Assembly: GCA_010909165.1 (NCBI GenBank)
Contig: MU008209.1
Span: 248,001-312,000, forward strand
From: Anthoceros angustus
Taxonomy: Eukaryota; Plantae; Anthocerotophyta
Length of the DNA stretch: 64,000 bases
Direction of reading: 5' to 3'
In this document: positions 1 to 64,000 of the stretch, one piece after another
How positions within the stretch are numbered: position 1 is the first letter of the stretch
Layout of the letters: every line of letters starts with the position of its first letter
Program-made: the position numbers and the translations under genes
The notes under the pieces: generated by a model
Told to the model about the DNA's origin: nothing
What the model saw: only the letters and a program-made list of their open reading frames with translations
The model's database searches: none

Positions 1-259
1 TTCAGCAACAAACTTAACACCGACATCAACCCAGCCATTTCTGATTTCCTACAACAACATCCCGCATAAGGGTAGCAGGTCATGCTTCGGCACCACACTC
101 AGGTTCACAACAACATCTTGCATGGGTCACAACATTTTCTTCAGAGACTCCGTCCTCCATCCCATTGGTAACAATGAAATGCAGAGAAGGCGTGCATGCG
201 GGGGCCATTCACATGAGAAGAGTCTGGGAGCCCACCTGATTTTGATATCTTGCTGAATT

Positions 260-363
260 GGTGTGGCACCTACGGGTTAGTGTAGCCCCATGTCCTCTTG
301 GTGTAGCACCTACGGGTCAGTGTAGCCCCATGTCCTCTTGGTGTGGCACCTACGGGTTAGTGT
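260..363. repeat. 40-bp tandem repeat, ~2.6 copies
   Basis: Unit ggtgtggcacctacgggttagtgtagccccatgtcctctt starts at 260, 300 and 340 (last copy partial). Confidence 0.9.
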
Positions 364-745
364 CCATGTTCTTTGCAAACGTTTGCCTTTTTTGAGTCTA
401 AGCTTCTTCCAGAATGTACAAAATCCTTGTTCTCCAGCCACCCGACCTCGAAATATGATGCATTGCCATCCCTCTAGCCAATCCATTCAGCTGTAAGAGA
501 GCTTGCCTCTGAGTTCAGTGTATACGCCTGAAATATCATGCTAACGGTACTCGCATCCAGACAATTTGAATCGAGTCAGTCGAGCTGAATTCACAGGGTG
601 TTTACCTCCAACGTTCAGGCTGAAAGCGCGTGAATAAGATGGCACTTGGAGCTACAAGTGATAGCAGGTTTTGTCATTTTCTTCACTGAAAACAGCCGGT
701 TCCCAACTAGACGCCTGTTAGCCTTCATTTACGGCTGAATCACAT

Positions 746-3700
746 TCACTTCGCCCTTTCTTGAGGCCTTTCTCGCCTGCGAATCCTTGGAGGTGAGTCA
801 TGAGACGCCTCATCTCCCTGGACACTGCGGTTGACATGGGCAGCTGAACTTGGAACCTCCAGCCCATCAAGCACACAGTTTTCATCCACCTTCCGGACCC
901 CTGCTCGCATTGCAGCAGTTGCCATCGCAGATGCCACATGACTTGCTGGAAACGCAAAGAAACTAGAGCTCCCAAACAATTTTGATCCCACTTCATTTTC
1001 AAACTCCCCAGAAGATTCTCTCGAGACAGCTACAGCATTTCCTTTCCTGTCATTGCCCCTTATAGACCTTGTGAGAGAGCACGATGCTGGTAACTCCCCG
1101 ACTGGAGAGATGTAACCCGAAGCATCCTGCATGGATCTAGAGGAACTCCCCGATGACCCAAATGATGGAGATTTTCCAAATCCTCCAGAGAATGATTGCC
1201 CTCTGAAGGAAGGACTTGAAACTCCAGAGAATGATTGCCCTCTCAAGGAAGGACTTGAAACTCCGTCTGCACCGTTCTCTGACTTCTTCGCTTGAAAGGT
1301 GAAACCCATCTGCCCCGAGAGGTTCAAAGGTTTCAAGCTTGGGAGATGGTCATCGGTAACCTGCTCCTTCTCCTTGCTGTTCTCCAAGAGTGGCTTTTCA
1401 CTGCCCTGCCTCTTCAACTCTTTCCTGCTGAGATTCTTAGACATCCTCTCACTGTTGGACCTCCTGCTTCTGGGCTGAGGGGTTACGAGCAGAAGGCGGG
1501 ACATGACATAAGCGAGCAGCTCCTCCCTGTGTGAGAAGGTGAAGTCCAGGTGTGCATACTCAAACTCCTCGTAAGAGGCCTGAACCCCACTTGCCTTCAA
1601 GGTGTGGTAGTGTTTCATGACCATGGACTTCGGAATCAGGCGGTCCTTCCTCCCTGCTACAACATCAACAGGGATATCTATCACACCATAGTTTGCACCA
1701 ATATCCAAAGGGTAGGGAGTGCCGTATGCCTCCATATTCGCAGCATCACTCCCAAAATCATACATGATAAACCGCTTGGTGCGCATCATCTGTGCCAGAT
1801 GGAGGGTCACATTGTAGGCTACACCTGGCATATCATCCATGTTGTAGTGAGACAGTCCAATTGCACCCACCCAATTTGAGCTATCACCTCCGACAAAGTA
1901 ACTCACAAAAATCTGCACCAATCCTCCTAATGCTGGATAATTCTGAAAATCTCTAGCTAGCTTGTTGAAAAGCATTCGGAAAAACTTGGTCGGGATATAA
2001 AAACCTGGGACAAACGGGCGCAATACAGGCTCTAGAATAGGAAGAGCGTATTGCAAAATTGTACAGGAAGGTGGCGCATTCTCATGAAAGCCTGCAGGGG
2101 ATAGGAGAATGAGTCTGGATAGACGATGTGGCTTCCCTTCTAAACGTCTTGTCACTACATACATCAATAAAGCAGCTCCACCAAGACTGTGAGCTACGGC
2201 ACACAGTTTATAAGGTTGATCCTCCTCAGCAGAACTGGCTGCAGCTTCCACCCTGTCAGAGTTTGTCTCCAGCTGTTGCAGTTCAGATTTCTTGATCTCG
2301 TGGATTCTGTTGATCATGGAAGGGATGTCAAACGTACCATGCTCATTGATGGAGTATCTCCAATATCTGCAAACATAGGAACGTCAATGATCATCTATGC
2401 CTCAATCCGGAACGACAAGTGCCGTCCTCAGCATATTCGGAGGAACAAGTGCAGAATCATACTGCTTTCTCACCTCTGCGGTGAAATGTGCTTATTCACG
2501 TGCTCCCTCGATGCCAGACCACGCAGGTTTCCGAGATATACATCATATCCTGCAAACCACCTCACCTTCCAGCCTAAAGTGAGAAGCAAGGCAACAATGG
2601 CGTGCTGTTTGCACAGAAGAAAACAGGTCAGCCTGATACCTTGGTCATAGGCCGCAAAAGCTTGTGAACCAACAACTCCATTCGAAACCCATCTACATGA
2701 GGGGAAAAGGATCATCACAAACCAGACTGAAGTGCAAACAGCAAAGCTTCCAGAGGGCTCTGCAGCATGCTTGAATCGCACGAACATGGAACCAAAAACA
2801 CATACCCCAACGACGAATCCAACAAACCATGTTGCAAATATAAAGCTTTCCGTGACTGCCGCCTGCAGCAAGAACTCGGAGTCAGCGTCCGCAATCCTGC
2901 TTCAGCAGGCTTTACATGTAAGAAAAACGCACTAAAACACTGCAGTCGTTCACAATATCAAAACTCGCCTCGGAATCCTCTCAAGCAGCAAGACATGTCC
3001 ATCAGGAGTTGTGACCCGCAGAGCTTCGTAAGGATACCTGAAAATCCAGCACGTTCCACACAAGATGAGAACAACCACGTCAAGACGAGGGCAAGGATGG
3101 AAACGGCGTCGGCAACGCACCCAAGGTTGGTGATGACGTCTTCACAAGTCCGAGCATCCGTGTTCAAGGACTGGTTCGATTGGTATCTTCCACTGGGAGC
3201 AGGATCCGCATCCCCCAGAGTAGCAGCAGGCACCAGGTCTCGCCCACCAGGATACTCGCTGTCCCCGAAAACAATCTTCCTCACGACCAGCTTCAGGGTT
3301 TCCAGCGGCGAGAATACAGGATAGAACATGACCCGCACCACATCGAAAACCTTCTCGATCGACAGCTCAATCAGCAGCTGCAGATCCTGCACCACAACAA
3401 ACCCATCAGACCCGGCGGCAGGGAGGAAAACGCCACAACCACAAAGACCCCCCAAGACACCAACCTCGATGACTCCTCGCCGCCGGTTGGGAGCATCGTG
3501 GCCCCCGAAATCCTTGATGCTGCTGTTGTGCCGGCTGAGGAAGTACATCTTGTTCAAACTCTGCGCGCTGCTGGACCGGCTGTGCATCCTGCTCCCAGCT
3601 CTGGACGGCCCCGTAACCCCAAACAGCCAGCGCAGCGGCCACGTGAGGAAGCGCAGCATGCAGCGCAGCCACCAGAAGAAGTGCACATTCTTGTCGTGCC

Positions 3701-4342
3701 GGGAGGCGGCCCCGCCGCTGCGGCGCGAGGAAATCGAGCAGGGCGAGGAGGGCGGAATGCTACTGTCGTCGTCCTCCACCCCGGACGAGGCGCAGTCCGA
3801 GTCCGCATCCAATTCGTCATCCGTCTCGTACTCGTCGATGAACTGGTTGAAGGACGACACTCCTCTGCACGCCAACCCGATTCCTCCATCACCACACCGG
3901 CATTCCGCTCCCCACAATCACCAACTCACCACAACCCAACAAAACCCACCACACCGCACCGCAACCCAACAAAACCCAAGACCAAGACCAAGAACCCAGA
4001 ATCCATACTCTTCCATCCACCGAGGCAGCCTGGGCGGCCGGAAGGTAGGCCTCAGCTCCCACCCCTGCACGCCCTCCATGACCGAGGTCCTTCCGGGCAG
4101 CACCGCCAGCAGCAATGCAGAGAAGCCATTGATGAGCTTCACCGCGTTGTTGAAGCTCTCCTGCGTGATGGTCTTGATGGACCTGGCCACAACCCGAGCG
4201 GAAGCAGATCAGAAGCTTCGCCATTGCAGCGCAATTGCACGGCCACGATCCAAATCCAGCGCAACCCGACCCGGCCCGGCCCGGCCCGTGTCACTCACTC
4301 TTTGGCAATGCCAAGCACGTTGTCCACAACCCGCTGCATCAT
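746..4342 (-). CDS. Multi-exon alpha/beta-hydrolase (triacylglycerol lipase-like; similar to the Arabidopsis At1g18460/At1g73920 family)
   Basis: Exons join to MMQRVVDNVLGIAKE|SIKTITQESFNNAVKLING...WELRPTFRPPRLPRWMEE|GVSSFNQF. The last exon has the AHSLG nucleophile elbow, RKDRLI (Asp) and AHLDF (His). First introns have GT-AG borders (donor at 4298). Confidence 0.88.
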
Positions 4343-4864
4343 CGCATGGCGCAAGGAGCCGGTCACAGAGCAAAGCAGCAGCTGCTCCTGCTGCTTCTGC
4401 GCATCGCGCCACACAATGCGGTCGAGGACGACGGAATTGGCCCACACACCCCCCCTCCTCCGCCCCGATCGTGACGACGAATCGCCCACCAAACACACAA
4501 AAACCAACACAAGGGCCGCCTCAGCGGCAGCGTAGCGCACACAGGCACTAATAGTCTCCTAAGAAGCCACGGCCCCGGCCTGGTCCCGTGCGCCCCCGGC
4601 CCGCCCCGGCCCGACGTGTCCTCCAACTGGGATAACCACAATTGCCGGCCACGTAAGGCCGTCTGACATACTTTATCCGGCTGACTTCCATGCGGCCGTG
4701 ACCTCGACCCGCCACGCTGCCCCTCCTACCGCATCCTTTGCCTGGATTGATTTTCATCTTTGAACTAAGAAATAAACCTTCATAATTTCACTCAAACAGC
4801 AGGATATTGCTCGATGCATCTTCAAAATCACACCACGTTGGTTGCCCGATCAAAATTACACACG

Positions 4865-5160
4865 AGGAAGAAGAGAATAGAAGAGGAAGACAAGAGGAAG
4901 AAAAGAGGAAGAAGAGAATAAGAGAAAAGAGGAAGAAGAGAATAAGAGAAAAGAGGAAGAAGAGAATAAGAGAAAAGAGGAGAAGAGAATAAGAGAAAAG
5001 AGGAGAAGAGAAGAGGAGAAGAGAAGAGGAGAAGAGGAGAAGAGGAGAAGAGGAGAAGAGGAGAAGAGAAAAGGAGACGAGAAGAGGAGACGAGAAGAAG
5101 AGAAGAGAAGAGAAGAGAAGAGAAGAAAATAAAAGAGACGAGACGAGACGAGAAGAGAGA
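4865..5160 (+). repeat. ~300-bp polypurine (GA-rich) tract
   Basis: Almost only A/G. Contains 24-bp aagaggaagaagagaataagagaa units, then (AGAAG)n and (GAGAC)n. Confidence 0.95.
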
Positions 5161-5778
5161 CGTCACGTTTCATGATTCTAGGGTTTTGGTAGCGTTTTGT
5201 TGGAGACTTGTGGAAGTTGCGGAGGACACGACATGGCTAAGGCGTCACGACGCGAGCGGGAGTGGAGCGTGAAGTTGGTGGCTGATGGCACTGGGAGAGG
5301 AGGCGTGGCCGTGGGGACATGGAAGGGGCCAATGGGGGGAAGGCACGGTTTGAGGCTCGATCTGGAAAGCGGCCATTTAGGCTCTATCTGGTTGGGCGGA
5401 GGGGAAGTGGGGACGGAATTGGCGGAGGGGTTAGCGGGCTGATGCACCAATCGCAGGGCGTCGTCTTGTCCGACGCTGTGCAGCAGTGTCGTGTGTCATG
5501 TCGTGTCTCCCGTTTCCGAGACACCCGAATTCTGGACTGGACTGTGTGTAGATAAGGCTTGCGCACGCTTCCCAACTGCCCTGTTTCTGTTTCCGAGTTG
5601 TTTGCGGCATTCCGAATTGGGAGTCCGTGCCCTGTCCGACGATGCCTGCAGCCGCCCAAGTCCCCAGGCGGCTCTTGGCCAGCCAGCCCAATCCGTTTCC
5701 GTGCTGGGCAGATACGGGCGTTCTTTACTGTGTTCTTCTGCTACACCAGGTTCGCTGCCTCCACACACCTCCGATGAA

Positions 5779-5996
5779 CTGCCTTGATGTACGTGGGCAT
5801 GTCGTGGGGTGACCTCAGGACAGTGGTCAATGTTGGCTGCCTCCATGGACCTCTCGTAGGCTGCCTTGGTGTGCATGGATATGTCATGGGGTGAATCCGG
5901 GTCAATGTTGGCTGCCTCCATGGACCTCTCGTAGCCTGCCTTGATGTGCATGGATATGTCACGGGGTGAATCCGGGTCAATGTTGGCTGCCCCCAT
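5779..5996. repeat. 75-bp tandem repeat (~3 copies) plus a degenerate copy near 6085-6140
   Basis: ggtcaatgttggctgcc recurs at 5825, 5900 and 5975. Confidence 0.9.
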
Positions 5997-6201
5997 CACC
6001 CTCACTCCTCCACGAGGAAGAAGAAGAATATATTACACCTCCTGGACGTTGCCTTGCACTACGTAAATATGCTATAGGTTAACCTGGGTCAAATGTTGGT
6101 TGGCTGCCTCCATGGACCTCCAATACGAGACCTTGATGAACGTACATAGATGTGGAGCCTGCCGGTGGGGTGTTGGTTCCTTCCTGTCGGTCTATACTAG
6201 T

Positions 6202-6208
6202 TATATAA
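6202..6208 (+). promoter_or_regulatory. TATA-like element ~35 nt upstream of the tRNA
   Basis: TATATAA at -38 to -32 relative to the tRNA; a position typical of plant tRNA genes. Confidence 0.45.
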
Positions 6209-6239
6209 ATTTTTTACAACCACATCTGTTGACATGAAG

Positions 6240-6313
6240 GACCGCATAGCGCAGTGGATTAGCGCGTTGGACTTCGGATCCAAAGGTCGTGGGTTCGAAT
6301 CCCATTGTGGTCG
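6240..6313 (+). tRNA. trnR-UCG: tRNA-Arg, anticodon TCG
   Basis: Acceptor stem GACCGCA/TGTGGTC, anticodon arm TTGGA-CT-TCG-GA-TCCAA, T-loop GGTTCGAATCC, A-box TAGCGCAGTGG. Confidence 0.97.
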
Positions 6314-6325
6314 ATGCTTATTGTG

Positions 6326-6329
6326 TTTT
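6326..6329 (+). terminator. Putative Pol III T-run terminator of the tRNA
   Basis: TTTT 12 nt after the tRNA 3' end. Confidence 0.5.
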
Positions 6330-6444
6330 GTCCGTCAAAATCTTTGATTGTTGTTTTGGTCGTAATACGTTAGAATAAAAAGAGAATATTTTTATCTTAA
6401 ATATTTTTTATGCCCTGTACCTTTTTCCTAGTGCATTAGTGCTG

Positions 6445-6900
6445 TGGGAAGAAAAGAAAAAGAACTCTATTCAAGTCCACTAAGGACGAATTTCCATCAT
6501 GGGACTTGGTACTTAACAACCTGTACCATGGTGTGGGAAGAAGAAGAACAAGAACTCTATTTAAGTCCACTAAGGACGGATGGGAAGAAGAAGAAAAAGA
6601 ACTCTATTTAAGTCCACTAAGGATGGATTTCCATCATGGGACTTGGTACATGGTGTGGGAAGAAGAAGAACAAGAACTCTATTTAAGTCCACTAAGGACG
6701 GATGGGAAGAAGAAGAAAAAGAACTCTATTTAAGTCCACTAAGGATGGATTTCCATCATGGGACTTGGTACGTAACACCTTGTACCATGGTGTGCATAAG
6801 CTACTTGTAGAAGAAGAAGAAGAAGAAAGAATTTTATTTAAGTTTACTAAGGACGGATTTCCGTATGGGACTTGATACTTAACAACTTGTACCATGATGT
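6445..6900. repeat. Higher-order repeat array: ~45-bp core with alternating short and long linkers (47+75 = 122-bp period)
   Basis: Core tgggaagaagaagaa(c/a)aagaactctatttaagtccactaagga at 6534, 6581, 6656 and 6703, with degenerate flanking copies at ~6445 and ~6805. Repeated again at ~8450-8825. Confidence 0.9.
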
Positions 6901-9900
6901 GCCTAAGCTATACTTGCACCAAGGGCATCCACTCCCTTCAAGCACCCCATCTAAGTACCGATCTAATCTAAGCTCAGGATGCTTAATCACGAGGTTCTTA
7001 TAAAGGTGTGTCCATTTGGCCTAAGCCATTTGGACACACCTCAAAGGAGGGAAGGGGTCCTGCTCACTACCTTATTTTAGGAGGACCATGGAAGAAGACG
7101 GAGAACTCCTCTCAATCACCCCTTCCACCGCAAGTCACCAAGATCTCAAGTTTCTCAACCAAGCCAAAGTCGAAGTGCGTTACAAAGTCTTCCCCCTAAA
7201 TCCCTCGACGATAAAAAAATCGTTGTTGTTGTCGAGAAGTGATATCCACACATGGGTTCATTGAATCTCCACACCCCCTAAATGCCTCGACGATAAAAAA
7301 TTCATTGTTGTTGTTGAGGAGTGACATCCAGACATGGGTTCATGGAAACTCCATTCATTGAAATTCCACAGTTAAGCGTTGTCCAGCTAGATTGATCCAG
7401 ATTGGGTGCCCAACTTCATAGTCTTATGGGGTTGGGTGCCCAACTTCATAGTCTTATGGGGCTGCCAGTAATAAGCATCCAGTGGAGTGACATCCAGACA
7501 TGGTTCATTGGTCTTCGTCTCCCCCAAGTGCGGGGCCGCAAGTTGTTAGTGCCCCAACTACATTCTTCCTGACGAGTGCAGGGCCTGGCTGTTGGTGCCC
7601 CTACTACATTCTTCATGTGGATTGATTCGGATGGGGTGCCATCCATCTTCCAGCTTCATAGTCCTACAGGGCTGCCAGTATAAGCATCCGCCTTCGTCTC
7701 CCCTGTGCGCCAGTTATTAGTGCCACCTAGTTACTCCGGTTCAAATCCCAGTGCAGGACTTCGCTGGAAAAGTTGGTTACAAAGAAGTGTAAGCTGGGGT
7801 GGAAGCTTGTCGAATTCGACTGAGTGTCCAAAATGCCTCTTGACGAAATGTCATGCATGGTTAACGAGAAAACCATATGTGAGAAAGCCCTACCAACCAA
7901 CACAAGACCTGGATGCTGCACTCGTCGAACTGGAAGACCGCATGCGGTGTTGCATGGAGCTCTCAAGCATCAGGCTCCCGCATACCTACGCACAACTCCG
8001 GCCCAACCTCAGGTGCAAGTCATAGCATTTCCCGACCTTGCAGGAACGCTTCCGCTACTGAGGTAGGGCATGTTCCGGCTTCCACTGAAGACAACGCCAA
8101 AACCAGGCATCGTAGGCTCCAGCTTAGACTGCAAGCTAGGATACTTGCTTCTGGCGTCGCGTACAGCAAACCACAACACCTTTTTCTCCATCTTTCCACA
8201 CCGCGGTGAAGAGGTTGAAGAGACTCAAGGATCCACCTTCTCTGCCGAAATGCTTCCACCTGGTGCTGTCAGCATGACCTGCCTCCAAACCCCAGTCCGC
8301 CAGCTCCCGGCCTCCTCGCTTTCAGGCATCACAGTAAGCATGTTGAAGGACATGAAGGTAGTGTGAGAAAGCTGCAAGCGAGGACAAAACAATCTATGTC
8401 AGAGTGGTCCATAGGTTTTACCATTTGACAGGTCTCTCAACAGCTTCAACTGTACCATGGTGTGGGAAGAAGAAGAACAAGAACTCTATTTAAGTCCACT
8501 AAGGACGGATGGGAAGAAGAAGAAAAGAACTCTATTTAAGTCCACTAAGGATGGATTTCCATCATGGGACTTGGTACATGGTGTGGGAAGAAGAAGAACA
8601 AGAACTCTATTTAAGTCCACTAAGGACGGATGGGAAGAAGAAGAAAAGAACTCTATTTAAGTCCACTAAGGATGGATTTCCATCATGGGACTTGGTACGT
8701 AACACCTTGTACCATGGTGTGCATAAGCTACTTGTAGAAGAAGAAGAAGAAGAAAGAATTTTATTTAAGTTTACTAAGGACGGATTTCCGTATGGGACTT
8801 GATACTTAACAACTTGTACCATGATGTGCCTAAGCTATACTTGCACCAAGGGCATCCACTCCCTTCAAGCACCCCATCTAAGTACCGATCTAATCTAAGC
8901 TCAGGATGCTTAATCACGAGGTTCTTATAAAGGTGTGTCCATTTGGCCTAAGCCATTTGGACACACCTCAAAGGAGGGAAGGGGTCCTGCTCACTACCTT
9001 ATTTTAGGAGGACCATGGAAGAAGACGGAGAACTCCTCTCAATCACCCCTTCCACCGCAAGTCACCAAGATCTCAAGTTTCTCAAGCCAAAGTCGAAGTG
9101 CGTTACAAAGTCTTCCCCTAAATCCCTCGACGATAAAAAATCGTTGTTGTTGTCGAAGTGATATCCACACATGGTTCATTGAATCTCCACACCCCTAAAT
9201 GCCTCGACGATAAAAATTCATTGTTGTTGTTGAGGAGTGACATCCAGACATGGTTCATGGAAACTCCATTCATTGAAATTCCACAGTTAAGCGTTGTCCA
9301 GCTAGATTGATCCAGATTGGGTGCCCAACTTCATAGTCTTATGGGGTTGGGTGCCCAACTTCATAGTCTTATGGGGCTGCCAGTAATAAGCATCCAGTGG
9401 AGTGACATCCAGACATGGTTCATTGGTCTTCGTCTCCCCCAAGTGCGGGGCCGCAAGTTGTTAGTGCCCCAACTACATTCTTCCTGACGAGTGCGGGGCC
9501 GCAAGCTGTTGGTGCCCCCTACTACATTCTTCATGTGGATTGATTCGGATGGGGTGCCATCCATCTTCCAGCTTCATAGTCCTACGGGGCTGCCAGTATA
9601 AGCATCCCGCCTTCGTCTCCCCCGAGTGCGGGGCCGCCAGTTGTTAGTGCCACCTACGGGGTTACTCCGGTTCAAATCCCAGTGCAGGACTTCGCTGGAA
9701 AAGTTGGTTACAAAGAAGTGTAAGCTGGGGTGGAAGCTTGTCGAATTCGACTGAGTGTCCAAAATGCCTCTTGACGAAATGTCATGCATGGTTAACGAGA
9801 AAACCATATGTGAGAAAGCCCTACCAACCAACACAAGACCTGGATGCTGCACTCGTCGAACTGGAAGACCGCATGCGGTGTTGCATGGAGCTCTCAAGCA

Positions 9901-10380
9901 TCAGGCTCCCGCATACCTACGCACAACTCCGGCCCAACCTCAGGTGCAAGTCATAGCATTTCCCGACCTTGCAGGAACGCTTCCGCTACTGAGGTAGGGC
10001 ATGTTCCGGCTTCCACTGAAGACAACGCCAAAACCAGGCATCGTAGGCTCCAGCTTAGACTGCAAGCTAGGATACTTGCTTCTGGCGTCGCGTACAGCAA
10101 ACCACAACACCTTTTTCTCCATCTTTCCACACCGCGGTGAAGAGGTTGAAGAGACTCAAGGATCCACCTTCTCTGCCGAAATGCTTCCACCTGGTGCTGT
10201 CAGCATGACCTGCCTCCAAACCCCGGTCCGCCAGCTCCCGGCCTCCTCGCTTTCAGGCATCACAGTAAGCATGTTGAAGGACATGAAGGTAGTGTGAGAA
10301 AGCTGCAAGCGAGGACAAAACAATCTATGTCAGAGTGGTCCATAGGTTTTACCATTTGACAGGTCTCTCAACAGCTTCAA
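6521..10380. repeat. Tandem duplication A: 6521-8449 and 8450-10380 (~1.93 kb)
   Basis: Near-identical copies; junction at shared ctgt; differences are mostly small indels. Confidence 0.95.
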
Positions 10381-11099
10381 CTGTGACTGCCAGTGGCCGG
10401 ATCTGGTAACTGCAATCTCTGAAAACGACCTGCTCGCTTCGCTTGCTCGATCAGCTCTAATGGTTGATTTCGATTATCTTTATCTTCACACTCTTTCCTG
10501 AATCTTGTTGAAGGATGCCTGTTGGACTTCATTCATGTCCCAGTATGTCATGCTTAGAACGTTGCAAATCAGATCGTGTTTCCTTTGCTTTGACAGGTCT
10601 CTCAAGAGCTTCAACTGTTACTGTAATCCCTGAAACTACCTGGTTGTTTTGCTTGATCTATCAGCTGTAATGCTTGAGGCCAATTAGCTCATGTTCACAC
10701 TTTGTTCTCGACCTCGTTGAAGGAAGCTTGTGGATTTCCTTCATGTCGTGCTTAGAACGTCGCTGATGAGATCGTGTTTCCTTCAGAACTAGTCATGGTC
10801 TGGCATACATTGTGCAGGATTGAAGCTCCAGGAAGTGCGAAACGGTTGCGCACCGCAGGAGTACAGGAATTGTCGACCCCGAAGCGAATCGGGCGAGATG
10901 GTATGCCTAACGTTAGGTCGAGCATTTTGGTTATGCTGGATGAATTCACGGCGCAGCCGTGAAAACCCTAAACCCTGAGGTTTGTCTTTGTCGTGCATTG
11001 CGAACTACCAGTGTGTTATTCTGTGAGAGCTGCTGAGCAGATTGAGCGATCGATCATCGAGGCGTGCCTGCTCCTTCGGCGCAGGCAGCGCGTCTCAAC

Positions 11100-11394
11100 A
11101 TGCTTCGAGCTGCAGTTCCTTCTATGGCCTCCAAGCTTGGCGGCCTCGCAGGTTTGAGCAAGAATGTGGTGAGCTCATTCCGCCTCCTGAGGGCCTCCAG
11201 CCGCCTCTTCTCCGCTGCTGACAACAGCTATCCCCGCCGCCATATTCATCTTACGACGACCAGCGTCAGCAGCAGCAGCAGCCGCAACAGCAGCATCAGC
11301 AGCCGCAACAGCAGCAGCCGCAGCAGCAGCAACAGCAACAGCAGCAGCAGCCTCAGGAGCAGCAGCAGCCTCCGTCTCAGCAGCAACAGCCGCA
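11100..11394 (+). pseudogene. Truncated duplicate of the 5' end of the PDF-motif gene
   Basis: MLRAAVPSMASKLGGLAGLSKNVVSSFRLLRASSRLFS followed by CAG-rich sequence, cut at the duplication B junction. Confidence 0.75.
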
Positions 11395-12109
11395 GCCTCC
11401 TCGCTTTCAGGCATCACAGTAAGCATGTTGAAGGACATGAAGGTAGTGTGAGAAAGCTGCAAGCGAGGACAAAACAATCTATGTCAGAGTGGTCCATAGG
11501 TTTTACCATTTGACAGGTCTCTCAACAGCTTCAACTGTGACTGCCAGTGGCCGGATCTGGTAACTGCAATCTCTGAAAACGACCTGCTCGCTTCGCTTGC
11601 TCGATCAGCTCTAATGGTTGATTTCGATTATCTTTATCTTCACACTCTTTCCTGAATCTTGTTGAAGGATGCCTGTTGGACTTCATTCATGTCCCAGTAT
11701 GTCATGCTTAGAACGTTGCAAATCAGATCGTGTTTCCTTTGCTTTGACAGGTCTCTCAAGAGCTTCAACTGTTACTGTAATCCTGAAACTACCTGGTTGT
11801 TTTGCTTGATCTATCAGCTGTAATGCTTGAGGCCAATTAGCTCATGTTCACACTTTGTTCTCGACCTCGTTGAAGGAAGCTTGTGGATTTCCTTCATGTC
11901 GTTAGAACGTCGCTGATGAGATCGTGTTTCCTTCAGAACTAGTCATGGTCTGGCATACATTGTGCAGGATTGAAGCTCCAGGAAGTGCAAACAGTTGCGC
12001 ACCGCAGGAGTACAGGAATTATCGACCCAAGCGAATCGGGCGAGATGGTATGCCTAACGTTAGGTCGAGCATTTTGGTTATGCTGGATGAATTCACGGCG
12101 CAGCCGTGA

Positions 12110-12123
12110 AAACCCTAAACCCT
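12110..12123 (+). promoter_or_regulatory. Tandem telo-box (AAACCCTA-AACCCT) upstream of the PDF-motif gene
   Basis: aaaccctaaaccct ~125 nt before the ATG; duplicate near 10962. Confidence 0.6.
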
Positions 12124-12246
12124 GAGGTTTGTCTTTGTCGTGCATTGCGAACTACCAGTGTGTTATTCTGTGAGAGCTGCTGAGCAGATTGAGCGATCGA
12201 TCATCGAGGCGTGCCTGCTCCTTCGGCGCAGGCAGCGCGTCTCAAC

Positions 12247-13775
12247 ATGCTTCGAGGCTCGGTTCCTTCTATGGCCTCCAAGCTTGGCGGCCTCAGGTTT
12301 GAGCAAGAATGTGGTGAGCTCATTCCGCCTCCTGAGGGCCTCAGCCGCCTCTTCTCCGCTGCTGACAACAGCTATCCCCGCCGCCATATTCATCTTACGA
12401 CGACCAGCGTCAGCAGCAGCAGCAGCCGCAACAGCAGCATCAGCAGCCGCAACAGCAGCAACAGCCGCAGCAGCAGCAACAGCAACAGCAGCAGCAGCCT
12501 CAGGAGCAGCAGCAGCAGCCTCCGTCTCAGCAGCAACAGCCGCAGCCTCCTCCTCAGCAGCAGCATCAGCAGCCGCAGGGATACCCGCCGCCGAATTATC
12601 CTCCGCCGAATTACTACCCGCAACAGGGATATCCTCAGCACGGGTACCCACAGCAGGGGTACCAGCAGCATGGCTACCCGCAGCAGGGTTACCAGCAGCA
12701 GGGATATCACCCGGGCTATCCTCCTCCGAACTACCCTCCTCCTCCGGGCTACCTGCCTCCCAACTATCCCCGCCGCCGCCTCCGGGCTACAACAGCCCCC
12801 TCCTCCCCTCCTCCCAGCTACGCCAACTACCCTCCTCCCCGCCTCCTCCACCCAGGCCTGCCTGCAGGCCTCCTCCGCCTCCCTCCAAGCCCGCCGAGCC
12901 CATTGATTGGCAGGCCAAGGAGTATCCTTGTCCTCCATACCCGCTTGGATACAAGCCTCCTCCTGACTGGAATGGACCCGGGTACCCTCCCCCTCCCGAA
13001 TCCCCTCCTCCTCCTCCCAGGATGGATGGTGGTCCTGGATACCCTAGAACCATCCCCAGGAGGATCTACCCCCGGAACAGGTTCAACCAGCCCCCACCGG
13101 TTCCAGTGGCTCCCAGACCCCCGCCCCCTCCTCCCCCTCCTTACACCGGGATTCCCCCTCCTGAGGAAGCGCTGAAGGGGCTGCCACCGCAATGGGAGGC
13201 TGTTATCCCCTATGGTACGCTTCTGGTGGCCTTGTTATGTCGTTTCTAACACACATTGTTGCGCTGACAAACCAATGTGCATAACGCAAATGGGTCCTGA
13301 CACTCGGTTGTTGTTTCTGATGCCCAGAGGAAATGGTGGAAAGAGATCGGCGCTGGAGGGAGTTCTTCAAGGACCCATCTCAGTGGTGGGATCATCGTAG
13401 CAGCAAGTTGAGCCACAAGGTAAGTGTTTCTTTTGCTGAACCCCTGGGCAGTGTGCCTGTATGGTTTCTCGCTTCTCCTGGTTTGCAAACTTGGAACTTG
13501 CCCTGCAAACCAGGAACTTGCCCGTCCAGGAGTAATCTTGTGCTTGTCTGGTTACGCAGAGAGACCCGAGGAAGCCTGACTTCGAGCACAAGGTGACCAA
13601 GGCGGAACTTTTCATCAACAGGTGGATCAACCCTAACTGGGTGGCAGAGGAGCTGAAGATCTTCAACGAGAAGCGTGCTGAAGAGCAGCGGCAAAGAATA
13701 GCGGCTCTGGATGCCAAGGAGGCAGCTGAGAAGGCGGAGAGGGAGAAGATGGCAGCAGCAGCAGCAGATATCTAA
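12247..13775 (+). CDS. Putative organelle-targeted Gln/Pro/Tyr/Gly-rich protein with one OSB-type PDF (ssDNA-binding) motif; 3 exons, apparent frameshifts
   Basis: Transit-like N-terminus ending RLFS, then polyQ, YPPPNY/QQGY repeats and polyPro. Exons 13328-13419 and 13560-13775 join in frame to WREFFKDPSQWWDHRSSK...RDPRKPDFEHKVTKAELFINRW. Restoring the frame needs small corrections, including +1 C at two tatcccc runs. Confidence 0.7.
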
Positions 13776-14863
13776 GGGCATCGGAGGAACACGGCATTGC
13801 GTCTCCCGGGCATCTCGTGCCCGTCAAATTTCACCCACTGTGGGTGTCTCCACTTCTCACAATCAGCTCTCACCAAACAATCTTAACCCTTGCATTTCAA
13901 GCGTTCTAGCCCTGACTGACGTAGCATCACTTGCTGACGCTCCTGCGGTGTCTAGTTTCCGGCAGACCTACCAGCTTGAGCCTTCTTCTTACGCAATGAA
14001 TTGTCGTTGTACTCGGTTTTCATCAATTTTGAACATGATATATTCCCGGCTTTCTATCCCAACGTCCCTCGTACTCAACCAGTGTGGAGTAGGTTGTGTA
14101 GATGCCTCATGCCGATATTTCTCGATGCTGACCTGGCCTGCGAATCTCTTCATAATCCACCAACAGGACCAGTTGCCCCTTGGCATCAACGCTCCCTTCT
14201 CCCTCCAAGGAGCGGGATCCCTCGAATGACTTGTCTGTGCCGCGAATTGTACGTTTTTCATTCTGGAGACGCGTTCTCTTGCCTGCTGCCTCCGCTCATC
14301 GGTCGCCATTCCAGACGCTGATCGGGAAGATGCTTTTCTCCGCATGTTGAGCTCAATGCGGGCAAGATCGTGTGGATTTTTCTCGAAGAGCGGTGCATTT
14401 TATTCCGGATTTTTGTGAACTTAGCTGCAGCTGGAGTTGCTAGACGGAGTTCCCTTATGAGAATTGCAGCGTAGCTGCGAGGCGCGGCCTCGGTTTTCCA
14501 CGCTCTTTGCGTTCAGTGGATTGTGTTGGCTCAGATCTGGAGAGGACGACGTCAGCTATGTGCGCGACGCAGCTGTACAGTCCGTCACCGGCAAGTAGGG
14601 CAATCATTCAGGCGTGCAGACCAGAAGCACAATTGCCAGGAGGATTCTGCTTGAAGAGCTTCACTGCGAATGAAATTCGTCGACAATGTCTGCACGTCCC
14701 GGTTGCCACTGGATCCGTGAAGTGCAACTCGTCTCTCAGAATCCGGACCAAGGAGGTGACGTCGGTCCATAGTTTCCTGCAATGTTGCCAAATTGTGGAC
14801 TCCAGAGATGCACATCGACTTGTTCAATGACTGACAACACCGCTGTGCTTGGCGCTGTGTTAG

Positions 14864-17800
14864 ATGCCGGCGGTGCTTTCCTTCAACACTCCATCCCCTT
14901 GGCAAGTGTCCGGGATAGTGAACAAGAGTGCTTGCTCGTGCCTGCTGTCGTGGATGTCCTTCAAGTTTGGGATAAGTCCACCATTTTGGAGCATGAGGGC
15001 TGAAAGAAGAGCTGCCAAGTCCAGGAAAGCAGAGAATAAACTGCCGGAGGAACTCAATGTCCGTGCTGAATTTCCCTCTCCTGGCGCGCAGGAGGAGTCT
15101 GTGAAAGATACTCAAGGTGAGCTTCAGAGCTTGCTCTGTGACCACCTGCTACACGTTGATTCCTTTGCTTCGCAATTAGCCTTCTGTTTCTGTCCCGCAT
15201 CAGTGGAATCATTTTCTTCTGACTAGGTTATGTCGTGCAGATGCACTCAGAAAAACAGAAACAACCACGGATCTACAAGCGGAAGCAACACGTGTGGTCA
15301 ACAAGACTGAAGAGATTCAACCAGATTCCAATGGCTGGATTCCGGAAGGTGCAGACAAGACGAAGTCTTCATTGAGTATCACAATTTTGGGGGCAACTGG
15401 GGACTTGGCCAGAAACAAAATTTTCCCTGCGTTGTTTGCCTTGTTCAACAGTGGTTACCTGCCTGAGGTAACGCCACGTCCTGATGAACCTACAGAAATC
15501 TTGTCAGAAACTACCTCCGTTTGGATTTTGGGCAGGCCGCCTCTCAAGCTACCTTTTTCTCATCTGGTGGTTGATCACTTAGAATGTCGGGATTTTTGGA
15601 TTCTCAAGAAGCAAGATGTCTGATGAGGAATTCAGGAGTCTCATTAGCCAGAAGCTAACCTGCAGAATAGACCAACGGTATGTAATTTGTCTTTGCTTGA
15701 CTTTGTTCTGCTGACATGAGGCTTCAACGTGGACACCATTACCTTGCTACCTTACGCTTACTAGCCCATTGCCTTTTGAAGGGAAGACTGTGGGGAAAAG
15801 ATCGCCAAGTTCTTGCAAATGGTACAGTATGTACGTGGCGTGTATGGAGCCTGTGACGCAATGGCAGGGCTCGTGAACAAAATGAAGCAATTGGAGGTGA
15901 TCTTTCCATCACTTTGCATGATGTCGAACTGCTCTAGCATGCGGTCAACTCCTGCTCTGTTGTTGACCAAAGAACTTTCTTCTCATCTTGACAGGGGAAT
16001 GGCATAGGAAACCGCATTTTCTACCTCTCTGTTCCATACGAAAATGTTCCTGAGGTAGCACGGTGCGTTAGTGCCAACGGGCAGTACAGGCTGGACTAGG
16101 GTTATTTTGGAAAAGCCATTTGGACACGATGTAGAGTCATCAGCAAGGATCACAGAAGCCCTACTTTCTGGTCTTACTGAGGAGCAGATTTACAGGTCTG
16201 TGACTATTCATGTTTCTACTTGAATGTGGGTCCACGAGTTGAGCTGGATTCTTCACTGCTATTTGCCATTATGGCAGGATTGATCAGCACCTGGGGAAGG
16301 AGTTAATGGAGAACCTGACTGTATTGCGCTTCTCCAACCTTGTGTTTGAACCTCTTTGGAGCAGGACATACATTCGGAATGTGCAAGTAAGATCACTTCT
16401 CAGCCAAATTTTAAGGCTTAATAGCAGCTCTGGATATTCACCAAGATGTGAATCTGCAGGTAATCTTGTCGGAAGATTGGGGAGTTGAAGGAAGGTTTGT
16501 TCTCAGATCCGCACAACGCTAAGATGTACATTGTTTTCAGATGCAAATTCATTTCAAAGTCGTGCCTCAACTGTTTGCCAACTTCGATAGATATGACCTG
16601 GAGGTATCGTTATTACTCTATTCAGGTACTTCAATGAGCATGGTATTATTCGTGATATTGTCCAAAGCAATGTCTGCAAACAATTGCTTTATTCGCAATG
16701 GAGCCTCCTGTCAGTCTTGATGGTGAGGACGTCCGCAATGAGAAGGCAAGAGTGCCCAAGGACGTTTCCCTTGATTTCGTTCTCTTTGCATGATGTCGAA
16801 CTGCTCTAGCATGCGGTCAACTCCTGCTCTGTTGTTGACCAAAGAACTTTCTTCTCATCTTGACAGGGGAATGGCATAGGAAACCGCATTTTCTACCTCT
16901 CTGTTCCATACGAAAATGTTCCTGAGGTAGCACGGTGCGTTAGTGCCAACGGGCAAAGCAGTACAGGCTGGACTAGGGTTATTTTGGAAAAGCCATTTGG
17001 ACACGATGTAGAGTCATCAGCAAGGATCACAGAAGCCCTACTTTCTGGTCTTACTGAGGAGCAGATTTACAGGTCTGTGACTATTCATGTTTCTACTTGA
17101 ATGTGGGTCCACGAGTTGAGCTGGATTCTTCACTGCTATTTGCCATTATGGCAGGATTGATCAGCACCTGGGGAAGGAGTTAATGGAGAACCTGACTGTA
17201 TTGCGCTTCTCCAACCTTGTGTTTGAACCTCTTTGGAGCAGGACATACATTCGGAATGTGCAAGTAAGATCACTTCTCAGCCAAATTTTAAGGCTTAATA
17301 GCAGCTCTGGATATTCACCAAGATGTGAACTGCAGGTAATCTTGTCGGAAGACTGGGGAGTTGAAGGAAGAGGAAGGTTTGTTCTCAGATCCGCACAACG
17401 CTAAGATGTACATTGTTTTCAGATGCAAATTCATTTCAAGTCGTGCCTCAACTGTTTGCCAACTTCGATAGATATGACCTGGAGGTATCGTTATTACTCT
17501 ATTCAGGTACTTCAATGAGCATGGTATTATTCGTGATATTGTCCAAAGCAATGTCTGCAAACAATTGCTTTATTCGCAATGGAGCCTCCTGTCAGTCTTG
17601 ATGGTGAGGACGTCCGCAATGAGAAGGCAAGAGTGCCCAAGCCGGACGTTTCCCTTGATTTCGTTCTCTTTATATGCTCGCAAAGCTGAAAGGCTACTAA
17701 CATGTATGCTTTGTTACAGGTCAAGGTGCTAAGGTCCATGAGAAAACCTACCTTAAATGATGTCGTGCTTGGTCAATACAAGGCAAGTGTTTCCAAAGAT

Positions 17801-20115
17801 GGGAAATCGAAGATTCCAGGATACCTCGATGAGCAAGATGTGCCACCGAACAGTTTGACACCCACATTTGTGGCTGGTGTATTTTACATCGACAATGCTC
17901 GCTGGGATGGAGTTCCTTTTCTAATCAAGGCTGGCATCAGGTTAATCAAACACAAGTTAAACATTGTGGACTCTCGCCATCTTTGAAAAGTTCGCGATTT
18001 GCAGATAATCATGATTCAACTGATGTACCTTGTTGGCTTCTGAAGGGTGGAGATTCGTATACAGTTTCGACATGTTCCTGGCAACCTCTACAGGGAGCGA
18101 TTTGGCTCCAACTTGGATCTGGCAACAAATGAGCTCATCATCCGCATTCAACCAGATGAAGCAGTCTTCTTGAGGGTCAACAACAAGGTGCCCGGCCTGG
18201 GGCTGCAACTGGACTCACAAGAGCTGAATCTGTTCTACAAGGACATGTATGTCCTGGAACTCCTTGTGCTTTCTGTTTTGCTCCCTTTACGCACATGTTC
18301 CAACCTTCTGAGGTGCACCGTGCAGATACGCGGCTGAGGAGATCCCCGATTCGTATGAACGCCTGATCTTGGACGTCATTGACGGTGATAACCACCTTTT
18401 CATCAGGGGTGACGAGTGTCAAGCAGCTTGGGAACTCTTGGCTCCCGTCCTGTCTGAGATTGAAGAACAAGGTATCCCTGAGCTGTACTCAGGCAGAGGC
18501 CCCATCGGAGCGTACTATCTTGGTGCGAAGCACGGTGTTCGGTTGGGCTGATGACTGAGCATCGGCTGGGATCACAGAAGCCCTACTTTCTGGTCTTACT
18601 GAGGAGCAGATTTACAGGTCTGTGACTATTCATGTTTCTACTTGAATGTGGGTCCACGAGTTGAGCTGGATTCTTCACTGCTATTTGCCATTATGGGATT
18701 GATCAGCACCTGGGGAAGGAGTTAATGGAGAACCTGACTGTATTGCGCTTCTCCAACCTTGTGTTTGAACCTCTTTGGAGCAGGACATACATTCGGAATG
18801 TGCAAGTAAGATCACTTCTCAGCCAAATTTTAAGGCTTAATAGCAGCTCTGGATATTCACCAAGATGTGAACTGCAGGTAATCTTGTCGGAAGACTGGGG
18901 AGTTGAAGGAAGAGGAAGGTTTGTTCTCAGATCCGCACAACGCTAAGATGTACATTGTTTTCAGATGCAAATTCATTTCAAAGTCGTGCCTCAACTGTTT
19001 GCCAACTTCGATAGATATGACCTGGAGGTATCGTTATTACTCTATTCAGGTACTTCAATGAGCATGGTATTATTCGTGATATTGTCCAAAGCAATGTCTT
19101 GCAAACAATTGCTTTATTCGCAATGGAGCCTCCTGTCAGTCTTGATGGTGAGGACGTCCGCAATGAGAAGGCAAGAGTGCCCAAGCCGGACGTTTCCCTT
19201 GATTTCGTTCTCTTTATATGCTCGCAAAGCTGAAAGGCTACTAACATGTATGCTTTGTTACAGGTCAAGGTGCTAAGGTCCATGAGAAAACCTACCTTAA
19301 ATGATGTCGTGCTTGGTCAATACAAGGCAAGTGTTTCCAAAGATGGGAAATCGAAGATTCCAGGATACCTCGATGAGCAAGATGTGCCACCGAACAGTTT
19401 GACACCCACATTTGTGGCTGGTGTATTTTACATCGACAATGCTCGCTGGGATGGAGTTCCTTTTCTAATCAAGGCTGGCATCGGGTTAATCAAACACAAG
19501 TAAGCAACATTGTGGACTCCTCGCCATCTTTGAAAAGTTCGCGATTTGCAGATAATCATGATTCAACTGATGTACCTTGTTGGCTTCTGAAGGGTGGAGA
19601 TTCGTATACAGTTTCGACATGTTCCTGGCAACCTCTACAGGGAGCGATTTGGCTCCAACTTGGATCTGGCAACAAATGAGCTCATCATCCGCATTCAACC
19701 AGATGAAGCAGTCTTCTTGAGGGTCAACAACAAGGTGCCCGGCCTGGGGCTGCAACTGGACTCACAAGAGCTGAATCTGTTCTACAAGGACATGTATGTC
19801 CTGGAACTCCTTATTAACTTTCTGTTTTGCTCCCTTTACGCACATGTTCCAACCTTCTGAGGTGCACCGTGCAGATACGCGGCTGAGGAGATCCCCGATT
19901 CGTATGAACGCCTGATCTTGGACGTCATTGACGGTGATAACCACCTTTTCATCAGGGGTGACGAGTGTCAAGCAGCTTGGGAACTCTTGGCTCCCGTCCT
20001 GTCTGAGATTGAAGAACACAAGGTATCCCCTGAGCTGTACTCCTTCGGTGGCAGAGGCCCCATCGGAGCGTACTATCTTGGTGCGAAGCACGGTGTTCGT
20101 TGGGCTGATGACTGA
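14864..20115 (+). CDS. G6PD4: Plastid-type glucose-6-phosphate dehydrogenase, G6PD4/P0-like; internal exons duplicated in this assembly
   Basis: [63 protein letters not shown] and a C-terminal [16 protein letters not shown] typical of the G6PD4 clade. Confidence 0.88.
15912..17667. repeat. Tandem duplication C: 15912-16783 and 16784-17667
   Basis: Junction at cttt; duplicates G6PD middle exons. Confidence 0.9.
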
Positions 20116-20124
20116 CATCGGCTG
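17024..20124. repeat. Tandem duplication D: 17024-18568 and 18569-20124
   Basis: The G6PD 3' end (..GCTGATGACTGA) appears twice; junction at gg. Confidence 0.9.
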
Positions 20125-20300
20125 GGCTCGTACTAGAAGCAGCTGTCCACCTACCCCTTGGTCTGGAGACAGTGCACAAGTCCTGAGACCATCTGTAGTG
20201 CTGTCAATCATGGTCCTTCCAAAGATGGGGAACGACAGACGCTGTAGAACGGACAATCGGACGGATACATACATGCCGCTGCGACTAGCTAGCCACGTTT

Positions 20301-20410
20301 GTTGTTGTTGTTCACATGAACCAGCAGTTGTTCACACGAACCAGCAGTTGTTCACACGAACCAGCAGTTGTTCACACGAACCAGCAATTGTTCACACGAA
20401 CCAGTAGTTG
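20301..20410. repeat. 20-bp minisatellite, ~5 copies
   Basis: gaaccagcagttgttcacac repeated between G6PD and PEX22. Confidence 0.92.
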
Positions 20411-20942
20411 TCACCCACAAATCTCCAAGGTCTCACCAAGGATGAATTCAGAGCAAAAAGTCAATGGATCGCCACAAAAATTAGCCACCCCTATTACGAG
20501 GTGGCCAGAGGAAATAACCAAATAACCTTCTAACAACCTACCGTCACCAACACCAACTCTGGGAATACCAGGCAATACATACAGAGGTTCTATGGATATG
20601 GGGGAGCCCTGATCCAAGGGTGTACATGATACATACTGCAAAATGCTTGTGCGAGCTCTCCAGTGGGGAAGCAGTGAGAGCTAGTCCACTGGCCATGGTG
20701 CCTTACTGTGGATCATGATCATACAACATTTGGTGAAGCTGAATCCCTGAATGCTAACATCAACAGCTCATGGTTCCAAAGGTCTCCATTTTCACAGCAC
20801 GTACTTGGACATCTCCCCAGAGGTCGCCAATGCGCAGAATCATGCATGTCATCAATAGCCGGCTTGCTGGATCGCTTCAACAATGTAGTCAAGCAGGGGG
20901 ACCACCTCCACAGGTAATTTAGTAGTCAGTAGTGTACAGGCC

Positions 20943-21825
20943 TTACTCACTGGAAGGGGACAATCCAAAATACAGCTCCAAGGACTCCGCTGCAATGACG
21001 TTGCTGGCAATTGATGCAGCACCTGGGGCTGTAATGTGAAGCGAATGCCGGATAAAGCGCTGGAAACAACACGCACACAAGTGTCACACAAAAACAGCGA
21101 AACCCTGAAGGTGGAAGGACTAATAAGATGGCCTGATCTGACAGCCACGTACAGCGAGTTGAGAGATGGTTGTAGCAGATGTATCTACATGCCAGTCGGG
21201 TTCCAGTTGGCGTACAAACGACGTCCTCCCCGACTCAGAGCTACAGAACAACACCTGATGGCGAATTCAAGGCCGCCCATGTGAAAAAGGTGTCCGAGTG
21301 CAAGAGAGCATCCGTTTGAAGGAATCTCAAACGACGACAAAAAAGAGACGATAGGCACATGCTGCCACAGTAATACACAAAAAGGATGCATACCTTATTA
21401 CGGTTCACAGAGCCCACAGAAAACAACCCCACAGCATCGAGTGCAGCCAGCACTGCCGCCTGTTGAACACATCAAAACGATACAAGGACGTCAGGTACCA
21501 ACGAAAAATCAACTGCTGGCAAGGCGAGCCGGCTACGTTGACGGAAAACATCACATGCACCATAATCATCTACTTCACGAAGAAAACCAAGACTCACCTC
21601 ACTCCTCATCGTCCAGAACCCTTGCTATGAGATACAAATCACAAACCTGAGATATCTCCAGAAGTACTTCCACAACAGCAGGTTTCACAATAGCATGCTT
21701 CTGCATGCATAGAACAGAGCTCATAGTCAACAACCACGTAAAACACTGGGGTTCGTCCGCACATCTCATCAAAGGCAAAACATCGAAGTACCTGGAGCTC
21801 TTCAGTGCTTTCCTCCAAAACGACA
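20943..21825 (-). pseudogene. Duplicated 3' half of PEX22 (duplication E: 20786-21825 / 21826-22861)
   Basis: Same exons as 21976-22861 with small indels; junction at cca. Confidence 0.8.
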
Positions 21826-21975
21826 CCATTTTCACAGCACGTACTTGGACATCTCCCCAGAGGTCGCCAATGCGCAGAATGCATGTCATCAATAGCCGGC
21901 TGGATCGCTTCAACAATGTAGTCAAGCAGGGGGACCACCTCCACAGGTAATTTAGTAGTCAGTAGTGTACAGGCC

Positions 21976-23634
21976 TTACTCACTGGAAGGGGACAATCCA
22001 AAATACAGCTCCAAGGACTCCGCTGCAATGACGTTGCTGGCAATTGATGCAGCACCTGGGGCTGTAATGTGAAGCGAATGCCGGATAAAGCGCTGGAAAC
22101 AACACGCACACAAGTGTCACACAAAAACAGCGAAACCCTGAAGGTGGAAGGACTAATAAGATGGCCTGATCTGACAGCCACGTACAGCGAGTTGAGAGAT
22201 GGTTGTAGCAGATGTATCTACATGCCAGTCGGGTTCCAGTTGGCGTACAAACGACGTCCTCCCCGACTCAGAGCTACAGAACAACACCTGATGGCGAATT
22301 CAAGGCCGCCCATGTGAAAAAGGTGTCCGAGTGCAAGAGAGCATCCGTTTGAAGGAATCTCAAACGACGACAAAAAAGAGACGATAGGCACATGCTGCCA
22401 CAGTAATACACAAAAAGGATGCATACCTTATTACGGTTCACAGAGCCCACAGAAAACAACCCCACAGCATCGAGTGCAGCCAGCACTGCCGCCTGTTGAA
22501 CACATCAAAACGATACAAGGACGTCAGGTACCAACGAAAAATCAACTGCTGGCAAGGCGAGCCGGCTACGTTGACGGAAAACATCACATGCACCATAATC
22601 ATCTACTTCACGAAGAAAAACCAAGACTCACCTCACTCTCATCGTCCAGAACCCTTGCTATGAGATACAAATCACAAACCCGAGATATCTCCAGAAGTAC
22701 TTCCACAACAGCAGGCCTCACAATAGCATGCTTCTGCATGCATAGAACAGAGCTCATAGTCAACAACCACGTAAAACACTGGGGTTCGTCCGCACATCTC
22801 ATCAAAGGCAAAACATCGAAGTACCTGGAGCTCTTCTGAAGTGCTTTCCTCCAAAACGACACCAATCAGCTGCACCGTCATCTGAACAACAAAAATGTCA
22901 CCGTCTGCCAGTGTTCAGCACTTCACAAAAAAAAGACTCCCTTTCCTACGCAGCAAACGTACCTTCCGAGCGCCATCCAACCGCGTCCTCACTATTTGGC
23001 TCAAAGTAAGCTGCCAGGCGGAAAGCGTCAGAAGTCACGAAACATGCAGACCAGAAAGATCAAGCCAGAAACTTGCACTGAAGGTAGAACCTGAGCTGGA
23101 ACTGAAGGCTCCCGAATAACAACGCCACGCTGAACAGCATGCGTGATAGATCCCGCAGCGGCAGTAGACGTGCCGCTAGCACTGCCATCCCCTGCTCCCT
23201 GCACCCCCTCTCGCGAGGTGGACGGAGCCTCCCGCTTGTCGAATCTCCGCCGTCGGTTGCTCGGACTCCTAAGTAGTTTCCAGGTGCACACCAACGCAAT
23301 GGCAAATCCCGCAACAGCTCCTATCGAGCTCACATTCTGCGGCAACCACAGGATTCCGGTCACTGCCGTTCCACACATTTAAACCTAAAACCTCTGTGCA
23401 TGCGAACTTGCATGTCATTCAGACATTCCTGAATCCCGTCTCTCAGCACAGCGCAGAGCACATCCGAATTCGCCTCATCCGACCTGGCCGTCACATATGA
23501 GGTGCAGAAATTACAAGGGAGCAACTCACCTTGTAGCGGAACAGAAAAGCAATGACATGCGACAACTTGAGCGTCAGAGAGGCACTGAATCCCCGTATTA
23601 GCTGCACAAGTTCTTCAGCGATGGAATCGCCCAT
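21976..23634 (-). CDS. PEX22: Peroxisome biogenesis protein 22 (multi-exon)
   Basis: MGDSIAEELVQLIRGFS...|NVSSIGAVAGFAIALVCTW (TM segment), VLLEISRVCDLYLIARVLDDESE, GRTSFVRQLEPDWHVD, and last exon RFIRHSLHI...LELYFGLSPSSE*. Confidence 0.9.
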
Positions 23635-24427
23635 AGTCTCTTTCGGCATTCAGTCTCGTTCGGGGCCGGTGAGGATCGAGGAAAGAGGAAGAGAATTTGA
23701 GTGTTCTTGGCCAGGGTTTGGCGGATGTTCTTTTCGGTCCGACTGTCCTGCAAATTCACGGACCCAACCTGCTGAATGGTGCACCCAACTCTTACTCGCA
23801 TCTGCCAATCGCTCGTTTAGGGCTCTTTTCTTAAGCAAGGCTTCCCTGGGATAATAACACACGTGCTCCTCCACAATACAATACAATGTAGGCCACATAT
23901 AGACCACAGCCAACTTAATCCAATCGCTGCTAATCGCCCCACAAACTTTCTCGTTTAGAGAACAGCTGCGCTTTTAGCCCTCTTGATATCCCACAAACTC
24001 TCTTATTTAGAGAACAGCCCACCACTTGACAACATATAGTAGAAAATAGACGACTGTTGGAATTTTTTAATATTATATATGATGGCTTCTCATCTTGGAG
24101 ATGTGTCGACGCATCCTCAATAACAACTTTGGTTTTTCCACCTTCCTCGGCCGAAAATGAATATGAACATCGTCTCAAAGGGCACGGATGCGCCGGTGTA
24201 ACGGTGCTTCCGCATCCTGATTGTGTGTACATCATAGAAACATTCACACGCTCTAATATATCGGCAAACTGGCGCATCCATGCCTTGATTGTGTGCATGT
24301 GATAGCACCAACTTTTAATGCCCCCTGCTAATTTTTTTGATAGCTGGAATGTGATAACTTTTAGGAGCAAAAGCAGCCCTGAAGGCCGCATGGTCATCAG
24401 TAAAATAATCAAGTTCGGGTCAAATAG

Positions 24428-25730
24428 TGTCACCGGTGAGCGGGCGAGAACGTGTCAGCTTGAAGCGTGGACGTTGCGGTGGTCAGAGACTCAACTGGAG
24501 CAAATTACGCAAGTAACGGACCAGCCTCGACTAACGGTGGAGGCCAATCCGAACCCCGCTGTCAATGGAAGTCGAGGAAGATCCCGGGCGTGCGACATCA
24601 ACCTTCGCAGTTCGGGGGGAACCTAATTTGGGACAGTCGTCCGAAGCCACCGAAGGGAGGGTCAAGAATAGTTCAGTGGGGCGACTCTTCGATGTTGGGT
24701 AGAGGCACCAGGCCACTAGCAAAGGGGGGCTAGCCGCGGTCCGCGCCCCAGTCGGCGAAGGTAAGCACGTGTGGAGGATCCGGTATCCCCCCACGCTTGG
24801 TAGCAATAATTAGGTTAGGTAGCTGGCAGTAGGTAGCTGACAAGGCCAGCTAGGGTGTGTAATGAAGGCAACCTCAGAGCTGTATAAGAGGGAGGTTGCC
24901 GCCCTTGTAATGCGATTCTTTTTTTAACATGATTCCGCATTTGCAGCTGGACTCCGCTCCGCCGGGTGTGAATATGTTGCCCAAGTCACCGAACGGGTGG
25001 ACTGTCTTGGGAAAGGAAATCCTAGCTCTAGTGACGAGCCTGCTAACGCGTGGTGGTGAGTGCAAGTGCTGAAGGACTCCAGCCTCGACTTCACGCAAGC
25101 ATTGTGGTGGAGTTGAGCATGCCGAAGTGGTAGCCGAAACGAGGGCAGTGGAGCTGAGGAATGATCAACCCCAACCCTGCTCTGCATGGACGTGGCCACG
25201 GAGGACTTGCGGAAGCTACACCTCTCTCGAAGCGTGAAGCAACACATTGAACAGACCTCCCAACGGAGGAAGAGAGAGATTGAGCAGAGGAGAAGCGGCG
25301 TTGAGAGAAGTGAGCATGGAGAGGTTAGCGTCTGCTAGCCGGAGGACGCGAACGAGTCCTTAAACGTATGGTAACACCAGGCCTCAGGTGGTAGCGTATG
25401 TGAGGATATCCTGTAGAGCCTGAGAAGAAAGAGAATGTGCGGAGTAGCCTGGGGTGAATTGTAAATCCAGGTCAAAATGAGTCCTTAAGCATGGACTCTA
25501 ACGGGAAGGTGGTGGCCTTGTTTGGGTGGTCCAGTTCGTTTATCGGAGCCTCGAGAGCTTCCTTAGACGCGAGTTTGAAAGGGCAGGTTTAGGCCCTACT
25601 GCCCTGGAGTCCGAGGTAGGACCGTTAGCGATGGGGTTTAACTTGTGGAGATTTTACCCAAAGTAGCTAGAAGTAATAAGCTGGAGCCATAGGCACGAAT
25701 CATTCTCTCGGGATCGAACCAACGACTACA
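24428..25730. mobile_element. Possible solo-LTR-like repeat (copy 1)
   Basis: Begins TGTCACC, ends ACTACA, contains an internal TATAA flanked by a 9-bp inverted repeat, no long ORF. No target-site duplication found. Confidence 0.3.
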
Positions 25731-26158
25731 CGATAACGGGTTATAGTGTGCGCCCAGCTAGTCTGCTAGCAAAAAACCGTCCATGAATGCTTCTTGGCCT
25801 TTCATCTGCCATAATACCATCTCCTTAATGTACCTCCCTTCAAAAGCGTCTGCAAGCTTAGTTTACGGTTGAACTTTGAAGAGTACCTCGAGAAGTTTAT
25901 CTAAAGCACTTTCAGACCAAAATTCGGTCCTCTGGAGATCTTTTATGAGCACAGCTAACCTCACTAAGCAACAGGAACATCTCTGTTAACTCTGGCTTTT
26001 ACCCACAAGCTATTGTCATAGGCGCCCAGAAATCATATCTCGTCGGGGACTCGCTTGAGCAAAGGGTGTGGAAGGATATCCTCCTCTAGAATATTCATGA
26101 AAGAGGCCGTACTTCAACAAATATTCCTTTAATGTACCACACCAAAGGATACTATTCT

Positions 26159-27367
26159 TGTCACCGACCAGAGGGAGCGAAACAGGTGGAGAGGCTAGCT
26201 TTGATAGCGGTGTGGACGCGAGGTGGTCAGTCTGACCACCTCTGGGAGCAAGACGGCGCAAGAAATGACGGGCAAGGGAAAATCCGAGAACCCCGTGTCT
26301 GTCAATGGAAGTCGAGGAAGACACGCAGTGCCGACATCAACCTTCGGCCATTCTGGGAACCTAATTTGGGATGGTGTCGGTGTCACCAAAGGGAGGGGAA
26401 TGAATTCGCGACTCTTGATGTTGGGTAGAGGCACGGCCACTAGCAAGGGGGCTAGCTGCGCGTCAGCGAAGTAAGCACGCAGGAGGATCCATCCCCACGC
26501 TAGCAATAATTAGGTTAGGTAGTTTGGCAGGTAGGCTGACACAAGGCCAAATTTAGGGTGTAATGAAGGCAACCTCGTAGTCAGATAAGAGGGAGGTTGC
26601 CTTGTAATGCGATTCTTTTTAACATGATTCCGTGAGCAGCCTGGACTCGCCTCATGGTGAATATGTTGCCCAAGTCACCGAACGGTGGGACCGTCTTGGG
26701 AGAAATCCTAGCTCTAGTGACGAGCTCGCTAACGCGCGTGGTGGTAGTGCAAGTGCTGAAGGACTCCTCGACTTCACGCAAGCATTGTGGTGGAGTTGAG
26801 CATGCGTGGTAAACGAGGCGTGGAGCTGAGAATGATCAACCCCAACCCCGCCTCGCATGGGCGTGGCCACGGAGGACTTGAAGCTACACCTCTCAAGCGA
26901 ACACATTGAATGTGACCCTCCCAGTGAGGAAGAGAGAGATTGAGCGAGGAGGCGTTGAGAGAAGTGAGCATGGAGAGGTTAGCGTCACTGGGAGGACGCG
27001 AGCAGTCCTTAAACGTATGGTAACACCAGGGCCTCGGTGGTAGCGTATGTGAGGATATCTGTAGAGCACGAGAAGAAAGAGAATGTGCGGAGTAGCACTG
27101 GGGTGGTTGTAAATCCAGGTCAAGGGTTTGAGTCCTTAAGGCGGTCAGTCTGCGGGAAGGGTGCATGGGTGGTCCGATTCGTTTATGAGCCTCGAGGAGC
27201 TTCCTTAGGCGCTTGAGTTTGAAAGGCGGGTTTGAGCCCCACCGCCCCGGAGTCAGGTAGGACCGTTAGCGATGGGGTTTAACTTGTGGAGATTTTACCC
27301 AAAGTAGAAGTATGTCGGAGCCATAGGCACGAATCATTCTCTCGGGATCAGACCAACGACTACTACA
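26159..27367. mobile_element. Second, indel-rich copy of the same LTR-like segment (duplication F, ~1.7-kb period)
   Basis: Colinear with 24428-25730 but with dense indels and substitutions resembling unpolished reads. Confidence 0.3.
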
Positions 27368-27545
27368 CGATAACGGGTTATAGTGTGCTTGACTAGTCTG
27401 CTATGGCAAAACCGTCCATGAATGCTTCTTGGCCTTTCATCTGCCATAATACCATCTCCTTAATGTACCTCCCTTCAAAAGCGTCTGTATTCTTGGTTAC
27501 CCACCAGTGAACTTTGAAGAAAGGTACCTCGCACCACAAGTTTAT

Positions 27546-27890
27546 CTAAAGCACTTTCGCAATCCAAAAAGGTCGGTCCTCTAGATCTTCTTCGCAAGGC
27601 ACCGCTAGCATATCACTAGGAACAACTTCGGAGACATCTCTATTCAAACTCTCATGCTCCCTCTCACAAGCACTATTGTCATAGTAAGCGCCCAAATACA
27701 TATCTCGTCTTGGGAGCTCCTTGAGCAAAGGGTGTGGAAGGATATCCTCCTCTAGAATATTCATCGAAAGAAACTGTGCTTCAACAAATATTCTTTTGTA
27801 CCACACCCAAAGAGTTTGTACTATACTGAGTTGTTCTGCGAAGAACTCTTCCCACCAAACGTCTTCACCTTCTCCAAGTCTATCCTTCAA
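27546..27890 (-). other. Unassigned coding-like fragment, possibly transposon-derived
   Basis: 114-aa ORF ending EEDLEDRPFWIAKVL in AT-rich DNA; noisy copy at ~25790-26130. Family not recognised. Confidence 0.25.
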
Positions 27891-30800
27891 TTTTTCTCCA
27901 ACTTCTTTCTATTAAGATTTTTACAGGTCTTCTATTGCTCTCATGCTTCTCACTCCTATTGAGGCAATGGTTGCCTTGATGGTTGTTGTTGGAATTTCTC
28001 TCATAAATTTGAAGCCATTCATCTGTGGACCAATAAGGATTCGTTGAGTAGGGTAATTGTTTTCTCTGCATTACAGTAAGCTCGCCTTGCTCTCCTCTGG
28101 TCTCACGTCTTGGAATCATGACGATTCAAAGGTTTCCCGGGGAAACAATCAATCATGAAAATACGTTGATCCTCCATAATCATCCTTAGTTTGATTGTTT
28201 ATGGTCTACCCTTTGCTTTATTCCTTATTCAATGCTTCAATTTTTGCAGCTTGGTCCAAATGTGCAAGACTGGAGGTGGTGTTTGGAGGATGCTGCAAAA
28301 TACCCAATGCACAAGTGGTACACAAGTTGTTACTAAATTTTTGTTCAACTTTCTTAAGCAAATTGGAGACGATATCGAGATTCAGTTAGAAGATTATGAG
28401 ACTCCATCTTCCGCTCAAAGTGCCCTTGACAAGATGAAGACCTCGTATACAGTAGATGAGATGATGATTTTCTTGAAGAAATGGAGTTTCCTGCTGGGGC
28501 TAAGGACTGAGAGAAACACATAAACACATATGTTTGAGCATGATGTTTGCAAGTTGGAAACAACTAAGCATGGGATGAAGCTCATGCACAGATCACAGGC
28601 TACAGTCTTCACGAAGGTATCGATATAATGAAATTCAGTTTAATATGTTTCATTCTTAAGGTTTTATTGCAGTTTCATTGCAAAGGTTTGAAGACGTGGC
28701 AAGATTGTGTGAGAGAGCTTATGGGTCACAATTCAAATGCCAAGCACAGAAGAAGAGTGGAAGATGGAAGATCATAGTATAGGACGTCAACGTTTATGAA
28801 ACCTTTTCTATCCTTACATGGGCTTCATTTTTACATACTAACTTATCAACTTTGGGAGTATACACTAAAGGTAAATTTTTAATCTTCAATGTAACTTACG
28901 TTATAAAATCACTGGATACATTAGACTGATTGCTCTACATTATTGTCGTCCTTACAAGTTGCTTTCGCCGCTTATGTCATAAAGACTAGATCAAGTTTCA
29001 CCAATTTAAGGCTTTGAATATTCCACCATTGCCAAATTCTTATTGTCAGTTGCCGCAAGATTGAAGGATTGCAAAAGTATGGGAAATTTTTTTGATGAAG
29101 ACAAAGAGGTGGACATGGTCCATTCTTATACTTTCCTTCGAAATCATGTTTTTTTAACCCCAATTGGTCTAATTGGATTGCTTATGCTTCTTCTTCTCCT
29201 TATGCAACCAACAATACGGCCTCTATATGAGCTTGGTGACGAGTTGTGGGTGCACAACATAACCTTAACTACAATTTAGTATTATGAATAGCTAGTACCT
29301 AGCCTAGAAAGGTCGGACACTTAATGTTGATAGATCAACATGTGATTAGTAAAACAAGTTCAACATATGTGTGATTGCTCAAACCATGGTAGGCCATATG
29401 GTTTGTTGATGAGTTGCAAAACGTAAGCAAACATAAGTCGTGGTCAAAGAGAACTGGCAATCATGACTTAAAGACCATTCTAGAGATTTGGGTGCGAATT
29501 TGAGGTGAGCATGGCCGAAAGTCGTGGCTAGAGCAGATATAGACTGCATATGCGTAAGGCACGAGGCTTCTTGTATAAAGCCTTCTAGAGGGAACGAGAT
29601 CAGTTTAGTTGTTTGAGGTTTTAATGGCGAGTAGGTTAGGGAAATTGTTTCTGCATGCTTTCTCTAGAGAAACGTGTGGTTACTTACTAATTGAAAGTAG
29701 AATGAAGTTGTCATTGCGAACTTGCTACAACTCAAAAAATAGAATTTAGAGTGTTCTCAACATGCTTGTATGAACATATATGTGTCGCAAATATCTTGTC
29801 GATAAGAATCTTGTTGTTGTCTCATTTTTCTCACTTTTCCTTCATGCTGACCTTGTTGTGTTTTAGAAGAACGCATATGAGCTTGCCGCATATTGAAAAT
29901 TTAGAATACCTTTACTAGCTTGCTGAATATTGGAAATTCAGAATAACTTTACTAGCTTGCTGACATATGTTAGCACGACAACATTCAACCGTACCTTGCT
30001 CAAGATACATAATAAATATCTCAGGCTTTGGAAGCCGCTCATTAACATATTAGTCATTTCCTTACCAGGTATGGCACAAAAACTTTATGGTCTTGGACTT
30101 TCCTCCTCATTGAGGTTGAGGTGGAAAAGATACAAGCTTCTTTTTTCGTCGTGCTCATGTTGCCTATATGCGCTATATGCCTTATGTTTTGTTTTTCTGA
30201 TTTTTTCGCCTCGGGGAGCCCTTAAAACTTGACAGTCTCAACATCCTGTGGTAGAAGTAAGCCCAACTTCGACACATCCCAACCCACATCCCAAGCCCAA
30301 ATACCCAACTTCGACACATCTTGTGGTAGAAGTAAGCCCATCCAAATACCCAACTTTGATGTTGCAGGTGTGGTATGAGATTTTTGGACTAATTTTCTTT
30401 GAGTATAATGCTCGCACAATATAGAATACTGTTAACCTTAGTGTAGATGATCACCTAATTCTCTTTTATACCTACATAATGATTATATACTTCATAAAAT
30501 TTTTTCATAAAAATAATCTAATTAGGTTAATAAACTCATTGAAATAAAAATAATACCTATTACATATTTCTAATTCCTTAGGTAGTTAACTAGCAAACTA
30601 AATGCTACTTCCAACAACATACAGGTACCTATCATGTTCCGTTTTCGACACGACAGAGTGAGGCATTGCGCACAAAGAGAGCGGTATCATAGGCCCGGAC
30701 CATCACGACGGATGCGCTCTGCCAATATCCATGTGAAACTGTACATGCGTGTGTGGGTTGTGGCTGGTATGTGGGTGGTGTACAACTGGACTCCGCCAGC

Positions 30801-31270
30801 CCTGGGAAGAAGGCCGAACAACAGTGTAGCGGCAGCGCCGTACTCCCCTGATGAGGACTCTGGGAGTCAATGGCAGTGCTCCGGAGCAGGGGCTGGCAGA
30901 ACAGGGCGTACAGCTACCTATGTGTGTGGTAGACCTGGTATTTTGGGTGTTTGGGTTGTTGGTTTGAGCAAGAGGGACATGAAACTACCATCCTCAGGTA
31001 GAAATCCTGTTCCTCAGTACAACGTGAGATGACTGTGCATGGTTAGTGGATGCCAGTGGTAGAACTGGAGTACGAGTGGGGCACGAGCGAATGCTGCTGC
31101 AGGTTTGAGGGTATGTAAATGTCGCTTGCTTGAAGCAACAGGCAGCTACCGAATCACCGACATCGGATGTTTGGGTCTCCAGCGAGATGCAGTTTCACTC
31201 CTGGGCTGCCAAGTGACCAACCGTCTGCTTCCACAGATGCAGCCCAGGAGTATCTGACCTGGCTGAAGCC

Positions 31271-32135
31271 CTAGAAGCCCTCCAAAAACAGGACAATGCC
31301 CGTGAAGATGCCCGCAGTAGTGGCCACCATAGCCTGCTCAGGGAGTAGCAAGCAGCGTTACAAATCTTTCTGTGTGTCGGGTTCCTTGTGTGCTCAAGAC
31401 ACGTGAATGACAACTTGAACGAAGTCTAGGTTCTCGAAGGGTTTACCGCAACAGCACATGCAGCAAGTCCGGCCCGCTCTCTGGGGTCATTCTCCTGATA
31501 GGCAGAAAAATACAGGTAGGAGGCGTAGAGCCAGGTCAGCGGAATTCCAAAACCCAGCAGAAACCTGCACATGTGAGATAACGTTCAGCTGAATTTGAGA
31601 ACTGGGAAACCGGAATGAAACCACCGAAGTCTGGTAAACCCACAGGAACCAGCCGATGCCACAGCCGAAGAAAGGCAACGGTTCATCATACAGTCCCAAG
31701 TAGGGATGCGGGTCTATGCTGCCTCCATGATGCTGTCCTCGAAGCCGTCCGTATGCACCTGCACTCCAAAACATTTGTCACTTTCAGTTCATAACATAGC
31801 TCTTTTTCTTTGAAGAGATCCAACATTGGCTCTTATGGCTTAAGGAAACCAGACATCTCTTCAGACTGCCTACCAAGAGAGCCATACTCCAGCCTGGTCA
31901 AAGTCTTTGGGAACGCTTCATAGAACAGTCCCTTCTCTCGGGGTGAACTTTCCACTGCAATCTCTTCATCTCCGCCTCCATCATCTCCCTGTTTCGACCA
32001 TCACTAATCAAGCTCAACAAATCTGCTCAACAAATCTCATGTTAATTGTACACGCTCCAGCCTTCACTGCTCACCTGGTGCAGGGTCGGGCTGGAAAGAT
32101 CGGCCTCCATATTCTAGCCTTTTTTGGTCATCCAT
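31271..32135 (-). CDS. Small membrane protein of the plant '60S ribosomal protein L18a-like' family (not a true ribosomal protein)
   Basis: MDDQKRLEYGG... | LYDEPLPFFGCGIGWF|LLGFGIPLTWLYASYLYFSAYQENDPRERAGLAACAVA|AMVATTAGIFTGIVLFLEGF*. Confidence 0.82.
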
Positions 32136-32852
32136 CTCTGCAGAGTAGGATTCAAGTAGAAGGCAAATCCAAACTCGACTGCGAACAAGAGCCCGGTGGT
32201 AACCACAAGACCAGCCAGGCAAAGAGGCCCCATCCTGCTCTGTCCCAACAGAAATCCGGCAGCAATGCAATCAAAACGACTGCAGATTATCCAAAGCCGA
32301 ACTCATGAAGCCTCCAAATCACGGCAACCGGCATACAGGGAGTCAAGAATGCTTCAATGCACGAAGAGAAACAAATCTTCCAATGCCCATGACATACAAG
32401 TACCTCAGCGAGAAAAAGTGTCACTCCAATGGCGGATCTTTAGAGGCCAAGAGGCGTTACAGCGCGGAGGAGAGTTCTTGCAAGCTCTCGGAGCAAGAAA
32501 ACAAAGGACGTTGGCGGTTGTGGCCGAGGTCGCCGACTGTCGGTCGGTGCGGGCCCGGTCGCACACCCAGCGGTCGTTCGTCTGCTACTGATCCGAATGG
32601 CTCCGGTGTTCTGTGGGTTTTAGAGCAACACGAGGATGGGGAGGTTTAAGCAAAAAAGCCTTCTGGACCAGAAGCGAAGCTGTGCAGAAGTCCTTCCTTC
32701 TCACATCAGTTGCAGCTCCCGAAGTTGATGAACGAGAGGAAATTTTCCTGTCTTGAAGCTTTGGAAATTCGACTTCTTCGAGCTTTTCATTGGAGTGCAA
32801 GGAATCGCATTTGATAGATCATGGGTGCCTAACAGGAGCACGTTGGGTCGTG

Positions 32853-33536
32853 ATGGCGGCTTTCTCCAGCATCTTCGTCGCATGCATTGGCGTGCAATGG
32901 CAGCCGCTGGCGGGCTCTCAGGATTTCCGGGAGCGTTCCGTACTCGTCATGGTGCCCTGTCTTGGTTGGGGGCCTGCTAATGCGATACCTCAGCTATGGT
33001 GCAAGGCGTGGCGGAGGGAAGAGGCGGCCAGGAAGGCTCTGGTCAGGTTCTACCGAAGGTCTGATTGCTGCAAGCAGGTGGTGGGCCGCATTGAGGCTAT
33101 GGCGGGAGGAGGTCTTGCCAGTGTCTCAGTTCTCCAGGAGTGCAGGGGACTGGGGAATGGGAGCAGGTTGTGCCATGCCAGGGCCGGTTCGAGGGTGGCA
33201 GGGAGTGGGAACGAGGGCCGTGGGCTGATAGCTTGCACCAAGCTGGGGATGCCGTCTGGGCATTCCGCAATTTTCAGAGCTGCATCGGGGCTGTCAGTCT
33301 GTGGTGCAGACTGGCCCTCTGAAGGAGGAAGTGGAGGCTGAGCCTCAGCAGTTCAAGCTTACCCGTTTCCGGAGATAGAGGCGTACTGGCAGGCGTTCTG
33401 GGACGAGGAGCAGACGTTTCGCACGCCGAGGAGGTGGATACATCAAACCCAAGTTCTACGTGCTGGACATGTTTCCATATCCAAGGTTTCTCCGCTTCCG
33501 CTGAAATGCGCAAAGCTCTTGGATGGACCAGAGTTG
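32853..33536 (+). pseudogene. LeuRS 5' fragment, copy 1
   Basis: Transit peptide and [13 protein letters not shown] exon with indels; truncated at a junction. Confidence 0.7.
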
Positions 33537-34523
33537 TCTTCAGACTGCCTACCAAGAGAGCCATGCTCCAGCCTGGTCAAAGTCTTTGGGAACGCTTCAT
33601 AGAACAGTCCCTTCTCTCAGGGTGAACTTTCCACTGCAATCTCTTCATCTCCGCCTCCATCATCTCCCTGTTTCGACCATCACTAATCAAGCTCAACAAA
33701 TCTGCTCAACAAATCTCATATTAATTGTACACTCCAGCCTTCACTGCTCACCTGGTGCAGGGTCGGGCTGGAAAGATCAACCTCCATATTCTAGCCTTTT
33801 TGGTCATCCATCTCTGCAGAGTAGGATTCAAGTAGAAGGCAAATCCAAACTCGACTGCGAACAAGAGCCCGGTGGTAACCACAAGACCAGCCAGGCAAAG
33901 AGGCCCCATCCTGCTCTGTCCCAACAGAAATCCAGCAGCAATGCAATCAAAACGACTGCAGATTATCCAAAGCCGAACTCATGAAGCCTCAAATCACGGC
34001 AACCGGCATACAGGGAGTCAAGAATGCTTCAATGCACGAAGAGAAACAAATCTTCCAATGCCCATGACATACAAGTACCTCAGCGAGAAAAGTGTCACTC
34101 AATGGCGGATCTTTAGAGGCCAGAGGCGTTACAGCGCGGAGGAGAGTTCTTGCAAGCTCTCGGAGCAAGAAAACAAAGGACGTTGGCGGTTGTGGCCGAG
34201 GTCGCCGACTGTCGGTCGGTGCAGGGCCCAGTCGCACACCCAGCGGTCGTTCGTCTGCTACTGATCCGAATGGCTCCGGTGTTCTGTGGGTTTTAGAGCA
34301 ACACGAGGATGGGGAGGTTTAAGCAAAAAGCCTTCTGGACCAGAAGCGAAGCTGTGCAGAAGTCCTTCCTTCTCACATCAGTTGCAGCTCCGAAGTTGAT
34401 GAACGAGAGGAAATTTTCCTGTCTTGAAGCTTTGGAAATTCGACTTCTTCGAGCTTTTCATTGGAGTGCAAGGAATCGCATTTGATAGATCATGGGTGCC
34501 TAACAGGAGCACGTTGGGTCGTG

Positions 34524-36348
<1,825 letters not shown>

Positions 36349-36554
36349 TAAGCAAAAAAGCCTTCTGGACCAGAAGCGAAGCTGTGCAGAAGTCCTTCCT
36401 TCTCACATCAGTTGCAGCTCCCGAAGTTGATGAACGAGAGGAAATTTTCCTGTCTTGAAGCTTTGGAAATTCGACTTCTTCGAGCTTTTCATTGGAGTGC
36501 AAGGAATCGCATTTGATAGATCATGGGTGCCTAACAGGAGCACGTTGGGTCGTG

Positions 36555-43793
<7,239 letters not shown>

Positions 43794-43876
43794 AAGCACT
43801 GCCAAGTTCACCATGCATCTTCATCTTCCGGTCAGCCGTACCTAAGCTGCTTTCTCGCTTCTATTCTGTATGGTAC

Positions 43877-44075
43877 ATTGGAGTTGAGAACGGAAGTTCC
43901 GTTGGAGTTGAGAACGGAAGTTCCATCATGCTTCCTCCACGAAGGCTTTCATCTCAGTACCGAAGGTTCTTCTCGTTTCGGCTCCTGTGTGGAAATCAGC
44001 GTTTGTTACGTTGGAGTCCTGATAACGGAAGTTCGATCAACACTATGCCTCCTCCATGACGGCTTTCATCACACA
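43877..44075. repeat. Short direct repeats downstream of LeuRS
   Basis: ttggagttgagaacggaagttcc x2 plus a degenerate third copy; paired atgc(t/c)tcctcca(c/t)ga(a/c)ggctttcatc. Confidence 0.7.
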
Positions 44076-44144
44076 GGATGAGAATCAATTCATGGAAGCT
44101 AGATTGTTATTCGCGTAGATGTCAGCTGCCAGTGGTTGCGAGCT

Positions 44145-46748
44145 ATGGCTGTCTGGAGCGTTGCAATTGAGACAGGCAAAGGGCAACTGGACCCGTTGTG
44201 GGCACGGTCCTCGTGGACCCAACAAAGTGGTGGGCTGCCAGCTGCCGGACGTCTAACTTCAAGAAACCAGGACTTGGCAAACAACGAACCTCCGATGTGC
44301 AGCACCTTTAGAAACTCACCCAGTCCAGTAGTATGTCGGGCTGGAGACAGAACCTCCATCGACCAAGAGCTTGATGCGCTGGATACGAAGATCGGTCGTC
44401 GCAGGCATTCAGGGTACGAAAGGAGTGTAACGGCTGAGACCGTGATCAAGTTATGTCGTCAAGGCCATCTCTCTGAGGCTGTTAACGCTTTGGAAGTTCT
44501 GGTAGAGACAGACTGTCGTGTCTCCAGGCCCCTCTTTTACACTGTGCTGAAGGAATGTGTGGTGAAGAAGGATGTTCGTCTAGGTAGCCGAGTCCATGCT
44601 TTCACGGCAAAGATGGGTTACGAGTCAGATACGTTCCTGTGCAATTACATTCTGCGAATGTATGCCTCTCATGGCAGGCTGCAAGACGCGGTGGATGTGT
44701 TTGAAGCCGTTGCAAAACCAGATGCCTTCATGTGGTCTTCCATAATTTTTGCACATGTTAAACACGGACAAGACAGGCAGGCCCTACAACTGTATAATCG
44801 GATGCGCAAGTCCAGTGTGAAGCCAGACGGCCATGTATTTGTGGCAGCCCTTCAGGCTTGTGCAAGGGGGCAAGACTTGAAAACTGGGCAGGAGCTACAT
44901 GCTGCTGTGTTAGCTTGTGGCGTTGAGCCGAATGTGTTTGTCTCTAGTTGCTTGGTGGACATGTATGCAAAGTGTGGCAGCTTAGAAGACGCTCAAAGAG
45001 TGTTTGACGCACTTGGCCAAAAGAATGTGGTCACGTGGACTGCTCTAATAGCAGGATATTACCAGCAGGGCAATGGGCAGGAAGCTCTTCGTCTCTTCAG
45101 GGAAATGGAAGCAGAAGGCATCGCTGTACCCAATTCGGTGACATTTGTGTGCCTCCTGCAGGCATGTGCAAGTGTGGGCACTCCAGCTTTGGAGATGGGG
45201 AAGCAGATTCATGTGCAGATCAGAGAACGAGGCCATCAAGATGATGTGTTTGTAGCCAACAGTTTGGTGAACATGTATGCAAAGTGTGGCAGCTTGGAGG
45301 ATGCTCAGGGAGTGTTTGACGGACTTGATCGGAAAGATGTGGTGACATGGAATGCCCTGATGGTAGGATATACCAAGCAGAGCATGGGCCATGAAGCCCT
45401 TCGTCTCTATCGAGCTATGCAGAAAGAAGGCTTGGTTGCACCCAATTGCCCGACATTCGCATGCCTCCTGCAGGCATGCGCAGGTGTGGGCACTTCAGCT
45501 TTGGAGGTGGGGAAGCAGCTTGACAAGCATATTAGAGAACAAGGACATCAAGATGATGTGGTTCTAGCCAACAGTTTGGTGAACATGTATGCTAAGTGTG
45601 GCAGCTTGGAAGACGCTCAGAGGGTGTTTGATGGACTGGATCAAAAGAACGTTGTGACGTGGAATGCCATGATAGCAGGATACTCTCAGCAGGGCATGGG
45701 GCAGGAAGCCCTTCGACTTTACATAGCCATGGAACAAGAGGGCATCACTGTACCTGATGCCGTGACATTTGTCTGCCTCCTTCAGGCATGTGCAAATGTG
45801 GCAGCTTTGCATCTGGGAAGGCAGCTGCATGCACAGATTGAAGAGCAAGGGCTTCAAGCTGATGTGTTTGTAGCCAGCAGTTTGGTGAACATGTATGGAA
45901 AATCTGGGAGCATGGTTGATGCACGACAGGTGTTCGATGAATTGCCTGAACGAGGCATTGTTTCCTGGAGTGCACTGATTGCAGGCTACTCCTGCCAGGG
46001 AGACAGTGAAGTGGTCTTCGACCTGGTGCAGAGAATGACAGAGGACGGCATTCAGCCAGACAGCATCACTTTCCTCAGCATACTAACGGTCTGCAGCCAC
46101 GCAAGTCTAGTGGACAAGGGGAGTGAGTACTTCCAGGCTATGAGCAGGAACTACGGAATCTCACCCACAGTAGAGCACTACACATGCATGGTGGATCTCC
46201 TGGGCCGTGCAGGCCTACTCAATGAGGCATTATCTGTGGTAAGAACAATGCCTGTCCCGCCCAATGCTGCTGTGTGGCACACTCTGCTGGGTGCTTGTAG
46301 AAAGTGGAGCAACGTCGAAGTAGGACGTCACGCTTTCGACCAAGCAGTGAAGCTAGACAATAGAGATGCTGCAGCATATGTGTTGATGTCCAACATATAC
46401 AGGAGTGCAGAGATGTGGGATCAGGCAGGCGAGATACGGTCGAGGAGGACAAGCATCAGGACATGGAAGCAGCGAGCTCAGAGCTGGTGGACAGACATGG
46501 CTGGACTGGTGCATAGTTTTCTGGCTGCGGATGAAAAGCATCCCAAGAATCAAGCCAGGCTGAAACACATGTTTTCCAAATTGAAGAATGAAGAATATGC
46601 AGACTCTTCACCGACAGACTTCTCTGTTGATATAAAGCAAAATGGTTTGCATGGGCACAGCGAGCAGCTGGCTATGTTACCTTCCCTCAACGACAAACCC
46701 CATATTCCTTGTGAAAGATACACCTTGAGACATTGTTTGATCTCTTGA
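44145..46748 (+). CDS. Intronless PLS-class PPR protein (~18 motifs, E1-E2, truncated DYW); probable RNA-editing factor
   Basis: Repeating P-L-S triplets (VVTWNA.., VTFVCLLQAC, LVNMYAKCGS), then P2-L2-S2 (PTVEHYTCMVDLLGRAG), E1, E2, AQSWWTD and HGHSEQLA, with no CxxC or DYW terminus. Confidence 0.93.
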   Translation: MAVWSVAIETGKGQLDPLWARSSWTQQSGGLPAAGRLTSRNQDLANNEPPMCSTFRNSPSPVVCRAGDRTSIDQELDALDTKIGRRRHSGYERSVTAETVIKLCRQGHLSEAVNALEVLVETDCRVSRPLFYTVLKECVVKKDVRLGSRVHAFTAKMGYESDTFLCNYILRMYASHGRLQDAVDVFEAVAKPDAFMWSSIIFAHVKHGQDRQALQLYNRMRKSSVKPDGHVFVAALQACARGQDLKTGQELHAAVLACGVEPNVFVSSCLVDMYAKCGSLEDAQRVFDALGQKNVVTWTALIAGYYQQGNGQEALRLFREMEAEGIAVPNSVTFVCLLQACASVGTPALEMGKQIHVQIRERGHQDDVFVANSLVNMYAKCGSLEDAQGVFDGLDRKDVVTWNALMVGYTKQSMGHEALRLYRAMQKEGLVAPNCPTFACLLQACAGVGTSALEVGKQLDKHIREQGHQDDVVLANSLVNMYAKCGSLEDAQRVFDGLDQKNVVTWNAMIAGYSQQGMGQEALRLYIAMEQEGITVPDAVTFVCLLQACANVAALHLGRQLHAQIEEQGLQADVFVASSLVNMYGKSGSMVDARQVFDELPERGIVSWSALIAGYSCQGDSEVVFDLVQRMTEDGIQPDSITFLSILTVCSHASLVDKGSEYFQAMSRNYGISPTVEHYTCMVDLLGRAGLLNEALSVVRTMPVPPNAAVWHTLLGACRKWSNVEVGRHAFDQAVKLDNRDAAAYVLMSNIYRSAEMWDQAGEIRSRRTSIRTWKQRAQSWWTDMAGLVHSFLAADEKHPKNQARLKHMFSKLKNEEYADSSPTDFSVDIKQNGLHGHSEQLAMLPSLNDKPHIPCERYTLRHCLIS

Positions 46749-47049
46749 AAAACTTACTCAAAGGAAGAAAACAATCGATGTTTGTGTCTGCGAAGTTAAG
46801 AACAAAGGCAGCTTAATTCGGTGATTTGATGCATTTTGGTGGTTGATACGGCTAACCAAATCGATAATACTTTTACCAAATCGTGAATCCTGATTCGTGA
46901 TTCATGTCGTGTCCTCCTTTTTAGAAACCGGAGCCTGGACGTTGTGTGAACTTAGTAACAGAGGCGCGGAATGGAGTCCGATTGATAGCCGCTAATTTGC
47001 TGGAGTGTCGAGCGACTGTGAAGCGCGCGAGTTCTGGTCACAAGCAGCG

Positions 47050-50000
47050 ATGGAGATCATGTCTGCTGTGGCGGAAAGCGGGGACAGGAGGTTGCAGGCC
47101 AAGTTCAAGCATTCGCTCAATGTGGTGGATCGGACTCTTGCACTTTACAGGTAAGTGTTTTTGATATTGCATCGATGTTGCCTCCTTGTTTGTGTGCTTG
47201 CTACCCTGGCTTCGTGCATGGTCTCTGGTGGTTTTGGATCTTGTCCATTTGATTTTCTTCCGGAAGTGATGTTTCAAGCATCTCACTCTCCGGCGTCCTG
47301 CGTGGATTCTGAGAGTGTCATTGCTTGGAGTCTGTCCATTGTAGGAGTTTAACGCCTGTTTCCTATAGGTTTGAAGAGGTGGCTTTCAGTTTCAACGGTG
47401 GCAAAGATTCCACTGTAAGTCCCAGGGATAAGAATTGGGATATGAATTGAGAGGCCATTGTCGTTTCGAGTTTGAGGCAGGAGTTACTGGTTGCTGATTA
47501 CAATGCCTATGCTTGGTACAGGTTCTCTTGCACCTTCTGCGAGCAGGTTTCGCCGCAGCTGCTTCGAGATCGTGTTCAGGATCTGCCGATCCTAAAAGCC
47601 CTTCCTCAGCTACCCCGCATTCTATCACGACAATTTATTTCAGAAGTCCGAACGCATTTCCGGAAATTGATGCTTTTACGTTAGAAACTGCCAAAAGGTG
47701 ACCTCCACTGTTTAGATTGCGAATCTGGGAGTGTGGAGAGGTTAGAGCTGCGTGTCGTTGATTTAGTATGTGCTGGCTCGTGACAGGTATAACCTAGAGC
47801 TTAAAGAGATTAGTCTTGATTTTAAGTCTGGGATTGAAGAACTACGCCGGGACAGGCCAATCATGGCCATTTTTCTTGGTACTCGGATTGGGGATCCCAA
47901 TGCGGTATGTTCCATCACATTCATGTCCGGTTCTGACTTTCGTTTTCGATTCTAGTACTGCCAGTCCACACATTGTCCACGCCTCTCAGTGTCTGAGGTG
48001 ACTTTTGACATGCTGCCTTGCCTTATTCAGGTGGGGCAAGAAAAATTCTCTCCTAGCTCTGCAGGCTGGCCGCCTTTTATGCGAGTGAACCCCATTCTGG
48101 ATTGGTCTTACAGGTCAGTGGTTTGGTGTATGGGATCTGCTACTAGTATTGTGATAAGTGGTACTAAAAACAGGCATGGGCCACATTTATCTCGCCCAAG
48201 CTGATTGTACGTGGTTTATGGACTACTCAGGGACGTATGGGCGTTTCTGCTGGCCTGTCAAGTCCCATACTGCAAGCTGTATGATCAAGGGTGAGACTGG
48301 AAGTTTGCCGTTTCTAGATGCTTGTTTCTTGTTTGCAGGTATCACTAAACGGCTGAACAGGAAGTCATACTTTATGACTAACTTTGCTCACTGTAGTCTG
48401 TTCTTTTTCTAGGTACACATCTATTGGCAGTGTGCACGACACATTACCAAATGGAGCTCTGCTCATCCCCAGATTGGATGGGCAAGTGGAGATGGGAGTT
48501 GCACCTGGATCTGCAACCTATCGGCCTGCTTATCTTCTTCGGGATGGAAGACTTGAAAGAGCAGGGAGAACAAAGAAACCCTCTTTTAAGTGTAACTCAA
48601 CAGTGGATGCAACAGATAATGGTGACTTATCGGTTGCCAGAGGCAACACTCTGTATGCTGCATCGATCCTAGTCGTGGGCGATGAAATACTGTAAGCTCG
48701 GCTATGTCTTTTGTCTGGGTCACTGGGATTCAGTTTCTTAAAAAGCACTAGGGATACCATAGTGTGTAACCTGATAAGCTGTTCTGCTCTGACAATTATG
48801 TGACTGGCATCTGTGTCTACTGTTCTAATATGGGGTCTGCTACAGACGAGGAGAAGTTGAGGATCATGTGGGCACCTACCTGAGCCAAGAGCTTCACCTG
48901 ATTGGTTGGGCCATTGCTCGTCGAGCCATTCTGCCAAATGATGTATGGTAACATCCTTCCTTTTGTCTATCTGGATATAGGTGGACACTTCACATTCATG
49001 CAGGCATTGTAGTGTATCTGACCTTGTGATAGACACCATACTGGCTTCCAGTGCTACTATATGTTGAACAGTGCAAGTTACTCGGTGGCTACAAGTGCAG
49101 ATTGACGCAATTTCCGAGGAAGTTGAGCAGAGATCAGCCACAAACGACCTTGTAAAGTATCTCGGCTTTGCCTGCCATGTGTTTGTGCCGTTCTGCTTAA
49201 GTTTTCTAATTTGACTTGGCTGCAGGTATTGATTGCAGGCGGTGTTGGTCCTATTCACAGCGATGTTACTTTGGCAGGTGTTGCGAAGGCCTTTGGCGTC
49301 CGCCTGGTATGTTGGTGGACCGTTGTCTACGTTCTTGTCTCATGGACTTCTGGGCCAAAATGAAATTTGTTTTCGGGTGAGGTACCCCAAGCACCCGTGC
49401 ATGGTCCAGACCTGACATGCTTTGACAAAGCAGGCCACAGATGAAGAGTTCGAAGAGGATCTTCGTCAACAGATTGGCGAACATTGCTCTGGTGATCAAA
49501 ATAAGGTCTGTTAGTTTGACAAGCTATGAACGCCATTGTTTGACAGTAGTTCTCTCAAACAAACAAGCCTCTCCAAGTGAAGTCCCTACAATCCGTAGTT
49601 CCTAGTTCCCATCCATTGGATATTCCCATTGCAGATGGCGAAGTTACCAGAGGGCATCACAGAGCTTCTGCCGCACAAAGATCTACCAGTTCCTGTGGTA
49701 AGCCCCAATATGGCCGCCATTTTAACGCGGAAGCGAAAGCATCCTGTCTGTTCCGTTTTAAAAGAGGATACCAGCAGTTCACTGACGTTGGTGTGCAGAT
49801 CAAGTGCCAGAATGTATACGTGCTTCCAGCTGCAACGAGAGCGGAGGTGGAGGTCCAGTGGAGATGCTTGCTGGAGCTGAGTAGCGAGAAGGATTTGTTT
49901 CGTATTCAAGGTCCATTTGCCTCTATCAGGCTCTGCACTGCGGTTCCTGAGGTGAGTTTTTGTCTGAGGATTTTTGCTGCTGTGTGCCGAAGCCCTGTTC

Positions 50001-50545
50001 GTTGAAAGGAAGGAACAGGGACAAGAGTTGTGGGTCGACCTACCTACACTACTATTGCTCTAGGCGTTGGGAGGCAAGGAAGGACGCTAAGACCTTCATG
50101 CCGTGATGGGGACTTTCGTGTTGGAGCAGGTTGAGATTGCAGGACCATTATCCCAGCTGGATTCGGAGTATCCAGACCTCACAATAGGTCGGTGGCTGCT
50201 ATGCTTCGTTTGAGTAAAAAGCGGAAGAGCAAGCTTTTGTGCTTGTAAATCAAGCATTTAATCTCATATCGAAAACCGGTGTGTAGGCTGCTACAGGGAA
50301 TCGGCTCGCTCAGAGGCAGTGAAGGGCAACTGGAACGTGGGAAGGCTTGTGTTGAGTATTATCGGCAAGGTCGGTAACCGGGTTTTCTCCCTTCATGGGC
50401 CAAGTGCTGTTTCTAATCGTTCCGCGGTTTTGGACTGATGCTTTGCTCTGTGGTTTTGCAGAGTGCTCCGAGGGTGACAAGTGCAGCCAAGGCTCTGGAG
50501 GCCGCGTTCGCGCCTGGCGATGTTGTGGAGCTCAGGGATGAGTGA
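47050..50545 (+). CDS. Bifunctional FAD synthase (PAPS-reductase domain plus molybdopterin-binding/FAD-hydrolase-like domain)
   Basis: [88 protein letters not shown]; last exon ends VVELRDE*. Confidence 0.9.
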
Positions 50546-51004
50546 CGTGGCACACATCAGAGACGCGGCTGCTGGGTTGTTCGCGGGAGCGACGAGCTTT
50601 TATATTATTATTACTACTGCTGCCGACGCTGTCGCATTCGGTCGGAGGGTGACTCGCAGAGCTCATCTTTGGATGCTCTTTTGGTGATCACTAGTAGTGC
50701 GTCACTCCCATAGATGATGCTATATACACGTCGCGAGCATTATTAACAACCGGCTGAGCTTTGTTGATTCATACAATTCCTCCGGCTGTAGCCGACTATT
50801 CCCTCTGCATGCGCGGCACGCACTTCGTACCTTTTGCAGGTCCGTCACATTGAGAGTGAGGCCAGGATGCAAATTATGGAGGCTTCCCATTTCCATGTGC
50901 ATCCCCAGACGATGCTCTGCATGTACACGAGAGAGATCATTGGCTCAAGCTGAAGACCCGGTGTTGCCGGGTGTGTTCTACCTACTGCGAATGTGCATGG
51001 AGTC

Positions 51005-54000
51005 TCAGAAAACATCACTGAAGGTTTGGGCAGCACTAGCAGGTGGCGGGGTTTGGGAGGCTTGGGCGATCTTGTCCCAGCCCAGGTCGAAGGTGTCGTC
51101 ACCGTGGGCACCATCATCTGCATGGGCACGGGCATCCAGATGGGAGGCGACGGGGGCCTCGAGGGACGGCGGATTCCTGCACCGGATGAGCGGCCAGTTG
51201 AAGCCCTGGAAGAAGGGGTGCTGCTTGATGTCGTTGGCGCCGCGGAAGGCCCCCAGGCGCCGCGCCGGGTCCCGGTGCAGCAGCGCGCCGATGAGCTGAC
51301 GCGCCGGGAGCGAGACGGGAATGCTAGCCGGAAAAGTGAGCTCCTGCTGCAGGACGTTGACGAAGGTGAGGTGACGGTTCCGGCCGCGGAAGGGAGTGCG
51401 GCCGTACAGCATCTCGTAGAGCAGGATGCCGAGCGCCCACCAGTCGACGGCGCTGGTGTGGCCCTCCCCATTGATCACCTCCGGCGCGATGTACTCCTCG
51501 GTGCCGACGAAGGAGTTGGAGGCGGCGCTGGGCTGTGCGCAGAAGACGGGCTGCTGCTGCTCGCGCCGCCGCTTGCGCCGCCGCATCGGGCCGACATGGC
51601 TCTGCAGGAGCTGCGGGCGCGAGGAGGTGAGGAAGGAGAGGTCGAAGTCGGTAAGCAGAATGTGGCCGTTGTCCTGGAGCAGCACGTTCTCGGGCTTGAG
51701 GTCCCGGTAGATGACGCCCATGTAGTGCAGATACTCCAGGGCGATCACCACCTCGGCGGCGTAGAACCGGGCCGCGTCCTCGCTGAAAATCTTACGCGGC
51801 TGCTCCTCCTGGAGCACAAATAGCTCCCCGCCGGGGCAGAAGTCCGTGATGAGGCACACGTGCGTGCGCGTCTGGAAGCTGGCGTAGAGCGTGGGCAGAA
51901 AGGGGTGGTCCACCATGGCCAGGATGCTGCGCTCCGCGCGCGCCCGGTGCACCTTGTTGCGCCGCACCATGGCGCCCTTGTCCATGGCCTTCATGGCGAA
52001 CACATGGCCCGTGCCCCGCAGCTCCACCAGGTACACGGACCCCGTGTCCCCGCGGCCCAGCGGCCTGAGCGGCCGGAAGTCCTTCAGGCCCAGCCCCTGC
52101 CCCTGCCCCCGCCGCTGCACCCTCCCGATGGCGTGCCACTGCGCGCTGTTGAGCTTGTGCGGCCGCGCAGTCACGGGCCCCGAGTGCGCCACCCACAGCG
52201 CGTCCGGGGTCTGGTCCGCGTCCGGCAGCTGCCGCGTCGCCCTGTCCACGGTCTTGGCCGTCGTCTTGTTGCTCTTCACCAGCAAATGCTGTGCTGCTGC
52301 TGCTCCTCCTCCTCCTGCTGCTGCTTCAACTTCCCCCTCCTGCTCTGCATCGACGGCGGCAGGGGCAGGGGCGAGGGCGGGAATCTTCTTCCTCGCCTTT
52401 GCAGACGAACCCCTGTCCTTGCTGGGAACATAGTCCGCCACCTTCTGCTGCACGCCGATGAAGTACTGTAGCGCCCCGCTCTCCGGGTCGCGCATGGCCT
52501 GCAGGTGGAACAGGTTCCAGAACGCCTGCCCGCCCTTGGTGTAGTTCACCATCTCCAGGGTCAGGTCACGGGCGTCGCGCACTGCGTCCCGGATCTTCTT
52601 CACGCTGGCCGGGTCCGTGTCCGGGCCCTGCAAGAAGCGGCAGTTCCGGCCCAGAACCTCCTCCCGGGTGTACTCCGTCAGGTCCAAGAAGCGGTCGGAG
52701 GCGAAGATGATGGGGTTGTCGTCAAGCCGGGGGTCCGTGATGACGAAGCTGTCGTCGATGCGCTCCAGCGTGGTGGCCAGATCCACTCCCCGCCGCGTCC
52801 GCTCCGGCAACCGGACGCGGTCGATCCTCCGTCGTCCTCCACCATAACCACCTCCAGCTCGGGGTACGCGGACTCCTGCGCAGCCGCCGCCACTGCCGCC
52901 GCCACGTCCTCCAGCAGCAGCGGCTTCCTCTCCTGCTCCGAGATCGCGGACCCGCTCGTCGCCAGCCCGCTGCTGCTGTTGCTCCCGCTCGACAACCCGG
53001 GCACCAGCTTCGTCCTCGGCTCAGACGCCAGCGACAGATTCGACATGGACACGAACCCGGGGCCGAGCAGCGGGGGCGGCTGCTCCAACACCTGCCTGGG
53101 CCGCGCCACGGCCGCCACCAAATCCCCCACCAGCCCCTTGGCCTTCTCCTCCTGCCGCGCGTCGTACCGGATGAGCGACTGCGGGAGCCCCTTGGGCCGC
53201 ACCGCGTCCGCCATCGCCCCCTCCGTGTGCTTGCTCACTTCCGCCTGCATCCCCACGAAATGCGTCGTCGCCCCGGCATCGTCCTTCACCGCCGTGATGG
53301 TCAGCAGGTTCCAGAAGGTGGACCCGTCCTTCTTGTAGTTGAGAATCCTGCCGCAGAACCTCCCGCTCCCGCCATCCCCCAGCGCGGCCCGAATCTGCTC
53401 CACCTGCCCCGGGTCCGTGTCCGGGCCCTGCAGGAAGCGGGGATTCGCTCCCAGCACCTCCTTCGTCCCGTACCCCGTCATGGCGAAGAACCCCGCGCTG
53501 GCGAAGATGATGGGGTAATCCGGCTTCCCGGCGTCGCACACCAAGAACGCGAGCGGGAACGACCCCAGCGCGTCCTTCACCTCCCGGCTCATCCCGCTAA
53601 CGCCATCGCTCCCCTCCGAGCTCCGCATCGCCTCCATCCACTCACGCGCCAAACTGCACGGCATGGACAGCGACGGGCCATTACCCCCGGGCCCGCCACC
53701 GCCAGGCACGGGCAGGGACAGCGACATGACGCGCGACATGGACGTACTCGTCTTCACGCCGGAGCTCCCGCTGCCTTCGTCGTTCGCCTCCTCCTCCCGC
53801 TGCAAGATGAGGTGCAGGGAATGGATGGCGTCCCGGTCCACCTCCTCCCACGCCGAGCTCCGCCCCTTGATGTACTCCGCGAACGCCAGGAAGGAAGAGC
53901 GCGGGTGAAGCCTGCTCCCGTCATCGCCTTCCTCCGCGCTGTGCCGCGCCCCGGCCCAGCTCCGCTCCCGGGGCTCCTGCGACCGGAACCAGAACACGAA

Positions 54001-55523
54001 GGAGCCGGCCGGCGAGATCCTGGCCGCGGCCATCCCGGCTACGGCGTCCCCGAGCGCGGCTGCTCCGGGGTACCCAGACTCCGTGAGGGAGTCGGACACG
54101 AAATCCACCACATCCTTGTCCTGCCGCAGCAGCCATCCCGCCATCTCCCGGATCTGCGCCTCAGTCGGCGTGGTGCCGAGCATCCAAATCCGCTTCCCGT
54201 AGTAGAGCGCGGCGCCGGAACAGTCCACCAGATCCATCACCGTCGGCGCCTGCACCACCACTCCCACCGGGAGCTCCCGCAGCAGCATGTCGCAGAGCAG
54301 CCCCTCGTTCCTCTGCACCCGCTCCTGCCGCACCTGCTCCGCGTAGTCCATCTCGCGGTTCAGCTGCGCCGCGAAGGCCTGCACCAGGGACTCGCAGGCC
54401 TTCCGGAGCGGGAAGGGGAGGGTGCGCGGAGTGGTGTGGTGGCACACCACCAGCCCCCACAGCCTCCGGCTCCCGCTCAGCTCCTCCTCCGCGTCGCGGG
54501 TCACCACCGCCAGGGCCAGCGATGCCACGGACCCCATGTTGGCCATGTACTGGGCGTGGCAGGCGTGCGGGGAGCGCAGGCTGGACCCGGCCAGACTGAT
54601 GGGCTGATGCAGCTCCCGGGACTGCACCACCCGTACCGGGGTGGAGACGCAGTCGGCGATCATCCGCACTCGCTCCTTCATGAACAGGAACCTGGACGCC
54701 TGGGGCACGTCCGTGGCCGGGTAGTGCAGCCCGATGTACGGCTCCAGGTCCGCGCGCAACCTCTCCGCCACCACCTCCCCGTGCTCGTCCTCGTGGAACT
54801 TGTACGCCATCACCCGATCGTACCCCGTGAGATCCCGCACCTCCTCCACCACCAGGTCCAGCAGCGTCCGCAGGTCTCCCCGCACCGGCAAGGCCTGCAC
54901 CCGCGCGATGGCCGCCCTCGCCGCGCCCGCCGACACGAACATGTCCGTGGCCTCCGCTGGCTCCAGATCCACCACCAGGCCCCCGATCTCGTCGTTCGCC
55001 CGCAGCATCGCGTACAAGGGAACCCCGCTCTTGCTGTTCACCGCCAGCGGATTCAGGATCCCCGGATCCTCCGCCTCCGCCGCCTTCTCCACCACCGCCA
55101 CGCTGCTCTCCGCCAGAAGCTCCCGCGCGTCCGTCCCGATCCCGACCTCCTGCACATTCTTCCCGCCCTTGAGCCCTAGCACTTCCGCCGCGTTCTCGCT
55201 GTACGCCATCACCCGGAAGCTCTCCTCCTCCACCGCCAGCATGCACCCGAACGACTGCGTCACTCCCCCGCGCTGCATCGCGCGGAGGTACGCCGTCACC
55301 GCCTCGCTCGGCAGCTCCACCCCTCCGCCTCCGCCCCCGCCAGAGCCGCCATCCCCGCTGCCTTGGGGTACCGGTTGGATCCCCCCTCGTACGCCGCGTG
55401 CAGTCTGGCATCCGCGCTCGTCTGCGCCACCCGCACCCCGTGCCGGGACTTGCTGCTGCTCGCAGCTCCTGCTCCGCCCGAGCCCGAGCCCGAGCTCGAG
55501 CTGGGCCGCGGAGAGCGCAACAT
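51005..55523 (-). CDS. NEO: Neochrome (phytochrome-phototropin chimera), intronless; ~1506 aa after restoring two 1-nt deletions
   Basis: NTE SSKSRHGVRVAQTSADARLH; PAS QRGG..QSFGC; GAF TGYDRVMAYKFH, DVPQASRFLF, PHACHAQYM; PHY PRSSF; LOV1 ..NPRFLQ..FWNLL..GMQ; LOV2 NCRFLQ; AGC kinase GDTGSV, RDLKPEN, DFD, SNSFVGTEEY. Pieces lie in three successive frames (ORFs 55296-55523, 52678-55320, 51005-52810). Confidence 0.95.
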
Positions 55524-55864
55524 CTTGTCTTGTTGTTCAAAACCTTATCCTCCTCGAGCTCCTCCCTCCGAATGCACAAACACAACTCCCTGCTGCAGAG
55601 AATGGAATGCCTCTGCTGCAAATCAGCGATCAAATCCTCCTCCTGCCAAATCTTGAGCGTGACACATCGAGCAACAGGAACATCTTCTGAGGAAGAAGAA
55701 GAAGAAGAAGAGACAGCAGTCGAAGCCAGCAAGAAGCAGCGGGAATGCAACAAATGGCGCTTTATAATGCAAGAGGAGCTGAGGAAGGCGGCCATAGCCA
55801 GGGCGGTGCGAGGAGCATGTGGCGAGCACTTATCTGCGCAGAAAGCGCGCCGCGTGCTACCTCA

Positions 55865-55878
55865 AATTAGGCCTAATT
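55865..55878. promoter_or_regulatory. 14-bp perfect palindrome in the neochrome/F-box divergent intergenic region
   Basis: AATTAGGCCTAATT. Confidence 0.4.
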
Positions 55879-56123
55879 AAAGGCCAAGCACATGAGCCAG
55901 CGGCGCCGCCATGAGCCCTTGCCAGAGGCAAGCGCGGGGACCCGATCCGCGGTACCGGAGATCTCGATCTCCCGCCTCACGCGTCCGCGCGGGTTTAATC
56001 CCCGCCGGCCCCGGCAGCTGAGCACCATTCGTGCACCAGATCTGCAGCTGCTCCTCCTCCTGGGGATGGCCGGCTGTCGCTGGCGGCTTCACTACATCCT
56101 GCAAAGTGCACAGAGCGGGCGTC

Positions 56124-57425
56124 ATGTACAGCAGCAAAGGAGAGCGAGAGCCCGAGGGCGAGGGCCAGGGCCAGGGCGAGTCCCTGTTCGTGTTCATGGC
56201 GGACGAGCTCGAGGGCGGGCAGCAGCAAGACCAGCAAGACAGCAGCCAGTGGATGGATCCGGAGCTGTGGAGCAGGCTGCCGGAGGATGTGATCGCCTTG
56301 GTGCTGATGAAGCTCCCCGTGCTGAGCCACTTCAGATTCATGTGCGTGTGCAGGAGGTGGCGCGTGATGCTCTCGGACACCGGCTTCGCCAAGCTCTGCT
56401 GCGCCGCGGTGGAGCAGCCGACGGCCTCGGGGCCGCCGTCCTGCCTGTGCGGGATGGCCTCCGGATCCAGCCCGCCTGCGGCTGAGATCAAGATCCCGGG
56501 GTCCAGCCTCCGGCCTCACCGATTCCACCGCTCCTCGCTCCCCGCGGATCCGGCCGACGCCGCGAGCCAGCTTGATCTCTGGGCCTCCGACCGGGGCCTG
56601 CTCTGCTTCAGCAAGCGGAAGCAGCCGTACGGCGAGGCGCATCTCTACATCTGCAATCCTGTGACCCGGAGCTGGAAGAAGCTGCCTCCCGCCAGATTCG
56701 ACCAGTTCGAGTCCCCGCACCGCGCCTTCTTGCAGGTCCTGGATCCCGGCCATGCTGCGGCTGCGGCTAAGTACGAGGTGGTGCTGCTGGCCAAGACGCT
56801 CGCCGGCGGATGCTGTGTCTTCGTCTACGCGGCCGGAGCTCGGCGATGGCGGAGGCTGGAGTGGGAGGAGATCTCGGTTCCTGCATCCGGCGCCTTCGAT
56901 CCCGTGCTCTGTAACGGCGTGCTGCATGTCCTCGGATGCTCTTCCGGATCCGATCCGTTCAAGCGCGCGCTCAGCTCCTTCTGCGTGCGCAGCAAGCGGG
57001 AGGTGGCCGTGCCGGCTCCTCCCGCGGCCCGGTGCCGGAAGCTGGTGGAGCACCACGGATGCCTCTTCATTGTCTCCTTCTTGGAGCCGTTCGCGGGCCT
57101 GTCGGTGTGGAAGCTGGAGGATGCGGATCCGGAGAAGAAGCTCGCAGCCGCCGTGTGGACGCACGTCTCCACCTGCAGTGTGCAGAAATTCGCGCAGCTC
57201 ACCGGCTCCTGCAAGCCGCCTCTGCTCGCCAAGGTCGGGGCTATAGGAGGATTCATCTGCCTCTGCATAGACAACAAAACCGGGAGCTCCGCGTTGCAGC
57301 ACACTCTGGCTTTGTGCACCCGGGACAACAGCTGGTGCGTATGGGACTTTGGAATTGCGGATCCCCGCCGTTCCAAGCTGCTCCCGTTTCAGCCAACACT
57401 TACGACTTCTGTGACAACGCCATAG
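56124..57425 (+). CDS. Intronless F-box protein with a C-terminal beta-propeller-like (FBA/kelch-like) region
   Basis: LWSRLPEDVIALVLMKLPVLSHFRFMCVCRRW F-box; DRGLLC, YICNPVTRSWKKLP, PVLCNGVLH. The start may instead be at 56196. Confidence 0.88.
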   Translation: MYSSKGEREPEGEGQGQGESLFVFMADELEGGQQQDQQDSSQWMDPELWSRLPEDVIALVLMKLPVLSHFRFMCVCRRWRVMLSDTGFAKLCCAAVEQPTASGPPSCLCGMASGSSPPAAEIKIPGSSLRPHRFHRSSLPADPADAASQLDLWASDRGLLCFSKRKQPYGEAHLYICNPVTRSWKKLPPARFDQFESPHRAFLQVLDPGHAAAAAKYEVVLLAKTLAGGCCVFVYAAGARRWRRLEWEEISVPASGAFDPVLCNGVLHVLGCSSGSDPFKRALSSFCVRSKREVAVPAPPAARCRKLVEHHGCLFIVSFLEPFAGLSVWKLEDADPEKKLAAAVWTHVSTCSVQKFAQLTGSCKPPLLAKVGAIGGFICLCIDNKTGSSALQHTLALCTRDNSWCVWDFGIADPRRSKLLPFQPTLTTSVTTP

Positions 57426-57549
57426 CTCATGAGCTCGAGCTCACAACAGAGACTTCTAAGACTTGCAATCTACATCCAAGACTAAGTGTCATCTAGAACA
57501 GCAAAGCCTTACAGTTTTCTCTTTGAGTAGCTTCTTCTCGTCTGTGACA

Positions 57550-57750
57550 TAGTCCTTAGAACCTGTTCCTCTGTGCATGTCTCTGTGCATGTCCTTAGAA
57601 CCTGTTCCTCTGTGTGTCTTTCATGTTTGCTCCCTTGCGCTGCATCCAGCGTTGTACAAGAGAGTTTTCTGTTTCTGCACCTACATAGATAGCATCGTCT
57701 TCTGATGTGTGAGACAAAGCCCTTAGAAGTTGAACCTGTTCTTCTGTGTC
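57550..57750. repeat. Short direct repeats after the F-box gene
   Basis: gtccttagaacctgttcctctgtg x2 plus a degenerate copy near 57720. Confidence 0.6.
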
Positions 57751-58809
57751 CGCGCAATATCTTTCATTTCATGTCTTGTCCTATGGATGATGTACCAAGT
57801 ACCTTCCGTGTCATCAGTCCGTGTATGTACATCTATGTGCACTGTACACTGTACAGCCAGCATCGAAGTGGCCTAACCTAAAACTGAGAACGCTTGGGGG
57901 TTTGGGAAGAGAGAGGCTCGGAGACCGAGCCTCGCCAGGCCTCGCCTCGCCTCGCATTTTGGTGAGCCGAAATGGAATAAGTTAATTGGGGAAAGGAAAA
58001 TGCGAGTGCAGCACGGGGAGAGGAAGATTCTGGATCTGCCATGTTCCTCTTGGACGAGCCGGGGCGGGACGGGGCTCCATAGCCAGCGGCATCGTCCCTC
58101 TCGCCCCCTCCGCCCCGGCGGGATTTGCCCTTACTGTCCTGGAGATGCTCTGCGCACAGGCCACGGCAGCCCGTGCGCGTGGGCCTCTTCAATGCTGCTG
58201 AGTGATTGCTCGCAGGCGTGCGGGTTAGGGCGGCACGGCGCGTAGCTGCTCGGGCCTGCACAGCACGCACACCTGGGATTGTGGAGGACGGTACATGCGA
58301 GAGCGCACTCGCTGTTGAGCTGCGGAATCCAGCACCGGATTGCGGTCCTTGTTTGATGCTGGATTGTCTCGGGGCAATCGTGGTGATCGTCTCCAGGAGC
58401 TTCAGTCGCACAGGCTGAAGCTAGGGCTGTGGCATGTGGTTTAGGAAGCACACGCTTGCGCGCTCTCTCATCTGCGGATCGCCTCTGCGGCAAGGTGAGG
58501 TTTGGGCGTGCTGCCATCGACTGCGGCCGAGCTGGAATCCAGCTCCAAGTTTTTTGACACGTTTCGGGGAATTGCGCAGGGGTTTGGCGACGCGCGCTGT
58601 AAAGAAGTTGCAGCCGGAGACTTCGGCAAAAAGGGAGCTCATGTCACAGCTTGTCTGGCACAGATGTAAGTGTTTAGATCTTTGAGATTTCGGAGTTTGT
58701 TAGGAGGAGAAGACAAATCTTTGTGTTGCGACGAGCTGGGACTGCAATTTGACGGCGGGCCACGCTCGTCTGCAGGTTGCTTTCAGCTCCTGAAGCGGGA
58801 AAAGGGAAA

Positions 58810-61705
58810 ATGGCTGCCATGGAGAGACTTCTCGCCTCTACCACCGGTGTAGAGCCGACAGAAGGTTTGTGAACAAGAGCTTGTGATTGTGTTTGTTCCC
58901 CGTTAGATACGAGAGTTAGTTCTGAAGCCACACGCACTTGCTCGGCTTCCCCCGCTGGACCAGTGATGAACTGGTGGTGGTCTGGAGTAGACTGTGAATG
59001 TTAGTATTGTTTATACCAGGCATTCGCAGTCGCTCCGGTCCGTGATCTCAGCTTCACCCTTTTGATCCAGCAGAGGAAGTTGCTCTTGAGCAAACAGCTT
59101 TGCAGACTGTTCATAAGGAAATGACAGAGGCCGATGAAGCCAATTTGCTGGATGAGGAGGGTACTACAACTACTCTTCTTGTCAACGATTGGATATCGGT
59201 ATTCTGAGCTAGTCATTGTTAGTGGTTCCGTTTCTGAAACCGATCTCGGGCCTGCCTTCTTTGCAGATATGCATGTTTTCGATCGAGAACCGTTGTCAGA
59301 TCATCTTCCCTTGGTAACTACTGGGAATCCTCTTTTTCACTGGTTTGTAACCTGAAATAGTTCAGTTTGCGTCCGCCTTTCGGTCAGCGTGGGCCTAGAT
59401 TTTCTAGACGGCTTTTGCCTTGATTTCCGTCCATCTCTCTCCCTTTGACTCGTTATGTATGCCATCTCTTTTGCCAGGTGTCCTGCAATTCTTGCAAGAA
59501 GCCTGTGAAGGCCAGTCAATATGCGTCGCATGCAGGTACCCGTCGCGTGCTTTTGTTGATTGGTGGCTGATACTGGCTACCACAACGAAGCTCTTCTGAA
59601 GCTCGTTGCCTGGCAGAGAGGTGCAGGTCTTTGAATGCCTCTGAAGAGACCGCTTTGGATTTTGATGGAGGGCCTGTGAGTAAGAAGGCGCCTCGGAAGC
59701 AGCGAAAGAAGATTTCTGCCGTACAGGACAGTATCCTTGAACGTCCCATCCACATGTACAAGAGTCGTAGGAGAAGATCTTGACGATCTGCTCAAAACTT
59801 GCACATTCTAAATCAAATAATCAAAAATTCCTCCTTTGTGGAGTTTCCCCATTTTCGTATGTCCATTTCTGAGCACTGCACAGACAACTCCAAGTTCTCC
59901 GATGGAGACAAATTGCACACAACTGAAGGCGAAGACGGAGGGTTTTCCGAATCGGCTTGTGCTTCCGGAGGTGCAGGAGATGATCAGGCTCCTGCTGTAA
60001 CAAGTTCCAGTAATCCGCGGGGATCCAAGAGTAAGTGTTGAGCATGTTGGGGGTGGGGTGCCTGGGTCTACCCCAGGCTTAAATTAGTCTTCTCGTCTGT
60101 ACGCAGGAGTGATGAACATCTCAGAAGGAACAGTTGTGAATGCTCCAAAAGTTGGCAGGCCACGGAAGAACCCAATTCAAACAGCAAAAGGTTGTTCAGC
60201 TAAACCATGAGAACATCATACCCGCTCTGGTGTGTGGTGGTGTTGTTTAAGCTCCAAGGACAGGTCGCTGTGTGGTTTGCGTTGGCTTTTTAAACTACAG
60301 CTCGGACCAATACTATTGCCTCCAATGCAATTTGTTTGTCAGCTGCAAATGGACTTGGCACAGAAGAAACCCTTGGAAACTCGAGCAGCCCCGCAACTAC
60401 AGAACTACTCAAGTCGTAGGTTTCTCACTCCCAAGCTTGTGCTTGACTGGCAACCAAGTGCCTGTCTACTGTGTGGCCTGCTCTATCCCTATGAGTATGA
60501 GATAAGTTGAGTGTCGTGCACTAACTAGGATGCCTTTCATGCCTACAGAAACATGATCCATTCGTCCCTTAGTCCTGAAGAACTGGATATCATGTGTGGG
60601 GTGATGTCCATTAACGGGTCCTGTTGTAGACAACCATTAACTTGTGAGTATTAGAACACATTGTGGTTTTGGAGTCCGATTTTGTTTCTGTACTTGTATG
60701 TTCCAAAAACTCCATGAGTTTCTTAGAAACTGTTGGTGGTGGACAGGTAAGACACATCCTGACACAAGCAAACGAGCTGTTTTTGGTCGAAGGAAACCAT
60801 TCGATGTGCTTGTGCAAGAGTCAAAGGAAGGCAGTGTATCTCGGCTTCGTTCAGAATTGAAAAGGAAGCAACTCCATGAGACAGGTTGGTAGCATTGGTG
60901 AGTGGCCTGGCATTTCCCTATGGAAGTTGGTGTTGTGAGATAAAAGTAAGCAGCCTTGTAGGGCATGACATATGGGGTGGGGGAGGACTGCTGACTTGGT
61001 TGTTCACCTGTGGCAGAGCCCAATGTCAGCTTCAGAAGGAGTGTGTCAGAATCAGTTTGTCCACAGCCTCTAGCGTCCAAGGTCTACAGCCTGGGACATA
61101 ATGATAGGATGAAATATGTGCTGGGCCACTTGTTCCATCGAAATTGTGCCAGTGTGACTCCTATTACTACAGACACTGTCCCAGCAGTCATGGGGGCGCA
61201 AGCTGCACCTCTGCCAACTTCTACCCTTGACAATGCCTCCGTGGCCAACATTACTACATCATCAGTGGTCTACAACATGGTGGGTACTCAAGAGTCCTGG
61301 ACACCTTGTGGCTGAATGTTTGCATAAGACTCAGTAGGAGCTTGGACACCCCCCGACCTTTAGAGGTGGTGCTGATGACAGTGCCGTGGCCAGTCCGGGA
61401 ACGTGCAGGATGTGAGACGCATGGCACTCCATCAAGGGACAATGAACAAGGCATCGCAAGCATGGCCACAATTGGACCAGCAACAAGTTCATGGTGACTT
61501 GCTAAGCTCCATCACCGGGGTGGTTCACAGCCCTCACCAGGATAGCAGGTACCTACAGCCGTCCAGGTCTTTAGAGAACGGGCTATCGAACATAGGGAAG
61601 GGGTGGCAGGGTCGTGGGAGCCAAATGCAGACAGTGATGCCTGGTAACTACTGGCCTGCCGATGGGTACACCATGACCGCTGCATCTGCCCAACCTCACA
61701 TCTAA
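58810..61705 (+). CDS. SCA7-domain / Sgf73 (ataxin-7)-like protein, multi-exon; both ends approximate
   Basis: MAAMERLLAS; Zn finger VSCNSCKKPVKASQYASHA|ERC (59478 onward); SCA7 motif CGVMSINGSCCRQPLT|CKTHPDTSKRAVFGRRKPFDVL (~60595-60815). Confidence 0.78.
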
Positions 61706-62463
61706 CACGTGTGAGCTTCTGACTTGCAGGAGGCACCGGCCAGCAGCCCTCTCACGGGGGAGTTTCGGTCGTATAGTTTCTGCCTCTCAGTTTTCCGATT
61801 GAGGGCAATCCATGCTTCCATGCAGTTAGACCCCTTGGATGTGCCGAAGTCCGGTTCTCATCTTGTGATCTTAACTAAGAGAAACACCGTAGAGGTACTC
61901 ACATCCTTAGTGACCACCCTTTGCGTGTCCCATTCCAGTTTTTGCAGCTCAGTATCTCTGAATCGGATTGGACACTCACACGATCTCATCTTATTATAGT
62001 GCACATGCTTTGCGTACGTCAGTGCTCCACCAGGCGCATGGAATTCCATGTATGAGGGACTTGCCGAGAAGATGCCTGGGCGTGGAAGAGAATGTAGGCC
62101 CCGGCATTCGTGGTACGGTGCTTGTGATTCGTGGGTTGTTTGTCTTGGACTGCTCACGTTGCAGGCCTGATCATGCAGCTCGTTTAGCAACAGCTCACGC
62201 CGCTGGCGCATGCGGCATGCCACTGCCTGCAGGCTCCACGACATCTCCCATGATCTCCCCATCTCGATTCTCAGATACTTCCGTGTGCGCAGATATTTTC
62301 AATTCTTTATGTTAACGTGTAACAGCCGGCCGTACCCAGACCAACATGCTCCACCCGTAGTAGCTCTTTTTCTGTTACCAAAGGCCGTAGGCCGTATTGA
62401 CGTCACGTCATACACATCACACTGTCGGCAAAGATTTGAGGCTATATTATCCCCAAGATTCCT

Positions 62464-64000
62464 CTAATTTGTCGACCAATCGGAATCGTAACCAAGACGT
62501 TGTGATTTACATTGAGAGCTACTACTACTTGAGGAGGAATTTTGTGTCTTCTCCCTCTGCACCACAGGACTTGGCCCCATAAATATGGCAGACAATTTCA
62601 CCTTTGGCGAGGATAATCTATCTTGTGTGCTTGGCGATGATGGCATGTTTTTTGGTGATGTTACATTGGATCCTCTTGGACTCATAGTTCCATCACTACG
62701 TTTGGAATTTATCCTCAATAAAATGTCTTGCTTTTTCCTGCTATCAAGCTCTTCTAGTTTGGCATTTGCTACAGCCAACATATTAAGCCTTGGTACTCTA
62801 CTTTTAGTGGATGATGATTGTGGAGTTTGTTGTTTTTGTTGATTTGGCAATATTTTCCTTTTCTCATATTTTGGTGATTTCTGCCCTTGATTAATCTGTA
62901 ATCTAACAGACTCAAACATGGACAGAAATTGTCTTAATGTCTTGAATATCTCAATTGTCTTTTCTTGCTTTGGAACTTCCCCGAAGAATAGGGCTATATT
63001 ATTAATTTTTTCAAGGACATTATGCAATAAAACCTCTAGCCCACAAATATTTTCATGAGTTTGCTCAGCAAACAAGGTCATTTTTTGAGTGAAGTTAATT
63101 TCAAAATCTGATTGATTTGTGCATTGTTTAATTTCTTCATTCACGGTGGTAAGACCTCGTTTGAGGTCATGTAACTTTTCTTGTACATCCCCTATATTTA
63201 TGCTGGATGCTTGCTTTACATCTTCAAAATCATGAGCTAATTTTCCAATCTGCATATAATGATCAATTTTAATCTATTGTTTTAATTTATTTTCTTACTC
63301 TATAAATAAATAACACCTAATGTGTCTCACCTCTGTGTCCTTTTTCAATAGCTCGGACACCACAAAGTGGAGAAGAGTAGTGTTGGTATTTTTCCCCTTT
63401 ATATCCATAAGCTTTAGTAAAGCATCTAATTTGAATCCACTTGCACATCCACGAAAGGATCCACCATTTAGATGGTTACCCACAACTAATACCATCTTCA
63501 AGATCTTCACAAACTTTTTGCTACTTTTTAACTCAATACATGATTTCTCCAATATAGTAAGATCGTATTTAATCTGTTTCATGAATATCACCATAATTGA
63601 TTATATTAATTTCAATATTAAAATAGATATCCCTAAACATAATATATCCAAGAAAATTACAGATAGAACCCTACTTGTTCAATGGTTCTATTACATTGTG
63701 TTTTAAACAACAATGCTATACTCTTATTTTTAAACCGTGGTATTTTCATCAACTCCATATAGTATCTAAAGAGCACGATTAAAGCAACAAGTCATAAAGC
63801 TATGTAGATCATGTTGAAAATTTACAGCCATCCTTTTGAAGCATAAAGTGTTAAAAATTAATTCCTTACTTCTCAATTTCCGAGAGCTGAGATACGTCAT
63901 CATTGTAATCTTTCAATAGTTTCACATCCTCTTCACTAGGCATAGTACGACTCATTAGCTGAAGTACCTCATCGGTAAGCACAAGTTCATCCAACTCCAA
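62464..64000 (-). CDS. Formin, C-terminal FH2 exons; gene continues beyond the window
   Basis: LKMVLVVGNHLNGGSFRGCASGFKLDALLKLMDIKG...TLLHFVV and FFGE..IEIFKTLRQFLSMF; upstream exon MPSEEDVKLLKDY. Confidence 0.88.

What the first reader, a model, noticed from the sequence alone, without database searches (positions are those of the whole stretch)
51005..55523. Intronless neochrome: a red/far-red plus blue chimeric photoreceptor
Seen: a phytochrome sensory module (bilin Cys at 54559-54561, DVP, PRSSF) fused to LOV1-LOV2-AGC kinase with no introns. Known: neochromes are documented in ferns, hornworts and zygnematalean algae, and fern neochrome is thought to derive from hornworts by horizontal transfer. 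Inference: the compact intron-rich neighbours point to a hornwort. If the source is any other lineage (e.g. lycophyte, moss, liverwort), this would be an unreported neochrome occurrence.
Basis: partly seen in the sequence, partly recalled or inferred. Interest (0 to 1): 0.85.

Follow-up and report, generated by a model that had tools for sequence, protein, structure and literature searches.

The report
Hornwort neochrome gene, already known
This is the red-plus-blue light receptor gene "neochrome" of an Anthoceros-type hornwort, a gene already described in that group in 2014, and its two reading-frame breaks are most likely sequencing errors in the assembly.

Summary
On the minus strand, 55523..51005 encodes a phytochrome PAS-GAF-PHY module joined directly to LOV1, LOV2 and a Ser/Thr kinase. 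The bilin cysteine is exactly at 54559-54561. No intron is needed.

One break is in a G run at 55320-55323. The other is at 52826-52830. Each fits one missing base.

The closest protein, P0001, is a partial hornwort-type neochrome filed in 2014. It is 91-96% identical and reads straight through both breaks. Trees place the gene with P0001. The phototropin half groups with the other hornwort and fern neochromes and with hornwort phototropins.

So the source is a hornwort, most likely Anthoceros (probably A. angustus, inferred). Neochrome has been documented there since Li et al. 2014. The finding is real but already known.

I could not test the frame breaks with reads. Two tandem repeat copies elsewhere in the window differ by 17 small indels and one substitution. 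That is the mark of long-read consensus errors, so I rate the breaks as assembly errors (about 85%) rather than a pseudogene (about 12%).

One side point: LOV1 lacks the photoactive cysteine (Pro at 53440-53442) in this gene and in P0001 only.

The parts
51005..55523 (-). Whole neochrome coding region (about 1506 codons in three frame segments), from ATG 55521-55523 to stop 51005-51007
55324..55523 (-). N-terminal extension in the first frame, carrying the conserved phytochrome/neochrome N-terminal motif (VRVAQTSADARLHAAYEG)
   Evidence: matches the N-termini of the Nothoceros, Megaceros and fern neochromes
55320..55323 (-). Frame break 1: a GGGG run. One more G would join the N-terminus to the PAS domain (AEG-VELPSE).
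   Evidence: P0001 reads through in one frame
54955..55290 (-). PAS_2 domain of the phytochrome module
   Evidence: E 2e-24
54355..54876 (-). GAF domain, holding ATDVPQ (54700-54717) and the bilin-binding Cys
54559..54561 (-). Bilin attachment cysteine codon (TGC) in SPHACHAQYM
53803..54312 (-). PHY domain with the tongue motifs WAG and HPRSSF (53890-53907)
53239..53523 (-). LOV1 (PAS_9). The adduct cysteine is replaced by Pro at 53440-53442 (GANPRFLQ).
52826..52830 (-). Frame break 2, in the LOV1-LOV2 linker (GG-A-GG). One base is missing between 52829 and 52828 (VEDDG | RIDRVRLPERTRRGVDLATT).
   Evidence: P0001 reads VEDDGRIERARLLERTRRGVDLATT in one frame
52448..52753 (-). LOV2 (PAS_9) with the adduct cysteine at 52640-52642 (GRNCRFLQ), followed by a J-alpha-like segment
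   Evidence: E 4e-54 to phot1 LOV2 4hhd; E 1e-48 to Adiantum PHY3 LOV2 1g28
51209..52069 (-). AGC-type Ser/Thr protein kinase domain.
   Evidence: (Pkinase E 1e-61, profile 4-263 of 263)

Best explanation
This is the single-exon neochrome gene of an Anthoceros-type hornwort, probably A. angustus. It is the orthologue of the Anthoceros neochrome published in 2014.

Inferred mechanism, from the family. The N-terminal PAS-GAF-PHY module binds a bilin at the cysteine encoded at 54559-54561 and switches between red- and far-red-absorbing forms. LOV2 binds FMN and forms the blue-light cysteinyl adduct through the cysteine at 52640-52642. That releases the C-terminal AGC kinase, so red/far-red and blue signals converge on one kinase output. 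In ferns this output drives chloroplast movement and phototropism. It has not been tested in hornworts. LOV1 keeps its flavin-contact residues but has Pro in place of the adduct cysteine, so blue sensing probably rests on LOV2 alone.

Shown here: the domain order, the key residues, colinearity with a relative's protein, and the phylogenetic placement. Inferred: chromophore binding, the photochemistry, the species name, and that the two one-base frame breaks are long-read consensus errors rather than mutations.
For: Domains and residues.

Nearest relative: P0001 is 91% identical over PHY plus LOV1, 95-96% over the PHY module and 88-92% over the PHOT module. It is colinear through both frame breaks.

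Trees: the window gene and P0001 pair at 100/100 in both module trees. All neochromes form one set at 95/92 in the PHOT tree, and join hornwort phototropins at 99/100. All 13 neochromes form one clade in the best PHY tree, at 68/83.

Signs of an intact gene: the terminal branches of the window gene and P0001 are equal (0.027 vs 0.024 and 0.053 vs 0.047). GC3 is 0.85-0.93 in each homology-defined frame segment. There are no stops in those frames, and the conserved N- and C-termini are present.

Error signature in this same window: two tandem copies (36699-38881 and 38881-41062) differ by 17 indel events, mostly single bases in homopolymers, against 1 substitution.

Sequencing runs: the best DNA run, from 2019, holds only 0.71 of the gene's words. 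That fits weak short-read cover of a 68% GC gene (inference). The A. angustus assembly was built from Nanopore reads with wtdbg and polished with Pilon (PMC7027989). RNA runs of a related species (organism C) hold as many of the gene's words as that species' DNA runs do, 0.11 each. This suggests the orthologue is transcribed there.
Against: No protein of the same species was found in the collections. The neighbouring intronless genes, a PPR gene (2.6 kb) and an F-box gene (1.4 kb), have no frame break, and none was seen in the LeuRS exons at tblastn resolution. So errors are not everywhere. The RNA run of the source sample holds only 0.04 of the words. The genus and species are therefore inferred. 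The PHY-module placement with other neochromes is only weakly supported, and the branch is long (0.97).
Confidence: 0.82

Rival explanations
1. The two frame breaks are real mutations. In this species or individual, neochrome would then be a recent pseudogene, or would yield at most truncated products. From ATG 55523 the frame stops after about 75 codons. An internal start could give PHY plus LOV1 without LOV2 and the kinase.
For: The assembly as given has both breaks. No independent sequence of this species contradicts them. The RNA run of the same sample holds few of the gene's words (0.04). The neighbouring intronless genes are unbroken.
Against: Both breaks are single missing bases at G runs. 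That is the same kind of difference that separates two near-identical tandem copies in this window 17 times against 1 substitution. There are no other lesions. The terminal branch length equals that of the relative. Strong GC3 periodicity is kept in every segment. All key residues are intact.
Confidence: 0.12
2. The fusion is an assembly chimera that joins a phytochrome gene to a phototropin gene.
For: The window comes from an error-prone long-read assembly, and it contains a suspicious tandem repeat.
Against: The PHY-LOV1 junction lies inside one 880-codon ORF. An independently obtained protein filed in 2014 has the same order from PAS to kinase at 91-96% identity. Both halves are far from the canonical hornwort phytochrome (60% identity) and phototropin (about 55%). 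Neither half is therefore a copy of those genes.
Confidence: 0.01
3. The gene belongs to a lineage other than hornworts (fern, lycophyte, moss, liverwort or alga), which would make it a new occurrence of neochrome.
For: Organism names are coded or missing for the closest sequence and for the sequencing runs.
Against: Fern neochromes are only 48-55% identical. P0001 falls in the same 2014 UniParc series as the hornwort neochromes, and it shows the long, poorly placed branch that PMC4525182 reports for Anthoceros neochrome. A small 2015 run holding part of the gene fits the published A. punctatus photoreceptor capture experiment. Another follow-up in this scan also read the genome as a hornwort (a lead only).
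Confidence: 0.03

Closest known systems
Anthoceros neochrome (Li et al. 2014, PNAS 111:6672; probably P0001 = UPI00045ECABD, partial, 1350 aa)
   Same: Same domain order and colinear, with no introns needed. Identity is 91-96% in PHY plus LOV1 and 88-92% in the PHOT module. Both share the LOV1 Cys-to-Pro change and the long branch.
   Different: About 5-10% amino-acid divergence and a few small linker indels, so probably another Anthoceros species. The window copy has two one-base frame breaks that P0001 lacks.
Fern neochrome (Adiantum capillus-veneris PHY3/NEO1, Nozue et al. 1998; LOV2 structures 1G28/1JNU)
   Same: Same PAS-GAF-PHY-LOV1-LOV2-kinase architecture. The PHOT module falls in the same clade, and the LOV2 matches 1g28 at E 1e-48.
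   Different: Only 48-55% identical. Ferns keep the cysteine in both LOV domains. Fern genes nest inside the other hornwort neochromes, not next to the Anthoceros pair.
Nothoceros and Megaceros neochromes (P0136, P0137)
   Same: Hornwort neochromes with the same architecture and the same conserved N- and C-termini.
   Different: About 53% identical. They have the cysteine in LOV1 and sit on a shorter branch.
Zygnematalean neochrome (Mougeotia scalaris NEO, Suetsugu et al. 2005)
   Same: A phytochrome-phototropin chimera.
   Different: The phototropin half has an independent origin, and the cysteine is missing in LOV2, not LOV1 (PMC4532919). No algal neochrome sequence was in my data set, so this was not compared directly.
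Canonical hornwort phytochrome (P0012, P0013) and phototropin (P0122, P0123, P0126)
   Same: They are the parent families of the two halves. The PHY module is 60% identical to Anthoceros phytochrome, and the PHOT module is about 55% identical to hornwort phototropins.
   Different: The window gene has no PAS-PAS-histidine-kinase-related tail after PHY. It carries the whole phototropin in its place.

Membership tests
Neochrome (phytochrome-phototropin chimera) | N-terminal phytochrome photosensory module PAS-GAF-PHY with the bilin-binding cysteine and the DIP-type and PRxSF motifs | tested here: met
   Pfam PAS_2, GAF and PHY. Cys at 54559-54561, plus ATDVPQ and HPRSSF. E 4e-179 to plant phytochrome structures.
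Neochrome (phytochrome-phototropin chimera) | A complete phototropin (LOV1, LOV2, AGC Ser/Thr kinase) follows PHY in the same gene, replacing the phytochrome PAS-PAS-HKRD output | tested here: met
   PAS_9 twice and Pkinase 4-263/263, with no HisKA or HATPase hit. The junction lies inside one ORF. Caveat: LOV2 and the kinase lie in another frame after a one-base break.
Neochrome (phytochrome-phototropin chimera) | One continuous reading frame | tested here: inconclusive
   There are two frame changes in the assembly. P0001 reads through both. The window shows a long-read indel-error signature. A read test was not possible.
Hornwort/fern neochrome lineage | The PHOT module groups with hornwort and fern neochromes and with hornwort phototropin, not with algal or vascular-plant phototropins | tested here: met
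   neochromes 95/92, and with hornwort phototropins 99/100.
Hornwort/fern neochrome lineage | The PHY module groups with the other neochromes | tested here: inconclusive
   One clade in the best tree, but at 68/83 only, on a long branch of 0.97. PMC4525182 also reports unstable placement of Anthoceros neochrome.
Hornwort/fern neochrome lineage | No introns. I recall this for the fern PHY3 and A. punctatus genes from Nozue 1998 and Li 2014, which I could not read here. | tested here: met
   The DNA is colinear with P0001 from residue 1 to 1228, with only small in-frame linker indels and the two one-base breaks.
Neochrome (phytochrome-phototropin chimera) | Binds bilin and FMN, shows red/far-red reversibility and blue-light-driven autophosphorylation | not testable with these tools
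   Needs recombinant protein. The LOV1 adduct cysteine is absent, and the LOV2 cysteine is present.

The most novel reading that the evidence does not exclude
The two frame breaks are real. This hornwort would then have recently lost a working neochrome, or would keep only a phytochrome-LOV1 stub. That would be a natural knockout in the lineage where the gene arose.
Probability: 0.12. Interest if true: 0.4.

Novelty: already known. Interest (0 to 1): 0.14.

Why it matters
Neochrome is a textbook case of a new photoreceptor made by gene fusion and of plant-to-plant horizontal transfer, from hornworts to ferns. Finding it in a hornwort genome only confirms what is published.

The practical point is that automatic annotation of this assembly will probably split or truncate the gene at the two one-base breaks. 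Any count of photoreceptors, or any claim of gene loss made from this assembly, should be checked against reads.

The Anthoceros-specific loss of the LOV1 cysteine is a small lead that could be tested for how this receptor senses blue light.

Tried and rejected
There is therefore no read-level evidence on the junction or the frame breaks. Queries stopped at 51720 or above, or used other genes. Local scripts cut the gene at 51721 and 51676. The one exception is a homopolymer count over the whole gene, which printed counts only.

2. I looked for proteins of the same species called on public contigs. The searches with the PHY plus LOV1 piece, with P0001 region 585-1010 and with the LOV2 piece found none. 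Exact look-ups of two window ORFs were not on record.

3. Tiny introns at the frame breaks were rejected. P0001 aligns across both sites without room for an intron.

4. I checked the LeuRS gene for frame breaks inside exons, using homologues. None was visible at tblastn resolution, so this gave no support either way.

5. Li et al. 2014 and Suetsugu et al. 2005 are not held in the library. Statements about their intron findings rest on my memory.

6. Earlier first-reader notes of homopolymer frameshifts in other genes of this genome were used as leads only. The test I rely on is, in this window.
Full report
**What is in the sequence**

On the minus strand, three large ORFs cover 55795..51005 in different frames. 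Translating all three frames shows one gene that runs in three frame segments.
- Segment 1 starts at ATG 55523 and reads MLRSP...VRVAQTSADARLHAAYEGGSNRYPKAAGMAALAGAEAEG.
- Segment 2 runs from about 55320 to about 52831 and reads VELPSEAVTAYLRAMQRGG...YPELEVVMVEDDG.
- Segment 3 runs from 52828 to the stop at 51005-51007 and reads RIDRVRLPERTRRGVDLATTLERI...QTFSDVF.

Pfam finds these domains:
- In segment 2: PAS_2 (E 2e-24), GAF (2e-18), PHY (5e-45) and a LOV-type PAS_9 (3e-13).
- In segment 3: PAS_9 (3e-16) and a complete protein kinase domain (1e-61, profile positions 4-263 of 263).
- No histidine-kinase-related domain follows PHY.

- The bilin cysteine is at 54559-54561 (SPHACHAQYM).
- ATDVPQ is at 54700-54717.
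- HPRSSF is at 53890-53907.
- The LOV2 adduct cysteine is at 52640-52642.

The phytochrome piece matches solved plant phytochrome photosensory modules at E 4e-179. The LOV2 piece matches phototropin LOV2 at E 4e-54 and the LOV2 of Adiantum PHY3 (1g28) at E 1e-48. The PHY-LOV1 junction (about 53800-53540) lies inside a single 880-codon ORF. The fusion is therefore read directly from the sequence.

**The two frame changes**

It missed that the gene is not one ORF.

The nearest database protein is P0001 (UPI00045ECABD). It is a partial sequence of 1350 residues with no name attached. It reads through both break sites in one frame.
- At break 1, P0001 has ...AGAEEDEQLELPSE..., where the window has ...AGAEAEG / VELPSE...
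- At break 2, P0001 has ...VEDDGRIERARLLERTRRGVDLATT..., where the window has ...VEDDG / RIDRVRLPERTRRGVDLATT....

There is no room for an intron at either site. At the DNA level, each break equals one missing base. The first is in the GGGG run 55320-55323. The second is between 52829 and 52828, in GG-A-GG.

**Are the breaks real?**

The direct test was to lay reads on the sites. It failed. 

Indirect routes to an independent sequence of the same species also failed:
- No near-identical protein from public contigs turned up.
- Two exact look-ups were not on record.

The following evidence remains.
- **No decay beyond the two breaks.** The gene has no stops in the homology frames. The N- and C-termini are conserved. 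All key residues are present. GC3 is 0.85-0.93 in each segment in its own frame. The terminal branches equal those of P0001 (0.027 vs 0.024 in the PHY tree, 0.053 vs 0.047 in the PHOT tree).
- **An error signature in the same window.** A tandem repeat of about 2.1-2.2 kb lies at 33000-41060. Its copies at 36699-38881 and 38881-41062 differ by 17 indel events and a single substitution. Nearly all the indels are one base in a homopolymer or one unit of a short repeat. Biological divergence does not look like that. Unpolished long-read consensus does.
- **Weak short-read cover.** The best DNA run, from 2019, holds only 0.71 of the gene's sampled words. That fits weak short-read cover of a 67-74% GC gene (inference).
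- **A matching assembly method.** If the genome is Anthoceros angustus, its paper describes Nanopore reads assembled with wtdbg and polished with Pilon (PMC7027989).

Some evidence points the other way. The two neighbouring intronless genes are unbroken: a PPR gene at 44136-46748 and an F-box gene at 56031-57425. I also saw no frame break inside the LeuRS exons.

I put assembly error at about 85% and a real, recent pseudogene at about 12%.

**Whose gene is it?**

P0001 is 91% identical over PHY plus LOV1. It is 95-96% identical over the PHY module and 88-92% over LOV1 to the kinase N-lobe. Fern neochromes are 48-55% identical. The Nothoceros and Megaceros neochromes are about 53% identical. 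Canonical Anthoceros phytochrome is 60% identical.

In the PHOT-module tree:
- The window gene pairs with P0001 at 100/100.
- All neochromes form one set at 95/92.
- That set joins hornwort phototropins at 99/100.
- Fern neochromes nest among the hornwort ones.

This reproduces the published picture of a hornwort origin and transfer to ferns (PMC4532919, PMC4525182).

In the PHY-module tree, the pair sits on a long branch of 0.97. It joins the other neochromes only weakly, at 68/83. PMC4525182 reports the same instability for the Anthoceros neochrome.

The species is inferred from the sequencing runs, whose names are coded.
- The source-like DNA run dates from 2019.
- Three related organisms hold 0.09-0.16 of the words.
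- One of those organisms has a small 2015 run, which fits the published A. punctatus photoreceptor capture experiment.

I infer an Anthoceros species, probably A. angustus, but I could not read a label.

**How it most likely works**

This section is inferred from the family. The phytochrome module binds a bilin at the GAF cysteine and photoconverts. LOV2 binds FMN and forms the cysteinyl adduct in blue light. [quoted passage not shown]

In ferns this raises light sensitivity for phototropism and chloroplast movement. In hornworts the function is still untested (PMC10030945).

One local peculiarity concerns LOV1. In the window gene and in P0001, it reads GANPRFLQ instead of G-x-NCRFLQ. Every other neochrome and phototropin I compared keeps the cysteine in both LOV domains. 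The other flavin-contact positions of LOV1 (N, R and Q of the motif, the IR arginine, the two asparagines and the final glutamine) are present in the translation. LOV1 probably still holds flavin but cannot form the adduct, so blue sensing would rest on LOV2. The papers I could read mention cysteine loss only for the LOV2 of algal neochromes.

**Verdict**

It is not new. Neochrome in hornworts, Anthoceros included, has been known since 2014, and it is single-copy in A. punctatus.

The useful additions are the two one-base frame breaks, which will mislead gene models built on this assembly, and the evidence in this window that they are consensus errors.

Noticed in passing
window 53440-53442: The LOV1 adduct cysteine is replaced by proline (GANPRFLQ) in this gene and in P0001 only. 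Nothoceros, Megaceros and the fern neochromes, and hornwort phototropins, keep NCRFLQ in both LOV domains. The papers I read flag cysteine loss only in the LOV2 of algal neochromes.
   Followed up: partly
window 33000-41062: A tandem repeat of about 2.04-2.18 kb carries the 5' exons of an organellar-type leucyl-tRNA synthetase three times (starts near 35022, 37064 and 39247). The 3' exons (41431-43787) occur once. Copies 2 and 3 differ by 17 small indels and 1 substitution. The repeat is either very recent or an assembly artefact, and the differences look like long-read consensus errors.
   Followed up: partly
window 51005-57425: The neochrome gene is 67-74% GC with GC3 of 0.85-0.93. The divergently oriented intronless F-box gene next to it (56031-57425) has GC3 of 0.83. 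The intronless PPR gene at 44136-46748 has GC3 of 0.52, and the window average GC is about 0.5. This is a sharp local GC3 island.
   Followed up: partly
window 11064-11513 and 12140-13249: Two neighbouring copies of the same N-terminal coding segment (MPAPSAQAARLNML...SRLFSAADNSYPRRHIHL). The second copy needs two frame switches to match the first. It may be another case of indel errors or of a decayed duplicate.
   Followed up: no
L001 1724-6127 (Logan contig SRR32617136_3107, 6704 nt): A public contig carries a 1467-residue neochrome as one uninterrupted ORF (P0183). In both module trees it sits between the Nothoceros/Megaceros neochromes and the fern neochromes. The organism is unknown to me.
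   Followed up: partly
window 63295-63594 (-) and 62464-63255 (-): ORFs that look like exons of a formin (FH2-type motif GNHLNGGSFRG...LLHFVV) at the AT-rich right end of the window.
   Followed up: no

What the first reader, a model, noticed from the sequence alone, without database searches (positions are those of the whole stretch)
53440..53442. Neochrome LOV1 lacks the photoactive cysteine (GRNCRFLQ to GANPRFLQ)
Seen: the codon is CCC (Pro) where LOV2 has TGC (52640-52642). This needs two substitutions, so it is not an indel artefact. The flavin-contacting R, Q, N, N and Q residues are retained. Known: the Cys forms the FMN adduct, and natural Cys-less LOV domains, including Pro-substituted ones, have been reported to signal through flavin photoreduction. 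Inference: LOV1 here may be a dimerisation or redox module, or may signal via the semiquinone. That would be a different wiring from Adiantum neochrome.
Basis: partly seen in the sequence, partly recalled or inferred. Interest (0 to 1): 0.8.

Follow-up and report, generated by a model that had tools for sequence, protein, structure and literature searches.

The report
Hornwort neochrome LOV1 lacks photoactive cysteine
In this hornwort-type neochrome (a fused red-light and blue-light receptor), the first of the two blue-light (LOV) domains has proline where the light-reactive cysteine should be; the rest of that domain, the second LOV domain and the kinase look intact, so it is a real but modest natural variant, not a new kind of receptor.

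Summary
On the minus strand, 53442..53440 reads CCC (Pro) inside G-A-N-P-R-F-L-Q of LOV1. LOV2 has TGC at 52642..52640 (G-R-N-C-R-F-L-Q).

- **Not an artefact.** An independent public orthologue (P0001, 91-92% identical, uninterrupted) has the same Pro.
- **Lineage-specific.** All 13 other neochromes recovered (ferns, Nothoceros, Megaceros) keep Cys in LOV1. On both module trees the window and P0001 form a long-branched sister lineage to them, so Pro is derived.
- **LOV1 is not decaying.** It meets 9 of 9 published "conserved LOV residue" criteria. It keeps 44 of 48 columns that are invariant in other phototropin and neochrome LOV1s. The AlphaFold model is confident and matches solved LOV1 structures at about 1 Å.

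Best reading: LOV1 cannot form the adduct, probably still binds flavin, and serves as a structural or dimerising module. LOV2 remains the blue-light switch. Semiquinone or redox signalling is possible but has no support here.

Precedents lower the novelty:
- Five angiosperm phot1 proteins have Ser at this LOV1 site.
- Pro-substituted LOV-like domains recur in prokaryotes.
- A 2015 catalogue of Cys-less LOV proteins already lists one entry with neochrome architecture.

Caveats: the window gene has two 1-nt frame breaks, probably assembly errors.

The parts
51005..55523 (-). Whole neochrome gene, with no intron in the coding region. It runs from ATG at 55523 to the stop at 51007..51005 and would give about 1506 codons if the two 1-nt frame breaks are read through.
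   Evidence: ORFs; Pfam domains; co-linear tblastn match to P0001 in two frames without gaps.
53803..55290 (-). Phytochrome photosensory module: PAS_2, GAF and PHY. The bilin-binding Cys (TGC) is at 54561..54559.
   Evidence: Pfam PAS_2 2.4e-24, GAF 2.6e-18, PHY 5.3e-45. P-H-A-C-H motif located. Groups with other neochrome PHY modules.
53236..53550 (-). LOV1 core (A-beta to I-beta), a PAS/LOV fold.
   Evidence: Pfam PAS_9. PDB 2z6c/2z6d E=1e-46 to 1e-44. AlphaFold mean pLDDT 87.5 with 99 of 127 residues at 90 or above. Foldseek rmsd 0.8-1.0 Å to the LOV1 cores 2z6d_B, 8qi8 and 1n9l.
53440..53442 (-). CCC, a proline at the position of the flavin-adduct cysteine. It is residue 627 of ORF 52678..55320 and the first residue of the E-alpha helix in the model.
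   Evidence: codon; aligned to Cys of 2z6c; helix H47-50 begins at Pro47; same Pro in P0001.
53245..53451 (-). Span holding the retained flavin-pocket residues of LOV1: G44, N46, R48, F49, L50, Q51, R64, N81, N91 and Q112 of the 127-aa segment.
   Evidence: Alignments. Criteria from Yee et al.. Residue roles in CrPhotLOV1 from PMC11364019.
52448..52753 (-). LOV2 core, with the adduct cysteine intact (TGC at 52642..52640).
   Evidence: Pfam PAS_9 2.6e-16; motif; the 146-aa LOV2-containing piece is 93% identical to P0001.
51209..52069 (-). C-terminal Ser/Thr protein kinase domain.
   Evidence: Pfam Pkinase 1e-61; co-linear with P0001.
55320..55323 (-). Frame break 1, a run of four G. One more G would join the N-terminal exon-like frame (ATG 55523...) to the frame of ORF 52678..55320.
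   Evidence: Sequence; P0001 reads through this point.
52826..52830 (-). Frame break 2, between LOV1 and LOV2. One base is missing inside 'ggagg', in a Gly codon.
   Evidence: Sequence; P0001 reads D-D-G-R-I across this point.

Best explanation
The window carries an intronless land-plant (hornwort-type) neochrome gene: phytochrome PAS-GAF-PHY, then LOV1, LOV2 and a Ser/Thr kinase. In this lineage (the window plus the public orthologue P0001) the LOV1 adduct-forming Cys has been replaced by Pro through two nucleotide substitutions.

- **Shown:** the substitution is real, is shared by two diverged taxa, and is derived within neochromes. LOV1 keeps its fold signature and all other conserved flavin-pocket residues. 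LOV2, the bilin Cys and the kinase look intact.
- **From established LOV chemistry:** without the thiol, LOV1 cannot form the cysteinyl-C4a flavin adduct.
- **Inferred:** LOV1 survives as a still-constrained, probably flavin-binding PAS module. Its job is structural: dimerisation and/or modulation of LOV2 and the kinase. Blue light is sensed through LOV2 and red/far-red light through the phytochrome module. Loss of the LOV1 photocycle was tolerated because it is largely dispensable in this receptor family.
For: - Codon and motif.
- Same Pro in P0001, which is 91-92% identical and has an uninterrupted ORF.
- Thirteen other neochromes keep N-C-R-F-L-Q in LOV1.
- Trees: in the phototropin module, window+P0001 is sister to the Nothoceros/Megaceros+fern neochromes (97/94*) inside hornwort phototropins (99/97*). 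The PHY module groups with neochromes (84/86). Cys in the outgroups and the sister clade means Pro is derived.
- Constraint on LOV1: 91.9% identity to P0001, against 86-90% for the linkers. 44 of 48 columns invariant in the 21 other LOV1s are kept, and one of the four changes is the Cys itself. 9 of 9 Yee criteria residues are present.
- Structure: AlphaFold pLDDT is 90 or above for 99 of 127 residues, Pro is the first residue of helix E-alpha, and rmsd is about 1 Å to solved LOV1 cores.
- LOV2 primacy and the structural or dimerising role of LOV1: PMC4786545, PMC8086140.
- Recurrent natural loss of the LOV1 Cys but never the LOV2 Cys: 6 of 133 against 0 of 127.
Against: - No biochemical data exist for this protein, so flavin occupancy of a Pro-substituted plant LOV1 is untested. 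The only characterised Pro case, archaeal BAT-LOV*, bound flavin only modestly.
- LOV1 shows somewhat more change than other clades at otherwise invariant columns (4 against 0-1). It is also more diverged from hornwort phototropin LOV1 than other neochromes are (about 64% against 70-72%). Both fit some relaxation of constraint.
- The two-taxon comparison has little power, and no nucleotide orthologue was available for dN/dS.
- The window copy has two frame breaks that I could not check against reads.
Confidence: 0.6

Rival explanations
1. LOV1 still signals. [quoted passage not shown] This would give the neochrome a third, adduct-independent input.
For: All conserved pocket residues are retained, including the N5-contacting Gln. 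Cys-less VVD and YF1 signal through the semiquinone, and natural Pro-substituted BAT-LOV* binds flavin and can be reduced (PMC4682037). Pro at this site recurs in prokaryotic LOV-like domains.
Against: Wild-type BAT-LOV* photoreduces very inefficiently. Nothing here shows photoreduction or output coupling. LOV1 photochemistry is secondary even when Cys is present. The pocket may be conserved simply because flavin is needed for folding.
Confidence: 0.1
2. LOV1 is a flavin-free relic under relaxed selection, kept only as a spacer or PAS scaffold and slowly decaying.
For: More violations of otherwise invariant columns than in any other clade (4 against 0-1). Lower identity to phototropin LOV1 than other neochromes show. 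A long stem branch (1.14).
Against: 44 of 48 invariant columns and 9 of 9 pocket residues are kept after the loss. None of the 9 differences between the window and P0001 in LOV1 touches a pocket residue. LOV1 is better conserved than the flanking linkers. The long branch also affects LOV2 and the PHY module, so it is a property of the gene, not of LOV1.
Confidence: 0.15
3. The whole gene is a pseudogene in this genome, the two frameshifts being real, and the missing Cys is part of that decay.
For: Two 1-nt frame breaks relative to P0001, at 55323..55320 and 52830..52826.
Against: - The Pro is also present in P0001, whose ORF is uninterrupted, so it predates any inactivation.
- Both breaks are a single missing base in or next to a G run, in a gene with 62 G/C runs of 4 or more per 3.8 kb. 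That is the usual signature of long-read assembly error.
- Divergence from P0001 is domain-structured (GAF 98.9% down to linker 86%), not uniform.
- Earlier unchecked notes report frameshifts in other genes of this assembly.
Confidence: 0.12
4. The CCC codon is a sequencing or assembly error.
For: None beyond the general noisiness suggested by the frame breaks.
Against: Two adjacent substitutions would be needed. The independent sequence P0001 encodes the same Pro.
Confidence: 0.02

Closest known systems
Land-plant neochromes of other hornworts and ferns (Nothoceros P0128, Megaceros P0129, Adiantum capillus-veneris NEO1/PHY3 P0130)
   Same: Same architecture: PAS-GAF-PHY, LOV1, LOV2 and a Ser/Thr kinase, with an uninterrupted coding region. 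Both modules group with them on trees. They share the small G-S/T-G insertion before F-C-G in LOV1 and a non-Arg residue at position -2 of the motif.
   Different: Only 48-52% identical over the query, on a long sister branch. LOV1 has Pro where all 13 others have Cys. LOV2 keeps the phototropin-like G-R-N-C-R-F-L-Q-G-P-D-T-D.
Zygnematalean (Mougeotia-type) neochromes
   Same: A chimeric phytochrome-phototropin receptor in which one LOV domain has lost the adduct Cys (PMC4532919).
   Different: In the algae LOV2 lacks the Cys, and several flavin-contacting residues are also lost. Here it is LOV1, the pocket is intact, and LOV2 is canonical. The phototropin module has a separate origin.
Natural Cys-less LOV-like (LOV*) domains, e.g. 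archaeal BAT-LOV* with Pro (Yee et al. 2015, PMC4682037)
   Same: Pro replaces the adduct Cys while the other conserved LOV residues are retained. The window's LOV1 meets 9 of 9 listed criteria. [quoted passage not shown]
   Different: BAT is a prokaryotic transcription regulator. Flavin binding and reduction were measured there but not here. Whether their listed GI is this lineage's neochrome could not be checked.
Angiosperm phot1 proteins with Ser in place of the LOV1 Cys (P0024 Castanea, P0048 Hamamelis, P0062 Carpinus, P0116 Ipomoea, P0098)
   Same: Natural loss of the LOV1 adduct Cys with LOV2 intact, in the same receptor family.
   Different: A one-step Cys-to-Ser change in canonical phototropins, not a two-step Cys-to-Pro change in a neochrome.

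Membership tests
Neochrome (phytochrome-phototropin chimera) | N-terminal phytochrome photosensory module PAS-GAF-PHY | tested here: met
   Pfam PAS_2, GAF and PHY, all far above cut-off.
Neochrome (phytochrome-phototropin chimera) | Bilin-attachment Cys in the GAF domain | tested here: met
   P-H-A-C-H motif, TGC at 54561..54559. Chromophore binding itself was not tested.
Neochrome (phytochrome-phototropin chimera) | Complete phototropin part on the same polypeptide: LOV1, LOV2 and a C-terminal Ser/Thr kinase | tested here: met
   Two PAS_9 hits and Pkinase 1e-61. Co-linear with the 1350-aa P0001. In the window the polypeptide is continuous only if two 1-nt frame breaks are read through.
Neochrome (phytochrome-phototropin chimera) | Both modules group phylogenetically with known land-plant neochromes | tested here: met
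   Phototropin module 97/94*. PHY module 84/86, not starred and on a long branch.
Canonical photoactive LOV domain (applied to LOV1) | PAS/LOV fold | tested here: met
   AlphaFold model with mean pLDDT 87.5. Foldseek rmsd 0.8-1.0 Å to LOV1 cores.
Canonical photoactive LOV domain (applied to LOV1) | Conserved flavin-pocket residues (YtvA G59, N61, R63, F64, L65, Q66, N94, N104, Q123) | tested here: met
   9 of 9 present.
Canonical photoactive LOV domain (applied to LOV1) | Adduct-forming cysteine in the G-x-N-C-R-F-L-Q motif | tested here: not met
   CCC (Pro) at 53442..53440. LOV2 of the same gene meets it (TGC at 52642..52640).
Cys-less LOV-like (LOV*) class of Yee et al. 2015 | Lacks the Cys but has at least 9 of the other conserved residues | tested here: met
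Cys-less LOV-like (LOV*) class of Yee et al. 2015 | Binds flavin and responds to photoreduction or chemical reduction | not testable with these tools
   Needs purified protein. Only BAT-LOV*, VVD and YF1 variants were measured.

The most novel reading that the evidence does not exclude
The Pro-substituted LOV1 is a working flavin sensor that reports blue light or cellular redox state through a neutral semiquinone instead of a cysteinyl adduct. This hornwort neochrome would then integrate three chemically distinct inputs (bilin, flavin adduct, flavin radical) in one polypeptide. It would be the first plant example of natural adduct-independent LOV signalling.
Probability: 0.08. Interest if true: 0.7.

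Novelty: new member of a known kind. Interest (0 to 1): 0.35.

Why it matters
What LOV1 does in phototropin-type receptors is still an open question (PMC8086140). This is a natural, lineage-fixed LOV1 that has lost the adduct cysteine but kept its fold and flavin pocket, sitting next to an intact LOV2. It is a ready-made test of whether LOV1 works through its photochemistry or through its structure. It also sets hornwort neochromes beside algal neochromes, which lost the LOV2 Cys instead.

The practical value is modest. The sequence feature has been in public data since about 2014, similar LOV1 losses occur in angiosperm phot1, and laboratory Cys mutants already point the same way.

Tried and rejected
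- **Read-level check.** No reads were seen. 
- **Search for short LOV1 fragments of close relatives**. It found only distant phototropins and microbial LOV proteins, so P0001 remains the only close orthologue.
- **Degenerate DNA scan of metagenome contigs** for N-P-R-F-L-Q-G-P-D-T-D. It found 8 prokaryote-like contigs and no hornwort DNA.
- **Papers.** Li et al. 2014 (PNAS) and Kanegae et al. 2006 are not held. I could not check whether they comment on the hornwort LOV1 residue or on LOV1/LOV2 mutants of Adiantum NEO1.
- **dN/dS.** Not possible, because no nucleotide orthologue was available.
- **Rejected ideas.** A codon error (P0001 has the same Pro). An indel artefact (both flanks are in frame). 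The R-to-A change as part of the event (other neochromes also vary there).
- **Source organism.** I did not establish it. "Anthoceros-type hornwort" is an inference from the trees and from the published remark that the Anthoceros neochrome is divergent.

Full report
**What is there.** The minus strand between 55523 and 51005 encodes one long, intron-free receptor.
- ORF 52678..55320 (880 aa) carries Pfam PAS_2, GAF and PHY, followed by a PAS_9 (LOV) domain.
- ORF 51005..52810 (601 aa) carries a second PAS_9 and a protein kinase domain.
- A short upstream ORF (55296..55523) supplies the Ser-rich phytochrome N-terminus.

This is the neochrome architecture. The bilin-attachment Cys (P-H-A-C-H, 54561..54559) is present.

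**The observation.** On the minus strand, 53442..53440 is CCC within G-A-N-P-R-F-L-Q. LOV2 has TGC at 52642..52640 within G-R-N-C-R-F-L-Q. Against the solved Arabidopsis phot1 LOV1 structure (2z6c, E=2.2e-46), the Pro aligns with the adduct Cys. TGC to CCC needs two substitutions and the flanks stay in frame, so it is not an indel effect.

Independent support comes from P0001 instead.
- P0001 is a 1350-aa public neochrome, UniParc UPI00045ECABD.
- It is 91-92% identical to the window protein, is uninterrupted, and has the same G-A-N-P-R-F-L-Q in LOV1 and G-R-N-C-R-F-L-Q in LOV2.
- About 8% amino-acid divergence means it is a different taxon, so the Pro is a fixed lineage trait and not an error.

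**Distribution and polarity.**
- Thirteen other neochromes all keep N-C-R-F-L-Q in LOV1. They come from ferns, including Adiantum capillus-veneris, and from the hornworts Nothoceros and Megaceros.
- They are only 48-52% identical to the window protein.
- On a tree of the LOV1-LOV2 region, window+P0001 is sister to all of them (97/94*), and the whole neochrome clade sits inside hornwort phototropins (99/97*). The stem to window+P0001 is long, at 1.14 changes per column.
- The PHY module also groups with neochromes (84/86; stem 0.88). This matches the published remark that the Anthoceros neochrome is divergent (PMC4525182).
- Cys in the outgroups and in the sister clade makes Pro derived on this lineage's stem.
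- The A at position -2 of the motif is not special. Other neochrome LOV1s have G, A or C there.

**State of LOV1.**
- *Pocket residues.* All residues used by Yee et al. to define LOV-like domains other than the Cys are present, 9 of 9 (YtvA G59, N61, R63, F64, L65, Q66, N94, N104, Q123). They correspond to CrPhotLOV1 N56, R58, Q61, N89, N99 and Q120. The equivalent of R74, which is not among those nine, is also kept. The roles of R74, N89, N99 and Q120 in flavin contact are described in PMC11364019.
- *Invariant columns.* Of 48 LOV1 columns invariant in the 21 other phototropins and neochromes, the window and P0001 keep 44. The four changes are C to P, P to A, I to V and K to H. Other clades break 0-1 such columns. 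In LOV2 the window lineage breaks 2 of 52.
- *Identity to P0001 by domain.* GAF 98.9%, PHY 95.3%, PAS 93.8%, the LOV2-containing piece 93%, LOV1 91.9%, linkers 86-90%. None of the nine LOV1 differences touches a pocket residue.
- *Identity to hornwort phototropin LOV1.* About 64%, against 70-72% for other neochromes. LOV2 is shifted in the same direction, at about 73% against 77%.
- *Model.* The AlphaFold model is confident, with pLDDT of 90 or above for 99 of 127 residues. It has the canonical LOV secondary-structure order, and the Pro is the first residue of helix E-alpha, a position that tolerates Pro. It superposes on solved LOV1 cores at 0.8-1.0 Å.

LOV1 therefore remains under constraint, perhaps somewhat relaxed, and is not a decaying relic.

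**Mechanism.**
- Established LOV chemistry says the thiol is required for the C4a adduct, so LOV1 here cannot run the canonical photocycle.
- In phototropins, light sensing is primarily by LOV2 (PMC4786545).
- LOV1 is thought to raise sensitivity by physical interaction rather than by its own photosensitivity, and it is the dimerising domain (PMC8086140).
- In the 133 phototropin and neochrome sequences retrieved here, the LOV1 Cys is missing in six: P0001 with Pro, and five angiosperm phot1 with Ser. The LOV2 Cys is never missing (0 of 127).

The best reading is therefore an adduct-dead, probably flavin-binding LOV1 kept for a structural, dimerising or modulating role, with LOV2 as the blue-light switch (confidence about 0.6). 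The more exciting alternative, semiquinone or redox signalling, has precedent. Cys-less VVD and YF1 signal this way, and natural Pro-substituted BAT-LOV* binds flavin and can be reduced, though its photoreduction is very inefficient (PMC4682037). Nothing tested here supports it for this protein (about 0.1).

**Gene integrity.** Relative to P0001 the window has two frame breaks. One is in a run of four G at 55323..55320. The other is inside 'ggagg' at 52830..52826. Each is consistent with one missing base. Three points favour assembly error.
- The gene has GC3 of 0.93 and 62 G/C runs of 4 or more in 3.8 kb.
- Divergence from P0001 is structured by domain.
- Earlier unchecked notes report frameshifts elsewhere in this assembly.

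Recent pseudogenisation in this accession cannot be excluded without reads (about 0.12). Either way the Pro predates it, because P0001 is intact.

**Novelty.**
- The open literature I could search notes only that algal neochromes lack the LOV2 Cys (PMC4532919). I found no comment on a hornwort LOV1.
- The sequence has been public since about 2014.
[quoted passage not shown] Algal neochromes lack several flavin-contacting residues, so I infer that they would fail that filter. On that reasoning the entry is probably this lineage's neochrome, though I could not resolve the GI.
- Pro at this site also recurs in prokaryotic LOV-like domains: eight metagenome contigs, plus P0265 and P0266.

I therefore class the finding as a new, or at least undiscussed, member of a known kind, of moderate interest.

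**Limits.**
- No reads were seen.
- No nucleotide orthologue was available for dN/dS.
- Li et al. 2014 and Kanegae et al. 2006 were not readable.
- The organism was not identified beyond "hornwort-type, probably the Anthoceros lineage", which is an inference.

Noticed in passing
window 55320-55323 and 52826-52830 (minus strand): The neochrome gene has two 1-nt frame breaks relative to the intact orthologue P0001. Each is a missing base in or beside a G run. This is probably assembly error but was not checked against reads.
   Followed up: partly
window 51000-57500: The neochrome gene is a sharp GC island: 67-69% GC and GC3 0.93, against about 47-50% GC in the flanks. The PPR gene 5 kb away has GC3 0.52 and the neighbouring F-box gene 0.83.
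   Followed up: partly
P0024, P0048, P0062, P0098, P0116 (proteins): Five angiosperm phot1 proteins (Castanea, Hamamelis, Carpinus, Ipomoea and one unnamed) read G-R-N-S-R-F-L-Q in LOV1. This is a natural Cys-to-Ser loss of the LOV1 adduct site with LOV2 intact. I found no paper that discusses it.
   Followed up: partly
L001-L008 (metagenome contigs); P0265, P0266: Prokaryote-like LOV domains with Pro at the adduct position (G-R/Q/K-N-P-R-F-L-Q-G-P-D-T-D) on eight metagenome contigs, several of which look haloarchaeal/BAT-like. Two 215-aa metagenome proteins have G-K-N-P-R-F-L-K.
   Followed up: no
window 53236-53550 (LOV1): Besides Cys to Pro, the window and P0001 change three other columns that are invariant in 21 other LOV1s. 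Two are P to A and I to V in the H-beta/I-beta loop region. The third is K to H just before F-V-G-M-Q. Their meaning is unknown.
   Followed up: no
window 53350-53380 (LOV1): LOV1 carries a two-residue G-S-G-type insertion before F-C-G. The same insertion is seen in fern, Nothoceros and Megaceros neochromes but not in phototropins, so it is a likely shared neochrome marker.
   Followed up: partly
window 44136-46748 (+), 56031-57425 (+), 62464-63255 (-), 746-2317 (-): Neighbouring genes: an 870-aa PLS-type PPR protein with an E motif; an F-box plus KIB1-4-like beta-propeller protein lying head to head with the neochrome gene (on the opposite strand, upstream of its start); an FH2 (formin) fragment; and a weak alpha/beta-hydrolase hit.
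   Followed up: no
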